The notes under the pieces were generated by a model. The model searched no databases and was not told the DNA's origin. It was given only the letters and a program-made list of their open reading frames with translations. Shown here in pieces: positions 1 to 64,000 of a stretch of 64,000 nt of DNA. How positions within the stretch are numbered: the first letter of the stretch is position 1; each line of letters starts with the position of its first letter. The translations under genes and the position numbers were made by a program. Source of the stretch: Candidatus Bathyarchaeota archaeon (lineage in GTDB: Archaea > Thermoproteota > Bathyarchaeia > Bathyarchaeales > Bathycorpusculaceae); assembly GCA_963827165.1 (NCBI GenBank), contig CAWGZR010000004.1, forward strand, positions 160,001 to 224,000, read 5' to 3'.

Positions 1-863
1 ATGGCTTTTCTTACGCCTAAGTTCATATCCCATTCATTGGGGTATTCTATTGGGCAGGCGTCTTTGCATTCTCCGCAACCCGTGCATTTTTCGGCCATAA
101 CATATCTCGGGTTCTTGCGAACTTTAACTCTGAAATTGCCTACAAAACCCTCCACCTTGAGGATGTCCGCATTGGTTATTACTTGGACCTTAGGATGGCG
201 CAATACTTCCACCATCCTAGGTCCTTCAATTCATATGCTGCAATCCAAAGTTGGAAAAGTCTTGTCGAGCTGCGCCATGTGTCCGCCTATGCTCGCGTTC
301 TTCTCGACAAGGTATACCTCGAACCCCATATTCGCCAAATCCAAAGCAGAGTTGATACCGGCAATACCGCCGCCGATAACCAAGGCGTTTTTGGTTACAG
401 GGACCTCCATGGTTTCAAGGGGCTTGAGCAACCTCGCCTTGGCAACGGCCATCCTTATAGTATCTTTTGCTTTTGCTGTGGCTTCTTTAGGATCATTGGG
501 ATGGCACCATGAAGCGAACTCACGTATGTTCGCCATTTCAAACACATAAGGATTTAGTCCTGCTTCACTTACAGTTTTTCGAAATGTTGGCTCATGCATC
601 CTTGGGCTGCAAGCAGCCACGACAACACGGTTTAATTTGTGTTCTTTTATGGCTTTTCTGATTTCTTCTTGTCCCGGGTCAGCGCAAGTGTAGCGGTTTT
701 CTTTAACATAGACTACGTCAGGTATGGTTTTTGCGTACTCGGCGACTGAGGGTACGTCCACTGTGCCTGCGATGTTCATACCGCAGTGGCAGACAAAAAC
801 GCCGATCCGCAGTTCTTCTGGTTTTTGAGTTTCAGGTTGTTTTTTGGCTTCTGGATTGCTCAT
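1..863 (-). CDS. hdrA: Heterodisulfide reductase subunit A, N-terminal part (runs off window start); in-frame TGA at 233-231 read through
   Basis: [26 protein letters not shown], Rossmann GGGIAG and [11 protein letters not shown]; past the TGA the same frame continues [21 protein letters not shown]...[18 protein letters not shown]...[13 protein letters not shown] to the window edge. Confidence 0.95.
185..224 (-). promoter_or_regulatory. Putative recoding (SECIS-like) hairpin inside hdrA, starting 6 nt after the UGA
   Basis: mRNA GGACCU-AGGAUGG-UG-[GAAGUAUUG]-CG-CCAUCCU-A-AGGUCC: 13 Watson-Crick pairs plus U.G and G-C, with one bulged A. Confidence 0.6.
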
Positions 864-1792
864 TTCACTATCTCCTCAAAGTTGAGTCTTTTGGAAACTG
901 CTTTGCGCCTGTTCTCGCCGGCTCGAGCTTTCAACTCTTTAACAGCATCAATGTGTGATGTTAATCTTTCTAATGATTTGTTCCAAGCACCCGAATGAAT
1001 GGGCGTATGACGCACTGCTGTGCGCTTAACCTTTAATGCTTCATCGATGGGGCAAATATTTTTGCACGCGCCACAGTAGGTACAGAACAAATCGTTAACA
1101 TGAACCTTCTTGTCGCTGAGCGTTAGCGCTCCTGGAATCGGGCAGACGTCAAAGCAATCGGTGCAACCCTCGGGACATTTCTCCTGAGCGATGGCGATTA
1201 CTCCTTCAAAGGCTTTTTTGACCTTTATCGCGCCTGGACTGCATTTGAACTCGCATACTCTGCAAGTTGGGCAGTAATCCTTCTTGATGTCGAGGCTAAC
1301 CTGAATGCGTGCTTTGAAGCTAGGGGAAGAATCCGCAATGTTTTCGACGGGTTTGCCGTCAAAACCAACTTTCGACACTGTTATCAACCCGAATGGACAG
1401 GCGGCTTCGCATTCAACACATTCTTTAGGGCACTTGGAGTTATCCACTTTTATGTCCCGAACCAGCTGAGGGTAGCTGTCTTTCGCCAAGACAGAGAGGT
1501 CATGATTCCCATTTAAAGTAACCTTGATGGCGCCGTAGGGGCATGTGACGTCGCATATTCCGCAGAAATTACATTTAGCCAAATCAACATCAACTTTGGC
1601 TTTTTTAGTTTTTTCTCCGGCGTTCTTTGGCTGTTTTTGCGTTGTTATTGCCTCTTTAGGGCAGGCCAACATGCAAATTTGGCAGCCGACGCACCGTTTC
1701 TTGTCGAGAGTTAACTTGTAATTCTTAACTTGTAAATCCCACTCTAATGTTAAGGCATCTGCCGCATCCTTCTTTATGGTTTTAAACGGCAT
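860..1792 (-). CDS. Polyferredoxin (FwdF/MvhB-like multi-4Fe-4S protein)
   Basis: Six CxxCxxCxxxC(P)-type motifs; ATGA overlap with hdrA; ATG 1792 follows a GGTGG RBS (ORF track starts at 1816). Confidence 0.85.
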
Positions 1793-2180
1793 ATCTTTCC
1801 ACCAAGGGCTCTCCAAGCCGCCGAACAGAACACCAATGGCGGCTAACAGTTTAATTGGTAGGACTTAAAGTGCTTTTGATATAAATATTGCTTGAACAAA
1901 AACGTGCTTTCTACCATCAAAAACACCGGAAAAGAGTTTGTTTAGCTGACGGAATAGGTTTTAGATTTTATGTGTTTGTTTTTGAATCTTTGTACCCTTG
2001 TCCAACCTTTCCGCGCCCTATCTAAACCCAGTTTAAGCCATAAACCAGAAAATAGCCTAAAGTTCAGAAAAACTTCTGCGGCTGAAATTGTGAAGGCTCC
2101 TCTAGCTATGTCCTCGGTTGGCTTTCTTTGACGCCTATCTGATTTGATGAGCGTTGCCTTTTTTGGCCTTTTATACCATA

Positions 2181-2250
2181 TTATAGAGCATAAAATAGCA
2201 TAAGATAGCATATTTCAGCGTATTATAGCATATTATAGCATGCAGTAGCA
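2181..2250. repeat. Tandem array of 7 degenerate 10-bp units (consensus TAWKATAGCA)
   Basis: ttatagagca taaaatagca taagatagca tatttcagcg tattatagca tattatagca tgcagtagca. Confidence 0.8.
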
Positions 2251-2360
2251 ACCAAAACAAGCCCCATTTCATAAAAGCAACTCAAAACACAAACGGAAAA
2301 TTTTCTCTTCCCAAAAAAGCGGGTCCACAGCGCTCAAATCTGCGATTCTATTTATAGACT

Positions 2361-2400
2361 ATTTGATACGTTTCAATACGTTTCGATACGTTTTGGTATG
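2361..2400. repeat. Second tandem array of 4 degenerate 10-bp units (consensus TTTYGATACG)
   Basis: atttgatacg tttcaatacg tttcgatacg ttttggtatg. Confidence 0.7.
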
Positions 2401-2555
2401 TTTTGAGATTATGGTTTCAAGTATTTCAAGCCCCAAACCAAAAAAACAGCTCAAAACACAAAGAAAAAAAAATTAGAGGAAAATTTATTTTGTTTAAGGA
2501 CACAAACAAAGAAAAGATAAAGAGCTAGCTCAGCTTACCCCAAGAGTTGTCAGAG

Positions 2556-3737
2556 CTAGTTTTCGCCTTGGGGTAGCCCGATTTTGCGCATGTAGTCACG
2601 CGCATATCGAGGATTGTATGCGAGCAGTTCTTTGCTTCTGAGTAGTCGGCGGTCTAGGCGGTCTAATGCGACTCGGAAAGTGGGTTCGATGCCCCAGCCT
2701 TCGCTTGCGCTAATGAAGGTGCCTCTGACAGTTCTGAATTGGAGACGGCAGTGGATCATGGGGGTTTCGCGGGTGTTTGTGTTGCCGTGGCTTTTCATGT
2801 AGACAAAGAGGGTGCCTAGTTGGAAGGCTTCTTGGTATTTGTGTGTAAAGGAGTCAAATTCGCCCATCATGAAGGCTTGCTGTTCCGGTGTGATGTCCAC
2901 TTCTTTTACGCCGAACTGAATCGACAACTTGCGTTCAGCAGTTTCAAGCTGACTTATCGGCTCAAGGAAATCAAGTTTGGTGACAACGCCGACAAGCCGA
3001 TCACTCGACGTAACTGCCACACAAGAAACATCATGGTCGTGCATCATTTTCTCAGCATCCCGAAGGCTTGTCTTAGGCTCAACCGTCACTACAGGCCTAC
3101 TCATGATGCCTTTAGCTGGAACACTTAGCGTTTCAATCTTTTCCCCAACAATGTCACCTGTTGTCTGGCGCCGTTGAGGCCAGTAAATGTTTTCCAAAAT
3201 ATCTTCAATACCAATCATGCCTACAAGTTTTCCAGAGTCCATGATTGGAACATGCGAAATGCCATATTCCCTCATCAAGCTTAAGACGGCTCCGACTGAA
3301 CGACTTGCTTCAAGAGTGTGCGGCGCCCGAGTCATAATTGTCTCTGTTTTGGTAGCTCCCCACTCCTGCGCCACCGCCGAATGAATAATGTGCTCATCAG
3401 TAATGAAGCCAAGAAGCTTGCTTTTGTCGAAAACCGGCAGCTGCCTTAACCCGCTTTCAATCATCAGCTTTGCGGTTTTGCTCAATGAGAAATCAGGGTT
3501 GACCGGTGGAGCGGTCTTCATTAGGGTTTTAACTTTTGTTGAGTTGAGGTCGAGTCTCGATCTTAGAATCGCGCGGCGAGTGATCATGCCTTGATACTTG
3601 CCTTTTTCGTTTAACACGGCTAAGACCGGAAGAACTCCTTTTTCGAATGCTTCTAAGCAACGGGAAAGCGTGTCGTTTTCCTGCACGCCGTTGAAGCTCT
3701 TTGAATAAACATCTTCGGCAGAAATTGAGGTTGCCAT
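2556..3737 (-). CDS. 4xCBS-domain protein with C-terminal HPF/RaiA-like domain (archaeal ribosome hibernation factor-like)
   Basis: Four CBS repeats, then a ~100-aa beta-alpha-beta-beta-beta-alpha segment ending FISASEGWGIEPTFRVALDRLDRRL, resembling HPF. Confidence 0.7.
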   Translation of the reverse strand: MATSISAEDVYSKSFNGVQENDTLSRCLEAFEKGVLPVLAVLNEKGKYQGMITRRAILRSRLDLNSTKVKTLMKTAPPVNPDFSLSKTAKLMIESGLRQLPVFDKSKLLGFITDEHIIHSAVAQEWGATKTETIMTRAPHTLEASRSVGAVLSLMREYGISHVPIMDSGKLVGMIGIEDILENIYWPQRRQTTGDIVGEKIETLSVPAKGIMSRPVVTVEPKTSLRDAEKMMHDHDVSCVAVTSSDRLVGVVTKLDFLEPISQLETAERKLSIQFGVKEVDITPEQQAFMMGEFDSFTHKYQEAFQLGTLFVYMKSHGNTNTRETPMIHCRLQFRTVRGTFISASEGWGIEPTFRVALDRLDRRLLRSKELLAYNPRYARDYMRKIGLPQGEN

Positions 3738-4160
3738 AATAATCCCTTTGACTTAATGGTAAAAGCGGAATTTAAATGTTGCAAGGAAGCTAAGCATGCA
3801 AGAAAGCCAGCTATAACAATTATAAGAATCGCCAAGTCACAGTTATTGACATGTTTTCTGACATGAAAGAGGACGTTTCATCGCGCAGATATTCGAAATG
3901 CATTTAATGCCGATACTCAAAATCGTTCCATTACAAACTCGGTTTGTCCTATAAAAAACAACACTACAAGAAGTAATCGATAATATTCAAAAAGAAGTTT
4001 TACTGTTATAAAAGAATAGAACAATTTTTCCTTTTCGTTTAAATAACTCTTTACGGACATTATATGGTTGAGGAGCAGTCGGAATAGCCCACTTCCGTTT
4101 TTGTAGACAATAAGAAAGTGTTTTTAATACTCGCTTCAAGCGTGAAGGGATTTGCTGGCA

Positions 4161-4544
4161 ATGTCTGTAAATCAAAAAGAATTCGTGGAAGAACTGAAAA
4201 TCGAGTGGAAAAAGCTCTGGCAAGAAAGGTTCGATGACGGTATTAGAGCCGAAAGCGTAGCAGTCAAAGGATACGACCAGCTATTCGTCGACAAAGGCAC
4301 AATAATCAATGCCACACGCGATTTCAAAGCTTTAAACTTCAAAGAAATCTTCGAAGAGCACCAGGTTAAGAATGCGGAAAGATACTTCCCGCCGAACCCA
4401 AGAGTAAGCGGATGGATGAAATTCGCGAAAACAAAGATCACGGATCAAAAGAAGCAGAGAAAACGAGATGCTCACTTTTGCGCCCGTGAAAATAAGGAAA
4501 ATAAACAGTTGAAGCAAAGCGGACGAGGATGGCTGCATGTTTAA
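4161..4544 (+). CDS. Hypothetical protein
   Basis: Long charged ORF, co-oriented with the next gene; ATG at 4161. Confidence 0.65.
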   Translation: MSVNQKEFVEELKIEWKKLWQERFDDGIRAESVAVKGYDQLFVDKGTIINATRDFKALNFKEIFEEHQVKNAERYFPPNPRVSGWMKFAKTKITDQKKQRKRDAHFCARENKENKQLKQSGRGWLHV

Positions 4545-4585
4545 TGGTTTCTTGGATTTGAAGTTTATTTTAGGGGAAACTTAGA

Positions 4586-4918
4586 TTGCGTAATTATAGA
4601 GATAGAATGGACATAATCGCGGACATTCTTAATGTTGCAAGTCAAGATGCTAAGAAAACCAAGATAATGTATCAGGCGAATTTAAGCTACAAGGTTCTTC
4701 AACGTTATTTGGCTGAACTAGTTGATGCTGCACTCGTAACATTCGAAGACCACAATCAACAGTACAAATTGACAGCTAAAGGACACGAGTATCTTGACGC
4801 TTACAAAGTCTATGCTCGCTACAACAAGAGCATGGAGAAATACCTCAAAGATTTTTCTTCGAAAAAGAAAGTTTTGGAAAACTTGTGTCCAGCCAAAGAT
4901 GTCGCTACAAAAAAGTGA
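4586..4918 (+). CDS. Winged-helix transcription regulator (archaeal HTH_45-like)
   Basis: YRDRMDIIADIL...AKKTKIMYQANLSYKVLQRYL...YKLTAKG. Confidence 0.85.
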   Translation: MRNYRDRMDIIADILNVASQDAKKTKIMYQANLSYKVLQRYLAELVDAALVTFEDHNQQYKLTAKGHEYLDAYKVYARYNKSMEKYLKDFSSKKKVLENLCPAKDVATKK

Positions 4919-5419
4919 CGAACAATCTGACAATCGATCAACAGATAGAGTAATTATGGGCTGCCTTCAAAAACGTGCTTAGAAACTGCGTATTTCAATA
5001 GTCCATCCCTCGAAGACTGTACCGGGTTGGACCACAGTTCGAAACGCTGATCGGTTTTTTGAACAATCGACATAGAGCTGTTCATGTTTCGGAATACGTG
5101 GGTTTTAGAAAGAGGCCTTTGACAAGTTCAAAACGAGACTTAACTGTATTTAACCTATTTAAGTTCTCAAAACGTGTCAGTGGTCTGTACTGCGGTCATT
5201 TTGAAAAGAAAGATTCTTTATAGGTAACGGGAGCCAACCCAGATTAAGATTCATTAATTGGTTTTTTCTCGTAGAACTAAAAAGCCTCTGAACATAGATT
5301 TTAACTGAAGAGGTATAGACCATTATTCGAATGTTCTGAAGATTTGGTCCTTATGACTTTAAATACTGGTTTTCGCTAAGCAATTTATAGCACAAATTCT
5401 GCTTTTTGGAGGTCTTTCC

Positions 5420-6187
5420 GTGACCGAAATTCGATTGAACGACCCAGTTTATATTACAACGCTCCGTGAAGAAAACGCTATAGAATTGCAAAATGCTAAG
5501 GAACAGCATCCGAATGTTTCAGTAGTAATAGCGACGCTCAACGAGGAAGAAGGAATCGGACCCACAATTGATGAGTTACAAAGGACCTTGATAAACCCTT
5601 ACTTGGTCGTTGTGGACGGAAACAGCGTTGACAGAACCATGGAAATAGCGAAAAACATGGGCGCCGATGTTATGTTGCAAGAAGGGATAGGGAAAGGAGA
5701 CGCGATGTTCCAAGGTTTCCAAAATATAGGTTCAAAAATCCCATACGTTGTTTTCACCGATGCGGACTATACTTATCCAGCTGAATACGTACCGAAAATG
5801 GTTGAGATTTTAGAGCAAAACCCTGATGTTGGCATGGTTATCGGAAACCGCTTCAAGGGTGAAAATAACAACAGTAAAACGGTGATGAACCCGTTCTATT
5901 TAGGCAACAAGATGCTTGCGTTCGCTCAGTTGGTTCTGAACGGTGTTAAGCTTGATGATCCCCTATCGGGCCTTCGTATTGTTCGCAGTGAACTACTTGA
6001 CGGGTGGAAACCTAAGAGCAAAGGTTTTGACGTGGAAGCTGAAATGAACGCCGTTGTCAGCCGCAGCGGTTACAGAATAGTTGAAATTCCAATTGATTAC
6101 CGGATTCGACTAGGCGAGAAAAAACTGAAGCTCAGACACGGGATAGGGATAATGAAAAGAATTCTTTCTGAAAGCGTGAAATTCTAA
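5420..6187 (+). CDS. Glycosyltransferase family 2 (DPM1-like)
   Basis: VSVVIATLNEEEGI, VVDGNSVDRT, GKG, DAD motif, GFDVEAE. Confidence 0.9.
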   Translation: MTEIRLNDPVYITTLREENAIELQNAKEQHPNVSVVIATLNEEEGIGPTIDELQRTLINPYLVVVDGNSVDRTMEIAKNMGADVMLQEGIGKGDAMFQGFQNIGSKIPYVVFTDADYTYPAEYVPKMVEILEQNPDVGMVIGNRFKGENNNSKTVMNPFYLGNKMLAFAQLVLNGVKLDDPLSGLRIVRSELLDGWKPKSKGFDVEAEMNAVVSRSGYRIVEIPIDYRIRLGEKKLKLRHGIGIMKRILSESVKF

Positions 6188-6239
6188 ACCAAGAATTTGC
6201 ACCTCACACTGCTTTGCTTGTGAACTTGGAATTTTTGAG

Positions 6240-6596
6240 TCACCAGTCAGATTTTCTTTTCCATACGTTCATTGTACATTGGCCCCAACAGTAAGAGCTA
6301 GCCTTGAATTGGCATCCATTGCAGCCGATGCCAGTGAATTTTGGAACGGACTCATATTTTGAGTGCACTCGAACGAAAATCTTTTTGGGTTCAGGCCGAC
6401 TCGAAGGCGGGCCATCTTTTTGGTACTTTAGACGCTGTGGACACTTTTCGTAGACTGAAGGGTCCGAAAAGATAGAGGAAGCACAAGTTGAGCCCCCACA
6501 TTCACGAACAGTTAACTCAAATTCTCCTAAACCGGTCTCAGCCTTAGCGTATTCACAGCAAGGCGCTTTCTCAACTTCCTTCTCAGCCTCAGTCAC
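6240..6596 (-). CDS. Cys-rich hypothetical protein
   Basis: 118-aa ORF with 9 Cys in two clusters; purine-rich RBS upstream. Confidence 0.55.
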   Translation of the reverse strand: MTEAEKEVEKAPCCEYAKAETGLGEFELTVRECGGSTCASSIFSDPSVYEKCPQRLKYQKDGPPSSRPEPKKIFVRVHSKYESVPKFTGIGCNGCQFKASSYCWGQCTMNVWKRKSDW

Positions 6597-6691
6597 ATCT
6601 TTCCCCTTCCCGTGACTGTCTTAGTAAGCCGACCTTAAGACTTTTGCTATTCGCAAGATAGGGATTTGGAGCTCTTTTACAAGAGAGTTTT

Positions 6692-6979
6692 CTATCGAAA
6701 TTTGACGGCGTAATCAGCTTCGAAGGCTCTTGGAGTTACTTGCCGGGTTTTGCCAACCTTTAACTCAACTTTGCCGCTTAGTGCTTTGAATTGTTGAGGG
6801 AAGCCCTCCACATAATCCAGCACGCCGCAAACGTAACAGAAGCTGCCATAAAAAGAAACCGTAACGATTTCGAGAGAAATTGAGACTGGCTTAGCCGTTA
6901 TTTCGGGGCTCCGCAGCCTGTTGTAAAGAGCGACGGCTTTGGCTATGAGTTGTTCCAGTTCCTGCTGACTCAGGGACAA
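6692..6979 (-). CDS. Conserved archaeal hypothetical protein (GSFCxxCG motif)
   Basis: YNRLRSPE...FYGSFCYVCGVLDY; directly downstream of pyrK. Confidence 0.7.
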   Translation of the reverse strand: MSLSQQELEQLIAKAVALYNRLRSPEITAKPVSISLEIVTVSFYGSFCYVCGVLDYVEGFPQQFKALSGKVELKVGKTRQVTPRAFEADYAVKFR

Positions 6980-6988
6980 TGAAACGCC

Positions 6989-7807
6989 CTAGAAGGGTAT
7001 TCTTGAGCCGTCGAATCCCAGTCTTGAAATTCCCAGTTCCTCTTTGACTTCACGCAGTTGCGCCGCCGTGAAAACAGGTCCATCCCTGCAAACGCGGTAT
7101 TTACCGATGACGCAGCTTCCGCACAAGCCAATCCCACAACGCATAAGCCGCTCTAAGCTTGCTTCCAACGGCAGTTTTCGTTGTTCCGTCAAATCGAAGA
7201 TTTTCTTCACCATGACTTCTGGACCGCAAGTGTAGATCATTTCGAATTTTTCTCTGTCAAGCAATTTGGCTAAGGGTTCAGTCACCATGCATTGTAAACC
7301 GTAGGTGCCATCTTCCGTGGTTGTGATTATGCTTTTCTCGTTGCAGACACCGCCAAGTTCGCGTATGAAGAGAAGTTCGTCTTTGGTTTTTGCTCCCTCA
7401 ACAAAGGATAGACGCTCGGTTTTTGCGGCTAACTGCTTTGCCAAGAATAAGAGAGGCGCCGTTCCCGTGCCGCCTCCGACCAGCAGAACCCGGCCTCGGC
7501 TTTCAGTGAAGCTGTTGCCGAAAGGTCCCCGAACTCCAACGGTTGCGCCAGCCTCCATGTTGTGAAGATGCTTGGTTGCGTCGCCGATTTGTTTTACAGA
7601 AACGGAAACCAATCCATTCCCAACTTCCATTACGCTCAGCGGAATTTCGTCTATGCCGGGGATCCAAAGCATCAAAAACTGTCCTGGCTTCGCCTTTGAG
7701 CATAGCCTATCGTAGATGGTGAAGGTTTTCACAGATGGGCTCTCTGTTCGAACCTGAACGATTTCCGAGGTTCTAATTGTATTAGCTGCGATGAGCGAGG
7801 TTGACAA
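6989..7807 (-). CDS. pyrK: Dihydroorotate dehydrogenase electron transfer subunit
   Basis: KPGQFLMLW, RGPFGNSF, GGGTGTAP, CGP, MRCGIGLCGSC...VCRDGPVF. Confidence 0.95.
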   Translation of the reverse strand: MSTSLIAANTIRTSEIVQVRTESPSVKTFTIYDRLCSKAKPGQFLMLWIPGIDEIPLSVMEVGNGLVSVSVKQIGDATKHLHNMEAGATVGVRGPFGNSFTESRGRVLLVGGGTGTAPLLFLAKQLAAKTERLSFVEGAKTKDELLFIRELGGVCNEKSIITTTEDGTYGLQCMVTEPLAKLLDREKFEMIYTCGPEVMVKKIFDLTEQRKLPLEASLERLMRCGIGLCGSCVIGKYRVCRDGPVFTAAQLREVKEELGISRLGFDGSRIPF

Positions 7808-8717
7808 TTTCTTTTACACTCCCAAAATGTTTCTTTCTAAGGTAAACTTCTAAGCCTTTAGTTATATCTTCAAAAACAGATGTGTCCTCCCAAGCTATGG
7901 CAGTTCCAACCTGCACGGCTGAAGCGCCAGCTAACAAAAACTCGACGGCGTCGCGCCATCCGCTTATGCCTCCGCAGCCGATGATGGGCACATCAGGCAA
8001 CTCTTCGCGAATGTCGAATACGCATCGGAGAGCCACTGGCTTGATTGCTGCACCCGACAAACCGCCCTTGATGTTGCTTAAAATTGGGTGCGTTGTTTCC
8101 GTGTCGATCGCCATGGCTTTTAACGTGTTCACCGCGGTTAAGGCATCGGCGCCTGCTTCAACTGCCGCCTTAGCCGACACTGTTATGTCTGCGACATTTG
8201 GCGTTAGCTTCACGATGACTGGTTTGTTAATGGTTGCCTTCACCTTTTCAACTACTTGTGAAAGAAGACGAGGGTTTTGACCGATTTCCGAGCCGGTATA
8301 TTGAACGTGTGGGCAAGAAACGTTAAGTTCCACTGCGTCCGCCCCTGCTTTGACGGCTTTCTCAGCGACGGATGCGTATTCGTCCTCGGTGTAGCCGAAA
8401 ACGCTAACGATAAGAGGGATTCGAAGAATTGTTTTTGCGTATTCTATTTCACCTTTGTACTCGTCGATTCCTGGGTTTGGTAAACCCATCGCGTTTATCA
8501 ACCCTGATTCAGCTTGAACCACCGTTGGGTTCGGGTAGCCGACTCGGGGTTCTACGCCTATGGATTTGGTCACAACTGCGCCTGCACCGCCTTTAGCCAC
8601 GCGGTTGAAGGATTCCGCTGAAAAACCCAACACCCCAGAGGCAAGAACCGCTGGGTTCGGCAAATCCAAGCCAGCGAGGCTTACGCGTAACGGATTACTT
8701 TCCAAATTCAAAGTCAC
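7782..8717 (-). CDS. pyrD: Dihydroorotate dehydrogenase 1B catalytic subunit
   Basis: NAMGLPNPG, ELNVSCPH, VKLTPN, GGLSG, IIGCGGI. Confidence 0.95.
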   Translation of the reverse strand: MTLNLESNPLRVSLAGLDLPNPAVLASGVLGFSAESFNRVAKGGAGAVVTKSIGVEPRVGYPNPTVVQAESGLINAMGLPNPGIDEYKGEIEYAKTILRIPLIVSVFGYTEDEYASVAEKAVKAGADAVELNVSCPHVQYTGSEIGQNPRLLSQVVEKVKATINKPVIVKLTPNVADITVSAKAAVEAGADALTAVNTLKAMAIDTETTHPILSNIKGGLSGAAIKPVALRCVFDIREELPDVPIIGCGGISGWRDAVEFLLAGASAVQVGTAIAWEDTSVFEDITKGLEVYLRKKHFGSVKEIVNLAHRS

Positions 8718-8822
8718 CTATCCTAAAACTAGTTTGCACAACTAAAAAGATAAAGCTTCTTTTATAGCAAAAAATTAAGTGAAGAACAATTGATTTTTTT
8801 AGGGTTGAGCCTTTCTTGGTGG

Positions 8823-10395
8823 CTATTTTGTGAACAGAGGATTGTCCTGAATGTACTCTTTTCCAGTTTTCAGGGCGATTTCAGCCTTTGCCTAGTTCAC
8901 TTCCAAGATAGGCCAAGTGAAGCGGCTGCTGCGCCAAACCCAATTCTGAGATTTTTGTGTAGATTGCGTCTGCGGTTTTGCCCTTGATGATTTCGTCGGG
9001 TTCACTCATTTTTTTGTTTGAGTAATGAAGCGCCACAATGTTTCCGCTCATTCGCTCGAGGACGATCCTAAAAGATCCAGAAGCATCCAGTTCCGTCGCG
9101 CGCGTTTTTTCAGCGAAGATTACGGGTGCTTTCTCCTCCAGAATTCGGTCGTAGGGTTCCTCCCTATTTCTTTTGTCTTTAAAAATGAGAAGATCCAAGC
9201 CGAGGTCTTTCGGGACGGAACCACGTTTTTTGGCAAGAAACATCATTTTAGCCGCCGTGGCTTCTTCGCTTACGCTACCTCTTGCCTTGTTGCTTTTCTC
9301 TGTTGCCAAAAGGATGCTTGCCCCCACCTCAGAGGATAGCCGTGCCAGCAAAGCGTTAACGCCGACAGAGTCAGCATCCATCAGTTCGCTGACGTTCGAA
9401 ACACCTACGAATAAGGGGACATTGGGGTTTCTTTGGGCGAACAACCGGAAAGCAGTAAAAGACTCAAAAATGTCTGTTGGGTCAAGAATGAGGTCGGCAA
9501 CGCATTTTGATATACCCAGCCGTTTTGCCTTGGCAATGGTTTTTTCTAGGAAAGCTACTCGTTCCTCCGCTTTTTTGGGAAAGAACCCTTCCTGCTGATT
9601 GGTCGGAATCACGACCACCACAACCTCTGATGTGAACGGTGCGATTGCTTCAATGTTGCCTGCATCCCCGCTTAAAACCAAGTCGGCTCCCGCATCCACT
9701 GCTTCTCGAATTTCTGCAGCATCAAGCGAGTCAATGCTCACAGGAACCTTTACCGTCCGTTTAACAAGCGCCACAATCCGTTTTGCTTCGGAAGGATGTG
9801 ATTCACCTGCCACCATGCCCACATCAACTATGTCTGCGCCTGTCTCCACGTGCTGTTTCGCAATTCGTAAAATTGTTTCTTCGTTCAATGTTGGGGCGTC
9901 AATGATTTCTCCGAGGACACGCATGGGGAAAACTTTGCCGACAGCAACGTCACCTATCAACATGCTGCCAGGTTCTTTGAGAAGTTCTAATCGGTTCTTC
10001 TCAGTTTTCTCTATTTCTTCAAACGCTCTTTCCTCAAGCCTCTCGCGAAGTAAATCGTCAGCTGGCTCAACAGTGGAAAGCTTAACTTGCCCAAGCATAT
10101 CCAGCACAAGCGGCAGGTCGGCGTCATACCGAGATCCCTTAAACACCGGGATACCGACGGCTTTAGAGATTGCTACGACGTCCTCACAAACCAAGCCAGG
10201 CGTCAAAACCAAATCATAATCTTTCAAGTCTATTTTTTTTAGCTCTTCGATGATGATTTTAGGTGTCAAGAACGCGGCAATGGCAACCTTCAACCCCACA
10301 ATATGAGTTCCCACTTTGCTTTGCTTGGCGTAGCTTTCAACAGCCTCTTTTTCCTGTACGCTTGTGACAAGGAGCACCTTCATTCTTGAATCCAT
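8823..10395 (-). CDS. Dihydropteroate synthase-related protein; +1 frameshift near 8888 hides the last ~18 aa
   Basis: Pterin-binding TIM barrel (EIIDAP, SIDS, DADSVGVN); removing one A at GGCAAAGGCT gives ELGKAEIALKTGKEYIQDNPLFTK*. Confidence 0.8.
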
Positions 10396-11027
10396 GCCCC
10401 AATTCTTTTCATCAAATCGGCCATAACCGCGGAGTACGAAGAGTTCGGCGCAACCCTTCCGACAATCTCGTTGCAGTCAGCAATCTTTCTTAAAAGTTCC
10501 CGCACATGATCCTGTTCATTAGAGTTGCCTGACAATGCTTTAACGCGCGTCGCATGGATGATAGCTTCAATCGTCACTCCAAATGCGCGGCAATAAACCT
10601 TCGGAAAACCCTTTTCCGCTTTAACCTGTTCCACTCTAAAAAAAGCCTTAGTTTTCTCCGCTCCATGTGGCAATAGGTCAACTAAAGAAACGTCAATCGT
10701 CGCTTCTGCCAGCCTTAGTTTGGGTGCGTTTGCGACCTGGGATTTTATGAACCACTCGTCGGGAACCGCGTCGTCTGGGTTTGTCTCTTTGAAAGCTGTT
10801 CGGAAGTAAACTTCAATGGTACTTGTCAAGTTTACTGTGGCACATCTAAGGTTTTTTATGTTTACAAGGGTTTTGGATGAATTGTAGAGGATGATGGCTA
10901 GGTGCTGCTCATCTTGTAGGCTGGCACCCATGGGCGCAGCGTTGGGCGATCCGTCCGAATTGTAGGTTGCAACTATGGTTTCTGAGATTGCGCCTTTTTG
11001 GAAACCTAAATCGCTGAGTTTAGCCAT
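10380..11027 (-). CDS. DUF447 family protein
   Basis: ETIVATYNSDGSPNAAPMG...IEAIIHATR; overlaps the DHPS-like gene. Confidence 0.8.
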   Translation of the reverse strand: MAKLSDLGFQKGAISETIVATYNSDGSPNAAPMGASLQDEQHLAIILYNSSKTLVNIKNLRCATVNLTSTIEVYFRTAFKETNPDDAVPDEWFIKSQVANAPKLRLAEATIDVSLVDLLPHGAEKTKAFFRVEQVKAEKGFPKVYCRAFGVTIEAIIHATRVKALSGNSNEQDHVRELLRKIADCNEIVGRVAPNSSYSAVMADLMKRIGAWIQE

Positions 11028-11213
11028 CGAACAAACCCAATTGACCTAGAAGGTTGCGGTAATTAAGTTTTACCAGCACCGAACCTGCCTATGCCGGATA
11101 GTTCTTCACAAAGCAAATTGCAGGTGCCCTTTGCGGTTATGGAAGGTTTTTAAAGGGTTGCATGCTCTATTTTTACTGAGGATTTTAAGTCTTCATTCTT
11201 AAGAGCATGCCTT

Positions 11214-12608
11214 TTGGCGGTTAAGCATACCATGACGGTTAAAGTAGCTTTGGTTTACCCGTATTTTCACCCGACGAATGACAACTCGATTTTTCGTTTT
11301 CCGCCTTTGGGTTTAGGCTACCTAGCTGCCGCCTTAAAAAAGCACGGTTTGGAGGTTGAGTTGGTTGACTGCACTTTTCTGCAGTTTCCGCAGGCGGTCG
11401 AGCGGGTTAAGCAGGCGAAGGCTGACATTGTTGGTTTTTATTCAATGTTTTCGATGAAGAAAACTACGCTTGAGTTGGCTGCAGCGATCAAACAGGCCTG
11501 TGGAGGCGGATGCGGCTTGTTTGTGGTTGGCGGTCCCATGCCTAGTTGGTCGCCTGAAAGCTTTCTCGGCGCTTTCGACGTGGTGGCGGTTGGCGAGGGC
11601 GAAGAAACTATGGTTGAACTTGCCAACTGTGTTTCGAATGGGATGCCTCTTTCAAATGTGGGGGGGCTTGTCTTCAGGGATGGCGAACGTGTTGTGCATA
11701 CGAAGCCTAAGTCATTCATCAGCGATTTGGACAGCTTAGCATATCCGTCCCGTGAGCTATTTGACAACTTGGCTTATCAGAAGTATTATCTTGACCGTTT
11801 CGGCTACTCGACGTCGTCATTGATTACGTCTCGGGGTTGCCCGTTTTCATGCGATTTCTGCAGCCGGCCCATTTTCGGCGTTGATATGAGAAGCCGCTCT
11901 GTAGGGAGCATTGTTGGCGAAGTGGAGCAGATTAAATCGCTTGGTTATTCACGTGTGTGGTTTGCCGATGACTGCTTCACCTTAAACCGTAATCACTTGC
12001 TGAACGTTTGTGACGAATTGAGGCGCCGCCAAGTTGACATAGGTTGGGAGTGCCTGTCGCGCGTCGACACTATGAACAGCGAGGTTGCGGAGGGCATGAA
12101 GCGTGCAGGATGTCTGCGTGTTTTCTTTGGGATAGAGTCAGGCAACAACTCGGTTTTAGCTTTAATGAACAAATGCATCACAACCCAACAGGCTAAGAGA
12201 GCTGTGTATGCCGCCAAAACCGCGGGTCTGAAAGTCGGCGCCTTTTTCATAGTTGGATACCCAGGAGAAACCGACAAAACCGTGCTTGACACAGTGAGGT
12301 TTGCTTCGGGTTTACCGCTGGATTACCTGTCGTTCACGTTGCCTTACCCGATTCCAGGAACTCCACTTTACGAACGCGTTAAAGACAAGAACGTCGAAAT
12401 CGAGGATTGGGAGGAACCGAAAAACTACCGTTTGATAAGGCACAAACTGCTTTACGCCGCCGGTTTCAGCGAGGGAAAACTCAAATTCGCAATCGGGAAG
12501 GCACACGCACAATTCTTCGGCAGGCGGCACCTTGGACGGGTCGGCTACAGCGTTTTGGGCAATCCATTCGAACGCTTAACTGACGCCGCCTTCGAAATTA
12601 TGCGTTGA
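11214..12608 (+). CDS. Cobalamin-binding (class B) radical SAM protein
   Basis: PPLGLGYLAA B12 domain, GEGE, TSRGCPFSCDFC, FGIESG, FIVGYPGET, PGTPLY. Confidence 0.9.
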   Translation: MAVKHTMTVKVALVYPYFHPTNDNSIFRFPPLGLGYLAAALKKHGLEVELVDCTFLQFPQAVERVKQAKADIVGFYSMFSMKKTTLELAAAIKQACGGGCGLFVVGGPMPSWSPESFLGAFDVVAVGEGEETMVELANCVSNGMPLSNVGGLVFRDGERVVHTKPKSFISDLDSLAYPSRELFDNLAYQKYYLDRFGYSTSSLITSRGCPFSCDFCSRPIFGVDMRSRSVGSIVGEVEQIKSLGYSRVWFADDCFTLNRNHLLNVCDELRRRQVDIGWECLSRVDTMNSEVAEGMKRAGCLRVFFGIESGNNSVLALMNKCITTQQAKRAVYAAKTAGLKVGAFFIVGYPGETDKTVLDTVRFASGLPLDYLSFTLPYPIPGTPLYERVKDKNVEIEDWEEPKNYRLIRHKLLYAAGFSEGKLKFAIGKAHAQFFGRRHLGRVGYSVLGNPFERLTDAAFEIMR

Positions 12609-12701
12609 TTTTAGGTTTCAAAGTTTTACTAGCAGATCTTGAAATTTAGAAGACAGACATTTAACCTTCAAAAATTAGTAAAGAGCATCGATTTGCCGCT
12701 A

Positions 12702-13205
12702 ATGCAAAAACTTATCCTTGTCCCGCTCGCTATATCTGGTAAGAATTGCAGTTTTGCCCCTTTTGTTCTGTCTGCATAGTGCAGGCGCCGTCGTTTTGTG
12801 TTTGGTCCTGTTCGCTGCTGCAGCCATCACGGACCTGTTGGATGGCCACTTGGCACGGAAACTGAATGGGCCACAAGGTTCGGTGGCTTCTTTGATGCAA
12901 CCACCGACTTCGTTTTCGTCATCGCCATATACACTTTCTTCAGTCTGCAGGGATTCTACCCCCTTTGGCTGCTGCTCTTAATAGCCGCATCGTTTGTCCA
13001 ATTCATAGTTTCAAGCCACTCCGCAAAAAAACTCTACGACCCTGTCGGCAGATACATCGGCAGCGCACTCTACATCGGCGTTGTGCTAACACTTGTTCTT
13101 CCGACACAGGCAACATTCGCCTTTGTCGATTACGCTTTCCTCGTGTTCTTTCTTGTGTCTCTTGCAAGCCGAGCAATAAGCTTTACAAAAAACCGTCTAA
13201 CATGA
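12702..13205 (+). CDS. CDP-alcohol phosphatidyltransferase, split by two frameshifts (~12740, ~12868)
   Basis: Joined frames give TDLLDGHLARKLN.ATRFGGFFDATTD (DxxDGxxAR...GxxxDxxxD motif). Confidence 0.75.
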
Positions 13206-13280
13206 AAGTGGGTTTTAAGCTTTCTTGTCCATTACCAATAAATCAGTCTGCCGCTTCTTTTTGGCAAGGTTGTTGGTTCA

Positions 13281-14285
13281 TTGGATCAAGAAAACCCCAT
13301 CCTAATTCGAGTTTCATTAGGCACCGCTATATTTCTGGGATTATTGACGGGCAAGTTGGATGCTGAGCCTACGACAGCGTACTTGATGACTTACAAGTTG
13401 GGTAAGTGTACGGCTAACTGCGGCTTCTGCCCTCAAGCCCGAACCAGCGAAAGCAACGCGGAAATGCTATCGAGGGTTACATGGCCAACCTTTTCAACCC
13501 AAAAAGTTTTGTCTGCCCTTGGAAAAGGGTTCAGGCAAGGTAAAATCAAGCGAGTTTGCATTCAAGCCTTGAACTACCCTGAAGTTTTCGCGAATCTCCA
13601 AACTCTCGTAAAAAAAATTAAGAAGGAAGTGGCAGTTCCCATTTCGGTTTCTTGTCAGCCTCTTAACAGGGCAAATATTGAGCTTTTGGCGAAGGCGGGG
13701 GTTGATCGGTTAGGAGTGGCATTGGATGCGGCAACCGAGGCTCTGTTCGAGAGGGTCAAAGGTAAAGATGCAGGTGGGTCGTACAGTTGGGATAGCCAGT
13801 TCCACATGCTTGGTGAGGCGTTAACGGTTTTTGGGAAGGGAAACGTCAGCACACACGTGATCGTCGGGTTAGGCGAAACGGAGCACGAGGCAACCGAGGT
13901 AATTCAGAGGTGTGTTGACATGGGTGTCCTGCCTGCTCTTTTTGCGTTCACGCCTGTTCGGGGAACTGCGCTTGAGAAAAATCCGCCGCCTTCAGTGGAG
14001 TCTTACAGGCGGGTTCAGCTTGCTAGATTCTTGATTGTTAGGGGGCAGGCGAGGGTTGACGGCATGCATTTTGATTATCAAGGGAAGATTGAACGCTTTG
14101 GGTTAGCTAAGGAAGCCTTGGAAAAGAGGGTTTTGTCGGGAGAACCCTTTTTGACTTCAGGATGCCCTAGTTGCAACCGACCGTTCTACAATGAAAAACC
14201 CAGTGGACCTATCTACAACTATCCCTACAAGCCTTCGGAAAAGGATGTAAAAGAGTTTAAGCGGCAGTTTACTATTTTTTTCTAG
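13281..14285 (+). CDS. lipS2: Radical SAM protein, archaeal lipoyl synthase LipS2-like
   Basis: CTANCGFC plus C-terminal TSGCPSCNRP, matching the TxGCPxC(N/D)RP motif of LipS2. Confidence 0.7.
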   Translation: MDQENPILIRVSLGTAIFLGLLTGKLDAEPTTAYLMTYKLGKCTANCGFCPQARTSESNAEMLSRVTWPTFSTQKVLSALGKGFRQGKIKRVCIQALNYPEVFANLQTLVKKIKKEVAVPISVSCQPLNRANIELLAKAGVDRLGVALDAATEALFERVKGKDAGGSYSWDSQFHMLGEALTVFGKGNVSTHVIVGLGETEHEATEVIQRCVDMGVLPALFAFTPVRGTALEKNPPPSVESYRRVQLARFLIVRGQARVDGMHFDYQGKIERFGLAKEALEKRVLSGEPFLTSGCPSCNRPFYNEKPSGPIYNYPYKPSEKDVKEFKRQFTIFF

Positions 14286-14871
14286 CGCCGCAGTTTGGAC
14301 AAAAAAGTGCGGTCTGGGGCATGAGTGAACCGCAGTAACTGCATGGGACCAGAACTATTTCTCGTTCAACCTCTTTTGTGACTATTGGGACGGCTTGTCC
14401 GTTAACGGGTTTTTCGACTTGAATTTCGTAGTTTTGTGTTGGAATGTTTGGTCGGTCCTTAACTTGAAGAACTGCAGCTAGCAGCCACTTAGCGTAGTGA
14501 TCTATCGTGTAAATTGTTGGGGTTGCTGCAGGTGAGATTTCCAAGTCATATTGGTAGTTGGCGCTGAAGCCCTGCGGAATGTGCACTAAATCAAACAGTT
14601 TGAATGTCGTGCTGTACGTCACCGCGTTTTCCCAATATTCACTTTGCTGAACTCCGAATTGGTTCGACCAGACTTGGTTTCTTCGAATGTTTTCATTGCA
14701 TGATAAGCAGACAATTGCTTGGTTGACATCGAATTCTTCCTGTGAAACAATTTTAATTCCGCCTTTAACGTGGTCGCCAAGTACATACTGGGTTTTCTCG
14801 GCGGATAGCTGAAGGGTAGCGTTTGGCGCTGTGGGTTTATCGGACCTGTTTGATAACCATTTAGGGCTCAT
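14272..14871 (-). CDS. Arrestin/SpoOM-like beta-sandwich protein with C-terminal zinc ribbon
   Basis: YVLGDHVKGGIKI N-terminal strand; CSYCG...CPNCGA. Confidence 0.6.
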   Translation of the reverse strand: MSPKWLSNRSDKPTAPNATLQLSAEKTQYVLGDHVKGGIKIVSQEEFDVNQAIVCLSCNENIRRNQVWSNQFGVQQSEYWENAVTYSTTFKLFDLVHIPQGFSANYQYDLEISPAATPTIYTIDHYAKWLLAAVLQVKDRPNIPTQNYEIQVEKPVNGQAVPIVTKEVEREIVLVPCSYCGSLMPQTALFCPNCGARKK

Positions 14872-15008
14872 TTTAGACCACTCTTCTATCGCTTGTTTGC
14901 CTTTTTATGCCCTTTGGTAAGGGTCAGCCCATAAAATTTTCGCTTGTTTTCACTTGAATTGTTAGAAGAAATCATGGAGTTCGAAATTTGATACCTCTAC
15001 CGAGTTTT

Positions 15009-16370
15009 TTAGACTACTAGCTGGTCGGCTGTTTGAGTAGCTTTCTTTTCGTCTTTAGGAAGTTTCGGCTTCTGCCTTGTCACTTGCTCGACTAGACGCC
15101 AGAACTCATCCATTGTGTAGCCTTTAAGCAGGTCCTTCATGAGTCGTTTTACTTGGTAATACGTCATTTGGGCCTCGCCTTTGTCCAAGTTTTCCTGCGG
15201 ACCTTTGATCCGTCGGAAAAGCTCATCCATCTGGCGTGGAGACGCACGAACGCCAGCCTTCTCCAAGAGTTTCTGGATAAGCGTTTGACCTGTGCTTCTA
15301 CCGATAAAAATCGTTGTTTCTCTACCCACGATTTCAGGGGGGAACGGCTCGTAAAGCAGCGGTTGAGCCATCATCTCTTCTACTTCTTCTTCCACCTCAT
15401 GAGTAAAGATGTTTTCGCCGATAATGGGTTTATGGAATTGAATCGGAAGCGCGAATGCTTTTTCAGCGGATTGAGCGAGGCGATAAATCTTTCCCAAGTC
15501 AATGCCTGTATCGATGTTGTAGAGAAGTTCCGCTCCCGTCACAACTTCTTCGAAGGGCGCTATTCCAGCGCGTTCCCCGAAGCCGGCAATGCATGTATGC
15601 AGATATGCGATGCCTTCCTCCATCGCTGCTAAGGTGTTAGATGTCGCTAACCCGAAATCGTTGTGGCAATGAATCGATAGAGGAACCTTGTTTCGTATCG
15701 AATCTGGCAAGCCGTCGCGCACATGAGCCATCAAATAACGCATAGAAAGTGGCCTGATGAATCCCACGCTGTCTGCTAACCCCAGACTTTTAGCCCCAGC
15801 TTTAGCTGCTACTTCAAAAACTTCTAAGATGTCTTCAAGCACCGTTCGTGTACCATCCACAAGCACGAAGTCGACGTTTGCCCCATGTTTTTTCGCGTAA
15901 TCGATCCCTTCAGAAAGCCTCTGCAGAGCCTGGGCTTTAGTTATCTTCAGCTTGTACTGTAGGTTTAGCCCATTGATGGGTGTTTCAATGGTTATTTCCT
16001 TTATTCCACATTCTAAGCAGGCGTTGATGCTGTTTTTAGTCGGTTCGGCTGAGGCGGTTAGTTTAACGTTGCCGAAACTTTCGTTTACAATACGTTTAAC
16101 ATTTCGTTTTTCATCTTCAGACAAAGCTGGAAAACCAACATTGATCAAAGCGACCCCCGCTTCATCCATTAACTTTGCAAGCCTGACCTGCTCAGAGTAA
16201 GTTAAGTAAACCGTTGGCGCCTTGATGCCTTCCCGAAATGTTTCATCCCAAATAAAAACGCGGTCGGGAAGTTTAGGAGGCAGATTCTTTCTTAAACGGT
16301 TGTAATTAGCGATTAGTCCCTGAGCTTCCAGCTTTTTAAATATGGTCTTCCTCATCCAGACACAATCCAT
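15009..16370 (-). CDS. DRE-TIM metallolyase (LeuA/homocitrate synthase family), divergent active site
   Basis: DETFREG, LADSVG, HCHNDFGLA, GFGERAG, KPIIGENIFTHE, YEPFPPEIVG. Confidence 0.8.
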   Translation of the reverse strand: MDCVWMRKTIFKKLEAQGLIANYNRLRKNLPPKLPDRVFIWDETFREGIKAPTVYLTYSEQVRLAKLMDEAGVALINVGFPALSEDEKRNVKRIVNESFGNVKLTASAEPTKNSINACLECGIKEITIETPINGLNLQYKLKITKAQALQRLSEGIDYAKKHGANVDFVLVDGTRTVLEDILEVFEVAAKAGAKSLGLADSVGFIRPLSMRYLMAHVRDGLPDSIRNKVPLSIHCHNDFGLATSNTLAAMEEGIAYLHTCIAGFGERAGIAPFEEVVTGAELLYNIDTGIDLGKIYRLAQSAEKAFALPIQFHKPIIGENIFTHEVEEEVEEMMAQPLLYEPFPPEIVGRETTIFIGRSTGQTLIQKLLEKAGVRASPRQMDELFRRIKGPQENLDKGEAQMTYYQVKRLMKDLLKGYTMDEFWRLVEQVTRQKPKLPKDEKKATQTADQLVV

Positions 16371-16537
16371 AATATGAATGTTAAGCCGTTATGTTTAATC
16401 ATCGAATTCCTATATAAAACTACATTATGTGAGGTCAACGGCTATTCTTTTTTGAAAAGAAGGGTCGAAATAATGTTTTTGCAAAAGTCTTAAGTGCAGA
16501 GTGGGTTAATGTATAACCGTTAAGAGGGGTACCTGGA

Positions 16538-16750
16538 ATGAGCAGCCTGCAAAACACAATTCAGAAAATCAAGAATTTAGAAACCGAAAAAAAGACTCTT
16601 CTCACCGAAATTGATGAACTGAAGAGAATGGCTGATTTGAAAGTCTCCGCGCTGGAAACCGAGGTTGCTTCTCTACGGGAAGAAGCTAAGACGCTAAAAA
16701 CTTTGATCGGGCAAGAGCAGCTAAGCGTAAACCCGCTTAAGGTTAACTAA
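16538..16750 (+). CDS. Small coiled-coil protein
   Basis: Heptad pattern throughout; GAGGGG RBS and upstream TATA. Confidence 0.7.
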   Translation: MSSLQNTIQKIKNLETEKKTLLTEIDELKRMADLKVSALETEVASLREEAKTLKTLIGQEQLSVNPLKVN

Positions 16751-16777
16751 GAATTCCCCCGTTTTGCCGCTTTGCAG

Positions 16778-17641
16778 TTACTGTTGCTCACTTGTCGGCG
16801 GTGTCCGCTGGATAAGAGCATTTACTGCACATGCCAAGGCGTTGCATGATGCCTGACGTGATTCAACGGACGTGTCAGTTTCGAGTTTTTCCAGCGCCTT
16901 ATGTAAACTCTCAATTTTCTCGGTGATTTCCTGCTTTTTCTTCTCGTAGTCATCATGCAGTTTCTCTTGGTCAGCCGTAAATGTTGAAAGCGTCACTTCC
17001 AACTCTGCCTTTTTGGATTTCAAATCCTGCTTCACCTTTGCAAGGCTTTCAGCCGCCTTTCGTTTCGCATTGAACTTATAGAAACTAATTTTGACTAGTT
17101 CCTGGCTTGCAACGTCATCCTCTAACTCGCGAATATCCGTGCTTAAACTTTGGACGTCAGCGTTTCGTTTGAAGCTCAGCTGCCTTGTTTTCTCAGCGTA
17201 TTCTTTGTCGGTTTCCACCAGAAGATGGTTATTGTCAGCCAATTCTTTGGCTTCTCCATCGAGACTGGATTCTGCAATCCTTTTTTCGGCGAGTGCACCT
17301 TCAACATCGAGGAATATCTGTGTCCGTTCTTTTACAAATTGTTCGTCAACTGTTACGGCAGGGTTAGATTCGAATTCTAAGACAATTTGCCTCAGATTTA
17401 CAACCCAAGGGTCAAAATATTGGCTAAAGGGTGAAAGAGCAAAAATCTGGTTCCCCAGACGAGTTAAACTGCCTAACGTTCTTTCAACAATGTCTTTTGC
17501 TGAAACTTGCGTTTCTTCTTCCAAATACTTTCCCGCGGCAGTCCGCTGCTTCTTCTCTTTTGTCTTCTTCTCATGCTCAGACTTCGAGACTTGGCGGCGT
17601 ACAGCGCTTCGACGCGGTCCTGATTGAGATTTAAAGCTCAT
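16778..17641 (-). CDS. Long coiled-coil hypothetical protein
   Basis: E/K-rich helical ORF; ATG 17641 after GGTGA RBS. Confidence 0.75.
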   Translation of the reverse strand: MSFKSQSGPRRSAVRRQVSKSEHEKKTKEKKQRTAAGKYLEEETQVSAKDIVERTLGSLTRLGNQIFALSPFSQYFDPWVVNLRQIVLEFESNPAVTVDEQFVKERTQIFLDVEGALAEKRIAESSLDGEAKELADNNHLLVETDKEYAEKTRQLSFKRNADVQSLSTDIRELEDDVASQELVKISFYKFNAKRKAAESLAKVKQDLKSKKAELEVTLSTFTADQEKLHDDYEKKKQEITEKIESLHKALEKLETDTSVESRQASCNALACAVNALIQRTPPTSEQQ

Positions 17642-17702
17642 AGAGACATCACCGTGCAAGAAATATTTAAACAATAACTGTAAAGAAAGTACCGAATTTT
17701 AT

Positions 17703-17788
17703 TGGGTTGTGGGGTTTGGAGATAACTTGAGGGGGAGAAGGGAGAGCGTGCAAAAAATATAATTCTCCAAACCTTTCCACCCAACCCA
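17703..17788 (-). other. Long hairpin downstream of cdvC
   Basis: Arms TGGGTTG/CAACCCA and GGTTTGGAGA/TCTCCAAACC around a ~40-nt loop. Confidence 0.6.
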
Positions 17789-17816
17789 TTGTTTTCGGTT
17801 TTTTGGCCCTCCGTGA

Positions 17817-18992
17817 CTATAGTGCTTTGAATGCTTCGAACCAGCGGTTGTATGCTGTCAGCATGTCAAGGGAGACGCTTGGTTTGCGTTCTTCGAGGAT
17901 TTGTCGGAAATCAACCATCGTTAAAGGTCTTGGCGTTGCTGCTTTGTCCATTGCTTTGCCTGACTCGAAGAATTCTCCTATGAGTTTCAGCTGTGCTGAC
18001 TGGCATACATCTCGTATGTCGCTTCCTGAGAAGCCTTCTGAAATCCGCGCTAACTCATCAAGGTCTACGTCTGAAGATATGACCAGAGTAGCCGAGTAAA
18101 CTTTGAACATGTTCAGTCTTGTTGCGTGGTCCGCTAATGGGACGAGAATTCTCTTTTGGAAACGTCTGATGAATGCCCAGTCCAAATCCCATGGTTTGTT
18201 TGTTGCGCCAATAACGTAAACGTGTAGATTTTTGCCTTTGTCAACTATGCCGTCCATTTCTTTAAGGAATTGGTTGCGTACGCGTATTTCTCCTCCGACT
18301 TCGTTTGTGTGTGCTCCCATTAGTGAATCTAATTCATCAACGAAGACTATGGCTGGTTTGCCGTCGGTTGCGGATTTGCGTGCTGTTCCGAAGAGTTTGG
18401 CAACGTTTTGCTCTGCTTCCCCTAGCCATTTGGACATGATAGATGCTGCATCTATCGAGTAGAAGTTTGCGTCGATTTCTGTTGCAACTGCGGCTGCCAA
18501 AAGAGTTTTGCCACAGCCAGGTGGACCGAAAAGCAGTATGCCGCGTGGCCAACCTAATGGAAACAGGTCGGGTCTTTGAACTGGGTAAACGATGGCTTCT
18601 TTGACGGCTTTTTTAGCAACATCTAATCCGACGACTTCGTCCCAGTTCACCTTGGGTTTCTCAGTTAGGACAAGTTCTTCGTTGGGTTTTGAGACTCCGC
18701 CGGGGGCATCCATCGTAGCTGCTCCACCTCCGTCGTTGTTTGCTGCCTCATTCATCTCAGTCGAAGAAACGGCACCTTGCAGCGCTTTGATTCTTTCTTG
18801 GTAAGCGATTGCTCGCTGGACATAGACTTTGTTTAAACCGTATTCTGGGTAAAGCTGGACAAGCTGCAGAAGAGCTTCTATTGCTTTTTGATAAAGTGTT
18901 ATGGCTCTTCCCTTTTGCCCCTGCTTATCTAATCGTACAGCATCTAAAGCGTAAGCTGTTGCCGCCTTCTCAAGTTCATTTGAAGCACTCAT
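17817..18992 (-). CDS. cdvC: Cell division AAA ATPase CdvC (Vps4 homolog, MIT domain)
   Basis: N-terminal MIT helices; GPPGCGKT, SIMSKWLGEAE, FVDELD, ATNKPWDLD. Confidence 0.95.
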   Translation of the reverse strand: MSASNELEKAATAYALDAVRLDKQGQKGRAITLYQKAIEALLQLVQLYPEYGLNKVYVQRAIAYQERIKALQGAVSSTEMNEAANNDGGGAATMDAPGGVSKPNEELVLTEKPKVNWDEVVGLDVAKKAVKEAIVYPVQRPDLFPLGWPRGILLFGPPGCGKTLLAAAVATEIDANFYSIDAASIMSKWLGEAEQNVAKLFGTARKSATDGKPAIVFVDELDSLMGAHTNEVGGEIRVRNQFLKEMDGIVDKGKNLHVYVIGATNKPWDLDWAFIRRFQKRILVPLADHATRLNMFKVYSATLVISSDVDLDELARISEGFSGSDIRDVCQSAQLKLIGEFFESGKAMDKAATPRPLTMVDFRQILEERKPSVSLDMLTAYNRWFEAFKAL

Positions 18993-19017
18993 ATTCTCTC
19001 TCTCCTTCTCCTTTCTC

Positions 19018-19905
19018 TTACTCTGGCGATTTTAACTCAATTTTTATTTTACCCTTAGTTCCTAAACTTTCTAGGGCACGTTCGATTTCTTCATTTGAAG
19101 TTTGAAGTTCACTTGAACACCGTCCAAGATCGATTTCCCCATTAGTTTTTCGGACGTACTCCATGAGAACATCTTCCAACGAGGAGTTCTGAACCTTCAT
19201 CGTGAACTCCTTTATCTCCTGCTTCTTGTAGGAGAATAAGGAGTTGGCGGGGTCAAACCCAGTTTCCTCCACGGTTTTGTGTCCGATCATCTGCGAAGAA
19301 GTCGCTGTAAGGGCAACCATCTCTCGGATGGGTGTTTTTTCCACCACTTTAGGCGCTCCGATCGGAGGCTCAGGCAGAGTTTCAGATATTTTCTGCTGCA
19401 TAAACGATGTGACTTCTTTAAGGATTTCTTCTCCGCCCTCGGTTTTTCTCCCAACTGGAATCACATTTTCGTCAGTTGTTATTTTCGCCGCGTGCAACGT
19501 ATCTTGGATTGCGACGTTGACGCTGTCAAGTTCCGAACTTACGTCGGGGAGAACCTGGAACAGCTCTTGGGAAACGCCTTGCAGTAACTTCAGAGCAGGC
19601 TTAAGATCGGTGACGATGTCTCCTAGCTCCCTAATTGTTTCAAGGCGCATGATTACTCGTTCAATGGCTAATTGGACATTGTATAAGAATTTTACAAGTT
19701 TCCTAACTTCAGCAAGTTCAGTCGCACATATTGCGGCTTTTTCACGGTTATTCTTTTTCAGGGCACCCATGCAAGATTCAAAAAGTATTCGATCTCGCTC
19801 TTTGAGGCGAAAACTGGCTTGTTCAAGTTTGCCCTGCTGTATCTTAAGAGTAGTGATTGATTTAGTGGCGACTTCGCGGACAGGTGGAGGGGTCGGGTTG
19901 CTCAA
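19018..19905 (-). CDS. cdvB: ESCRT-III CdvB with C-terminal winged helix
   Basis: Snf7 core (ELAEVRK, LAIERVIMRLETI), LPEPP MIM-like motif, C-terminal wH; lies between cdvA and cdvC. Confidence 0.85.
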   Translation of the reverse strand: MSNPTPPPVREVATKSITTLKIQQGKLEQASFRLKERDRILFESCMGALKKNNREKAAICATELAEVRKLVKFLYNVQLAIERVIMRLETIRELGDIVTDLKPALKLLQGVSQELFQVLPDVSSELDSVNVAIQDTLHAAKITTDENVIPVGRKTEGGEEILKEVTSFMQQKISETLPEPPIGAPKVVEKTPIREMVALTATSSQMIGHKTVEETGFDPANSLFSYKKQEIKEFTMKVQNSSLEDVLMEYVRKTNGEIDLGRCSSELQTSNEEIERALESLGTKGKIKIELKSPE

Positions 19906-19955
19906 AACTTTGATACCTTATCCCTCCGCGCGACGTCTCCACTTTGGTTCGGCGT

Positions 19956-20672
19956 TTAGATGCCTGCTTTTCCCACTTCTTTAACGTAAACAACTACTGG
20001 GGGTTCAGGAAGTTTTTGAGCCGCTGTATTCACTTGTTCAGCGTAGACTTTTGATCTCTGAAGGGCATCTTGATTGTCGCCGAGGAGCACGCTTGAAATC
20101 TTGCTTTTTGTCAGTTCATAATCGGTTTTCTCTGAAGTTGCCCGTCGCAGTGCATCTTGAAGCACGACAAAAGCGTTCTTATAGTTCTCTTCGTCAACTT
20201 TGCCGATTTCATGCTCAATTTCCAAGTTGGCGACAGCGTAGCTCAACGATGTTATTTCGTCTTTGCACCGTGCTATTTCTACAGTGGCATCGTCAACGAT
20301 TTCCTGTGCGTCTCTCTTAAGCGAGGAAAGGACGTTGGTGAAGCTGCTGTGCAGGTCCTGGAAGACTTCCGGCGAGATCTTTTTCTTCTCCAGAAGGTCT
20401 TTTAAGGCTTGGTCCTTGCGCCAAATTAGGGGTATTTGGTCGCATAAAGCACCTGATTGAGACTTGATCCTTGTGATGAATGTGATTTCAGCGCCATTAA
20501 AGCGTAAGCTTTCCATGGGCTGCCTGGTAAATTGACCATCACCAAATTCAACGTAAACGGCGTCGAATTTGCCGCTGGGGGTTAATGCGAAAGAAGCGAT
20601 CTTGCCAATTACTCGCCCATATTCGTTCTTCACGGGTTTACCAATATAAAGAAAAAGATTGGAGTTAGACAT
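19956..20672 (-). CDS. cdvA: Cell division protein CdvA
   Basis: N-terminal PRC barrel (IGKPVKNEYGRVIG), coiled coil, C-terminal PEPPVVVYV strand. Confidence 0.9.
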   Translation of the reverse strand: MSNSNLFLYIGKPVKNEYGRVIGKIASFALTPSGKFDAVYVEFGDGQFTRQPMESLRFNGAEITFITRIKSQSGALCDQIPLIWRKDQALKDLLEKKKISPEVFQDLHSSFTNVLSSLKRDAQEIVDDATVEIARCKDEITSLSYAVANLEIEHEIGKVDEENYKNAFVVLQDALRRATSEKTDYELTKSKISSVLLGDNQDALQRSKVYAEQVNTAAQKLPEPPVVVYVKEVGKAGI

Positions 20673-20691
20673 TGTGTTTTATCCTCCTATT

Positions 20692-21350
20692 TTAGAAACT
20701 CTGTGTTGATTTCTCTGATTGTGGGGCAGCTGGCATTCCTGGTGGCAGATCTGGGAATTTGTCTTTGATCTTTTGCTCCGCAACTGTTGCTGCTTCTGTG
20801 AGTATCTTTGATGCATCCTCGTTCACTGTGTCAAAGTTCAGTGTCATTCCGCTTCCTTGGCCTGCTTCGATCATTATTCCGCTTAACATGTTGCCGATTT
20901 CGCCAAGTTCATTTTCTGCTTCTGGAAACACACTAACTAGGCCGATCTGACGGAACGTAGAACTCCTACGGCTGGACCTAAGGTTGAAACTACGTCGCCG
21001 AGTTCTGATACTGTTCGTAATCTTAAAGTGATCTGTTCGAGTGCAAGTTTAGCATTCATGATCAGCTTTGACATTTTTCGTACTTCTGCTAATTCGTTAG
21101 CAAAGACGTTTGCGCGTGCACTGTCATGTTTCGCATATGCATCAACGATTCTTGCGAAGATTGCTTTGTCTCTTTGGCCGAATCTGTCAGTGGCTTGGTC
21201 AAGCTTCTGTACTTGAAGATCGATGCGTCTGACTGCGAAGTCGAGTCGTGGCTTCAATGGCCCCGGTGGCTTCACTGCGTCTTTAATGCGGTTTTGGAAG
21301 GGAGTCTCATCCCGCTTGCTTTCCCACTTTTTTGCGAAGTTTTCTGACAA
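20692..21350 (-). CDS. ESCRT-III paralog (CdvB1/B2-like), one-base deletion near 20943
   Basis: TTG 21350 after GAGGT; PLKPRL...ANELAEVRK...LRTVSELGD; adding one base gives RSGLVSVFPEAENELGEI...KFPDLP. Confidence 0.85.
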
Positions 21351-21421
21351 TTTGATTACCTCTAAATCAGTGAAATGCCGCGGCAGACGCATTAACGTAT
21401 CTAATATGACCAGAATATGCA

Positions 21422-21443
21422 CGTATATATGTACAGATATACG
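21422..21443. promoter_or_regulatory. 22-bp near-perfect palindrome over the cdv operon TATA box
   Basis: CGTATAT-A-TGTACA-G-ATATACG. Confidence 0.55.
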
Positions 21444-21577
21444 CGGAGAAAAAAAGTCCATGAAGCTTGCGGTATAAGAGTTAAAGATGGTATCAGCGCT
21501 AATCCGTTTAGACAGAAATATGTTATATAGACTAAAATGCCTGGCGAAGTAATGCTAAAACAAAAAAGGTGAATTGA

Positions 21578-21805
21578 ATGAATAGTAGATTGAAAATATT
21601 CGGATTAATAGCTCTTTTGGGTTTCGTAGCAGGCATCATAGCCCAAGTCACAGCGACCTTTTTCATTCCATGGATGATCAGCGTTTTGCCATCACTTGCA
21701 GGCGCAACAACCTATTTGATATCGGGTTTTGCGGGCGCATGCTTAACAGTTGTGCTAGTCGGCGCATGGGCATACATGACTGGCAAGAAAGACCCATACC
21801 AATAA
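21578..21805 (+). CDS. Small 2-TM membrane protein, divergent from the cdv operon
   Basis: Two hydrophobic helices; GGTGA RBS; T-rich tract downstream. Confidence 0.8.
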   Translation: MNSRLKIFGLIALLGFVAGIIAQVTATFFIPWMISVLPSLAGATTYLISGFAGACLTVVLVGAWAYMTGKKDPYQ

Positions 21806-21920
21806 GAGCTTAACCTCCTCTTTCTTTTGTTACCAACTTTTTAAAACAAGAATAATTGAATTCTTCCGTCCCACTTTTCTCTTGATCTAATAATCAACAA
21901 ACGGGTCATAAACCAGAAAA

Positions 21921-22640
21921 TCATAACTTTTGAAGAACCTTCGGAAGCTCCTTTAAGCTTTTTATTACCACGTCCGGTTTGAGATTCTTTATTTGTTTTT
22001 CCGCTCGTCTCTTAATGTAAACTGTTTTCATGCCTACCGCTTTTGGTCCTTCAACGTCTGCATCCAATGTATCTCCGACGAAAACCGTTTCAAAGGCGGA
22101 AACATTCAGGGCTTCCAGAGTTTGGTTGAAGATTTCTGGGCTGGGTTTGCGCTTATTCACTGCACCTGAAACAATGACCACATCGAACAATGCGTTCAAA
22201 TCGTGGTTCCTAAGGAGTTCATAGACGCATTCGGGAATGACATAGTTTGAAACGATACCCAGCTTGTATTTGCAATGCAGGCTACGCAGCAGGGGTTCCG
22301 CATCTTCATCCAAGAAAACATACTTCATGAATTCGTCACAAAACACAGAGCTAGCAGAAACCACAAGCGGGCTGGAAGCGTCGTAGTTGCAATCCAACAT
22401 TTTTAGTGTCAATGCAAGTCGCACGTTGAAATGCGGTTCCTCAAGTTTTGGGTCTGCCACCGCGTAAAGCTCTTCGCGGGCTTTATCGTATGCTTCTTTA
22501 AATTTTTCCAATGGAACATCTACGCCGTTTTCAAAAAGGAACTTGTACATCCGCATAAGAGACGGACTATAAAAATCGTGGTTCTTGCGAATAATCATCA
22601 ATGTATCGAACATGTCAAATAAAACGGCTTTAGTCGTCAT
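21921..22640 (-). CDS. HAD-superfamily hydrolase
   Basis: LFDMFDTL, IVSN, RKPSPEIF, FVGDTLDADV. Confidence 0.9.
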   Translation of the reverse strand: MTTKAVLFDMFDTLMIIRKNHDFYSPSLMRMYKFLFENGVDVPLEKFKEAYDKAREELYAVADPKLEEPHFNVRLALTLKMLDCNYDASSPLVVSASSVFCDEFMKYVFLDEDAEPLLRSLHCKYKLGIVSNYVIPECVYELLRNHDLNALFDVVIVSGAVNKRKPSPEIFNQTLEALNVSAFETVFVGDTLDADVEGPKAVGMKTVYIKRRAEKQIKNLKPDVVIKSLKELPKVLQKL

Positions 22641-22917
22641 TAGTTTTTTCCTAAAACATAGGGTTTAGGAGGCTTAAAATCCTTATCGCAGCCGAACTTC
22701 GCTTACCAACTTACCTTCAACTTCGAGCCGAAGTATTGGACTTAGTTTAGAAAATCCGACATGAAATTGTAATTCAATATTCTAATGACTGAAGGATGTT
22801 AACTAACTGAAACACCGAATAATATCAAGAAGTCATCAGTACCGAAATTGAAAAAAGAAAATGTTAGAAACGTCAAGAAGCTCTTAAATTCAGCTTGTTT
22901 TCAAAGAAGCCGGTTTT

Positions 22918-25803
22918 CTATTTGTCCCAAAACTCTCTTGTACGCAGGTACTGGACCTTCGCCTTCAGGAGGTCCATATAGAACCCGTCTTCCTGGGCAT
23001 GCATCTTGCCTAGAATCCGAGAAGCTGTCTCGGGACCAACGCCCTTCACCTGCAGCGCCCGAACCGCATCCTTGCCGTAACTCAAAATCAAATCTGCCTT
23101 CCGACGCGCCTGACTAAGTTCCTTGAGCTCTTCAGGGGTCAGTTCTTTGCCGTCCCTTCTTCGCGCCAAAGCATCCCACAAATGGTTAGCGTCCTGAGAA
23201 CGGTAGAGCGGGGCCAAAAGTCCTGAACCGCATTTGGGGCACTCTGGCTGCGGAGGTAGATCTTTGATTTTTTCTTGCCCAGTCCACTGTGCGCATTTCA
23301 TGCACATCAACGTTATTGTGCGAGCGTCAATCGCCATTTTCAGCTTGTCAATGTTGTTGACGATAACTCGTTCGGGAGCCATCAGTTCGGTGACATCGGC
23401 GTATTTCGCCAAGATGTAGTAAGCTAGAGGGTTTGGCTTTTCGTAGCTTATGTAGGTTGTGAGCTTGATTTTTCCCTCTGCAATATCCCGCATAATTTGT
23501 TTGGCTTGAGGCAAATCGACTTTTTCCATCATAGCTTCACGGATAGTTTCCCGGTAAACAGGCGTGTTTTCAAATTGAGCTCGAAGTTCGCTTTGTCTTT
23601 GGTAACTCATTGTTTTTCCTCGGGGCAAAACGCCGAACCGCTCCGCCACAGCCTTCATCTTGTAGCCGAACGGGAACTTGGCTTCCAAATACTTCTCAAA
23701 GGCATGGTCAACTGCTTCGTCGCTGAGCGTGAAGAGGGTTTGTCCAAGCTCGGCGACTTCTTGCTTGTTGAGTTTGCGCGGCAACTCGATTAGGATTCTG
23801 TAGCCGTCTGTCCACCAACCCGTTATAATTTCGCGTTCGGACAAAACGCTGTCAAATACGCCGCCCAAAGTCTTGTTAACGAGCTCGCCGAAGCAGGCGT
23901 GAATTATCAGGTATTTGCCATAAACTTCCAAAACCACGTGTTTCTCAGTTGGCAACGGCGCATTCTGCTTGATTTGCTCCCCAACTTCCGAAATAGCGTT
24001 TAGCATGCTGTCTTTATCTGAGCCCCATTCTTTCGCCAAAATCTCGGCGGTAACGTTGACGTCTGAAGTTTCTTTGAGCACTTGGGCGATTCTTTCCCTG
24101 TGCTTTCCTGTTTGCTGCGCAAGCTCGAAAGGTACAGGCAAGATTTCTCCGTCCCATCCTGGAACAGACGCGAAGGGGTCTTCCGACGGCAAAACATGAA
24201 CGGTCCCACTTTCCTCTTCGATTTGCACTATTCTCCAGACTTTGCCTTTCATTATGAAGTTTAACCCGACTCTTGCGTGCAGAGCCATGAATTCGTCCCC
24301 TAATGTGCCGATTTTACGGTCGGTTAGAATGTTTATAACTGGGTACCTTCGTTCATCTGGAATCATTGAGAGGTTACTGAAGTAATATTCCCGGGTTCTC
24401 CGTGTTTTAGTCAAAACTCGCTCGACTTCGTCGAATCTTAAGTGGTTCAGGCTGTCTAAAAAGCGTATCAGATCCAACAACTCTTTTTTCCCGAGGCTTC
24501 GGTACAAATAAGACCTGTGCAGCAAACGAAAAAGCTCCTCAAAACTTACCTCTCCAAGATCCATCAGCACCCCAGCGATTTGATGCGACAAAACGTCTAG
24601 CGCGTTTTCATGCATCAAAACGGGTTCAATCATGTTACCTTTCGCGTTTTTTATCGACGCTAAAGCTTCCAATGCGTCGTCTGGGTAAACCGTGATTATT
24701 GTGCCTTGCGAGGCCCTGTCTAAGCTGTGCCCGCTTCTGCCGACCCGTTGAATGAGGCTATTTACTTGCCTAGGCGACATGTACTGGACTACCAAATCGA
24801 CGTTGCCGATGTCAATGCCTAACTCCAAGGTGCTTGTGCAAATGATTGCTTTCAACTGCCCGTTCTTGAATGCGTCCTCAATATTGATTCTTTCCTCTTT
24901 GCTTATTGACCCATGATGAACCGCTATATCATCGCGGTTTAGCTGTTGAAGTTTATGTCCCAAAACCTCCGCGACCGTGCGGCTATTAACAAAAACAAGA
25001 GTTGACTTATGTGAATCCACAAGCTCCAAAATCCGACGTATTCTTGCAGCTGCTTCAGGCGACGTCTCCAGTTTTGCAGCAAGCTCGTAGTCTGCTTCTA
25101 TCGGTGAAGGATTTTCAACGTTGTAGAGGTAGGTTTTCTCAGGTGAGGCTTGAATGATGCTGATTTTTCGGCGGGCGCCAGCGATGAACTTGGCGATTTC
25201 CTGAGGGTTCCCGACGGTTGCTGACAGACCGATTCTCTGGAAGTCTCGGCCCATTACAAATTGCAGCCGCTCAAGCGCCAAAGAAAGTTGAGTTCCCCGT
25301 TTGCTTGAAGCCAAATCATGAACCTCATCCACGACAACGAACTCTACGCTTCGCAAGTGCTGACGCATCCGGCTTCCCGGAAGGACCGCCTGTAAAGTTT
25401 CTGGAGTAGTTACAAGCAGGGTTGGTGGTTTTTTAGCTTGCATTCGACGAGTTTTCTGTTCCGTATCGCCATGGCGAACTTCCACCGTGAAACCTAGCTT
25501 TTGCCCCCAAAGAGTTAGACGTTTTAGCATGTCGCGGTTCAAAGCCCGAAGAGGCGTAATGTACAGCACTCTTATGCCCCTTTGATTTTCGCTTTGCTGC
25601 TCAACGAGCTTAGAGAAGATGGGGAGAAGAACCGCTTCCGTTTTTCCACTCCCAGTCGGAGAAACCAAAAGAACGTTTTTTCCTTCAAGCACCGCTGGAA
25701 ATGCCATTATCTGCGGCGAAGTGGGCTCATAGAATCCAAGCTCAGCTAACGCTTTCTGAACAGGTTTTGCAAGCAAATCGAAAACGAAACTTCGGGTCTG
25801 CAT
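22918..25803 (-). CDS. lhr: Lhr-family SF2 helicase with C-terminal Zn finger and HhH
   Basis: SPTGSGKT, TPLRALNRD, DEVH, LSAT, TSTLELGIDIG, QRVGRSGH. Confidence 0.9.
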   Translation of the reverse strand: MQTRSFVFDLLAKPVQKALAELGFYEPTSPQIMAFPAVLEGKNVLLVSPTGSGKTEAVLLPIFSKLVEQQSENQRGIRVLYITPLRALNRDMLKRLTLWGQKLGFTVEVRHGDTEQKTRRMQAKKPPTLLVTTPETLQAVLPGSRMRQHLRSVEFVVVDEVHDLASSKRGTQLSLALERLQFVMGRDFQRIGLSATVGNPQEIAKFIAGARRKISIIQASPEKTYLYNVENPSPIEADYELAAKLETSPEAAARIRRILELVDSHKSTLVFVNSRTVAEVLGHKLQQLNRDDIAVHHGSISKEERINIEDAFKNGQLKAIICTSTLELGIDIGNVDLVVQYMSPRQVNSLIQRVGRSGHSLDRASQGTIITVYPDDALEALASIKNAKGNMIEPVLMHENALDVLSHQIAGVLMDLGEVSFEELFRLLHRSYLYRSLGKKELLDLIRFLDSLNHLRFDEVERVLTKTRRTREYYFSNLSMIPDERRYPVINILTDRKIGTLGDEFMALHARVGLNFIMKGKVWRIVQIEEESGTVHVLPSEDPFASVPGWDGEILPVPFELAQQTGKHRERIAQVLKETSDVNVTAEILAKEWGSDKDSMLNAISEVGEQIKQNAPLPTEKHVVLEVYGKYLIIHACFGELVNKTLGGVFDSVLSEREIITGWWTDGYRILIELPRKLNKQEVAELGQTLFTLSDEAVDHAFEKYLEAKFPFGYKMKAVAERFGVLPRGKTMSYQRQSELRAQFENTPVYRETIREAMMEKVDLPQAKQIMRDIAEGKIKLTTYISYEKPNPLAYYILAKYADVTELMAPERVIVNNIDKLKMAIDARTITLMCMKCAQWTGQEKIKDLPPQPECPKCGSGLLAPLYRSQDANHLWDALARRRDGKELTPEELKELSQARRKADLILSYGKDAVRALQVKGVGPETASRILGKMHAQEDGFYMDLLKAKVQYLRTREFWDK

Positions 25804-26060
25804 TTTTCCTATGGCTTACTGTTTGAGGCGTTTTTTAACTCTTTACTTTCAAAAGGTCGGCTTTTGCCTGAAAAAAGCAACCGTTTATCGTCTGTCGGCT
25901 TGGTTGGTATTTAGAGGACTATGCTAGGAACCTGATTTAACAAATAACCGAATTCGGCTTTGCAAGAAAGTTAATATCCATTGGACAACAAAGCAGAAGC
26001 ATAGAAGAGTTAAACTAATAGTTAACAAAAACCTTACAAGTTAGCGGTTGGTGGGGGAAA

Positions 26061-26369
26061 GTGAACCTAAAACTATATGCGGTAAAGAAAGGCAACCAGA
26101 GACTCGACAGGAACGTCCAACTGGTCGTCGTTGACCTAGACAAAGGTAGACGTTACCCTCTCAACTTCGTGTGCATCCTACCAAGGTATCTTCGGCTGCT
26201 TGAAAAAAGATCAAGCAACTTCGCCAACATTTTCGGTGAAAAAAGCCTGTGCGTAGCAAAGGACCTCCTGGTTGAAGCGAAACATGTTGAAGAAGACCCA
26301 GATATCCAGAAAGCCATCGGCAAACGGATAAAAGACATAGATCACAAAAAGATCCAAGCTGGCTGCTAA
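26061..26369 (+). CDS. Hypothetical protein
   Basis: GTG start after GGTGGGGG RBS; 102 aa. Confidence 0.65.
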   Translation: MNLKLYAVKKGNQRLDRNVQLVVVDLDKGRRYPLNFVCILPRYLRLLEKRSSNFANIFGEKSLCVAKDLLVEAKHVEEDPDIQKAIGKRIKDIDHKKIQAGC

Positions 26370-26480
26370 GAAAAGCAAATCGACTTTAAGCGATTTTCAT
26401 TCATACGGTTCTAGTTGAAAACTTCTAAATTTAAATTCTGGGCAAGCGAATGCTATGCTAATGGCTTAGAGAGGGAGCGC

Positions 26481-27350
26481 ATGGCTTTAGACTGGGGAAT
26501 TGCCCTTGCAGTTGTCGCAATGGTTAGCTGGGGAGTAGCAGATTTCTTAGCGAAGAAAGCAATAGACCAAGTCGGCTACAGAACAAGTATAGTAATAAAC
26601 CAAGCCATCGCGTTCATACCTATCCTGTTCTTTGCAGCCCTATTCTTCAAGATGCCCAGTTTTTCAGCTCTTCTCGTTGGGGAAGTCGTTTTGGCAGGTG
26701 TAACAGGGGTCATCGGCTACATTTTCCTGTACAGGGGCTTCGGGAGAGGGAACGTTTCGGTTGTTGCTCCGATTACCGCCAGCTGGTCAGTCATAACAGT
26801 CCTGCTCGCAGCCGTTCTTTTCGCGGAAAAATTGACCCCACTTCAAATCACAGGTGTTGTCGCGGTTTTCATCGGCGTCTTTTTAGCCTCCACAAACTTT
26901 ACCGAACTCAAGAAAAGCATCAAAGTAGGCGGATGGGCAGCTGGCGCCACAGACGCCACAATCGCTATGGTGGCATGGGGAATCAGCTACGCACTGCTAA
27001 AACCTATCACGTCGGCAGTCGGACCTGTGATCGCGCTTTTTCTTCTTAAAATCATCGCCGTTGGAGCACTTTTCTCATTGACAAGCATCACAAAAACCAA
27101 GGTTTCATTTCCAGCCAAAATGATTTTTCTTTTCCTGGCTATAGCAGGGTTACTGGATTTCGTGGCTTACTTGGCCTTTAACTTCAGCTTGGGTACCCAG
27201 TATGTTTCGGTTGTTTCGGCTATTGTGGCAACCGCTCCTGCCATAACTATCGCGCTTGCCTATGTTTTCTTGAAAGAAAGAATCGTGCGCAACCAAAAAC
27301 TTGGCATTATCGCAATAATAGTCGGGCTCATTCTCATCGCCCTAACCTAA
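26481..27350 (+). CDS. EamA/DMT family transporter
   Basis: ~10 TM in two repeats; VSVVAPI, FLKERI; ATG after GAGGGAG. Confidence 0.9.
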   Translation: MALDWGIALAVVAMVSWGVADFLAKKAIDQVGYRTSIVINQAIAFIPILFFAALFFKMPSFSALLVGEVVLAGVTGVIGYIFLYRGFGRGNVSVVAPITASWSVITVLLAAVLFAEKLTPLQITGVVAVFIGVFLASTNFTELKKSIKVGGWAAGATDATIAMVAWGISYALLKPITSAVGPVIALFLLKIIAVGALFSLTSITKTKVSFPAKMIFLFLAIAGLLDFVAYLAFNFSLGTQYVSVVSAIVATAPAITIALAYVFLKERIVRNQKLGIIAIIVGLILIALT

Positions 27351-27391
27351 ACCATTACCCTTATGGATAGGGAGATTTTCAGCGCAACAGT

Positions 27392-28615
27392 TTATGAAGA
27401 TGGCTTTTTGCCTGCAGAGACAAGTATTGAGATTAGGTAGTCATTTTCGACTAATCCGAATGCTCCGTTTCTTGCTGAGGATTCATCGAATTTTTTGACT
27501 CCGTCGGGTTTTAAACTGGGCGATTTGATGGCGAAGGGGATGGGTTCTCTTGAATGTGTGCCAGTGCTAACGGGCGTCGGGTGGTCAGGCGATATAGAAA
27601 TCGTGTAGGGCATATCTAAGCCGCCGAGAATTCTTCCAAGGAGCCTCTTGTCCAAATCTTCAATGGTCTTAACTTTAAGGACAGGATCCTTTGAGTGTCC
27701 AGCTTCGTCCGGAGCTTCAACATGGACGAAGACCAAATCTACCTCCTGCAGAGCTTTGAGAGCCGCATCAGCTTTACCCTCATAATCTGTGTCCCATAGA
27801 CCAGTGGCGCCGGGAACCTCGATAACCTGCATCCCAGCGTAAATGCCTAATCCCCTAACCAAATCTACTGCAGTTATGACTGCACCGTTAAGACCGAATT
27901 TTTTCTTCAAGGTAGGTATTATTGGTTTTTTACCGCCGCCCCAAGGCCAAATCAAGTTACCGGGTCTTTTGCCTGCTTTTTCACGAGCGATATTAACAGG
28001 GTGACTGCGCAGAATCTTCCTTGAGCCAATGATTAAGTCTCTTAACTGTTGCGCGTCTTTTTCAGCTTCGGACTTTTTGGCGTTGGGCAGAATCGATGAG
28101 ACTTTTACGCCTATTGAGTCATGCGGTGGCATGCAATCGATAAATTCGGGATAAGGGAAGTTTCGCATTATAAGGAAGTGCCGGTACCCACATCCTGAGA
28201 AGAACTCGATTTTGCCAGGCTTCCCGTATGCTTTGCTCATGGCTTCAATCAGTTGGGAAGATTCCTCGGTTGTTATATGTCCGGAACAGTAGTCGAGAAT
28301 AGCCCCGTCGGCCTCAGTAATCAAGTTGCATCGATAGGCGGCATCATTTTTTCCGAGCTTTATGCCTCGGGAAGGCGCTTCAAGGGGTCCCCTGCCCGTG
28401 CAATAAATTCGAGGGTCATAACCCATCAGAGAACAAATAGCAGTGTCTGAACCTGGGATGCAGTCGTCAGGAACAGTTTTCAGCAGCCCACTTTGCCCTT
28501 GCGCCGCGATCGAATCCATGTTCGGCTTATAGGCTGCTTGAAGAGGCGTTTTGCCGCCAAGTTCAGGAACGGGGCAATCAGCCATTCCATCTCCAACAAC
28601 GAGAATATACTTCAT
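27392..28615 (-). CDS. apgM: Cofactor-independent phosphoglycerate mutase (archaeal ApgM family)
   Basis: GDGMAD, KTPLQAA, PGSD, GRGPLEA, HVEAPDEAGH, PDHPTP. Confidence 0.9.
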   Translation of the reverse strand: MKYILVVGDGMADCPVPELGGKTPLQAAYKPNMDSIAAQGQSGLLKTVPDDCIPGSDTAICSLMGYDPRIYCTGRGPLEAPSRGIKLGKNDAAYRCNLITEADGAILDYCSGHITTEESSQLIEAMSKAYGKPGKIEFFSGCGYRHFLIMRNFPYPEFIDCMPPHDSIGVKVSSILPNAKKSEAEKDAQQLRDLIIGSRKILRSHPVNIAREKAGKRPGNLIWPWGGGKKPIIPTLKKKFGLNGAVITAVDLVRGLGIYAGMQVIEVPGATGLWDTDYEGKADAALKALQEVDLVFVHVEAPDEAGHSKDPVLKVKTIEDLDKRLLGRILGGLDMPYTISISPDHPTPVSTGTHSREPIPFAIKSPSLKPDGVKKFDESSARNGAFGLVENDYLISILVSAGKKPSS

Positions 28616-28741
28616 CTAGTCAAGTCCAAACAATCTTTTAGGGTGTATCCTGAATATGAGTTCTTTGTTTTTTAAAGTTAACACGACCAAATATTTAAGC
28701 GCAAAAGTAGAACAAACAAAAGAAAGATGGTTGATAGAGAG

Positions 28742-29476
28742 TTATGGCATTACTACTGCGCCAATCAGACTTATGGTTGGTGTCGGCAGGACATTTGCTG
28801 AGTATTCTGAGCTGAAGCCGACGGGTGCGTTTGAGATCGCCATCACGACGTTTTGACCGTAGATTACTTGTCCGAAAACGGTGTATCCTGAATCGAGGTC
28901 GCTATTGTCGGCCACATTAATGAAGAACTGTGTGCTTGCTGTGGCTGTACCGCCTGCATTGGCCATCGCGATGGTCATGTTAAGATTGCTGTTCCCATCT
29001 CCGTTTTCAAGGTTTGTGATGGTTGGTTGGGTAGTTTTGCCTTCTCCGCCTTGAATCATGAAGCCAGCGATGACTCTTTGGAAGATAGTGCTGTTGTAGT
29101 ATCCTTCGTTGACCAGTTTTACGAAGTTGGCGGTAGTGATTGGCTTGTCATCTCTCATCTGGATGACAATGTCGCCTTTGGAAGTTATGAAAAGTACCTT
29201 TGTGCCGCCTGCGCTGTATTCGCCTGTTGGGGAAGTTAGCGGAGTCACGGATGGATACGGACTGCCAGAAGAAATTGGAGATGACGAAGCAGTTGGAGCA
29301 GGTGAAGGAGTGTTCTGAATAGTCGATGGTGCACTTGGGCCTAAGTGAGTAGCTACTACGTATCCGACAAACGCGATAACGATAATTGCCAAAACAGCGC
29401 CTACTATCATCTTGCGGTTGTTGCTGCGTTTTTTAGGATTGTAAGTCTTAACTTTGACGTTTTTCTTGGAGCTCAT
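28742..29476 (-). CDS. Membrane-anchored cyclophilin-type peptidyl-prolyl isomerase
   Basis: Basic N-tail, TM, Pro/Ser linker, then PITTANF, FQRVIAGFMIQGG, AMANAG, QFFIN, YTVFG. Confidence 0.85.
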   Translation of the reverse strand: MSSKKNVKVKTYNPKKRSNNRKMIVGAVLAIIVIAFVGYVVATHLGPSAPSTIQNTPSPAPTASSSPISSGSPYPSVTPLTSPTGEYSAGGTKVLFITSKGDIVIQMRDDKPITTANFVKLVNEGYYNSTIFQRVIAGFMIQGGEGKTTQPTITNLENGDGNSNLNMTIAMANAGGTATASTQFFINVADNSDLDSGYTVFGQVIYGQNVVMAISNAPVGFSSEYSANVLPTPTISLIGAVVMP

Positions 29477-29677
29477 GCCCAGAATTATTGAACATTTTTT
29501 ATTTAAACCTTTCAAAAATAACAGGCAAAAAAGAATGGCTCCAACTTCTTCAGAAATAACGGCCTTACACATGCCAATTAGCGTTTCAGCGTTCAGCACT
29601 ATTTTTATTTACGTTCCAGTTTCAGTCATATGTTGGCGAGTAAGCGCGGCAGCAAACTCTGGTTAAGTTGAAATGGA

Positions 29678-30274
29678 ATGAAAGAAACTGAGTATAGCGT
29701 TCATGTTGACTTTGGTAAGATCGAAGCTGAAGTGGACAAACTTCAAGGCGGCAACGAGGAGATAAAGGATAGAATCGCTTGTTTCCTAAAATCACTGAAA
29801 GAGACCACGGCGAGGATAGAACCCACCCTGAGCAATGAAACAGAAGATGAACGCGAACTTTGGGAGGATTACAAGCGTTTACAGAGAGAAAAGCTGGCTG
29901 TTCTAGATTTGTCTCATGAATGGGATTATATCAGCGAAGAAATCAAGGAGTCAAATCCAAGATTGGACTTCCTGGTCAATGATGCGATTGAGGAGCTAAA
30001 CGACCATATGGGGGTTTTAGCTGAATCGCACCGCGCTCACATCGATATCCTTGAAATTTATAACACCCGTAAAATCGAGTTTTTGGCCCTTGTAATCACT
30101 GCAGCAATCTCATACATCGCCGTTTGGGAATTCTCTGTCAGGGACCTCCTGGTAAGCGTAAGGTTCCCCCATAATTTGAGCCCGCTTCTAAATTATCTGT
30201 TAGTCTTACTTACCCTGCTGCCAGTATTTGTAATCGTTGTTTGGGCTTGGGCTAGACGCAAAAGCTACTTCTGA
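29678..30274 (+). CDS. Helical protein with two C-terminal TM segments
   Basis: Acidic helical N-domain followed by two hydrophobic stretches. Confidence 0.7.
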   Translation: MKETEYSVHVDFGKIEAEVDKLQGGNEEIKDRIACFLKSLKETTARIEPTLSNETEDERELWEDYKRLQREKLAVLDLSHEWDYISEEIKESNPRLDFLVNDAIEELNDHMGVLAESHRAHIDILEIYNTRKIEFLALVITAAISYIAVWEFSVRDLLVSVRFPHNLSPLLNYLLVLLTLLPVFVIVVWAWARRKSYF

Positions 30275-30290
30275 AAACCACTGTAGGTAC

Positions 30291-30689
30291 CTAAGGTTTG
30301 AAACAGTATCGAGGCCACTGCGGCCACTGCTGAGTTGTGCTGCATGAGCCGAAGTCAACCGTTAACGCCATGCCAATCTTCAGCTTTTCCTGGGTTACAC
30401 CGTTTATCATCCCTGGAATCTTCAAGCCTTCCTCAAGCTCTAAGATACCCACCGCGTAAGGTGTTAAAGCTTGAAACTGCTCGGGCGCCACATTTATGAC
30501 AGTGTATGCGAGCAATTTGCCTTTTCCTTGGACGTTGACCCATTCAAATTCTTGCGAGAGGCAGTTATCGCAGAGGGGTCTCGGTGGCAGATGGATTTTT
30601 CCGCATTTGAGGCATTTCCCAGCCATCAACTTGTGCTGCTGCAGGAACCTATAGAACTGCTCTATCGAGAAGGGTTCTTGGGTACTCAT
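30291..30689 (-). CDS. DUF35 Zn-ribbon/OB-fold protein
   Basis: KCLKCGKIHLPPRPLCDNC, GKGKLLAYTVI, PYAVG; coupled to the thiolase. Confidence 0.9.
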   Translation of the reverse strand: MSTQEPFSIEQFYRFLQQHKLMAGKCLKCGKIHLPPRPLCDNCLSQEFEWVNVQGKGKLLAYTVINVAPEQFQALTPYAVGILELEEGLKIPGMINGVTQEKLKIGMALTVDFGSCSTTQQWPQWPRYCFKP

Positions 30690-31870
30690 TAATGGTTTCT
30701 CCTGTAAATATGAACGGCAGCCGTCGCACCTGAGCCACCGACGTTGTGTGTTAAGCCTATTTCAGCGTCTTTAACTTGGCGTTTTCCCGCTTGATCGGTT
30801 AGTTGCAGGTAAACTTCGTAGGCTTGTGCGGATCCCGTGGCGCCCACCGGATGACCTTTGGCTTTCAATCCGCCGCTTGTATTAACTGGAATTCGTCCGC
30901 CAAGTCGGGTTTCGCCGCTTTCCACCAGTTTGCCGCTCCCGCCCACCGGACAGAACCCTAGGTCCTCGTAAGCCATGAGCTCAGCAAACGTGAAACAGTC
31001 GTGAACTTCTGCCAAGTCAACGTCTCGTGGCTTCACGTTAGCCAATTCGTAAGCTGTTCGGGCAGCTAATTTGGTGGCGTTCAGCGATGTGAGGCTTTGA
31101 CGTTGGTAGAGGCCGATAGTGTCACTTGCTTGTCCGCTACCGACAATATGTACTGGTTGGTCGGTGTATTTGCTAGCTAATTCGGGTCGGGTTATGATTA
31201 CGCAGCTTGCGCCGTCGGTTATTAAGGAGCAATCGTAAAGTTTAAGCGGCCAAGCGACACAACGCGACGACATTGCAGACTGCAGGGTGATTTCTTTTTG
31301 CAAGTGGGCTTTAGGGTTTAAGCTTCCGTGATAATGGTTTTTTACAGCAACCGCTGCCATCTGCTCCTCGGTCGTGCCGTACTTTTGCATATGCGCCGTA
31401 GCCATCATAGCAAATAAGCCTGGAAAAGTGATGCCATGCCACTGCTCAAACGGGTAATCTGAAGCCATCGCCAAATACTCAGTCACTTCAGCTGTGGTGC
31501 GATGAGTCATTTTTTCGACGCCACCTACCAGAACAACGTCGGCAAGTCCGGACATTGCGGCGTAAATTCCTGAACGCAACGCGACGCCGGAAGAGGCACA
31601 GGCAGATTCGGTACGTGTGGCTGCAATGCCTGTGAGCCCTGCCCAATCTGCAGCAGCTGCGCCCATATGACCCTGATGTTCATAGGCTTCGCCCATGTGC
31701 CCGATGAACATGGCTTTGATATCTTGCTTCGGGTTGAGTTTTGGGCATCGGCTGAATGCTTCGCTTGCGGCTTCCGCAAAGATCTCTCTTGCAAGTAAAC
31801 CATCGCGTTTGCCGAATTTTGACATGCCAGCGCCTACTATGCTGACGAGTGGCTTCCCCTTCAAACCCAA
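30689..31870 (-). CDS. Thiolase (acetyl-CoA C-acyltransferase, archaeal/SCP2-like)
   Basis: ESACASS, DCSLITDGA, EVHDCF, NTSGGLKAKGHPVGATG. Confidence 0.92.
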   Translation of the reverse strand: MGLKGKPLVSIVGAGMSKFGKRDGLLAREIFAEAASEAFSRCPKLNPKQDIKAMFIGHMGEAYEHQGHMGAAAADWAGLTGIAATRTESACASSGVALRSGIYAAMSGLADVVLVGGVEKMTHRTTAEVTEYLAMASDYPFEQWHGITFPGLFAMMATAHMQKYGTTEEQMAAVAVKNHYHGSLNPKAHLQKEITLQSAMSSRCVAWPLKLYDCSLITDGASCVIITRPELASKYTDQPVHIVGSGQASDTIGLYQRQSLTSLNATKLAARTAYELANVKPRDVDLAEVHDCFTFAELMAYEDLGFCPVGGSGKLVESGETRLGGRIPVNTSGGLKAKGHPVGATGSAQAYEVYLQLTDQAGKRQVKDAEIGLTHNVGGSGATAAVHIYRRNH

Positions 31871-31988
31871 CGTTCCCTCTTAGATCCCAATACACAGACA
31901 CCATGCCTAAATAAAAACTATGCAACTCAAACGCTGGGAGCAATCCCATAAACAAGCAAACAGCCATACCCATTTCGTTGTTTCGATG

Positions 31989-32138
31989 TTATTTCTTATT
32001 TAATAAACCAAAAAGTGAACTCTTGGGCCTCTTGTAATAAGGCAACTTTTCCTTCGCAGCTTGGTGCTGGGTGCATTCCAGACATTTTCCCCGTCTAACG
32101 CACTTCTTCTTAGGGCAAGGACAATCTTCCCTTAGCAT
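31989..32138 (-). CDS. 49-aa Cys-rich small protein (below ORF-track cutoff)
   Basis: MLREDCPCPKKKCVRRGKCLECTQHQAAKEKLPYY...; A-rich BRE/TATA-like AAAAAAATATAT ~25-35 nt upstream. Confidence 0.5.
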   Translation of the reverse strand: MLREDCPCPKKKCVRRGKCLECTQHQAAKEKLPYYKRPKSSLFGLLNKK

Positions 32139-33166
32139 AATACTTGCATTGGATTAGTTCTGCATATATTTTTTTGGACGGGCACTAAAGTCCTAGTAGC
32201 ATAAATCCTCAGGGCTAAAATTGGCAAAACTACAACCGCGCCGAAAAGGATTGCTGTCAAAGTCATTATTCTTAGTGCTCGGTCAATATGTTCAGCCGTG
32301 ATGCCATGGTCGTCGCCCAAAGCGTAGTGTCCCGGCTTCTCAAGCTGCGTCTCCAAAGCGCCAGCCATCGCGGAGATAGTCCAACCTGCGTTCACACTGA
32401 CGGTTTTTGATTTATCCCTCTTTAAAATGCGCCATGATTCCCGCCAGTTTTCGCCGAGCAGATAGGAGGCGGCAACCATCAGGTAGGCTGTCAATCTTGC
32501 GGGAATGTAGTTGGTTATAGTGTCTAGGTTTGCACTGAACCATCCGATGTTGCGGTTTTCTTCGTTTTTGTAGCCGACCATCGAATCCAACGTGTTTATG
32601 ACGCGGTAGGCGAATGCGCCTGCGACGCCAAAGATTGCGAAGAAGAAAAACGGCGCGGTTATACCGTCAGTTGTGCTTTCCGCAATGGATTCCACTGCAG
32701 CTGAGGTGACTTGTTTTTCGTTCAGAGAATTTGGGTCTCGGCGAACGATGTAGGGCAGCCACCGTCGGGCTTCCGCCAAATCATTCTTTTTCAATGCGGT
32801 CGCGATTGGTTTGGTGTATTGGCCCATGCCTCTTATTGCAAAAGTTGCCTTGAACAAAATTGCGCCGACGACGATGTAGGCTATTTGACCATAGAAACCG
32901 AAAGATTGTCTAACCCAGAAAAGAAGCATAAAAACCGGCAAAGCAACAACAAGCATAACGGTTAAGGCGAGTAGGACGCCGTTTGCTTTTTCAGTTTTGG
33001 GGTTTGGGCTTTTCAGTTTGGGTTTAAGGTAGCTGATGAGTTTGCCTATGCCGATTGTGGGGTGTATCTTGTCGGGGTATTCTCCGAACACCATATCAAT
33101 CAAAAACGCTAAGATGAAAATCAGGATGGAATCAACAAAAAGTGACAGGTCAAAAGAAAGAAACAT
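32132..33166 (-). CDS. cbiB: Adenosylcobinamide-phosphate synthase CbiB (last ~18 aa probably a frameshift extension)
   Basis: HPTIGIG, AAVESIAESTTDGITAP, YRVINTLDSMVGYK, NYIPARLT, NAGW. Confidence 0.92.
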   Translation of the reverse strand: MFLSFDLSLFVDSILIFILAFLIDMVFGEYPDKIHPTIGIGKLISYLKPKLKSPNPKTEKANGVLLALTVMLVVALPVFMLLFWVRQSFGFYGQIAYIVVGAILFKATFAIRGMGQYTKPIATALKKNDLAEARRWLPYIVRRDPNSLNEKQVTSAAVESIAESTTDGITAPFFFFAIFGVAGAFAYRVINTLDSMVGYKNEENRNIGWFSANLDTITNYIPARLTAYLMVAASYLLGENWRESWRILKRDKSKTVSVNAGWTISAMAGALETQLEKPGHYALGDDHGITAEHIDRALRIMTLTAILFGAVVVLPILALRIYATRTLVPVQKNICRTNPMQVLC

Positions 33167-33185
33167 GCTTAGCGATCAAACCCAT

Positions 33186-34346
33186 TCATTGCTGATTCTT
33201 CACTATCCGCTTTAAAGCCTCAATCAAACGTTCATTTTCAGAATGAGTCTTGACAGCCACACGAATAAAGTACCCATCAAGCCCTCGGAAAGACGTACAG
33301 TCCCGAATAAGAATTCCCTGTGCAAGTAACTTTGTGGCAAGTTCTTTCGCCGTGAAAAGTGAATTGCGGATGTCTATGAAGAAAAAGTTAGCGTCTGCCG
33401 GATAAACCTTGAAACCACCGAATTTTTCCAACTCTGCCGGAAGCAACGCTTTCTCTTTTTTGATTAGCTCACGAGTCACCCTCAGATGCTCATCGTCCTT
33501 TAGTGCTGCGACGGCGGCAACCTGCGCCAAACAGTTAACGTTCCAAGGAATCTTGGCGCAAGAAAGCACACCGATTATCTCTTCGCTTGCGATGCCGTAG
33601 CCTACACGCAACCCAGTCAACCCAAAAATCTTTGTAAAGGAACGCAGAATAAACAGGTTAGGGTAGCGCTGGATTTCGCCTATGAGCGATAATGTTTTTT
33701 CGTTTTCTACAAATTCCAAGAAGTCCTCATCGAGGAAAACAAGCGTATCCTGATCCATTGCCTTCTCAACGATGTCGGTTAGGGTTTGGTTTGGGATAAG
33801 AATACTTGTCGGGTTGTTGGGGTTGCATAAGAAAACAATTTTGGCGCCGACCATATCCCTAATAAAGGCTTCTTTGTCAACGTTGAAGTTTGCGTCAAGC
33901 TTGACGAATTTTGCCGACTCACCAGTCTTTCTAACAGCGCTCTCGTACTCGCCGAAAGTTGGCGCCGGAATCAGAGCAAATTCTCCTTTTCTCAGAAAAA
34001 CCTCGGCAAACAGGTACATAAGTTCCGTCGAGCCGTTCCCCACGACGACGTTGTTTTTGGTGATGCCGCTGAAGTGGCTCGCAATGGCTTGCCGAAGATC
34101 GGTTGAGTTTGTGTCTGGGTAAGCGGGAATTTCCGTGAAGCCCAGCTTTGCTGCTTCAAGCGCTTTTTTGCTTGGACCCAGAGGGTTCACGCTTGAGCTG
34201 AAATCCAAAATTTCCTCGCGTTTCAACCCGCTTTTGTAGGCCGCATCTAAAACCTCGCCGCCGTGTACGCATGGCTTGAGGTTTTTTATGTTGTCTCTGA
34301 TCAGGTTTTCAACGGGTTTCATCGGGGTTTCAAATCCTTCAGCCAA
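33186..34346 (-). CDS. cobD: L-threonine-O-3-phosphate decarboxylase (CobD/HisC-like PLP enzyme)
   Basis: HGG, DFSSSVNPLG, GNGSTE, CNPNNPT, RSFTKIFGLTGLRVGY, IRDC; adjacent to cbiB. Confidence 0.85.
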   Translation of the reverse strand: MAEGFETPMKPVENLIRDNIKNLKPCVHGGEVLDAAYKSGLKREEILDFSSSVNPLGPSKKALEAAKLGFTEIPAYPDTNSTDLRQAIASHFSGITKNNVVVGNGSTELMYLFAEVFLRKGEFALIPAPTFGEYESAVRKTGESAKFVKLDANFNVDKEAFIRDMVGAKIVFLCNPNNPTSILIPNQTLTDIVEKAMDQDTLVFLDEDFLEFVENEKTLSLIGEIQRYPNLFILRSFTKIFGLTGLRVGYGIASEEIIGVLSCAKIPWNVNCLAQVAAVAALKDDEHLRVTRELIKKEKALLPAELEKFGGFKVYPADANFFFIDIRNSLFTAKELATKLLAQGILIRDCTSFRGLDGYFIRVAVKTHSENERLIEALKRIVKNQQ

Positions 34347-34631
34347 TCAGGGCTGAAATGCGTAGTTTTCTCTTCAGCATAAATCATATAAAGGTTTAGT
34401 TATATCCACCACAGAAAACAGGCAGTCCAAAAACTCAAATCAAGTCGGATAATTTCAAGAAAACAGCACAATACTAATGTCTCATTTTTGAGAATAAGAC
34501 ATTACCAAAACAGAATAATCATTACATTGTCTACGGTGGCTAATTGCCTCCAAAAAGAACATAAAACCTCTTAGTTGTACGCAAAGCTTTTTTTGCTCGT
34601 GGAAGAAAGAATACTAATGGGTTTTGGTTTT

Positions 34632-34814
34632 ATGAGCGATGTGCAAGATAAGCATAACTTGGATTTGTTGAGGGAAATGGTCAATGAGAGGAAACGTGGC
34701 GAGTCCCCAGAGGAAGTTCTTTCTATATTCTGCGAACGTCAAGGACTCTCTATGGACACTTGCAGGGCCTATTACAAGAAGCTCGTCGAGAAAGGCGAAA
34801 TAAAAGAGAAATAA
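34632..34814 (+). CDS. Small hypothetical protein
   Basis: Helical 60-aa ORF in the intergenic gap; alternative starts at 34575 or 34617. Confidence 0.55.
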   Translation: MSDVQDKHNLDLLREMVNERKRGESPEEVLSIFCERQGLSMDTCRAYYKKLVEKGEIKEK

Positions 34815-34855
34815 CGTTTAAGTTTTAAACCCTTATTAGCTTAGCAGGGCTCAGC

Positions 34856-35653
34856 TTGAAGGAACTTGTTTTCGTAGGCTTAGGGTTAAACGATGAAAAA
34901 GGCATAAGCGTCAATGGGTTAGAAGAAACGAAAATCGCAGACTCCGTTTTCATGGAAACATACACTAGCTTAATGCCTGACTTTAGCCTGCAACGGTTCG
35001 AAGACTTATGTGGCAAACAGGTGCATTTGGTTTCAAGACGTGAGCTTGAAGAAGAAAACGGATCTGCAATTCTGCAAGCAGCCAAACTGGGAAAAACTGT
35101 GTTCCTTGTCCCAGGCGATCCCTTTATCGCCACAACCCATGTCACTCTTAGAATTGACGCCGAAAAACAGGGAGTAAAAACTCGTATAGTTCACGGCGCA
35201 TCAATAATTTCGGCGATCGTTAGTCTGTCAGGGCTGCATAATTATAAGTTTGGAAAAACCGTCACCGTTCCGTTCCCAGAAAACTTTTCAGCGACACCCT
35301 ATGACGTCATCGTCCAAAACAAGAGGGTGGGATTGCACACTCTTTGCCTTCTGGATTTGAAAGCTCCCGAAAAGAAATTTCTAACAATTAAAGAAGCGGT
35401 AGGATTGCTGTCGAAGGTTGAAAAGAAAAAGGAACAGTGCGCTGTCACGCAAGATTCTCCCGTTCTCGGCGTGGCTCGGGCGGGAAGCAAGAGCCCAACT
35501 TTAAAGGCTGATTTCCTCAAGGACATCGTTGATTTTGATTTTGGTGACCCGCCATACAGCCTAATTTTTCCAGGCGACATGCATTTTATGGAGGTTGAGG
35601 CGTTGATTGCTTTTGCGGGTGCCCCTGCGAAGTTTAGGAGGCTTACCAAGTGA
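34856..35653 (+). CDS. dph5: Diphthine synthase
   Basis: FVGLGL, ETYTS, GDPFIATTH, GLHNYKFGKT, LHTLCLLD. Confidence 0.95.
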   Translation: MKELVFVGLGLNDEKGISVNGLEETKIADSVFMETYTSLMPDFSLQRFEDLCGKQVHLVSRRELEEENGSAILQAAKLGKTVFLVPGDPFIATTHVTLRIDAEKQGVKTRIVHGASIISAIVSLSGLHNYKFGKTVTVPFPENFSATPYDVIVQNKRVGLHTLCLLDLKAPEKKFLTIKEAVGLLSKVEKKKEQCAVTQDSPVLGVARAGSKSPTLKADFLKDIVDFDFGDPPYSLIFPGDMHFMEVEALIAFAGAPAKFRRLTK

Positions 35654-35937
35654 GTTCAGAGACACTTGCTACAAAATACATTGGCTCAGCAGAAAAGGTC
35701 TTCAAAGAATTGCAGCAGACAAAGTCGGCGGTAACGGTTTCGGAGGCGGATACAGCGAAGGTTTTGAGTTGGGCAGCTGACTATTTGGAGGACGCAAAGT
35801 ATTATAAGGTTCAAGGAAAATTTGAAACAAGCTTAACCTCGGTAGCTTACTGCGAAGGGCTCCTTGACGCGTTAAGGTTGCTAGGCGCTGTGAAATTCGA
35901 ATGGCCGACCAGTCAAGAAAGAAAAAAGTTATCTTAG
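35650..35937 (+). CDS. DUF357 family protein
   Basis: YLEDAKYY...SVAYCEGLLDALRLLG. Confidence 0.85.
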   Translation: MSSETLATKYIGSAEKVFKELQQTKSAVTVSEADTAKVLSWAADYLEDAKYYKVQGKFETSLTSVAYCEGLLDALRLLGAVKFEWPTSQERKKLS

Positions 35938-36362
35938 CTTCAGGTGTGTTTGACCTACTTCATCTGGGGCACGTCAGATTTTTAGAGGAAGCTAAAAAGG
36001 CAGGTGGAAAGGACGCCGAGCTGACTGTGGTTGTTGCAAGGGACAGCACAGTTGAGAAAACCAAGGGCAGAAAACCTATAATGTCTGAGAATGAACGCTG
36101 CCTGCTGGTCGAATCCTTGAAAGTGGTCGATAAAGCAGTGCTTGGATACGAGAAATTTGACATCGCCGAAATCATTGGGGACATCAACCCAGACGTGATC
36201 GCGTTAGGGTATGATCAGCAGGACATGATAAAGCAGGTGCAGGATTACATAAAAAAGCACAATTCGAAGGTTAAGGTTGTCAGGATTGGCAAGTTTGGGG
36301 AGAATACTTTAGATAGTTCATCAAAGATTAAGCAAGAAATAATCAACAAGCTTTCAACTTAA
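35901..36362 (+). CDS. ribL: Archaeal FAD synthase
   Basis: GVFDLLHLGH, VVARD, PDVIALGYDQ, SSSKIK. Confidence 0.85.
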   Translation: MADQSRKKKVILASGVFDLLHLGHVRFLEEAKKAGGKDAELTVVVARDSTVEKTKGRKPIMSENERCLLVESLKVVDKAVLGYEKFDIAEIIGDINPDVIALGYDQQDMIKQVQDYIKKHNSKVKVVRIGKFGENTLDSSSKIKQEIINKLST

Positions 36363-36376
36363 GTTTGGTTTAACCG

Positions 36377-36985
36377 ATGAACAGCGAGAAGTATAAGCCG
36401 ACAATTATTCTAATCGCCCTCAACACCGCGATGTACATTTACACGTCCATAGTCGGCGGAAACGCCTTGACCACAAACCTGGCAGGCATCCCACCACTCT
36501 ACCAATGGAACATGGAGGTGTTGCACGGCTCGTATTACCAGCTTTTCACGTCAATGTTCATACACGCTTCAATTCCCCACTTAGTTGGCAACATGCTTTT
36601 CCTATTCATCTTCGGCTTAAGAGCAGAAGAAATGTTTTCGCTTCCTGAATACTTGGGAATCTACCTTGTCGGAGGCTTTGTGGGTAACGTTTTGTCGCTG
36701 GCGTTTGGACCCAATTTTCTTTCCGTCGGGGCTTCAGGCGCAATCTTCGCGCTTTTCGGCGCATGCGTAATTTACGATCGGCATTCTGTCCGGCAATCTA
36801 TCGTTGGGGCGCTTATCTACGCGTTTTTCCTGCTTATTATCAGCGGGTTTAGTACGGGAGTAAATGATTTGGCTCATCTCGGCGGCTTAGGCTTCGGCTT
36901 AGTGGTTGGATACTGGATCGCGACAAGACGCAAACCGCTGCAGGAATATAACGTCAAGTACAAGCATCCCCTATACCCGTTCTAG
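36377..36985 (+). CDS. Rhomboid intramembrane serine protease
   Basis: FTSMFIH, HLVGNM, GASGA, AHLGG. Confidence 0.92.
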   Translation: MNSEKYKPTIILIALNTAMYIYTSIVGGNALTTNLAGIPPLYQWNMEVLHGSYYQLFTSMFIHASIPHLVGNMLFLFIFGLRAEEMFSLPEYLGIYLVGGFVGNVLSLAFGPNFLSVGASGAIFALFGACVIYDRHSVRQSIVGALIYAFFLLIISGFSTGVNDLAHLGGLGFGLVVGYWIATRRKPLQEYNVKYKHPLYPF

Positions 36986-37381
36986 CCGACTGTGAAAAAT
37001 AAATTTTCAAATGTTGAAAAACATGTTTTAGGGAATTTTAGCCGACGCATCTAAAACAGGCGCCTTAACGGATGAAAGGTTTTTTGGTTTCCTCTGCCGT
37101 TTCAATAAAGCAGCCTTCTTACTGCGTTTAGTATTTGTTTTTCTTTTGAAAACTGTTCCGTGAGTATTTTGATACAGCTTATTTCCTTTATTTCTCAAGA
37201 TATTCTCCTCGGTTAATTCAACTTTTATTTAGTATAGTAACATGATTATTTGAGCATGCCTATTGTTTCGTCGAGAAAATGAACATAAAAATTCAAGTTT
37301 AGGGATTTGCACGAAAATCAAGAATATCACATTACGCCAAATCCGAACTGCAGCACTTCCAAAAAACCCAGTTTTCATTAC

Positions 37382-38068
37382 TTATTCCATTGAGATTTCC
37401 ACTTTCACTTTGGTTCCATCTTTGAGACTTAGCTGTTTTCTCAGGCAGACTGGCGCGATGATTTCCAACACGGAAACATCATAGTGACTGCGCAACGCTG
37501 TTACAAGGGCACCTTTGACTTTGTTGTCGATCACAGCGGGGTAACATTTCACCAGTCCGAAGGAGCGGTCTTCGTTTTTGAAACCTGTTACTTCGACGGC
37601 TGGGTACGCTTCCAGCTCCATTCGAGTTTTAATATCATAGTCCGCCGTTAGCTTAAGGTTAAGAGTACCTGGGTAAGGGTCAAAACCCAGCTTCTGGGCG
37701 AATTGTTCTCGATAAAGTGTCTTGGAAATGTAGTATGCTCCTTCTCCGAGCCCGGTGAAGACGGTTCCCTCCAAAGTTAAAGAGGGCGGGTATGATTTTT
37801 CAACCAGAAACTTTAGACTGGAATAGAGTTTCTGCAGCTCCTTAGCCCCCGATTCTTCAATCCGGATTAAGCTTCCATCAGGGGTGATGTTGCGTGAAAT
37901 CCAGCCTTTGCGTTCAAGCTCGATGAGGTACCGGGAAGCGGTTTGCTGACTAAAACCAAGTTTGCCCGCTAAGTATTCGGTTGAGATTTTGGCGGTTCGA
38001 CGGTAAGCACCCATCTCCGCAAGCTTAAGAAGCATGTAGAGGTGCTGCCAATCCTGCTTTTCACTCAA
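37382..38068 (-). CDS. ribK: CTP-dependent riboflavin kinase with N-terminal HTH
   Basis: SQQTASR HTH; GLGEGAYY, PYPGTLN, LEIIAPVCLR. Confidence 0.92.
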   Translation of the reverse strand: MSEKQDWQHLYMLLKLAEMGAYRRTAKISTEYLAGKLGFSQQTASRYLIELERKGWISRNITPDGSLIRIEESGAKELQKLYSSLKFLVEKSYPPSLTLEGTVFTGLGEGAYYISKTLYREQFAQKLGFDPYPGTLNLKLTADYDIKTRMELEAYPAVEVTGFKNEDRSFGLVKCYPAVIDNKVKGALVTALRSHYDVSVLEIIAPVCLRKQLSLKDGTKVKVEISME

Positions 38069-38218
38069 AGCTGCATTCTCCAGCAGATTAGAAAGTAAGC
38101 GATAAGGATATTTAAGCGCCTCGAAAAATCTTTTAAACGCTCAGCGTCGAACCGTGAAAAGCTAAATTCAAGCAAAAGGTAATTTACCCAACAATTTAAA
38201 TAAAATTGGAGACGAATC

Positions 38219-38947
38219 TTGAACGTTTTTGACCAGATGGGCGTTTATTGGGCGGAGATAGCAGACAAAAATCCGACTCAAATGCAAACTCAATTCATAA
38301 GAGAAACCTTGAAGACCCAAGGACTGATTTTGGACCTTGCCTGCGGAACTGGAAGGCATATGATTACCCTTAGCAAAGAAGGATACGACGTAGTCGGTTT
38401 GGACATTTCGCTGAATCTTCTTAAAATAGCAAAAACCCGACTGAGCGGCATCCCGGTGGTAAGAGCTGACATGCGACACCTGCCGTTTAGACAGCAGATG
38501 TTCGCTGCCGCCACGAGCATGGATACGAGCTTTGGTTATTTGGTTGCTGAAGAAGATGACCTGCAAAGTTTAATGGAACTCCGAAAAACCCTGAAGCTCA
38601 ACGGCACATTGATTATTGACGTTTTCAATAGGGAACAGCTGATGCAAAAATACACTGACAAAAGCCCCGTCAATCCCAAAGAGCGAGAGTACCCGAGTTT
38701 TTTTCTTTTGCAGAAACGAACTGTCGACAAGAACGGCTCAAGGCTACGTGACCTATGGATAGTTCGTAACAAGACGGACGGGAAAATTAGGGTTTTTACG
38801 CATGTTGTCCGTCTATATTCGCTAAAAGTTTTGCAGACTTTACTCGAAAAGGGTGACTTCAGGGTTGAGGGGATTTATGGAGATTACAATAGGCAAAAGT
38901 TCAGCCCTGAATCTAACAGGCTAATCTTGGTTACATCTGCAAAATGA
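38219..38947 (+). CDS. Class I SAM-dependent methyltransferase
   Basis: ILDLACGTGRH, GLDIS, ADMR, TSFGY. Confidence 0.88.
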   Translation: MNVFDQMGVYWAEIADKNPTQMQTQFIRETLKTQGLILDLACGTGRHMITLSKEGYDVVGLDISLNLLKIAKTRLSGIPVVRADMRHLPFRQQMFAAATSMDTSFGYLVAEEDDLQSLMELRKTLKLNGTLIIDVFNREQLMQKYTDKSPVNPKEREYPSFFLLQKRTVDKNGSRLRDLWIVRNKTDGKIRVFTHVVRLYSLKVLQTLLEKGDFRVEGIYGDYNRQKFSPESNRLILVTSAK

Positions 38948-38963
38948 AGTCTACCAGCAAGAA

Positions 38964-39578
38964 CTAGCTTGTTAGGAACGGGTTGACTCTTTTTTCTTCT
39001 CCAATTATCGATGTTGATCCGTGACCTGGATAAATCAAAAAGTTCTCAGGCAAACTCTGAAGTTTTTGCAGAGATGACCGCATGTCAATGTCGGAGCCTC
39101 CTGGAAAATCGGTTCTGCCAATCCCGCCTGCAAACAAAGTGTCACCTGTGAAAACCAACCTGTCACCGAGAAGGCAAATGCTCCCGGGAGTATGCCCAGG
39201 TGTATGCATTACTTTCAGGGACTCATTGCCGAAATCTATCAAGCTGCCGTCGTCCAAGAGGACGGTCTGCGGGAAATTCGCGTTTTCCAGCACGGCCAAG
39301 CAAGCCGCATCTAAACGGTGGATGTAAATAGGCACGTTGTATTTTTCTTGGAATATTGCGTCGCCGTTAATGTGATCGGAGTGACCATGAGTGTTCACAA
39401 TCATCTTCACTTTCAGTGATCCTTCTTCTATGTAATCGAAAATTTGGTCAGCCTCAAAAATAAGATCTAACCCCGGATCAATTACGATTGCGTCTTTTGT
39501 CTGTCGGGAGCTAGCGACATAGCAGTTTGTCGATAAGCCGCCAACCGTGAACGTCTCAATAAGCATATAAACCAACAA
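38964..39578 (-). CDS. MBL-fold metallo-hydrolase (glyoxalase II-like)
   Basis: THGHSDH, HTPGHTPG, FTGDTLF, GRTD, PGHG. Confidence 0.92.
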   Translation of the reverse strand: MLVYMLIETFTVGGLSTNCYVASSRQTKDAIVIDPGLDLIFEADQIFDYIEEGSLKVKMIVNTHGHSDHINGDAIFQEKYNVPIYIHRLDAACLAVLENANFPQTVLLDDGSLIDFGNESLKVMHTPGHTPGSICLLGDRLVFTGDTLFAGGIGRTDFPGGSDIDMRSSLQKLQSLPENFLIYPGHGSTSIIGEEKRVNPFLTS

Positions 39579-39669
39579 TTCGAGTAATGCGGAAAGGCGA
39601 AATAAACCATTTGCTCAAAAACAGACGCTAAATGACAAAAAATGTAAAATCAAGATTTTTCTGGGTGTT

Positions 39670-39918
39670 TTAAGCGTCGATGCCTGCCTGGAACCCTGTG
39701 ATTTTTATAGTGCTATTGCATTTGCCGCATGAAATGACTAATTCTGCAAGTTCATCGTTCACAACTTTTGTATCTACGATTTTATAGTTGGACTCAGATT
39801 CATCGTCTGGCGAAATCATTGTCCCGCATTTTGGGCATGCAAAAGCGCCATCTCCTTCAAGAGCAACTAGGTTTATCGTGTAGGCGAAACTTTTTTTGTC
39901 CAGCTTTTTCATCATCAT
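39670..39918 (-). CDS. Small zinc-ribbon protein
   Basis: CPKCG...ISPDDE...CGKC. Confidence 0.75.
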   Translation of the reverse strand: MMMKKLDKKSFAYTINLVALEGDGAFACPKCGTMISPDDESESNYKIVDTKVVNDELAELVISCGKCNSTIKITGFQAGIDA

Positions 39919-40070
39919 TTTACTTCACTCTTTTTTTCCTTTTTTATCTGTGTTCTTTTTCCTTGTTTTTCTTAATTAACCGTTATGAATTTCTAGTCTG
40001 TATACAGGATACTTTTAAGATTTTACCCAAAAAAGGGGACAACCGCTTGTTCGTCTGCACTTAGGAGAGC

Positions 40071-41975
40071 CTACTTAGGTTTTTCCTTCTCAAAGTTCTC
40101 GGGGGAAATGTAGTCGCCGAATTTCTTTTGGGCTTCAAGTAAACGTTGCCGTTGCAAGTACAAGATACCGAAAAGCTCCAGCGGTGTGTCGGTGACATTT
40201 TCCTGGTAGAAACGTGAGACACGATCGATCTTCGCCAAGTTTTCTGGTACACGGATCGCGAATTGCTTAACATAATCCTCTTTAGAGTAGTTTTTGTTTA
40301 AAACCTGTTTAAACAACTTCTGCAAGTCCTCGTACTTCGGGATGAATCCAGTTGGAGTTTCTAAAGCGTCCACTTCGCTGTGTACTCTTTGCTCCATCCA
40401 TTTTATCCAAACATGCTTGTCCTGGGTGCCGTTAAGGTACTTGCCGTTTCCGACTTCTTTTAGGAAATAGTTAACTCCGAAGATAATCGGTTGTTTCTTA
40501 AGTTTGCGGCCGAAGCCCAGGTTATTGTGGACGTTTTTTCCCAGCGGGATCGAGATGAAGTCCTGTATGCTCATCATGTTGATTTCGGGAATTCCTTCTT
40601 TGCCCACTGTTGCGAACGTAGTTACTGTTTCGAGTGAAGCCCCGTAAGCGATAATACCGTGTTCCCAGCTGAAGCTTTGCTGAACAGGCACGTAAGCCTT
40701 GTAGTCACGCCCACCGTACATTATGCCGCCGACTTCGATTCCAATTGGATTATGAAGCTCCGTGTCACAATTCTTCAACGCTTTAAGCGCCAAAGTGTAA
40801 CGAGCGTTCTTGTTGGCGGGTGGAATATCGCCGCCGCTCTCGTCTTTTTTGCCGTCAAACCATGCACCCGTGTAGTTGCAGCCGTCTTTAGGTAGCTCTC
40901 GCCCCATGCCCAGCCAGTAGGGTTTTCCATCTTTAACCAGCACGTTTGAAAATATGATTTCCCCGGGGCTGGTGAGCAACTGGTAGATTAAGGCGTCATC
41001 TTTGGGGTTCACGTCCTGAATGATTCCGAAGATACCTGACTCAACATTAACAGCGTGAGCCACCGCATCAATATCTCTGATGTAGGCGATGTCGTCTCCA
41101 AGGATCGTTTCTCCCGGAAGCATAGCGGTTGATGTTTTTCCGCAAGCACTCGGGAACGCTCCTGCAAAATAGGTTTTGCGTCCACCGGGACCTTGCACAC
41201 CCATTAACAGCATGTGTTCAGCCAACCACCCTTCGCTGCTCGCCTTGCGTATGGCTAAACGAAAAGCCAATTTTTTGAAACCCACGGAGTTTCCAGCGTA
41301 TTGGGTGTTGACGCTGTAGATGGTGTTGTCCATGTGGTCTATGTAGACGCATTTTTTGTCGTGATAGATACTTATCATGTCGCCGTTGAGTTGCCCCGCA
41401 GAGTGAACAACACGAAGGAAATCGCTTTTTGGACCTGCCTTCACGAACTGATCATATCCAGAACGGTAAAGGAGACTTTCGGAGTGGGCGACATACCATG
41501 AGTCGGTGCATTGTAAACCGAGAATTGTGAAGATTGAATCTTGAGGACCTAAGGATATGAAACGGACAATCATTGTTTTGTCTTTCATAGAATCCCGAAG
41601 TACAGACCTGACCTCAGCTAATCCTTCTTGACGATCCATCTGGTTGAGCGCTTTGCTCAATACGACACCTTTGGGAACAAGGTACTTGGTGGCTTGGCGG
41701 TCTCGTCCTTGGTCGTATTCGCCATCAAAATGTACAGTGTGCCCCGGCAAGGTTAAGATTGCCTGTTCTTCTCCAGAAGATATCGCTTGTTTGCGGACGT
41801 GGGCAATGTCTTCGGCTGAGTCGCTGCAGATGAAGATTTCTTTTGGTTGGCAAAGGTCGCTTTCCTTAGCTATGAACTCGTGTACGTTCGGGTTGTTGAT
41901 TGTGCTTAGTTTTTTGAAATCTGACTCGCTGAGCAGGGGCTGAAGCGCTTCAAGATAAGGATTCATTATGGCCAT
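40071..41975 (-). CDS. pckG: Phosphoenolpyruvate carboxykinase (GTP)
   Basis: YAGNSVGFKK, WLAEHM, AFPSACGKT, GDDIA, NARY, YGGRD, VNYF. Confidence 0.95.
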   Translation of the reverse strand: MAIMNPYLEALQPLLSESDFKKLSTINNPNVHEFIAKESDLCQPKEIFICSDSAEDIAHVRKQAISSGEEQAILTLPGHTVHFDGEYDQGRDRQATKYLVPKGVVLSKALNQMDRQEGLAEVRSVLRDSMKDKTMIVRFISLGPQDSIFTILGLQCTDSWYVAHSESLLYRSGYDQFVKAGPKSDFLRVVHSAGQLNGDMISIYHDKKCVYIDHMDNTIYSVNTQYAGNSVGFKKLAFRLAIRKASSEGWLAEHMLLMGVQGPGGRKTYFAGAFPSACGKTSTAMLPGETILGDDIAYIRDIDAVAHAVNVESGIFGIIQDVNPKDDALIYQLLTSPGEIIFSNVLVKDGKPYWLGMGRELPKDGCNYTGAWFDGKKDESGGDIPPANKNARYTLALKALKNCDTELHNPIGIEVGGIMYGGRDYKAYVPVQQSFSWEHGIIAYGASLETVTTFATVGKEGIPEINMMSIQDFISIPLGKNVHNNLGFGRKLKKQPIIFGVNYFLKEVGNGKYLNGTQDKHVWIKWMEQRVHSEVDALETPTGFIPKYEDLQKLFKQVLNKNYSKEDYVKQFAIRVPENLAKIDRVSRFYQENVTDTPLELFGILYLQRQRLLEAQKKFGDYISPENFEKEKPK

Positions 41976-42105
41976 TTTCGTTCAATCTCCAACAATTGCG
42001 TTAATGTTTTCCTTTCTGAAACTTGCGTAAGTAAAGATAAACTTTTCGCAATTAAAAGAAAAGTTGAGGATTGTATAGTTCACGATTGCATTTCTTTACA
42101 TTATA

Positions 42106-43077
42106 TCAGAGTTCGTTGACAGTGCCCGGGATCCTAGGGAACGGTTGACATTCAGCAACGTGCTTAACGCCTGCAAGCCAGCCGACTAAACGTTCGATGC
42201 CTATGCCGCCGCCAGCAGTGGGTTTAAGCCTTCCTTCTTTAGCCATATTAAGAATCAATGCATAGTTTTCCTTCTTAACTTGGTCACGTTCGATTTTCTT
42301 GGAGATTTTGCTGTATTCCCATTCCCGTTTGGCGCCTGAAAGAACCTCCCCGAACTGCGGTAGGAACAAGTCATAGTTATCCCATTTGCCTGTCTTGAAG
42401 TCTTCGAAATCGTAGAATTCCCTCGGAATGTTCGTCACCCAAACGGGTTCTTTTGTCTCTTCTGTAACGCCTGCTTCCCAACCATCAGCCCCGTACTTTG
42501 CCTCAAGTTCCACGCGGTCGTAAACTTTGAACGGTGCATTCGGAGTCTTAAGCGTGTCGCATCTGCAAAGGGTAGTTAATTCCCCTTTCATATCTTTCTT
42601 TAAGTCTTTGACAACTTTACACAATGCGCTTTCGACAAGTGCCATGATGTCTTTTGATGTTGCGTCGCGGGCTTCGAAATCGAGTTGCGTAAACTCGTAG
42701 ATGTGTTTTCCAGTTTTCGCGCGTTCGGCTTTTTCGATGCGTATGTTAGGTGAAAGTATGAAGAGTTTTGGGTAAGCTGTTGAGGCAGCAACGAGTTTGT
42801 GGATAATCATGCTTGCGGTTGTCCGTACTGGTTTGCCGTAGATGTCTACTTCGATTCTTTTCTCAATAGATGCGCCTGGGTCAGGCCAGAGGGGGTCTGT
42901 GCTTTGGCTAAGAGCCACTGGTAGAAGCCATTGGAAGCCGTCGCCCACAAACGTGGAGGTCAGGCTGTTTAGTGTGTAGGTCATTATTTTGCCTATGCAG
43001 GCTTTTCGCTCCAACTCGGCTGGCGAAAGTTGCTCTAAAGTTTTTGGCATTTGGATTTGTTCTTGTGTACCTTTCAT
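42106..43077 (-). CDS. asnA: Archaeal asparagine synthetase A (AsnRS/AspRS catalytic-domain paralog)
   Basis: TDPLWPD, SMIIHK, SPNIRIE, EFTQLDFE, EVLSG, GGGIGIERL; no anticodon-binding domain. Confidence 0.88.
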   Translation of the reverse strand: MKGTQEQIQMPKTLEQLSPAELERKACIGKIMTYTLNSLTSTFVGDGFQWLLPVALSQSTDPLWPDPGASIEKRIEVDIYGKPVRTTASMIIHKLVAASTAYPKLFILSPNIRIEKAERAKTGKHIYEFTQLDFEARDATSKDIMALVESALCKVVKDLKKDMKGELTTLCRCDTLKTPNAPFKVYDRVELEAKYGADGWEAGVTEETKEPVWVTNIPREFYDFEDFKTGKWDNYDLFLPQFGEVLSGAKREWEYSKISKKIERDQVKKENYALILNMAKEGRLKPTAGGGIGIERLVGWLAGVKHVAECQPFPRIPGTVNEL

Positions 43078-43206
43078 TATTTTTCATCCCTTGTCAGTTG
43101 TTATATGTATCACTGCGCAAACCAGATAATAAGTTTTTTATAATAAAACATGGATAAATTACAATAAAACACAATATTTTATTATAAGTACTTGTAATAT
43201 TTACAT

Positions 43207-43722
43207 ATGAGCACCAAACTCGATGAAAAAGACCAAGCCATACTCCAACTCATACAGGAAAACAGCAAACTAACAGCAAACCAAATCGCCAAAAAAATCA
43301 ACACTCCCATAACCACCGTCTTCGCAAAAACAAAACGCATGGAACAACTAGGCATAATAAAACAATACAGAGCCATCCTTGCCCCTGAAAAGCTCAATCT
43401 AGCCACCTCAGCATTCATTCTGGCATCAGTTTCTTACACAACGAAAACTGACGGCGCCCCAATTTCCCAAAGAGATCTCGCCGAAGAAATTGCGCGATTC
43501 CCCGAAGTCCAGGAAGTCCACATTATCACAGGCGATTGGGATCTACTGGTGAAGCTTCGTGCTGAAAACGTGGAGGCTGTGGGAAGATTCGTGGTTGATA
43601 AGTTGCGGTTGATTAAGGGTTTAGAGAAGACCCTTACGTGCATGGTATTTGAAACTGTGAAGGAAACAACCAGCTTGCCGCCGTATTTGAAGAGGGCGGA
43701 ATCGAAGCCTGTCAGGCCTTGA
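43207..43722 (+). CDS. Lrp/AsnC family regulator
   Basis: LDEKDQAIL HTH; EVQEVHIITGDWDLLVK RAM domain; divergent from asnA. Confidence 0.92.
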   Translation: MSTKLDEKDQAILQLIQENSKLTANQIAKKINTPITTVFAKTKRMEQLGIIKQYRAILAPEKLNLATSAFILASVSYTTKTDGAPISQRDLAEEIARFPEVQEVHIITGDWDLLVKLRAENVEAVGRFVVDKLRLIKGLEKTLTCMVFETVKETTSLPPYLKRAESKPVRP

Positions 43723-44182
43723 GCTCAGAGCTGCTTGAGTAATACAGAAGCGGCAATGCAAGTAGCACGGTGTTTTTTCCCTTAGCCGTCAAAGAATAGT
43801 CTACCCTCAGAGGAGGGCCGGCTGAAACGTTCCTTATGACATAGCCGTGTGCTGAAAGCATCTTGAGCTTATCGGATAGCGTTCGTGAATTAACGGTTAG
43901 GATTCTTTTGATTTCTCCAAATCCGATGATGTCTTTGAGCAGCAGGGTGTAGAGTATTTCAAGGCTCCACTTTTGGAAGAGAAGGTTGAAGGTTTCTTGG
44001 AGACTGTCTATTTCTTCTTTGAGTTCAGCGGGAGTTATCTTTTGGGTTTCAATTATCTGGTTAAAAGTTGCTTCCACGCCTTTTAGGACTTGGTCCATTC
44101 GGGCTTCTACGATTTTTCGGAATTCAGCGCTTAAAGTTAAAGATGAACTCATATGGGTTACACTCGGTGTGGTTTTGCTCAC
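43712..44182 (-). CDS. HxlR family winged-helix regulator
   Basis: KWSLEIL...SRTLSDKLK...PLRVDYSLTAKG. Confidence 0.85.
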   Translation of the reverse strand: MSKTTPSVTHMSSSLTLSAEFRKIVEARMDQVLKGVEATFNQIIETQKITPAELKEEIDSLQETFNLLFQKWSLEILYTLLLKDIIGFGEIKRILTVNSRTLSDKLKMLSAHGYVIRNVSAGPPLRVDYSLTAKGKNTVLLALPLLYYSSSSELKA

Positions 44183-44230
44183 TTCACAGTTTATTAAGGT
44201 TTACTTATACAACAAGGTATACAAAATACA

Positions 44231-45613
44231 GTGGAGTCGGAGGAAAAAACTTTGGAAAAATACGACGCCATAGTTGTCGGCGCAGGAACAGCAGGCTGTT
44301 TAGCAGCGAAAACCATCGCGGAATCAGGCTTAAAAGTTTGTATGATCGAAAAGAAACCGCGGGATCAAATAGGCGAAAAAATCTGCGGCGACGCTCTCGG
44401 CGAGCACCACCTCAAGTTTCTTGGACTTGAAAAACCCACAGGTGGCGAATTGGAAGCAAAAATCGATGGAATAAAAATTTATTCTCCCGACGAAAACACG
44501 GTTTTCACAATTGCAGACAAAGACTTCGTCGGTTACCTTTTGAACAGAAGACTTTTCGGGCAATGGCTACTCAAAAAAGCAACAGATAAAGGTGCAGTTC
44601 TTGAAGACAACCTAAACTTCCGCGCGCCCATAATCGAGAAAGGCGCAGTAGTAGGTTTAACTGCTAAAAACATGAAGACAGACAAAACGCTAGAGCTACG
44701 CAGCAAGGTTGTGGTTGACGCAACAGGCTACTTCGGCAGGGTACGAAAACAACTCCCAGCCAACATGGGCATAGATCGCGACATAGCAAACGAAGACGTC
44801 GAAGCTTGCTACCGGGAAATCCGTCAACTAAAACATGAAACAGCCAACACAACATTCTGCGAAATCTACCTCAACCAAAAAGCATCCCCAGGCGGTTACA
44901 TATGGATTTTCCCCAAAGGAGGGGCACGAGTCAACGTCGGCTTAGGCACCTGTATGCGCAAAAACTACCCCAATCCAAAGCAGCAGCTCTATGAAACAGC
45001 CTTCAAAAAGCCGATTTTTGAGGGGTCATCGGTTTTAACTGGTGGCGCATGGTTTGATCCTGTCCGCAGACCTTTAGATAACATGGTTTCTGACGGTGTC
45101 GTATTGGTCGGTGACGCCGCTTCATTGGTTAACCCGATTCACGGCGGCGGGATTGGCCCTTCAATGCTCAGCGGTCACTTAGCTGGAAAACAAATCGTTG
45201 AAGCCCTAAGCAAAGGTGAACCAACAAAAGAGGCGCTTTGGGGTTACAACAAGAAGTACATTGAAACCTACGGCAAAAAACAGGGAACTCTTGACATCTT
45301 CAAAATGTTCCTATTATCATGCAGCGACGAAGACCTCAACTACGGAATGAACGAAAAACTCATGACTGAAGACGACGTCTTGAAAGCAGGCATGGGAGAT
45401 GACTTCCACCTCAACATCACCGAAACTGCCAAACGAGTATTCCGAGGCATAAGACGCGTCGGATTCCTCAAAAAACTCCGCTTAACCGTCACCATGATGC
45501 GGGGACTCAGCGCACACTACAACACTTACCCGACGACACCACAAAACTTTGAGCCATGGCGCTTGCAAACAGTCAAGCTAATCGGCGAAGCGAAACAAAA
45601 ACTCGAAAATTAA
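44231..45613 (+). CDS. Geranylgeranyl reductase family (DGGGPL reductase)
   Basis: VVGAGTAG, KICGD, PGGYIWIFPK, LVGDAA, NPIHGGGI. Confidence 0.9.
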   Translation: MESEEKTLEKYDAIVVGAGTAGCLAAKTIAESGLKVCMIEKKPRDQIGEKICGDALGEHHLKFLGLEKPTGGELEAKIDGIKIYSPDENTVFTIADKDFVGYLLNRRLFGQWLLKKATDKGAVLEDNLNFRAPIIEKGAVVGLTAKNMKTDKTLELRSKVVVDATGYFGRVRKQLPANMGIDRDIANEDVEACYREIRQLKHETANTTFCEIYLNQKASPGGYIWIFPKGGARVNVGLGTCMRKNYPNPKQQLYETAFKKPIFEGSSVLTGGAWFDPVRRPLDNMVSDGVVLVGDAASLVNPIHGGGIGPSMLSGHLAGKQIVEALSKGEPTKEALWGYNKKYIETYGKKQGTLDIFKMFLLSCSDEDLNYGMNEKLMTEDDVLKAGMGDDFHLNITETAKRVFRGIRRVGFLKKLRLTVTMMRGLSAHYNTYPTTPQNFEPWRLQTVKLIGEAKQKLEN

Positions 45614-45790
45614 AAACCTAAAACCTCATCTTTTATTTTTAAAAGATTTCTTTTCAAAAAAAAATAGTTTCCGCTGTCTTAAGAAGTGCCCATCAGGTTT
45701 TGGATTGTAGCTTTGCCAATTGTAGCTCAAGTTTTTGTTTTGATAAAGGCTTAAATTTGCAGTCTAACAAGCTAAGGGCAGTGACAAAGT

Positions 45791-46141
45791 TTGGCTTATT
45801 GTACTAATTGCGGAGAAAAAATCGCTGACGACGCAAATTTCTGCGCGAAATGCGGCACAAAAACCGCCAAAGGCAAAGCTGCCAAAGCGGTTTACCCTAG
45901 CGATCAATTGACAGACGCTTTCTACACCGTCGGGTTAGAACTCGAAAAAGCATTTACTCTTGCCGCTCGGGAAACTCACGCAGCCCTCAAGAGAGTGAGC
46001 GATGATCTTCAGCAGAAGACGCGGCAGACTCAAACGGTTGCTTGCACAAAATGCAATTCGCAGAATGCAGCTGGAGCAGTTTTCTGTGTTAGCTGTGGGG
46101 CCAAGATTGCGCCAACTGAAGAGTCGCACGGCGGTGTTTAG
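45791..46141 (+). CDS. Protein with two zinc ribbons flanking a helix
   Basis: YCTNCG...FCAKCG and CTKC...FCVSCG. Confidence 0.8.
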   Translation: MAYCTNCGEKIADDANFCAKCGTKTAKGKAAKAVYPSDQLTDAFYTVGLELEKAFTLAARETHAALKRVSDDLQQKTRQTQTVACTKCNSQNAAGAVFCVSCGAKIAPTEESHGGV

Positions 46142-46143
46142 GC

Positions 46144-46617
46144 TTGACAGCGGGCAAAACGCTTATTGCCTATGAAACCAAGGGCGGCGCAACTGAAGAG
46201 TCAGCACGAAAAATCGCGGAAGTATTACGCAGCAAATTTCAGCTAGAAGTTGATTTGGTTGATCTTAAAAAGGAAAAATTGCCCGAATTGGAACAGTACG
46301 AAAACTTCGTTGTGGGTGGCGGCGTCAGAGGCGGAAAAGTTTACGGCAAAGCCCTAAAGTTTCTTGAAAACGATTTAAGCCGCAAACGTGTCGCTTTCTT
46401 TGTTTCTTCCACTTGGGCGGGTACCCCTGGAAGCTATGAAAATGCGAAAGCAAGATTCGTGGAAAAGAACTTGGCTAAGTATCCCAAGATTAGTCCGGTA
46501 AGTTCGGAAGCTTTCGGCGGGCGAATAAGATATTTCAAAAGAACAATGGTTGATAACACTGATTTGACTAAGGTAGAGGCTTGGGCAGAAGAGCTTGGAA
46601 AAAAATTTACCCAATAA
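46144..46617 (+). CDS. Flavodoxin-domain protein (HemG-like)
   Basis: LIAYETKGGATEE, VAFFVS, FGGR. Confidence 0.8.
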   Translation: MTAGKTLIAYETKGGATEESARKIAEVLRSKFQLEVDLVDLKKEKLPELEQYENFVVGGGVRGGKVYGKALKFLENDLSRKRVAFFVSSTWAGTPGSYENAKARFVEKNLAKYPKISPVSSEAFGGRIRYFKRTMVDNTDLTKVEAWAEELGKKFTQ

Positions 46618-46819
46618 AGGCAAGGGCACAAAAGCTGGGGCATTGCTTTGCCCCATATGCTGCGTTGAATGCATTGAAGTAGAGTTCGATTTTGAGGTGG
46701 ACGGCATAGTCCTACATAACGTAAAGGCACTAAAGTGCCCAGCATGCCAAGAAGAGCGGTTCTCGCCCGAACAGGTCGCGGCAATCGCTAAAAGAATTTG
46801 CGATTCAACCCAGCCTTGA
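46595..46819 (+). CDS. YgiT-type zinc finger protein
   Basis: CPIC...NVKALKCPACQEERFS. Confidence 0.65.
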   Translation: MEKNLPNKGKGTKAGALLCPICCVECIEVEFDFEVDGIVLHNVKALKCPACQEERFSPEQVAAIAKRICDSTQP

Positions 46820-47089
46820 GCGGGAAAATAGTTGACGCTGATTTTTGGGTTCATGTCTTGCCTGAAAGTCAAAAGGCATTTTCTATTTTTGAGTGTTTTC
46901 TAAGCAAAAATAATGTACAATTCGGTACAATGAAAGTTGGAAGAGGAGAGGGATATGAATTCAATTAAAAGTTCTCAAGGAACCAGATTTTTCCTTTTCT
47001 TAAGTCGGAAGAGTTTGAGACTACTCGCTGCAATCACAACGCTATATTAAGCACCTTTCGAGAAATGTAAGAAGAGTAATACAAACATT

Positions 47090-48991
47090 TTGATGGTGTT
47101 AGAATTGAAAAAAACAGACTTTTCCTTGTCAAACAAAAAAGCAGTCTCGAAATTGATAGTAACGATAATTCTCCTTGGGTTACTATTAACAGCTTCAGTT
47201 TATGCAATTCAGTCATCTCTAAACAGTGGAAGCCCAAGTGCAGTCTTGGGCCAATCTTACGTTCCAGTTCCAGGTGCCTTAGTCTCTGCTTCCGGAGACA
47301 ATGGATCAGGAGGCACCATAGCTGATGGTTCCGGCAACTATAACATGGCAACTTACTTTGGAACAGGCAACTATTCCGTAACAGCGTCTGCACCAGGTTA
47401 CATTGATCAACAAGTCGACAACGTACCCGTGACGTCAGGAGCCGAAACTACAGGCGTCAACATATACTTGAGCGTTTCAGGAGGCATCTCTGGAAAGATA
47501 ACCGACGCAGTCACAGGTTCACCTGTGGCCGACGCCATAGTAACTGCTTATAATGCAACCGGAACGGACACGAGCGGCCAAACCACATTCACAGACTCAA
47601 ATGGCAACTACCAGATCATTCAAAATCTTGCAAGTGGAACCTACAACGTTGCTGTCGACTACGCAGTAGGGTACTTGAACAACACCCTAAACAATGTGCA
47701 GGTTACTGCAGGAGTAATGACCAGCGGCCAAAATCTTGCTCTCGTCAAATCTGGAGTGATCACTGGCACAATAACAAGTACGAGTACAGGCGCGAAGCTT
47801 CAAGGAATAGATGTTTTCGCTGAAAGCTCCGATGGAGTCTATGCTGGATTTGGTTCAACCAATTCTGCTGGAGTATACACAATAAACACCAACTTAGCAA
47901 CAGGAACATACAACCTCACTGAGTCTTTCCCCACAGGCTATATTACAAATACAGTTTCAGGAGTATCCGTAATAGCTGGCCAAACAACTACTCAAAACAT
48001 TCAGCTTAGCCCCTCAGGAGTCATCTCGGGAACAGTTACAAACGTCGCCAATGGGCAACCCATCTCTGACGTATCCATCTTGGTCACCTCGTCAACCGGT
48101 GGCTTTGGTTTTGCCACAACTGACTCATCCGGAAACTACATGGTAAACACTGACCTTGCAACGGGAAGCTACACGGTGGAAGCCATCTATGATATCCAAT
48201 TTAGTACTTATCCGAGCCCGGTAAACGTGGTCGCAGGCCAAACGACAAGCGGCATAAACTTCCAATTCACCGTTACACTCTCAGGAATCATAAGTGGCCA
48301 AGTTACAGTCTCAACCGGCGGACCACTAGCAGACGCATCCGTATCTGCTGAGGGACCAAACGGTTCTGGATCAGCCACCACAGACGCCAACGGCAACTAT
48401 GTCATTTCAACTGGTTTGGGAACGGGAACTTATACAGTAAGCGTGACAGACACGGGATATACTTCGACGTCGCAAACAGGAGTCCTTGTAACAGCAGGTC
48501 AAACAACGGCAAACATCAATTTCGTTTTGACTGCCGTACCGTCAGGAAGTATCGAAGGGCAAGTTCTGGCGCTTCAAGCCTCGCCTTTCCCAACCCCAAC
48601 CCCAAGTATTTCGCCCACTCCGACACCGACAGCTTCTCCTGCACCAACTCCAACACCAACGGCTACAGCACCAGCAACTACCCCAACACCATCACCTTCA
48701 CCCACTCCAGTCCCAACTGTTGCGCCAACAACTCAACCTACAACCCAACCAACGACTCAACCGACAACACAACCAGTAGTTACACCATCGCCTTTAACAA
48801 CAACTCCAAAACCAACAACCAAAGCAACGCCAACTGCAACACCCAAATCGACAGCTACACCAACTCCTAAACCCACAATCGACGAATTTTCGTCTGTGAT
48901 GACCGTTGTCGTGGCCGCAGCATTAATCGCGATCGCATTTGGAACCGTGGCATACACCAAAAAAAACCGAACGAAAACCTCACAAAAATAG
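47090..48991 (+). CDS. Cell-surface protein: signal/TM, 5 carboxypeptidase-regulatory-like repeats, Pro/Thr linker, PEF-CTERM-like anchor
   Basis: GxIxGxV...TDxxGNY...GTY repeats; PT-rich stalk with TQPT repeats; IDEF + TM + KKNR. Confidence 0.85.
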
Positions 48992-49121
48992 TGTAATCAA
49001 CACATTTTCTTTTTTTCTTTTTTTAGCGAGAATGTTCTCTTATTTTTGGAGCAAATAGTCCAGCGAATAGTCATAAAGGTCCTTTTAGAAATTATTCAGC
49101 ATAATCTACAAAGTCGAGCTG

Positions 49122-49367
49122 TCATTCGCAACCGTCTTTTTCTAAATTTTCGCGAGTTCGGTTCATTCTTGTAACAAACAGCATTAGACATATGAAAACC
49201 GAAGCCATCAAGAAACCTGCAATGCTCCTTTCTAAGGAACTTTGGGCTTTGAAAAACCAAATCGCAAAAAGAATTTCTGCAACCAAAAGCATCACTGCAA
49301 ATAGTGAATATGGCTCAGATATTTTGGCTGGGTCAATTCCGTTTCTATTGAATACGATTTTTGCCAA
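49122..49367 (-). CDS. Small 2-TM hypothetical protein
   Basis: Two hydrophobic segments. Confidence 0.5.
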   Translation of the reverse strand: MAKIVFNRNGIDPAKISEPYSLFAVMLLVAEILFAIWFFKAQSSLERSIAGFLMASVFICLMLFVTRMNRTRENLEKDGCE

Positions 49368-49676
49368 CTAATTTCGCCTTAAGAGAAAAAGGCTGCAAGA
49401 GTTGCTTATTACGTTAATCAGAGTTGAAAATGCCATTTTGTCTTAGGCAAAATTTTTCGGTATGCAGAAATACCTTAGACAAAATTTTTTTCAGGACCCT
49501 ATTTATACAAAACTTGGGTTTTAATGGATCAGGTGCCGTAGCAGTTTGTTTCTTTTGATGTTTTAGCGGCGTATTTTCGTCATGCCGAAACGTTTTATCG
49601 GCTGCATTTGTCTCGGTTGGCTTTGAAAAAAATAAAGGCTTTGTTATTGCGGCGGGAAGTACGATAGTCATTAAGA

Positions 49677-49871
49677 TTACTGGCGTTCAGATAATGATAT
49701 GTTTAAGCCCCCGTCTTTTTTCACAATATGTATCAAGAGTTGTTTTCCTCGGAAGGTTTTTAGCAGCTCACGATATTCTCTGGGAAAAACAAGCAGAATG
49801 CGATCATACTCATAGACTCTTCTTCCGTTCTTGTACCGCCTTTTTGATTTATCAAACCGAAGCTTCACCAA
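49677..49871 (-). CDS. Small basic protein downstream of PolB2
   Basis: 64 aa, starts ~10 nt after the polB2 stop. Confidence 0.55.
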   Translation of the reverse strand: MVKLRFDKSKRRYKNGRRVYEYDRILLVFPREYRELLKTFRGKQLLIHIVKKDGGLNISLSERQ

Positions 49872-49881
49872 GCAAATTCCT

Positions 49882-52177
49882 TCAGAAACTCAAAAGGCTC
49901 TTTTGCTTTTGTTCTCTAACTTCTTGGCAGATTGATTCAATGCTGTAGCCCTCGAAGCTTAGCAGGTTTGCCGCTGAGGAGTAAAGCAGCATGAGGTATT
50001 TTTCGGTGTCCGGTTCTGCATCTTTTTCGATCAGCTGAGCCGCTTTGACCCGTCGTTCATGCTTCTTGTGTTTTGAGTGTGTGAACAGGAACTTTACGCT
50101 GTTTCCCGCGTGCACATCTACGCCCGCCTTGATCAGTTGCTCTGCAGCGATGACTTGGCTAACGTGCTGATGATATCGCTCTGGGGCACTTGACATCCGC
50201 TTGGATATTATCAAGTCTCCAATAGGCACTTCTCCATCAAGCAGTTTCTTCCGGTACTTTCGTACAACGTCCAGCGCAGAAGGAATTTTCTGGCGCAGTT
50301 CAGCGGTGTTGTCAGCTGTGGAGAGTGCGTTAATCATTTCCGTTTGGGCGTCAAATACAAATCGAGGTGTATCTCTTCGGCGGATCTCTAATCCACGAAT
50401 TTTGATTTTGCCATCCTCCATAACGCCATAATAGCGGTTCAAAACACCGACACGTGGATGTGTTTTAGAGGGCAAGAAGACGATCCATTTGTAGCGCCCT
50501 TCGAAATTAATCTGTATCCCCGAATGCTCAGTTATTATTTTGCAGAGATTTTCGTAGTCGTCTATTTTTGCGTCTGCCTTTTTGAGCCAGAGTGAATCAA
50601 CAATTCCATGAATAACTTCAAAGCCTGCCTTTTCCGCTGTGCGCGAAGCATTTAGCAGAATTTCTCGGCCAAACGCGCAAACCCCGATGTGCCCATCTAC
50701 GGTCCCGAATTTGGCGTTCTTGTAGCCAAGATATCCAAAACAAGTAACTAAAATCCATTTGAGAGCTATCTGTCGATTATCGTAGACTACGCTGAGATGG
50801 GGATCGGGAGATTCTTTTTTCATTTTTTTGTAGTAGAGACGTTTGTCGACTACGAACTTTAGAGTTTTGGGAACAATTCCAGTGCGTTTTGTGCATATGT
50901 GATAGTTTAGTTCAGGGATAAGTCTTGGCGAGTCTGGACAGCATTTGCAAAGAACTGTTTCGGCGGATATGTTGTTGTTCGCCATTATGCTTGGGTACAT
51001 GCTGCTGAAGTCCACTTCGCCGACAAAGTCATGAGCCCCTACCTTAGGTTCATAAACGAAGCCTCCTCGATCGCCAACTAGGAGATCATATGCCGACTTG
51101 AAAGCTTCAGGTATGCTTTTATTTCTTGGAATAAGCACATCGTCTTTTATGGCTTGGTAGAATTGAAGCGAAGACATGCTTGAGCCTATGGAATTTCGAG
51201 CTGCGGTATGAAGTGGTACTCGACAGGTTCGCGCTATCTCGATTAGGCCGTCGAATCCTGCTTCAGACAAAACGAAAGTATTGCTCTCATCGATATGGAT
51301 TCTTCCGTAAAGTCGGATAGGCCCAGCCCGGTAAAATGTGCGCCCATATGAAAAGAAAGTTTTTCCTGCAGGTGTTTTCGAAGGAAACGGTGTGCCATCT
51401 CTACTCAATGTAAACTTTTCAATGACGTTGTTTATGATTGCTCGCTCTGTCAGGTAAGGGAAAAGGTGCGAGTCCCCTCCAGAAGTTACCACGAAATCTG
51501 GATCAAGTGCCTTGACTATTTCAACTAGTTGCAGCAGCTTTCCAGATTCTTCCCCAGAATCGATTTGTATTTCTTTTTGGTCTTGGCTTACCCGAATTGT
51601 GCCGATGGGGTCATTAAAGTCTGCAATTCTATTTTTCTTAGCAATCTCTACGTCCAATTTTAAAACTCGCAAAGTAGGAACAGTGTAGTCAGTGCTGGAA
51701 ACTGAATCAAGCAGATTGTATTGAAGGCCTGTTTTTTCGACTTTAACTTCCGCGAAGGCAAGGGGAAAGATATCGTGGCTGAAAAAGTAAGCTCGGTCTC
51801 CTTTGAGGTCGCAGTTGGAGACCTGATAGCGCAAGAAATCGCCCTGCCTCAGAATATAGTTTGTTAAACTCTGCGTTCGCCTGCAATCTCTAAGCGAAAG
51901 CTCCAAAACTTTGGATTTCTCTGAATCTGTCGGTTGAGCATACTTGTAAGCAAAACTCCATTTAGCTATGTCCTGGTTGTTATAAAGTCGACCAATCAAG
52001 AGATCAATACACTCTTGCCTTGAAGAAACGTAAATTTTGGGATGGAATATATCGGTGAGTCTGATTCTCTGACCCGATTCACTTATGACCCAAACTGTGA
52101 TTTCGCCTTCATTTGAAGGGTAAGCATCAAGTATCCAACCTTTAATTTTACAAGAACTGCTAATTCTAAGCGTTCAA
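49882..52177 (-). CDS. polB2: Family B DNA polymerase, PolB2 group; frame open to 52173, TTG 52177 offset by one base
   Basis: N-terminal KGWILDAYP upstream of the ORF-track start; DFSSMYPS, KWILVTCFGY, HGIVDS in place of YGDTDS; GGAGG before the TTG. Confidence 0.88.
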
Positions 52178-52319
52178 TTCCCTCCCAGCCTTAGATCATT
52201 TGAAATTCTCTAATTGCGCTAAATCGAAAGACTTGCGCTTATTCGTAAAATTACTTAAAAGTGATTTGCCAAAACGACCGAACCACACAGTGGAGGGGTG
52301 AATGAAAATGAATCTTTTG

Positions 52320-52481
52320 GCAACAACGCCTGAAGAGACCTTGGCAATAGAAAGCGCGAGACAAAAACACGTTGAAGCCGATTTCGCAGTTGCACAGATC
52401 ATTTATGCAGGAACCCTAAGCCGTTCGGCGGATTGCAAATACAGGAAGATAAGCCCGAAAAACCCGTCGATAGGTTTTTAT
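52320..52481 (+). pseudogene. Decayed 3' end of a tyrosine integrase plus end motif (relic B)
   Basis: Frameshifted ATTPEETLAI.KA..QKHVE...HLCRNPKPFGGLQI aligns with the integrase relic at 60.4-60.5 kb. Confidence 0.65.
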
Positions 52482-52612
52482 CTTCTCAGAGTGGCGAAAT
52501 CTCCCGCACAACAATCTCTTTTTCTTTTTATACGTTAGTTTTCTAAAGTTTTGATGGAGACAGGACCTTAGTCGAAACCCTTAAGATAGCAGGAAATCCT
52601 CCACAACTATTT

Positions 52613-52804
52613 TTATGTTTTTCGTCCAACAAAAACTCCGGCAACTATTCCAGTTAAGCCCGTAATGGCACTGAAAACTTCGCTATTCCAGCTATGCAAG
52701 AAAGCCATGCTACCAATCTCTAACGCTGAAAGACACACAGTTACGCCTATCCCAAACTTTACAACGTACACAAGCGTCTCATCTGGCTCCTCTTCAATCA
52801 CCAC
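52613..52804 (-). CDS. Small 2-TM protein
   Basis: Two hydrophobic helices; may be N-terminally truncated. Confidence 0.55.
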   Translation of the reverse strand: MVIEEEPDETLVYVVKFGIGVTVCLSALEIGSMAFLHSWNSEVFSAITGLTGIVAGVFVGRKT

Positions 52805-52887
52805 CTATTAAGTTGATTTGAAAAAATAAAGATGAGTTTGCTTTGTGTTTTGCCGCTTGTTGGACTACACTGTGTGGGATGTCGCTT

Positions 52888-55800
52888 TTAGCTTATGCTA
52901 AGATTGCTTGTTGCACAGGGCATTAGTTGATTTCCACTTCCATTGTTGGGAGCGTAGAGTGCGTCTGTGGTAAATGTTATGTTTGTTGGCGCATTGTTCA
53001 TAACTTGGAAGGTTAAGGTTGCAAGATCGCCGCTACCGCTAATGTTTGATAATGACAATAGAGCGTCGCACATGTCTCGTAAAATGCCATTGCTCAGCAC
53101 CAGTGGGTCGTTGAGGGAATTTAGAAACAGTGTTGAACCGCCTGAAGAAAAAAATGACCCTTCAGCAATGTCAGTCAATCTTAGAATGTTAGGATCCCAG
53201 GAGAGGCTACAGTCCCAGCCCCAGAGGCCAGTGACATTGTCAACATGTAGAGTCACGGTGAAGCTTTCGCCAGCATTTGGCAAAACCGATGGACCGACGA
53301 GACTGAGCTCAACGTCTTCGTTTGCGGTGCCTTGTCCGCTCGACGTGTTTAAGTTGTTACCTGAAGTTTGTGATCCAGTGGAAACCGATTGATTGCCGAT
53401 CTGCTGATTGCAAGTATTGTTCCAAGCTTGATAGTAACTAGTGAAAGCCGTGACATCATTGAAGTTTATTTGTCCCGAAGCGGTGAAGTCAAGATACGGA
53501 TTGTAGATTTGCTGAGCGGCGTATGCCTGGTAGTAAGCTGTAAAATAACTTATGTCGTTCATGTTACAACTGCCGTCAGGCATTGTCCAAGTCTGGTTTG
53601 ATTGCGGCGTCACAGGGTAGCCCTTATTGTCTTCCGGTTGCATTCCCGCCATGTCCGCTGGGTATTGATAACAGTTTCCACGCTGCATACTTGCGCCTCG
53701 AATCAAACTAATAAAGACCCCTACAGCCATATCAGCAGCACTAGTTGGGCTTAACACATTGTTTGTTATCATCCAGAACATCTTTGATGGGTAAAATGGT
53801 TCAGTTGGATCTCCGCCGTACCCAACAGCCCAAAGCTGCAGGTTAGTTATGTCTGCCCATTCCTCGTCAGTCGGCAGCCTACCCACTACACCTAGATCAT
53901 AAAAACCCTGTGATACGGCACTATATATGTAATCGTCGCCGCTTCCTATTCCGGTAAAAGTGTTTATTGAAAAGTTCTGTTGTTGCATGGACTGCAGAGT
54001 ATTAAAGTAATTTGGGAAGAAAAGCGTTTGGTCCAAAATGAATCCACTTGCGCTGCTTGAGCTACTGAGGGCTACAATTAAGTTTTCTGTTGTATGTGCC
54101 ATGAAGATCGCTGAAATCGTGTGGGAAGCTTGGACGTTGTTGAAGGTATATGATGATGCAGCCCCCAATGAGGAGCCATCAATTGTCAAGGAAGCAATAG
54201 AGTAACCGGTACTTGGCGTGATAGTGAAGGTCTGACTTCCGCCACGAGGGACGGAGGTTGTTCCAGGAGAAATGGTGCCGTTGGAAGTCTGAGTAACAGT
54301 GATCGTGTATGTCTCTACAAAAGTTGCTGAGATCGAGGCGGGACCTCCGATGTCAGTAAATGTGTAGGTACTTACAGCACCTTGATCTTGATTAGGATTA
54401 GTAGTGGTAACATCGAAAATCGAGTAGCCTGAGTTAGCCGTTACAGTAAATGTTTGGTTCGTTCCTGCAGGAACCTGGACCGAGCCTGATGGACTAATGG
54501 AACCACCTAAACCAGCAGAAGCAGTAATTGTACAGTTAAAATTTGCTACCAAAGCTGTGACCCCTGTAAGACTAAAATTGGTCAGCGGATTTCCGTATAT
54601 GTTTCCATAGCCATTTGCGCCATAATTCGCATACCAATATCCAAACGTGTATCCGGCGTATGCGTTAGCGGTGAACGTCTCCCCATTAATAGAAACAGTT
54701 CCTGCGTTAATTGGGTAGCATGAAACAGGATTATTGCTTGAACCAAAATACACTGAAATTATGTTAGGGTTTTGATTAATTGCATTGAATTGATGGCTGC
54801 TGCCGTTTCCAACGTAATTACCATCGACATAGATAGCCGTTACGACATTGCCAGTGTTGGGCATCATCACGAATTGTGGAGTATCCCCTGCGTTAACGCC
54901 CAGAGTCGCCACTTGAGAATAGGTGTTCGGGGGAATGTAATAATAGACGGTGCCTCCAGTGCTCGAATAAACATTTACGAGGTATTGTTTTTGTGTTTGA
55001 TAAGTACGGTATAGGTTGACGCGGCCATCGCCTCCGTCATTTAGATGTAAATTAACGCCGGGGTCAGGATTGGTGGGTATTTTCAGATATAAAATGTTAG
55101 TGCCTCCTGGATGGTCGTTGTAGTATTGGCTGAGGACCGAGTCAGTTGCCAAGTCGACTCCGTGAGCCATCGTATAGTTGCCGTCTTTGACATGGTAGAA
55201 AGTCTTCCAGTGCGTATTGTCCAGTGAAAGTTGAAAGGGGACATCTGAGGTGATAGCATCTGCAGCGTTTCCCTGATCGTCACATGTGTTCACATTGTTT
55301 AAGTTAAATAGACAATGAGAAGGGCCAACGTAACTATTGTAAATGCCAAAAGTTGCGTTTGGGTTTGTCCAGGTCCAAGTGTAGGTTGTTTCTCTGTTAA
55401 GAATCCTTCCATTGTGATTATCCCAATAATAGGCAGTGTAGCTGAGTCCTCCACAGTTTTCATAATTACATGGGTAATCTTGTCTCGGGGCGATATCATT
55501 GCTGCCTGATTTCGTTTGATTAGTTGAGCATGGTACGCCGGAACCGTTGCACATTCCACCGTTACATTGCTGACTACTATCGCAGGGCAGTTGGCACATA
55601 CCATAACCCCTAACTATTTGTAATCCCTTTATCCAGACAGTAACTTTTGGATCATTATTCGTAAAGGACAGCGTATTTGATCCAGTGTCATCGAATATGA
55701 TATCACCATTTGAATTCTCAAATAGAGAAACATCCTGCGTCTCTGTACAGTCATCACCTGCTAATTTGCTATGATAACGGTCATTACTGAATGTCCCAAA

Positions 55801-56101
55801 AGAACTATGAGATCGCAAACCCTATTGGTCCAACGTAAGCCCCCGACGAATCTTCCTCCGTATGAATGGTATACGTAATGTTGCAAACGTTAGCGCCTTG
55901 ATAGCATTGTGGTTGAGTGCATGTGAAAGAACCCCCTACATTGGTTAATGGCGGTATTTCGAGGTCCAAAGGTCCCCAGATTGTAGTTCCAAATCCACCT
56001 ACCTGATTTATTGGTGGACAAGATGGACCGCTTTTTCCACCCGTCGCGTTTGATGAGCAATTAAAGTCACTAACGCAATCCATTAAATGAGTCTGTGACA
56101 T
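52888..56101 (-). CDS. ~1070-aa multidomain protein: Cys-rich N-region, InlB-B-like repeats, PBP-like segment, dockerin, cohesin; frameshift near 55810
   Basis: GGAGGTGA RBS before ATG 56101; overlapping ORFs 55805-56101 and 52888-55818 have the same composition; GSISPSGSV repeats; paired Ca-binding loops; GESFTV...SWDPNIL...GSGDLATLTF. Confidence 0.75.
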
Positions 56102-56519
56102 CCATTTTCACCTCCTTTTGCATTTGAATGGTTTTTTTGTTTTCGGTCTGTATTGGACATGCGGTTAAGTCGTGAAGACTTTCGCATGTCGCTTTCGCTT
56201 TGTTTCTCTTTTCTAACATATTTGATTCATCCAATTATCAATATCAAAGAGCATGTTACCTAAGAAAATGGGAAAAGGTTCGTGTCTTGGATTCTTAATT
56301 AGCTAAATTAAAAATTAATGCTAGATAAGTTGTCTTCCAAAAACTCGGAATTTAAATAATTTTTCCAATATTGTCTTTTTCGCTTAAGCACTCTCGCTGT
56401 TATTTGTTTCAAGCCTCTTACTTGCAGTTATACTTAGGTATCGAAAGACAACCAACTTTAGCAGGCAGAACCTTTCTTCCATGATAGAGTGTACCCCTTC
56501 TCCTTTAGCGGTTACCAGC

Positions 56520-56583
56520 TAGTCAAAGAAACCTTGACTAAATCAAGTCAAGAAACCTTTATGGATAGGCTTTAATAGCCTAT
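56520..56583. promoter_or_regulatory. Repeat-rich putative operator/promoter
   Basis: Alternating TAGTCAA / TTGACTA / AGTCAAG half-sites and ATAGGC-N7-GCCTAT just upstream of ATG 56601. Confidence 0.4.
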
Positions 56584-56600
56584 AGTTCGAAATAGTAAGC

Positions 56601-57572
56601 ATGGGCTGTTCAAGTAGGGTTGCGACTTTGGTGCTTGTTTTCGTATGTCTGACTTCTTTGGTTACTGAGCAACTTATCACTGTTAAGGGTCAACCAAACA
56701 ATAAACAAGTTTCAGCCCCTACTCTAGAGTGGCAACAATACTATTTTAATTCAGGCTCCCAAGATGAGAACGGTATTGAGTCGGCATCCAACCTAATTCA
56801 AACAAGAGACGGCGGATATGTCTTCATGGATTTAGGCTGGTCACACCAAGAGACCTTTACGCCAACAACCGTTTACAAAGTTGATTCTTCAGGCAACATG
56901 GAATGGACGAAAACCATCGATGGGTTTGTGGGGTCAACCATTATCCAAACCAACGATGGAGGATATGAAATAGCAGGAGAATGGTCCACGTACGGAACGA
57001 CCTACAAATACACGCCCACCCTCATCAAAACTGACTCTCAAGCAAATATTCAATGGGTCCAAAATTATTCAAAAGTGCCAAACTTGGGCGATCTGACTTC
57101 GCCGAACTTTAGTGTTTCTTCAAGCACTCCGAGAATCCAAACCAGCGACGGCGGTTATGCTTATTGGAACTATCAAACCGATAATGCCTCGTTTGAAAGC
57201 ATTGCGAAGACTGACTCAAATAACACCATACAGTGGGTAGAAAACTTGACCTTCGCAAGTGACTATGGCATTACTATTCTTCCAATAACTTCGCTAATTG
57301 AAACATCCGATGGAGCGCTTGCCGCATTAGGGGTAGGATACATGATGGGTACTGATTCACCTCTAACTGGCAGAATTTACTTAGTTAAGACAGAACCATT
57401 TTTGCCTCTGCCCTCACCGACTGCATTACCGACTCCAATTCAAACGCCTTCAATGATTCTTAGCGAGCCAGTTTTGGAATCAATAATCATAGCTCTTACG
57501 TTAACCTTAGCCGTGGTTGTCAGTTTGCTGCTTTTCAGAAGACATCGAAAGAACCGAGAACAAGGTGAGTAG
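56601..57572 (+). CDS. Secreted/membrane-anchored protein with QTxDGGY beta-propeller-like repeats
   Basis: Signal peptide, 4 (I)QTxDGG repeats, Pro/Thr linker, C-terminal TM + RRHRK. Confidence 0.8.
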   Translation: MGCSSRVATLVLVFVCLTSLVTEQLITVKGQPNNKQVSAPTLEWQQYYFNSGSQDENGIESASNLIQTRDGGYVFMDLGWSHQETFTPTTVYKVDSSGNMEWTKTIDGFVGSTIIQTNDGGYEIAGEWSTYGTTYKYTPTLIKTDSQANIQWVQNYSKVPNLGDLTSPNFSVSSSTPRIQTSDGGYAYWNYQTDNASFESIAKTDSNNTIQWVENLTFASDYGITILPITSLIETSDGALAALGVGYMMGTDSPLTGRIYLVKTEPFLPLPSPTALPTPIQTPSMILSEPVLESIIIALTLTLAVVVSLLLFRRHRKNREQGE

Positions 57573-57690
57573 ATTTTCTCACAGAATTATTCTAGATTTC
57601 TCGCTTCTGATGCTGAGGTCTTATTGTATATTAAGGTTTTTTGCTATTTAATAATAAACGTAATCGGGAAAAAAAGGGATGATGTTGTTT

Positions 57691-57834
57691 TTATCGATCG
57701 CCGTATTCGGGGTTGGGTATGTCGGCGCCACATTTTTGACATTTATAGCTGTGGATTTTTTTGCGGCAGCTCTGGCATCGGCTCTGGATTACTGAGGTTC
57801 CGCAGGTTGGGCATTGCAAATCAACGACTTTCAA
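57691..57834 (-). CDS. 47-aa zinc-finger microprotein (three CxxC)
   Basis: MKVVDLQCPTCGTSVIQSRCQSCRKKIHSYKCQKCGADIPNPEYGDR*; GGAGGTGA RBS upstream. Confidence 0.65.
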   Translation of the reverse strand: MKVVDLQCPTCGTSVIQSRCQSCRKKIHSYKCQKCGADIPNPEYGDR

Positions 57835-58298
57835 CCTCTTTCACCTCCAGTTCAACGCGCCTGTTAGAAGGTAAGTTTGCCGTTCCATTAGCATACAGCG
57901 AGATGATTTTTGGGGCAAGGTTTCTATGCCGTCGTTCAAGGAACCGGCGAATTGATGTTCGTAGGTAATCGAGCAGCCGTTTTCTTGGGAAGCGTTTCCT
58001 TGCGCGGATGCCTTGATTTGGGGGATTTCCATAGATAGCTTTTTCATTTTTTCTTTTCAACTCTATGTTTGTTTAATTGCCGTTTTGAACAATGATTCTA
58101 GAGACAAATGGAGAGCCGTCTCTAGGTTTCTGTGACTTTGGGTTGGCATGAGAAACCGTGGATGTGCATGCGGACGGTTATTCGTCGTCTATCCAGATGC
58201 GGCAGATCGGACGTGCTTGCCGAAACATGACTGGGACAACCTATCAAGGCAGCCCGAGCCGAAAATGTCGAAATTGAACGCTTCAGGCAATTCAGCGC

Positions 58299-58712
58299 TC
58301 AAAGGGCTTTAGTCCGGTGCCCCCAAATTTCTCGGCGGCTCCCAACACTGGAACCCTCACTCGCATCCCCGGCAGCGGTTTTTTTCAACATCGCTTCCAG
58401 CATGTCCAGGTCTTTGTCAATTTGCTTTTCATTTACGCCCTTTTGCGATACGGTTTACGATTTGGACGGTGTAAGCGGCGATTCGGTGCAATATTGGTGT
58501 TCGGCTATGGTTAAGGGGCGTTGGTTTCCTTTTCGTCGACGACGTACTTGAAGATGCGTCGAGCGCAGTTGGTGGCGATTTGAAAGAGCCCTTCAAGCTG
58601 GAACATAAGTTTTCTGAGGTATGCTCGGCGTCCACGTAGAGAACGCGGCACGTCTTTATGACTCGAACGTCAACACGTTTATCAAGACTTAATCTATTAG
58701 GGATATTCTCAT
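58299..58712 (-). pseudogene. Multiply frameshifted helical hypothetical gene
   Basis: Joined frames read RKLMFQLEGLFQIA...KYVVDEKGNQRPLTIAEHQY..RIAAYTVQIVNRIAKGVNEKQIDKDLDMLEAMLKK. Confidence 0.45.
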
Positions 58713-58769
58713 CTTATAGGGCCACATAGTAGTAGTGACAAAAAACCAACACAAATTTGGAACCCAAAG

Positions 58770-58997
58770 TCAACCCATCCGCTGCAAACTACCTGTACCC
58801 CGCGAATCAATCAACACCTCACCCCGAGCCACATCAGGGACAAGATGCACCTCAACGGGTTCATGAAGCTGAGCCATCACATCAACGCGAGTCATCTGCG
58901 AAACAGCTTCGCCCAGTCCCCGATCATAAAAGCTGCCGCGCAAAATGATGCCGCGGATTTTTCTCTCCTGCATTTTTTTCTGGTTTCTTTTGTGCAT
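58770..58997 (-). CDS. Hypothetical protein
   Basis: 75-aa ORF co-oriented downstream of the small RHH gene. Confidence 0.4.
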   Translation of the reverse strand: MHKRNQKKMQERKIRGIILRGSFYDRGLGEAVSQMTRVDVMAQLHEPVEVHLVPDVARGEVLIDSRGTGSLQRMG

Positions 58998-59058
58998 AGA
59001 ATCAACTCAACGCCACTCGAGGCGGCGAAAAGAAATCGGCGACATTTGAAGGCAAGGT

Positions 59059-59215
59059 TTAGGGTTGTTTTAGGGTCGCGAGGTAGGTTCGGACGGTTTC
59101 TCTTACCAGTTCAGCCCGTGATCCGTAGCCGAGGAGTTTATGTTTGATGGCATGGTCGATTTGGGCCGACGAGTTCTTTGGGAAGTTTGACTGTCACCCA
59201 ATCTGAGTCTGCCAT
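59059..59215 (-). CDS. Small ribbon-helix-helix protein (one extra base near 59163)
   Basis: MADSDWVTVKLPKELV.QIDHAIKHKLLGYGSRAELVRETVRTYLATLKQP after frame correction. Confidence 0.7.
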
Positions 59216-59360
59216 GGTTGTGTCACTGTTGATACATGCATGTCTTGAGTCACATATAGGCATTACGAACACCAACCACTCAAACGCCGGCCACAAAGTC
59301 AAAAGAACTTCCGCAGTTTTACACAACTAAGTTTAAATCTTTGTTATTCACAGATGAATC

Positions 59361-59786
59361 ATGAGTGACAAAATGTCTTCTGAAGAACCCAACTCCGACG
59401 ACTACACAACAGTAAGACTACCCAAAGAACTGATGAAAGAAATAGACCAAATAATCAAACGCGGAACAAGAGGATACAAAAGCAGATCAGAATTCATAAA
59501 AGAAGCCCTAAGAAAACGCTTCGAAGAACTGCAAATCGCACAACTCACGCCGCAGCTACCGCCACTGGAGCATTTCAACGTAGATGAGGAAGGAGTCAGG
59601 ATCCTTGACAGAACTTTAGCCACTAAGACAACAAACGGCAGAATAATAGACATCTACTTTAAACCCGACAGCGTATGGTGCGACTACTGCCAATCCAGCA
59701 GTTGCCAACACATCAAATTCGCCCTCGAACTTCCAGTCGTTCAGGAGATTTTAGACAAGAAAGGCTGGATCACGAAAAGACAATAA
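59361..59786 (+). CDS. RHH regulator with C-terminal Zn-binding (SWIM-like) domain
   Basis: YTTVRLPKELMKEIDQII...GYKSRSEFIKEALR; WCDYCQSSSCQH. Confidence 0.85.
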   Translation: MSDKMSSEEPNSDDYTTVRLPKELMKEIDQIIKRGTRGYKSRSEFIKEALRKRFEELQIAQLTPQLPPLEHFNVDEEGVRILDRTLATKTTNGRIIDIYFKPDSVWCDYCQSSSCQHIKFALELPVVQEILDKKGWITKRQ

Positions 59787-59849
59787 AAAAAATAGAAATC
59801 TGTTGTGCTTTCAGCTTATCTGACTTTCATAATCCTGCTGATACAAAGA

Positions 59850-60215
59850 TCATTGTCGTTTTTCTTTTACAAGGCTTTTTAATTCGATGACTTGGATTGG
59901 GCATTCTTTCCAATCGTGCTCCCAACAAACCACATAATCGCAACCATCTTTAGGGTGACCATGTTTAACAAAGTCACTGCTTCGGTATTCAAACTCAATC
60001 GTAATCGGATAACCCTTTATCCTTCTCATATTTTTTGCCAAAAGTGTCCGGAAACCTGACCTGCTCTCCTTCGATGGTTATGCCTAGATCTTCCGCCACT
60101 TTAGAAAATAAGTAAATTACACCATTTTCGCTAAGTTGGAGCGTATGTTAATCCCCTGAAGTTTAAGGATGATCCAACCAAGGGTGTTGTTCCATGTTTT
60201 TGGTTAATCGGTTTT
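59850..60215 (-). pseudogene. PD-(D/E)xK-like endonuclease domain fragment with frameshifts
   Basis: Joined: LNFRGLTYAPT.ENGVIYLFSKVAEDLGI...FPD...IEFEYRSSDFVKHGH...CDYVVCWEHDW. Confidence 0.65.
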
Positions 60216-60250
60216 GCATGGTCTATGGGAACGGGGGATTTTCTGAAATT

Positions 60251-60545
60251 GTTAATTTCAAGAGTTTCAGACACCGGGGCGGAACAAAGATAGCAGCTGT
60301 CCAACGGAAACCCACTGTTCATAATGCGGATGCTAAGACACAAGTCATTCAAAAGCAGCCTCAAATACACCCATTCAATACAACATAAAGAGTAATACTA
60401 AGGCGTCACATCGGTAACAACACCAGAAGAAATCTAAGCTCTAGGCAAAGCTGGCTGGACAAAATACGACGAAATCACCGTTGCAGGCACAGCAATCCAT
60501 TTCTTCCGAAAACCAAAACGATTCGGCGGACTAAACCAAATATAG
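60251..60545 (+). pseudogene. Tyrosine integrase C-terminal remnant (relic A)
   Basis: FKSFRH.GGTKIA / SNGNPLFIMRMLRHKSFKSSLKYTH (second catalytic box and Tyr) / TTPEEI*ALGKAGWTKYDE...HFFRKPKRFGG; internal TAA stops and a frameshift. Confidence 0.75.
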
Positions 60546-60642
60546 GTAGATAAGGTTGCATAGACCGACGATAGGTTTTTATGCTCCTCTTAAGTCTTTT
60601 AGGTGGCATCAACATATATTAATTAGAAAAATAATGGATTGA

Positions 60643-60960
60643 TTGACTAAAATGGTAAGAAAAGCACGAATACGCCTCACAAGCACAGATTACAGCAAAC
60701 TTGAAGAGGTATGCGGAGAACTCAGAAGCATCGCACAGAAGACAGGCGTAAAAATCAACGGTCCAGTGCCATTGCCCACCAAGCGACTTCGCGTTCCAGT
60801 TTTGAAAGGACCTTCAGGTGAAGGAACAGCAACATGGGACAGGTGGGAGATGCGTATTCACAAACGTTTAATCGACATTGACTCAGAAGAACGGGTTATG
60901 CGTAGAATCATGCGTATCCGTGTACCTGAAGAAGTCCACGTGACAATCGAACTCATCTAA
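60643..60960 (+). CDS. rpsJ: 30S ribosomal protein uS10
   Basis: [37 protein letters not shown]; ATG alternative at 60652. Confidence 0.98.
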
Positions 60961-61028
60961 AAACACTCGTTTTTTAGAGCCATTTATTTTGTTTTTTGCA
61001 GATTCATTTTTCAGTTTTATTGGAAAAT

Positions 61029-61802
61029 TTAGTGATTATGCCTAAAGCCACCGATTATGGCGCTACGTGAATGCTTTTCTAAGCAGTCCACTTCATCAAA
61101 CCCAGCTTCGCTTAGCCATTTCAGATGAGTTATTACCGTAGGGGATCCTATGGTTAATATTCTGTCGTCAGCGTTGAAGAAGGCTTTGTAACCTTTACGC
61201 CGCTCATTTAATTGCTGCTGTACTTCTGGGATGGTTTTGTCTGCGCCAGTTTTCATTTTAATTCCAGATTGGCGGTCGATGAGCCTGGATTTATGGTAAA
61301 TCCGCTCAAGAACAGGACCAGGGGGAGGAAAGATATCACAGGACAAGAAACACCCAGCCGGATTAACTAATCCGAAAAGCTCTCGGTATAACGTGTCGAT
61401 TTTGTCGGGGACGGTGTGGGTTACGAAAGAAGAGACTACCGAGTCAAAAGTTCCCCCTACGGCTTTTGACCAGCCGAAGTTTCGGAGGTTGCTTTGAACG
61501 AAGGCTACTCTTTCCCCGAATTTTCCTAATCGCTCTTGGGCATGGCGTAGCATCGCCTCAGAGAAGTCTAGGCAAGTGAGCGAAACGTTTGGGTAGCGGT
61601 TAAGGATATCTAAGCTTAAGGCGCCAGTTCCCGTTCCTAAATCCAGCAGGCGGAAACTGTCAGACGGGTCAAAAGGCAAGAAAGAAATTAATCTGTGACG
61701 CCATAAACTTCGGCCTGCTTCCATGCCTTTGTCAGCCATCCAGAAATCAACATATTTTGACGAAAGATAACGATTTTCAAACGATTCCGAGTCCGAGGTC
61801 AA
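61029..61802 (-). CDS. Class I SAM-dependent methyltransferase
   Basis: LLDLGTGTG, LDFSEAML, FDSVVSS, AGFDEVDC. Confidence 0.85.
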   Translation of the reverse strand: MTSDSESFENRYLSSKYVDFWMADKGMEAGRSLWRHRLISFLPFDPSDSFRLLDLGTGTGALSLDILNRYPNVSLTCLDFSEAMLRHAQERLGKFGERVAFVQSNLRNFGWSKAVGGTFDSVVSSFVTHTVPDKIDTLYRELFGLVNPAGCFLSCDIFPPPGPVLERIYHKSRLIDRQSGIKMKTGADKTIPEVQQQLNERRKGYKAFFNADDRILTIGSPTVITHLKWLSEAGFDEVDCLEKHSRSAIIGGFRHNH

Positions 61803-61898
61803 AACAATCCCTCAAGTTGCAAATAGTCAATATAGTGGCGGGAAAATATAACATATGCTCAAAAAAAAATGTAGTTCAAGAAAAAAAACTTCTTGATT

Positions 61899-62741
61899 TT
61901 ATAAGTTGACAGAGATTAATATGAAAGTTGAAATTGCTAGGGCAACGCTTGGAATAAAGGATAGAAGCCAGACTTTCTTGTTGAAGCTGAAGATTTTGTA
62001 GCCGTCGAGGATTCCGAAGGGTATTAAATTGAAGGTTGCTAAGAAGGCATTGATGTACGCGGCGAAGAACAGCATCGCTGCAAGCGGGGTTTGGGCCACA
62101 AGGGGATTTGGGGACAAAGCTAATGCGACTCCAATAATTCCGCCTGAGAGCAGGAGGTTGGTTGCGGGTCCTGCAATCGAAATCTTGACTATTTCATCTC
62201 CGTTTGGTGAACCTGAAATCATCATTGCACCAGGTGCAATCATCCTGAAAGGCAGAAACACTGAAACAAAAGTCAACACCACGCCCCACGTTGTTAAGCG
62301 GAATTCAGCCCATAAACCGTGTTTTTGAGCCGTGATTTTATGTGCCATTTCATGTATCAAGACGGAGCCGGTCATGAGAGCTGCGAAAGCAGCCATTAAT
62401 GTCCAGGTCCAAGTGAAGTTGAATCCTCCAAAGTATCTACCATAAAGCCCGATGGAAAAACCTATAGCGACGATAAGCGCCGCCGCTACTGCTATGTGTT
62501 TAACCTCTTTGGGGCTAGATGTAATGTGGTGGTTTTGATGTGGTGGACCCATTTTGTATGAGTACTGATAGGAGTTGTATGATTGAGGTGTTAGCACTTG
62601 TCCTTGCCTTTGTGCACGTGCAAAATCGATTCTTGGGCAGGAGTGGTTCTCAGGAAGACGGTGCGCAGTGCAGAATTGTCCGCCGCAGAAAGGACAATGA
62701 AATGGAATATCGACTTCTTGATTACAAGTTTGGCATTTCAT
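61899..62741 (-). CDS. AN1 zinc finger fused to site-2 protease (M50)
   Basis: CQTC...PFHCPFCGGQFCTAHRLPENHSC; HEMAH, AGPATN, NLIPFGILDG. Confidence 0.88.
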   Translation of the reverse strand: MKCQTCNQEVDIPFHCPFCGGQFCTAHRLPENHSCPRIDFARAQRQGQVLTPQSYNSYQYSYKMGPPHQNHHITSSPKEVKHIAVAAALIVAIGFSIGLYGRYFGGFNFTWTWTLMAAFAALMTGSVLIHEMAHKITAQKHGLWAEFRLTTWGVVLTFVSVFLPFRMIAPGAMMISGSPNGDEIVKISIAGPATNLLLSGGIIGVALALSPNPLVAQTPLAAMLFFAAYINAFLATFNLIPFGILDGYKIFSFNKKVWLLSFIPSVALAISTFILISVNL

Positions 62742-62882
62742 TCGAATAAGTGCGCCTTTTACACATAGTTGTAGGTAGTTGCTTATATTTTTCCCGTTTA
62801 AAAACCCAAATTTTCAGGGCGTTCTTATGCGAGCAGTTTGGAGCTCTGGGGTTGGAAATTTGTGGCAGGAGCTGCATTAGTC

Positions 62883-62922
62883 TTATATATTCCCCGTATA
62901 CATTCTACTTTAATTGTATACG
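62883..62922 (+). promoter_or_regulatory. vapBC TATA box and inverted-repeat operator
   Basis: TTATATA at 62883, then CGTATACA-N12-TGTATACG. Confidence 0.6.
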
Positions 62923-62932
62923 AGGCGCGGCT

Positions 62933-63154
62933 ATGGCAACTGAAGTCCTATCGATAAGAGTCAAGAAAAGCCTTAAAAATGAAGCGGAAAAACTCGGGGT
63001 TGACCTAAAAAAAGCGGTAGAAGAGCGGCTTGAAGAACTTGTTGCAGAAAAGAAAATAAAAGCACAACAGATTGCCAAACAACTACGTGACCTCATGCAA
63101 GTTACGCCTGAGGAGTGGGTAAATGATGTCAGAACGACAAGGCAAGAAATGTAA
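62933..63154 (+). CDS. vapB: VapB-type RHH antitoxin
   Basis: MATEVLSIRVKKSLKNEAEKLGV...EEWVNDVRTTR; overlaps the PIN gene. Confidence 0.85.
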   Translation: MATEVLSIRVKKSLKNEAEKLGVDLKKAVEERLEELVAEKKIKAQQIAKQLRDLMQVTPEEWVNDVRTTRQEM

Positions 63155-63522
63155 ATACCTAATTGATACATCTGCACTTTACCCAATACTCGTTTCCGGC
63201 CTCCCATTTAACCCTGAAGAATGCGCCGTAATATCGTTAACCCAGTATGAAATTGGGAACGTCCTATGGAAAGAAAACCAGCAGAAAAAAAATCAAAGAG
63301 CCTGAACAGGTTGCAAAAATTTTTTCCGAAGCAATTCAGCCTCTTCGAAAACTGGAGATTGATTCTATAGCCAATGTCCTTGCTGTGGCCATACAAAGAA
63401 AACTCACATTCTACGACGCCTCATACGCGTATGTTGCTGAAAAAGAAAACTTGAAATTAGTTACCGGAGACACTGACTTGCTGGAAAAATGCAAGCTGGC
63501 AATTACGATAAAAGAAATGTGA
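63123..63522 (+). CDS. vapC: VapC PIN-domain toxin, frameshift in A8 run at ~63285-63292
   Basis: YLIDTSALY, YEIGNVLWK, then LTFYDASY, LVTGD in the next frame. Confidence 0.85.
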
Positions 63523-63691
63523 AAAATCATCGAAGCATGGACGATCCCTGCTTTTTGTAACAAAAACTGTCACAAAACCGGATTAACTACTAGAGGTCAA
63601 GAAATTTTGGTTGCGCATAATGAAAAGCCAAGAGCTAAATACATACAAGCCCCTAATCTGGGAACGGAAAAGTGAGGGGAGCAATAGCGCG

Positions 63692-64000
63692 TTGAAGCCG
63701 TTTAGTTTTGTTCACGCTTCGGACCTACATTTGGGCTATGCACAGTACGGGTTAGAGGCGAGAAGGCAAGACTTTGATAACGCCTTCAAAGAGTTGGTGG
63801 ATAAAACCATCGCGTTAAAAGTTGACTTCATAATCATCGCGGGCGACCTTTTCCACCAGGCCAGACCGTCAAACGTCACTTTGGAAAACACAATTAAAAG
63901 TTTCAAACGGCTCAAAGACGCATGCATCCCAGTTTTAACCGTCGACGGCTCACATGATTCAGCGCCCAACACCGTTACCGGCACAATTCTCTACCCTTTG
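63692..64000 (+). CDS. mre11: Mre11/SbcD DNA repair nuclease, 5' part
   Basis: TTG start; FVHASDLHLGYAQY, IAGDLFH, GSHD; runs off the window end. Confidence 0.88.
   Translation, partial: MKPFSFVHASDLHLGYAQYGLEARRQDFDNAFKELVDKTIALKVDFIIIAGDLFHQARPSNVTLENTIKSFKRLKDACIPVLTVDGSHDSAPNTVTGTILYPL

Follow-up and report, generated by a model that had tools for sequence, protein, structure and literature searches.

The hdrA gene of a Candidatus Bathyarchaeota genome contains two in-frame UGA codons, at codon positions 211 and 681, and very probably both are translated as selenocysteine (Sec), a reading that is as well supported as genomics allows. The recoding of each UGA would be aided by a separate stable hairpin that starts 6 nt further 3' in the coding sequence. 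Position, stability, a synonymous constraint specific to the Sec-type genes and the fact that no alternative was found make it, on balance, somewhat likely that these in-ORF hairpins are the recoding signals. Sec use in Bathyarchaeia is already known; the codon-adjacent hairpins are a probable new variant of archaeal Sec decoding.

A fused HdrA-MvhD protein and the machinery to decode it

The window discussed here is the whole stretch of 64,000 nt that was analysed, positions 160001-224000 of contig C4 of the source genome, G000. It opens with the 5' part of hdrA on the minus strand (Table 1). In the reading frame from position 863, the TCA at 231-233 of the plus strand is an in-frame TGA, and with TGA read as U the motif becomes DCSI-U-IEGP in a frame that stays open up to the window edge, just as the original prediction had described it. 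On the full contig the gene comprises 835 codons and ends with a TAA stop.

Profile and PDB matches identify the product as a fusion of HdrA and MvhD in a single polypeptide. It scores 1083.9 bits against the NCBIfam model HdrA2 NF040770 (cut-off 1100) and 151.7 bits against Pfam FlpD, and matches both chain A (E 4.7e-252) and chain D (E 4.6e-37) of PDB entry 5ODC. In the gap-free alignment with chain A, U211 falls on residue 197. The canonical HdrA Sec position of Sec-using archaea has been placed at about 200 (Mariotti et al. 2016, PMC4989117), and Cys197 of one HdrA protomer has been described to ligate the N-terminal FeS cluster of the other protomer (Chadwick et al. 2022, PMC9012536). Sec211 would replace the Cys that ligates the partner protomer's N-terminal [4Fe-4S] cluster in the solved HdrABC-MvhAGD complex, while Sec681 appears to sit within the CNWC motif of the fused MvhD domain. 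This FlpD/MvhD domain holds one UGA, codon 681, and no further TGA in its remainder. The operon starts with a polyferredoxin gene, whose TGA stop overlaps the ATG of hdrA and which is present at 62-81% identity in 18 of the 18 other Sec-type loci searched.

Table 1. Coordinates of the genes, codons and signals discussed in the text. Positions are given in the window or, where marked, on contig C4 of G000.
Feature	Position	Strand	Basis and remarks
hdrA, 5' part, 287 codons	window 1..863	-	ORF and translation; remainder to C4:158356
UGA codon 211, canonical HdrA Sec position	window 231..233	-	ORF; orthologue and 5ODC alignment
Second in-frame TGA, codon 681	C4:158821-158823	-	MvhD/FlpD domain, motif FMCNW-U-GYAGAD
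Hairpin 1, 40 nt, 15 bp, one bulged A, 9-nt loop; candidate recoding signal	window 185..224	-	Folding and synonymous constraint
Hairpin 2, 10 bp in three steps, symmetric GA/GA internal loop, 5-nt loop	C4:158784-158814		After UGA-681
Polyferredoxin gene, 318 aa, first gene of operon	window 860..1816	-	ORF; Pfam Fer4 families
BRE/TATA-like promoter box, ~65 nt upstream of polyferredoxin start	window 1878..1894	-	Conservation
tRNA-Sec(UCA)	C4:157457-157540		~0.8 kb downstream of hdrA; ARAGORN; Rfam RF01852
SepSecS	C4:156169-157434		TIGR03531, 488 bits, over cut-off; Pfam SepSecS, 388 bits

The genes for tRNA-Sec, SepSecS and a PSTK-aSelB protein are located 0.8-4.5 kb downstream of hdrA, outside the window. 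The tRNA matches the Rfam model RF01852 over its full length with 64.5 bits (gathering score 47), and the Rfam alignment assigns it a 9-bp acceptor stem, a 6-bp D stem and a 4-bp T stem, that is, the 9/4 acceptor/T fold. PSTK and aSelB share one ORF of 731 aa, in which residues 8-241 correspond to PSTK and residues 277-642 to SelB. The PSTK part reaches 141-144 bits with TIGR03574, which is below the curated cut-off of 290.5, at E 3e-41 and over model positions 1-228 of 249, as well as 122 bits with Pfam KTI12 (cut-off 22); its fusion to SelB is consistent with the form published for Bathyarchaeota. The SelB part exceeds the cut-off of TIGR00475 with 275 bits and is also matched by Pfam aSelB_III. 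A Pfam scan of the whole fusion protein returned GTP_EFTU, D2 and aSelB_III and no bacterial SelB C-terminal SECIS-binding domain. The SelD gene, on contig 3, is of the Cys form (HGCSCK) and exceeds the cut-off of NF010705 with 337 bits, and the genes for SepRS (477 bits) and SepCysS (553 bits), both over their cut-offs, are adjacent on contig 11.

Judged by sequence, G000 encodes a complete Sec pathway of the archaeal/eukaryotic type, consisting of SelD, tRNA-Sec, a probable PSTK, SepSecS and aSelB; the decoding apparatus that the original prediction had named as a check, from a tRNA with UCA anticodon to SepSecS, a PSTK-SelB ORF and SelD, is all present. In the genus, SepSecS was detected in 10 of 120 genomes. 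Of 401 genomes sampled from the class, 13 have it, and these are spread over 6 of 131 genera.

Conservation and history of the two codons

Are the two UGAs genuine, and is Sec what they encode? The codon at 231-233 is covered by contigs from two DNA runs belonging to two studies (X1 record 2, 34-404; X2 record 19, 1-326), with 0 differences to the window, although the source sample may itself be one of the two. The codon is likewise spanned by two contigs from RNA libraries, which come from two other studies and can hold DNA; no difference is listed for them at 231-233. Stretches of the window that are uncovered in X17 carry no weight in either direction. Both TGAs are retained in all 15 distinct full-length Sec-type genes, which are 83-93% identical to that of G000. 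The Cys-type hdrA carries TGC or TGT at both sites in 27 of 27 distinct aligned genes, with the motif CNWC-S/A-YAG at the second site. In means over ten Sec-type genes, four-fold sites are about 63% identical (range 49-78%) versus 87% for the protein, a contrast that shows purifying selection on the amino-acid sequence encoded 3' of each TGA. The retention of both TGAs in 15 orthologues, the Cys codons in 27 Cys-type genes and the presence of the machinery together point to Sec and not to an error. The original prediction had proposed that the lineage recodes UGA as Sec or Cys; with a second UGA at a Cys position of the fused MvhD and relatives that split cleanly into TGA/TGA and Cys/Cys, this view gains support in its Sec version, and the sequence at the predicted codon is likewise borne out by the DNA contigs of the two studies.

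The distribution of the Sec-type gene follows that of the machinery within one family. Among the genomes of 41 relatives including G000, two TGAs occur in the best hdrA match of G000 and G009 only, with none at these sites in the others. In the class, 17 SepSecS-positive genomes were searched. All 13 of them that belong to the family of the window (f1, two genera) contain a Sec-type hdrA, in 11 cases at full length with two TGAs and in two cases fragmented by contig breaks or frameshifts; none of the four from other families does. Where the HdrA of SepSecS-positive genomes in other families could be matched (G039, G336, G170), it has Cys at both sites. As for the origin of the sequences, 10 of 13 related loci are filed as Candidatus Bathyarchaeota or Bathyarchaeia, in agreement with the earlier assignment to a probable Bathyarchaeon, and the remaining three stand under Nanoarchaeia, Limnocylindrales and Sulfotelmatobacter bins, where they are probably mis-binned.

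In the rest of the G000 genome TGA behaves as a normal stop, ending 236 of the 844 ORFs of at least 350 codons. Considering the 20 strongest in-frame-TGA candidates genome-wide, a Pfam domain extends across the TGA in hdrA only, and the other 19 are either adjacent genes that share a frame or lack a domain where the two parts join. This Pfam check of the top 20, which small proteins or a Sec close to a terminus could escape, revealed no further selenoprotein. Likewise, no in-frame stop was seen in SelD, in the three [NiFe] hydrogenase large subunits or in the second MvhD gene of G000, and PF00384 had no match in this genome.

Two readings of the codons other than Sec have to be weighed against these data. 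That the gene is an artefact or broken, be it through a sequencing error, as a pseudogene or as three genes that end at the TGAs, is hardly credible. It could draw on the indel-type breaks that the original prediction reported in other genes of the window and on the frameshifts in hdrA of two related long-read assemblies (L107, L114), yet it is opposed by the agreement of contigs from two studies with the window and by the two TGAs persisting in 15 distinct genes under purifying selection; in addition, Pfam and PDB alignments run across both codons, and a split at codon 211 would cut the DCSIC motif with its cluster-ligand cysteine. It is also improbable, if less extremely so, that UGA is read wholly or partly as cysteine, for which SepSecS acting without selenophosphate would be one route. 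SepRS and SepCysS are present in the genome with scores over their cut-offs, and cross-talk of this kind is discussed by Mukai et al. (2022), who suggest the PSTK-aSelB fusion as its prevention. Against a Cys reading stand SelD and SepSecS, both intact and over cut-off, and the consideration that an organism would hardly maintain five dedicated genes and two UGAs for Cys when TGC or TGT suffices, as it does in the Cys-type paralogue.

How did Sec- and Cys-type genes come to coexist in one family? In three loci (L127, L128, L132) the Sec-type gene is followed, after 290-385 nt, by an intact Cys-type hdrA, and in L111 a Cys-type gene stands beside a partial Sec-type gene. In a quick maximum-likelihood tree with SH-aLRT support, the 15 Sec-type genes form a single clade (support 100), whose sister clade (98) comprises 18 Cys-type genes from this family, and both clades are nested among Cys-type genes of the order's other families. 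The tree is midpoint-rooted, with the midpoint falling among two distant HdrA outgroup rows, and the direction of change, from Cys to Sec or the reverse, is not fixed by it. Taken together, the tree, the tandem Sec/Cys pairs and a remnant of a Cys-type gene, described in the next section, suggest that the gene was duplicated early in the family and that the copies were then lost differentially. The Sec-type hdrA would hence be an old paralogue of a Cys-type hdrA that was once in tandem behind it. In most species the Sec genes would have disappeared and the Cys copy alone survived, and G000 would have retained only the Sec copy, its Cys copy being reduced to the remnant.

The G000 genome yields one hdrA match at E<=1e-50. 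With the Cys copy lost, the only detected HdrA of this organism would need selenium. Since the genome is 94.5% complete, a second hdrA or more selenoprotein genes may be unassembled.

Hairpins beside the UGAs and signals elsewhere

The two hairpins share their placement, with a spacer of 6 nt between UGA and stem at both sites, and a G as the first loop base. Hairpin 1 has an MFE of -26.9 kcal/mol (z -5.74), which was reached by 0 of 200 shuffles, and hairpin 2 one of -22.1 kcal/mol, which 2 of 200 shuffles reached (z -2.74). Over the same 87-nt windows, mean MFEs amount to -29.5 and -35.3 kcal/mol in Sec-type genes versus -16.1 and -24.9 kcal/mol in Cys-type genes; the hairpins themselves are absent from Cys-type hdrA. 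When all 2924 in-frame TGAs of the genome are sorted by the stability of the next 54 nt, the two UGAs rank 6 and 12. Each of the eight better-ranked candidates listed (rank <12) has one or both flanks with a coding score close to or below zero, and most of the better-ranked stable-hairpin candidates come from a GC-rich stretch of contig 10 and looked non-coding.

A second line of evidence comes from synonymous sites. We scored codon identity among pairs with the same residue in windows of 15 codons. In the 15 Sec-type genes the top 14 windows are all found at or directly after the two TGAs (columns 213-217 and 676-684), with values of 0.87-0.92 versus a gene-wide window mean of 0.667 (sd 0.07; z 2.9-3.6). 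The equivalent windows of the 27 Cys-type genes score 0.42-0.52 versus a mean of 0.448 (sd 0.058). Substitutions in the Sec-type genes nearly always fall in a loop, in the bulge, at the ends of the stems or in the flanks, and stem pairs are broken in single sequences only: in L128, where one internal pair is affected, in L110 and in L115. No compensatory base changes were seen in the hairpin stems of these 15 genes because the genes are too alike, so the case for the hairpins would be one of conservation and stability, not of covariation. At site 2, the residues in which Sec- and Cys-type proteins differ (G for S, R for L, T for I) fall within the hairpin, as would be expected if RNA structure had shaped the sequence.

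The region after the gene was searched for signals as well. Directly behind the stop of the Sec-type hdrA there is a conserved block of 45 nt, which was considered as a SECIS and rejected as a relic of Cys-type hdrA coding sequence. A hand-drawn two-hairpin structure of the block has 81% paired cells versus 38-47% in slid controls, and a covariance model, R1, was built from this structure. Across the whole G000 genome R1 matched only the hdrA site; four matches had E-values of 2.6-4.8, none of them after an ORF. R1 also matches within the MvhD coding region of Cys-type hdrA, and the block translates to an MvhD-like peptide. Tblastn identified the DNA behind the Sec-hdrA stop as what is left of the 3' third of a Cys-type hdrA, from about residue 710, and this remnant carries stops and frameshifts in five loci (E 7e-11 to 1.7e-4). 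One locus, L115, is without the block and keeps both TGAs and both hairpins all the same. The missing second copy of R1, its match in the Cys-hdrA coding sequence, the remnant and L115 together indicate that the block is a relic and not a SECIS. RNAalifold found no consensus structure in it, and the MFE of a 121-nt 3' region was no better than that of shuffles (z -0.27).

Further candidates, namely an AUGA-stem-GA structure of the Loki type and a hairpin about 50 nt after the stop, occur in only some relatives and were rejected as part of the coding remnant ('GACHLP'). By eye, no structure with a GAA/A bulge or of the AUGA...GA form was seen after hdrA. Rfam, run at a permissive threshold on the gene cluster and on positions 1-1200 of the window, returned only tRNA-Sec and one noise match (RsmY, 11.5 bits). 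On the 5' side, the BRE/TATA-like box is the only conserved block in the 400 nt upstream of the polyferredoxin gene. The searches revealed no conserved 3'-UTR SECIS of the GAA/A-bulge or AUGA...GA type, although a divergent 3'-UTR SECIS could escape them.

These results bear on a possible but less likely explanation, in which the UGAs do encode Sec but depend on a SECIS beyond the ORF, of an archaeal form not yet recognised, and the hairpins are enhancers similar to the Sec redefinition element (SRE) of eukaryotes, or serve pausing or mRNA stability. All experimentally studied archaeal SECIS are placed in UTRs according to the passages of reviews that deal with them, eukaryotes pair a 3'-UTR SECIS with a UGA-adjacent hairpin (the SRE, named in Mariotti et al. 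2016), and by Pfam the aSelB of G000 is without bacterial SECIS-binding domains. This explanation has to contend with the first 45 nt after the stop being a decaying Cys-hdrA remnant that is missing in a locus with both TGAs and both hairpins, with a covariance model that finds no second genomic copy, with an upstream region in which only the promoter box is conserved, and with the outcome of Rfam and of inspection by eye. If instead the in-ORF hairpins are the signal, they may be read by the PSTK-aSelB fusion itself or by the ribosome; it counts against this reading that Pfam shows only archaeal domains in the SelB part and none of the bacterial SECIS-binding type.

Relation to known selenocysteine systems

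The original prediction knew of no UGA recoding described for Bathyarchaeia, which has to be revised. For 'diverse Bathyarchaeota', Mukai et al. (2022, Front Genet, PMC8762117) reported Sec systems in which PSTK and aSelB are fused and which occur together with SepRS and SepCysS, and the finding is repeated in a 2022 review (PMC9499178). The system of G000 resembles theirs in having PSTK (N-terminal) and aSelB (C-terminal) in one ORF and SepRS and SepCysS in the genome, and in the clustering of SepSecS and tRNA-Sec with a Sec-using gene. It differs in its tRNA-Sec, where the U6:U67 mismatch is absent and the eighth pair of the acceptor stem is a C:U mismatch instead. The main text of that paper contains 0 occurrences of HdrA and 0 of SECIS, while its figures may already depict hdrA; measured against this main text, the in-ORF hairpins and the Cys-hdrA remnant are described only here. 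The term 'SECIS' is also absent from the available text of the Mukai 2017 paper. Archaeal SECIS are placed in 3' UTRs by a 2026 review and a 2024 ISME J paper (PMC13188914, PMC11227280), whose relevant passages leave Bathyarchaeia unmentioned. In the portions of the literature available to us, we found neither a SECIS described for Bathyarchaeota nor an in-ORF SECIS described in archaea.

Comparison with the selenoproteins of Methanococcales, Methanopyrus and Lokiarchaeota (PMC4989117) shows several parallels: Sec at about position 200 of HdrA, Sec in the MvhD/VhuD module, and linkage of hdrA and vhuD. Unlike in those systems, HdrA and MvhD form one polypeptide here, with one Sec each, and SelD and the [NiFe] hydrogenase large subunits are without an in-frame stop. 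In VhuD-type selenoproteins the MvhD fold contains two Sec positions, separated by about 50 codons; the domain of G000 has a single UGA, whose equivalence to either position would be tentative. For Lokiarchaeota, Mariotti et al. (2016, PMC4989117) proposed that several UGAs share one signal. The known archaeal elements, the aSECIS with its GAA/A bulge and the lokiSECIS with AUGA-stem-GA, differ from the arrangement in G000, where a hairpin stands 6 nt after each UGA and neither of the two elements was seen after the gene.

With respect to placement, the putative signals would occupy the position of a bacterial SECIS or of a eukaryotic SRE and not that of a 3'-UTR element. They share with the bSECIS, going by the features listed in Mariotti et al. 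(2016), a stem-loop in the coding sequence immediately 3' of the UGA, one such stem-loop per UGA, and a G as the first loop base. The bacterial SECIS/SelB system differs from that of G000, whose route runs through PSTK and SepSecS and whose elongation factor is aSelB-like (Pfam aSelB_III). The eukaryotic SRE, too, is a conserved hairpin inside the ORF that follows a Sec UGA at a distance of a few nucleotides. SREs act jointly with a 3'-UTR SECIS, whereas no 3'-UTR SECIS was found here.

What would such an arrangement mean? At the least, a soil or peat Bathyarchaeon whose HdrA-MvhD has two selenocysteines is one more case of a trait that had been published for this lineage before, and it comes with a warning for annotation, as hdrA will be called as three fragments. 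There is about an even chance that the pattern extends to the PSTK-aSelB Bathyarchaeia in general, with an own in-ORF hairpin 6 nt after each Sec UGA and no 3'-UTR SECIS. If true, archaeal Sec chemistry would be combined with a bacterial placement of the signal, and the rule that archaeal SECIS are found in UTRs would fail for a whole class. The position of the SECIS would then be evolutionarily more fluid than thought, which bears on the bacterial versus the archaeal/eukaryotic arrangements. The archaeal SECIS-binding factor was described as still unidentified by Mariotti et al. (2016, PMC4989117), and short codon-adjacent signals in combination with a PSTK-aSelB fusion might offer a new handle on it. 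Moreover, the tandem Sec/Cys hdrA pair, whose copies appear to have been lost in different species, could serve as a natural series to study selenium dependence in uncultured soil archaea.

A further observation concerns selD, which in G000 is of the Cys type and without a hairpin. In other families of Bathyarchaeia SelD is itself a selenoprotein, with the motif G-U-[SK]CK[LV]P in four distinct sequences. Three of these four genes show the same succession of UGA, 6-nt spacer and hairpin, and the fourth (G170) folds weakly at -4.6 kcal/mol. In two genes whose proteins are 77% identical the 30-nt hairpin is identical, while the spacer and the 3' flank differ. These selD hairpins hint at partly independent support for a codon-adjacent signal.

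Surroundings of the Sec-type hdrA operon

A BRE/TATA-like box lies about 65 nt upstream of the start of polyferredoxin, the first gene of the operon, in the 15 Sec-type loci that conserve it, and is likely the promoter of the polyferredoxin-hdrA operon. At the other end lies what is left of a decayed Cys-type hdrA (the form with cysteine codons at both TGA sites), derived from the 3' third of that gene. Four related genomes (L111, L127, L128, L132) carry an intact Cys-type hdrA in tandem behind the Sec-type copy. A 172-codon ORF on the strand opposite to the remnant matches no Pfam family and is possibly not a real gene.

Coordinates of features in the source genome (G000) and in loci of other Bathyarchaeia
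Feature	Position	Strand	Remark
BRE/TATA-like box	window 1878-1894	minus	conserved in 15 Sec-type loci
Cys-type hdrA remnant	G000:C4 ~157990-158355	minus	outside window, just 3' of hdrA stop
172-codon ORF	C4:157726-158244	opposite to remnant	
PSTK-aSelB fusion ORF, 731 aa	G000:C4:153706-155901 (= L007:1231-3426)	minus	outside window
SepRS and SepCysS	G000:C11:18130-20946		adjacent, divergent
tRNA-Cys(GCA), two genes	C11:22547; C11:43879		same contig as SepRS/SepCysS
selD in-frame TGA	L152:15993-15995 (G039); L153:7565-7567 (G230); L154:7145-7147 (G170); also L158		
AHCD-U-GSCT in-frame TGA	L154:4509-4511 (G170:C8)	minus	

Selenocysteine and cysteine machinery

Within the fusion ORF, PSTK spans residues 8-241 and aSelB residues 277-642, followed by about 90 further C-terminal residues; the same fusion is described for Bathyarchaeota and one Archaeoglobus (Mukai 2022, PMC8762117). 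Alongside this Sec system, SepRS, SepCysS and the tRNA-Cys genes constitute an indirect Cys-tRNA pathway.

The selD gene of other Bathyarchaeia families also carries an in-frame TGA, at the codon for the catalytic Cys (motif G-U-[SK]CK, four sequences), and in three of the four a hairpin begins 6 nt 3' of it. The AHCD-U-GSCT frame of genome G170, open for 116 codons upstream and 108 downstream of its TGA, may belong to the 'UGSC' selenoprotein family.

Contigs of doubtful assignment

Three public contigs titled Nanoarchaeia, Limnocylindrales and Sulfotelmatobacter (L108, L109, L115) are probably mis-binned, because they contain the Sec cluster of Bathyarchaeia together with a Sec-type hdrA whose product is 84-86% identical to the window's protein. 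In two related MAGs (L107, L114) the two TGA sites of hdrA stand in different frames and must therefore be separated by frameshifts, probably assembly indels. Within the source genome, whose overall G+C content is 44.5%, G000:C10:1-30000 reaches 52-63% and contains the majority of the very stable hairpins that follow TGAs in non-coding frames; this stretch may have been binned wrongly or be of foreign origin.

Follow-up and report, generated by a model that had tools for sequence, protein, structure and literature searches.

How does an archaeon in which UGA is an ordinary stop codon mark the UGA codons at which selenocysteine (Sec) is to be inserted? The question is raised by a gene at the left end of a 64,000-nt stretch of Bathyarchaeota DNA (hereafter, the window) whose archaeal origin, assumed in an earlier note on the same DNA, is borne out by an SSU rRNA that matches RF01959 with 1483 bits. 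The gene is a fusion of hdrA and mvhD that comprises 835 codons and, when translated with TGA read as Sec, contains Sec at codons 211 and 681. The first of these lies in the N-terminal region of HdrA and the second, 1410 nt away, lies outside the window; the FlpD/MvhD domain of the fusion contains one TGA. The gene adjoins those for tRNA-Sec, SepSecS, and a fusion of PSTK with aSelB. Homologs of HdrA were present in all 41 relatives searched, and the position of Sec211 is occupied by Cys (TGC or TGT) in 28 of 30 loci of these relatives. In the source genome (G000), 318 of 1113 long open frames end in TGA, which is therefore an ordinary stop, so that a discriminating signal is needed at the Sec UGAs.

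Sections of reviews published from 2021 to 2026 place archaeal SECIS elements in untranslated regions (UTRs) and give the factor that binds them as unknown (PMC11227280, PMC13188914, PMC8211752). An atypical Sec system with a PSTK-aSelB fusion has been described in Bathyarchaeota (Mukai et al., 2022; PMC8762117), in which a PSTK-aSelB gene is likewise clustered with SepSecS, tRNA-Sec, and a selenoprotein gene. By term counts, neither "SECIS" nor "HdrA" occurs in the main text of that paper, which thus does not describe the recoding signal of this system. The features of the locus that bear on such a signal are as follows (window coordinates).

1..863, minus strand: 5' part of the hdrA-mvhD fusion gene, which starts at 863 and extends left of the window to G000:C4:158358
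231..233, minus strand: in-frame UGA of Sec211, HdrA N-terminal region
225..230, minus strand: spacer AUUGAA of 6 nt between UGA and stem base; the spacer at the second UGA has equal length
219..224, minus strand: lower stem of the first hairpin, 5' arm GGACCU (RNAfold; pairs kept in 86-100% across 29 distinct alleles)
210..218, minus strand: upper stem, 5' arm AGGAUGGUG (RNAfold)
201..209, minus strand: apical loop GAAGUAUUG, the variable part among alleles
192..200, minus strand: upper stem, 3' arm CGCCAUCCU (RNAfold)
191, minus strand: bulged A on the 3' side, C in some alleles
185..190, minus strand: lower stem, 3' arm AGGUCC (RNAfold; allele comparison)

Hairpins at the two in-frame UGA codons

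The earlier note had described a hairpin of about 15 bp with one bulged A, located 6 nt after the hdrA UGA and carrying a central loop G about 25 nt from it. The sequence and its RNAfold structure agree on each of these points: the first hairpin (H1) occupies positions 224..185 of the minus strand, 6 nt past the UGA at 233..231 and within codons 214-227 of the fusion gene, and consists of a 15-bp stem (6 + 9 bp) interrupted by a single bulged A, with loop Gs at distances of 22 and 25 nt from the UGA. Its minimum free energy is -26.9 kcal/mol, compared with -13.9 +/- 2.8 kcal/mol in 200 dinucleotide shuffles (z = -4.58), none of which was as stable. The comparison with synonymous-codon shuffles that the note had proposed gave the same outcome, since 0 of 2000 resamples encoding the same peptide (mean -9.7 kcal/mol) equaled H1. 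The AUGG/CCAU portion of the upper stem is dictated by conserved amino acids (M-V...R-H).

A search for the same arrangement at other in-frame UGAs, also suggested by the note, found it within the same gene. The second UGA is followed, after a 6-nt spacer, by a hairpin (H2) of -24.1 kcal/mol that contains a G.A pair plus tandem GA/GA and whose stability was reached by 11 of 2000 synonymous resamples. This second site is GC-rich because of its Ala and Gly content, and Cys copies there reach -18.9 kcal/mol. When 989 in-frame TGAs with open flanks in the source genome were ranked by hairpin, the two Sec sites of the gene came 5th and 8th. Five of the six higher-ranked sites are on the GC-rich contig C10 (57-65% GC); none of the six is selenoprotein-like, and one has the look of a genuine stop codon with a hairpin behind it.

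Constraint on the stems and their link to UGA alleles

In line with the selection on RNA structure that had been proposed from H1 alone, synonymous sites in the stems are under constraint. In a scan of 16 unique Sec genes in 15-codon windows (mean pairwise synonymous-codon difference 0.315), the lowest ratios of observed to expected synonymous change across the 835 codons were found at codons 682-696 (0.21) and 213-227 (0.27), the windows directly after the two UGAs, versus 0.46 for the next-lowest window and a median of 1.03, which shows purifying selection on synonymous sites. Within a 9-gene set, a single codon was used in 14 of 16 and 12 of 16 columns at the two sites, against a background of 28%. 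Metagenomes searched with a pattern that left the synonymous positions of H1 free yielded 41 matches with a length of 60 nt or more, which represent 30 distinct alleles and all lie in an hdrA context. Among these 30, CCT and AGG were retained in 30, GTG in 29, and GGA in 25; the AGG and GTG codons fall in the upper 5' arm. Variation among alleles of H1 is mostly in the loop, and the remainder affects the third base of the spacer, columns at the stem ends, the bulge, and positions 3' of the stem. In one allele, a change from CGC to CAC in the upper 3' arm turns a U.G pair into U-A, and a metagenome allele of the HPNIEII type lacks the lower 3' arm while keeping the upper stem (-18.8 kcal/mol). 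The covariation analysis that the note had proposed as a check gave no signal in either direction: a formal test found 0 of 15 pairs of H1 changed on both sides. While 97.2% of the cells in the H1 alignment pair, shuffles give an equal value, and columns 1-5, 7-8, 10-11, 13-14, 17, 19-23, and 25-26 were fixed by the search pattern. Support for H1 from these alleles is that of conservation, which cannot tell structure from sequence.

The stems are confined to alleles that carry UGA. When distinct sequences were compared in 54-nt windows, 15 of 15 Sec windows at the first site folded at -20 kcal/mol or lower, versus 0 of 34 Cys windows (means of -25.2 and -8.4 kcal/mol); at the second site, the corresponding counts were 14 of 14 and 0 of 30 (means of -23.1 and -13.5 kcal/mol). 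Separation was complete even though the Cys copies compared include those that share a contig with a Sec copy in tandem arrangement, as is often the case in relatives. The residue contrast noticed earlier, GPRM..HPKV in place of GPKM..HPNI, was seen against the 28 Cys homologs of relatives, and the changes from Cys to Sec hdrA (K>R, N>K, and I>V) are those that create pairs of H1, in line with the suggestion that they build the stem. The Sec alleles are all 86-93% identical in protein to that of the source genome and form one close group that, judged by identity values, looks to be of single origin; given one origin, the link between UGA and hairpin amounts in effect to one maintained evolutionary event. 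Two apparent TGA alleles of hdrA were rejected as Sec alleles: that of G021 is frameshifted around the motif, and that of G032:C84 has Cys at the site and a TGA elsewhere.

Archaeal-type Sec machinery

The Sec machinery of this organism, including SelB, is of archaeal type. SepSecS was recognized with 388.6 bits, and the PSTK domain with 141 bits, which is under the equivalog cut-off of 290.5, while SelA was represented only by a 19.7-bit match under the family cut-off. The tRNA-Sec, in its alignment, has 9 acceptor and 4 T-stem pairs, a further difference from the bacterial system. The SelB part of the fusion matches Pfam aSelB_III, with eEFSec_4th under its cut-off. Of the solved relatives, the best is archaeal SelB (4ac9; 1.4e-74), aligned over residues 1-426 of 454, compared with residues 4-317 only, domains I-III, for bacterial SelB (4zu9). 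The idea that SelB might carry a bacterial-type SECIS-binding domain finds no support, as a genome-wide search (completeness 94.5%) gave 0 matches to the winged helix PF09107; in this archaeal-type SelB, no known RNA-binding domain was found. Species of Archaeoglobus are reported to carry a PSTK-aSelB fusion as well.

Proposed role of the hairpins and the search for a distal SECIS

Taken together, the split between Sec and Cys alleles, the synonymous constraint, and the twin hairpin support the earlier proposal of an archaeal UGA-recoding signal. H1 is probably a cis-acting mRNA element that marks the adjacent UGA for Sec rather than termination, with H2 acting likewise at the second UGA. With the UGA in the A site, a stem 6 nt downstream would sit at the mRNA entry channel, where it could slow or block the action of release factors or, alternatively, hold a Sec-specific factor (the PSTK-aSelB fusion or an as yet unnamed partner) near the ribosome. 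By either route, Sec-tRNA(Sec) would win the competition at the UGA. What these observations suggest is a recoding element that acts locally on Sec UGAs; such signals have to date been reported from bacteria and eukaryotes only, and one in archaea would be new.

A different and rather unlikely reading is that the hairpins are helpers that raise efficiency, with the true SECIS unrecognized elsewhere on the mRNA. Eukaryotic SREs, stem-loops next to Sec UGAs, act in this manner with a SECIS in the 3' UTR (PMC8704476, PMC3541580). Three Sec sites in fusion-bearing genomes have no clear hairpin and must be served by some other signal: those of SelD in G087, a member of the same genus (-9.2 kcal/mol), and of SelD and a UGSC protein in G170 (z of -0.9 and +0.3). 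Against this reading, RNAalifold, applied to the 16 genes, returned no consensus structure (0.0) for 120 nt of 5' UTR or 150 nt of 3' UTR, with 3 and 0 invariant columns, respectively, and the 3' UTRs are 40% identical, versus 90-92% for the segments that follow the UGAs. In the source genome, a convergent open reading frame ends 113 nt past the hdrA-mvhD stop codon. Neither the GAA/A motif of methanogens nor AUGA..GA was present in the UTRs of any of the 16 genes, in pattern scans run without a positive control; a SECIS located farther off or of another shape could have escaped them. Rfam gave no SECIS family at E<=10 over 7 kb, although an Asgard control locus also went without a match, so that the sensitivity of the search is unproven; the Rfam matches at the hdrA-mvhD locus were tRNA-Sec and four unrelated ones (E of 2.7-7.3). 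In G000 and G009, the 3' UTR contains an AUGA that was considered as a SECIS core and set aside, as it is not kept in other genomes. From these scans, in which no conserved or canonical UTR element that might account for the recoding was found, we infer that the hdrA-mvhD mRNA is without a distal SECIS.

It is improbable that the hairpins are functional RNAs with a role other than decoding, for instance as stabilizers of the mRNA, as binding sites for a regulator, or as attenuators that respond to selenium once translation has terminated at the UGA. Synonymous constraint shows that the RNA itself has a function, without specifying what that function is, and Sec and Cys copies are often in tandem, which in methanogens is associated with regulation by selenium. 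However, both stems begin exactly 6 nt past UGAs that are far apart in the gene, stems of unrelated Sec genes begin at nt 7-8, and no T-run follows H1; the registration of the stems relative to the UGAs points to the decoding ribosome. That the stems have no RNA function, being by-products of residue or codon preference or relics of a selenoprotein gene acquired from bacteria, is very improbable. In its favor, covariation is absent, the AUGG/CCAU mini-helix is set by protein sequence, and the second site is GC-rich, with Cys copies that fold rather stably there; against it, no synonymous resample reaches H1, the two windows of lowest synonymous rate coincide with the two stems, the Sec machinery is archaeal, and the closest relatives of the Sec gene are not bacterial genes but Cys copies from Bathyarchaeia (73-80% identity), often adjacent to it.

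The preferred reading, that the hairpins mark their UGAs for Sec, is also supported by distant Bathyarchaeia with the PSTK-aSelB fusion, where the main stem downstream of the UGA begins at nt 7-8 in independent Sec genes. The genes in question are those of four putative secreted selenoproteins (z of -2.2 to -3.3) and of SelD in G039 (z of -1.9). In the group of Bathyarchaeia with Sec hdrA, local hairpins seem to replace the UTR SECIS of methanogens and Asgard archaea. It is conceivable, if still somewhat doubtful, that fusion-bearing Bathyarchaeia in general decode Sec by UGA-adjacent hairpins alone, without a UTR SECIS, and that the fusion protein binds the hairpin through its tRNA-binding PSTK part or through SelB domain IV. 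If so, a Sec pathway of the archaeal and eukaryotic type would be run by a local signal of bacterial style, and the SECIS would have changed place, from UTR to coding region or the reverse, in the evolution of archaea. A lineage with an in-frame hairpin at each Sec UGA would represent a third layout for archaea, and a 40-nt element next to the UGA would provide a simple, portable test of how an aSelB-type factor finds its codon.

Comparison with known recoding signals

The resemblance to a bacterial SECIS that had been noted earlier holds for layout and fails for machinery. As in bacteria, each Sec UGA is immediately followed by its own hairpin within the coding sequence, the apical loop of which has a G about 20-25 nt from the UGA. 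In contrast to bacteria, Sec is made here via PSTK and SepSecS, SelA above cut-off and the SelB winged helix are missing, and the stems of H1 and H2 have no sequence motif in common.

The SREs of SELENON and other eukaryotic genes are similarly conserved stem-loops next to a UGA within the coding sequence and under synonymous constraint, and the SELENON SRE also starts 6 nt after the UGA. The likely mode of action is to influence, in a manner that depends on the spacer, whether termination or Sec insertion occurs (PMC8704476). SREs differ in that they work with a 3' UTR SECIS and SBP2, whereas here the host is archaeal and no distal SECIS was found.

The kink-turn-like SECIS of methanogens, described as having an internal GAA opposite an A between G-C clamps, with two As invariant (PMC11881835), resembles H1 in that two helices are parted asymmetrically and the 3' strand has an unpaired A between them, and it too serves the archaeal PSTK/SepSecS/aSelB pathway. 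Unlike H1, which is in the coding region, it is sited in the 3' UTR or, rarely, the 5' UTR; furthermore, in place of such an internal loop H1 has just one bulged base (A or C) and H2 a G.A plus tandem GA/GA, and the GAA in the loop of H1 is GAG in many alleles. Asgard archaea have a eukaryote-like SECIS that serves archaeal hdrA and frhD/mvhD selenoprotein genes (PMC11227280), the same types of gene as at the present locus; it differs in residing in the 3' UTR, with an AUGA..GA core, absent from 16 of 16 UTR pairs here, and an A-rich apical loop.

Implications for the annotation of Sec genes

Selenoprotein finders that expect an archaeal SECIS in the 3' UTR would miss genes of this kind. In the source genome, the hairpin-ranked scan of TGAs gave no further credible candidate for a Sec gene, and SelD, the large subunits of NiFe hydrogenases, and other FlpD genes contain no in-frame stop. 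A scan for Sec/Cys pairs within that genome (21,335 TGA-spanning peptides against its own open frames) was dropped, as it returned mostly off-frame matches to paralogs; since the genome has no Cys copy of this hdrA, such a scan is unable to recover the known sites. The putative secreted proteins among the Sec genes of distant Bathyarchaeia possibly constitute a new family.

Hairpins after both selenocysteine codons of hdrA-mvhD

Read with TGA as selenocysteine (Sec, U), the hdrA-mvhD frame runs from window 863 to G000:C4:158358 (contig C4 of the Bathyarchaeia genome, G000), spanning 835 codons and encoding HdrA fused to an MvhD/FlpD domain. It carries a first in-frame UGA at codon 211 (site 1) and a second at codon 681 (site 2, motif FMCNW-U-GYAGAD). 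The genome is archaeal, as its SSU rRNA matches RF01959 (1483 bits), and, like all genomes analysed here, is a metagenome bin. TGA closes 318 of its 1113 long open frames and is thus an ordinary stop, indicating that some signal must set the two Sec codons apart. Site 1 is arranged as follows.

Window 233..231, minus strand: Sec UGA of site 1 (sequence)
Window 230..225, minus strand: 6-nt spacer AUUGAA (sequence)
Window 224..185, minus strand: hairpin H1 (sequence and RNAfold)

An earlier note claimed a strong hairpin within the coding sequence, 6 nt after the hdrA UGA, and RNAfold bears this out, returning the same structure at -26.9 kcal/mol. H1 comprises a lower stem of 6 bp (GGACCU/AGGUCC), a bulged A at 191, an upper stem of 9 bp (AGGAUGGUG/CGCCAUCCU), and a loop of 9 nt. 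None of 200 dinucleotide shuffles was as stable (mean -13.9 +/- 2.8; z -4.58), nor was any of 2000 synonymous redraws that kept the peptide and took codons from the genome's own usage (mean -9.7).

The same layout, which the note had proposed seeking after other in-frame UGAs, recurs at site 2. There, the UGA is followed by GGUUAU and then by GCCGGC-G-CG-GA-CC-loop-GG-GA-CG-A-GCCGGC; this hairpin (H2; -24.1 kcal/mol) again starts 6 nt after the UGA, and its stability was reached in 11 of 2000 synonymous resamples. When the 989 in-frame G000 TGAs flanked on either side by open frames are ordered by fold stability, these sites come 5th and 8th. Among the gene's own 817 overlapping in-frame windows, the post-UGA pair takes places 5 and 10; adjacent windows contain the same stems. 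Judged by sequence, hdrA-mvhD seems to be the only selenoprotein gene of G000, whose SelD (C3:248992-249867) has no in-frame stop.

Six TGAs ranked above the hdrA-mvhD sites, five on GC-rich parts of contig C10 (57-65% GC) and one on contig C3. None is selenoprotein-like, and one has the appearance of a genuine stop with a hairpin downstream. The GC-rich stretches of C10 (~1-35 kb and 369.5-369.9 kb; 57-68% GC vs. 44% for the genome) yield many long off-frame open frames and may be of foreign origin or contaminants of the bin (reported contamination 3.9%).

Sec copies versus Cys copies

The best hdrA match has Cys at the site in most of 41 relatives' genomes. In a survey of 120 genomes of the genus, 109 gave a match, and a UGA copy is present in 11 of the 109, one of them being G000. 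These 11 are closely related (88-95% identity to G000 over 146 aa), and the Sec alleles of hdrA make up a single tight group. In several genomes, a Sec and a Cys version of hdrA-mvhD are arranged in tandem on one strand (loci L072, L080, L082, and L084), while G000 has the Sec copy only (one match; genome 94.5% complete).

Folding of the 54 nt after the Sec or Cys codon (distinct sequences; threshold -20; MFE in kcal/mol)
Site 1, Sec: 15 windows; mean MFE -25.2 (-27.7 to -20.7); 15/15 at or below -20
Site 1, Cys: 34 windows; mean MFE -8.4 (-13.1 to -5.1); 0/34 at or below -20
Site 2, Sec: 14 windows; mean MFE -23.1 (-24.3 to -22.4); 14/14 at or below -20
Site 2, Cys: 30 windows; mean MFE -13.5 (-18.9 to -6.3); 0/30 at or below -20

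A stem equally present in Cys homologs would have argued against a role in recoding; at site 1, a stable fold was found in every Sec window and in no Cys window. The note had also held that residue deviations build the stem, and at site 1 it is indeed the Sec/Cys residue differences, K>R (AAR>AGG), N>K, and I>V, that give rise to base pairs. The site 2 peptide hardly differs between the copies, and the GCCGGC...GCCGGC stem is largely a matter of codon choice (Sec GCC GGC GCG ... AGC CGG vs. Cys GCU GGU GCA ... AGC AGA).

Two Sec copies look broken. The copy in genome G099 (L075/L078) is divided into frames of 322 and 589 codons, and the copy at locus L093 is frameshifted by one extra nucleotide in the H1 loop. 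Both copies retain intact stems and may be pseudogenes or assembly errors.

Selection on silent sites

Across 16 unique full-length Sec genes, codons for the same degenerate amino acid differed in 31.5% of cases on average between pairs. When observed/expected synonymous differences were computed pairwise in 15-codon windows over the whole gene, the two lowest values fell at codons 682-696 (0.21) and 213-227 (0.27), directly after U681 and U211; the next lowest was 0.46 and the median 1.03. Because one tree is common to all windows, relatedness is not the cause of this ranking. A 9-gene version agrees, with a single codon in 14/16 and 12/16 of the conserved-residue columns in the two windows vs. 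28% gene-wide (hypergeometric p ~1e-6 and ~1e-4). Allele variation lies mostly in the apical loops; elsewhere, it affects base 3 of the spacer, the bulge, the outermost and innermost pairs, and a single inner column of the lower stem.

In metagenomes, a degenerate pattern encoding U-I-E-G-P-R-M-V-(E/D), with all synonymous positions unrestricted, matched 42 contigs. In 41 of them the match is followed by 60 nt or more; these comprise 30 distinct sequences, each within an FPTLDCSI-U context. At positions free in the pattern, Pro215 was CCT and Arg216 AGG in 30/30 alleles, Val218 GTG in 29/30, and Gly214 GGA in 25/30; the H1 3' arm, unconstrained by the pattern, was almost invariant. One allele with the Cys-type residues HPNIEII forms the upper stem only (-18.8 kcal/mol). 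In 29 distinct rows, 97.2% of cells were paired, no pair had changed on both sides, and the covariation score was not above shuffles; two one-sided changes preserve pairing (A-U to G.U and U.G to U-A). Since pairing is kept without two-sided changes, conservation is strong and covariation absent. Two stable stems thus stand in register with the two UGAs, are specific to Sec copies, and are kept by selection on silent sites.

Search for a canonical SECIS element

A canonical archaeal Sec insertion element (SECIS) in the 3' UTR could account for the recoding instead; none was found in the 16 genes, in a search of limited power. The 3' UTRs were unalignable (mean identity 0.40, 0 invariant columns, no RNAalifold pair), and the 5' UTRs (identity 0.57, 3 invariant columns) gave no consensus pair; the post-UGA segments give consensus folds at -19.0 and -22.8. 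Descriptors for the methanogen GAA/A element and the AUGA..GA core, both lacking a positive control, matched 0/16 genes in either UTR, and an Asgard locus tried as control gave nothing. Rfam (E<=10 over 7 kb) returned only tRNA-Sec and four unrelated weak matches. The end of a convergent ORF lies 113 nt past the hdrA-mvhD stop codon in G000.

The Sec machinery is of archaeal type

A Sec island adjoins the window on the left, beside hdrA-mvhD (G000:C4:153706-157542; L060, L013). It encodes tRNA-Sec (64.5 bits; aligned with 9 acceptor and 4 T-stem pairs), SepSecS (388.6 bits), and a single 731-aa fusion of a PSTK domain and SelB (KTI12/PSTK at 8-241, EF-Tu-like, aSelB_III, and a weak eEFSec_4th). 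Among the 17 loci closest to this PSTK-aSelB, 14 are Candidatus Bathyarchaeota or Bathyarchaeia and three are labelled otherwise. Such a fusion has been published for Bathyarchaeota (PMC8762117 and PMC9499178). The best solved relative of the SelB half is M. maripaludis SelB (4ac9; 1.4e-74, residues 1-426/454), followed by human eEFSec, whereas bacterial SelB aligns over domains I-III only. To the question of whether any SelB has a bacterial-type C-terminal SECIS-binding domain, the answer was negative: SelB-wing_3 had no match anywhere in the G000 genome, and by these alignments the SelB half is archaeal. A SelA match fell below the family cut-off.

Sec genes elsewhere in Bathyarchaeia

A PSTK domain occurs in 13 of 401 sampled class-level genomes, always inside a 700-770-aa open frame; four of the 13 belong to distant families. 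G087, from the genus of G000, has two PSTK-aSelB copies (72% and 59% identity to that of G000). Two of three distant Sec islands scanned contain tRNA-Sec (genomes G170 and G230). The distant islands also encode a U-containing SelD, a UGSC-family protein, and four putative secreted proteins, each of which has a hydrophobic leader at its N-terminus and a UGA within its frame.

L170:5918-7162, minus strand: putative secreted protein
L170:4754-5797, minus strand: putative secreted protein
L170:1342-2406, minus strand: putative secreted protein
L169:11560-13020, plus strand: putative secreted protein

Their homology spans the aligned U (37% identity, E 2e-15); two have no Pfam match and two have peripheral domains (Big_13/Dockerin, CarboxypepD_reg), and the four may together represent a new family, secreted or located at the cell surface. 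SelD with Sec (motif G-U-x-C-K) is found in G039, G230, G087, and G170 (L175-L178). A hairpin after the Sec UGA was recovered in all four secreted-protein genes (z -2.2 to -3.3) and in SelD of G039 (z -1.9) and G230 (-15.5 kcal/mol), the main stems starting at nt 7-8; no clear hairpin followed the UGA in SelD of G087 (-9.2 kcal/mol) or G170 (z -0.9), or in the UGSC protein of G170 (L171:6185-6859, minus strand; z +0.3). The layout is thus found again in genes that are unrelated and in lineages that are distant, without being universal.

Possible mode of action

We infer that H1 and H2 act on decoding. A stem starting 6 nt past the A-site codon would lie at the mRNA entry channel, the geometry of read-through and frameshift stimulators; the Sec redefinition element of SELENON presumably shares it, with a stem 6 nt after the UGA. 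The stem might be a physical brake that slows release-factor action, or a docking site for the PSTK-aSelB fusion or another protein. No sequence motif is common to H1, H2, and the stems found in other genes, which fits structure-based action by either mode.

The element is a candidate UGA-adjacent recoding hairpin. Such hairpins are themselves known in bacteria and eukaryotes; this one lies in an archaeon with an archaeal-type pathway. Passages in PMC11227280 (2024), PMC13188914 (2026), PMC8211752, and PMC9499178 assign archaeal SECIS elements to UTRs, with no mention of one inside a reading frame. The words SECIS and HdrA are absent from the main text of the Bathyarchaeota fusion-system paper (PMC8762117). 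Full-text searches on Bathyarchaeota together with SECIS, bSECIS, or selenocysteine turned up no paper describing such a hairpin.

Additional observations

A tmRNA-family match at the end of an archaeal contig (L170:16810-16930, plus strand; 32.5 bits, below the gathering score of 47) is probably spurious. A Cys-rich ORF of 318 aa (window 860-1816, minus strand) is probably cotranscribed with hdrA, since its stop and the hdrA start overlap at 860-863. Upstream of the hdrA operon region, the intergenic segment at window 2150-2420 contains short direct repeats, with units like TATAGCA/ATAGCAT followed by four copies of GATACGTTT.
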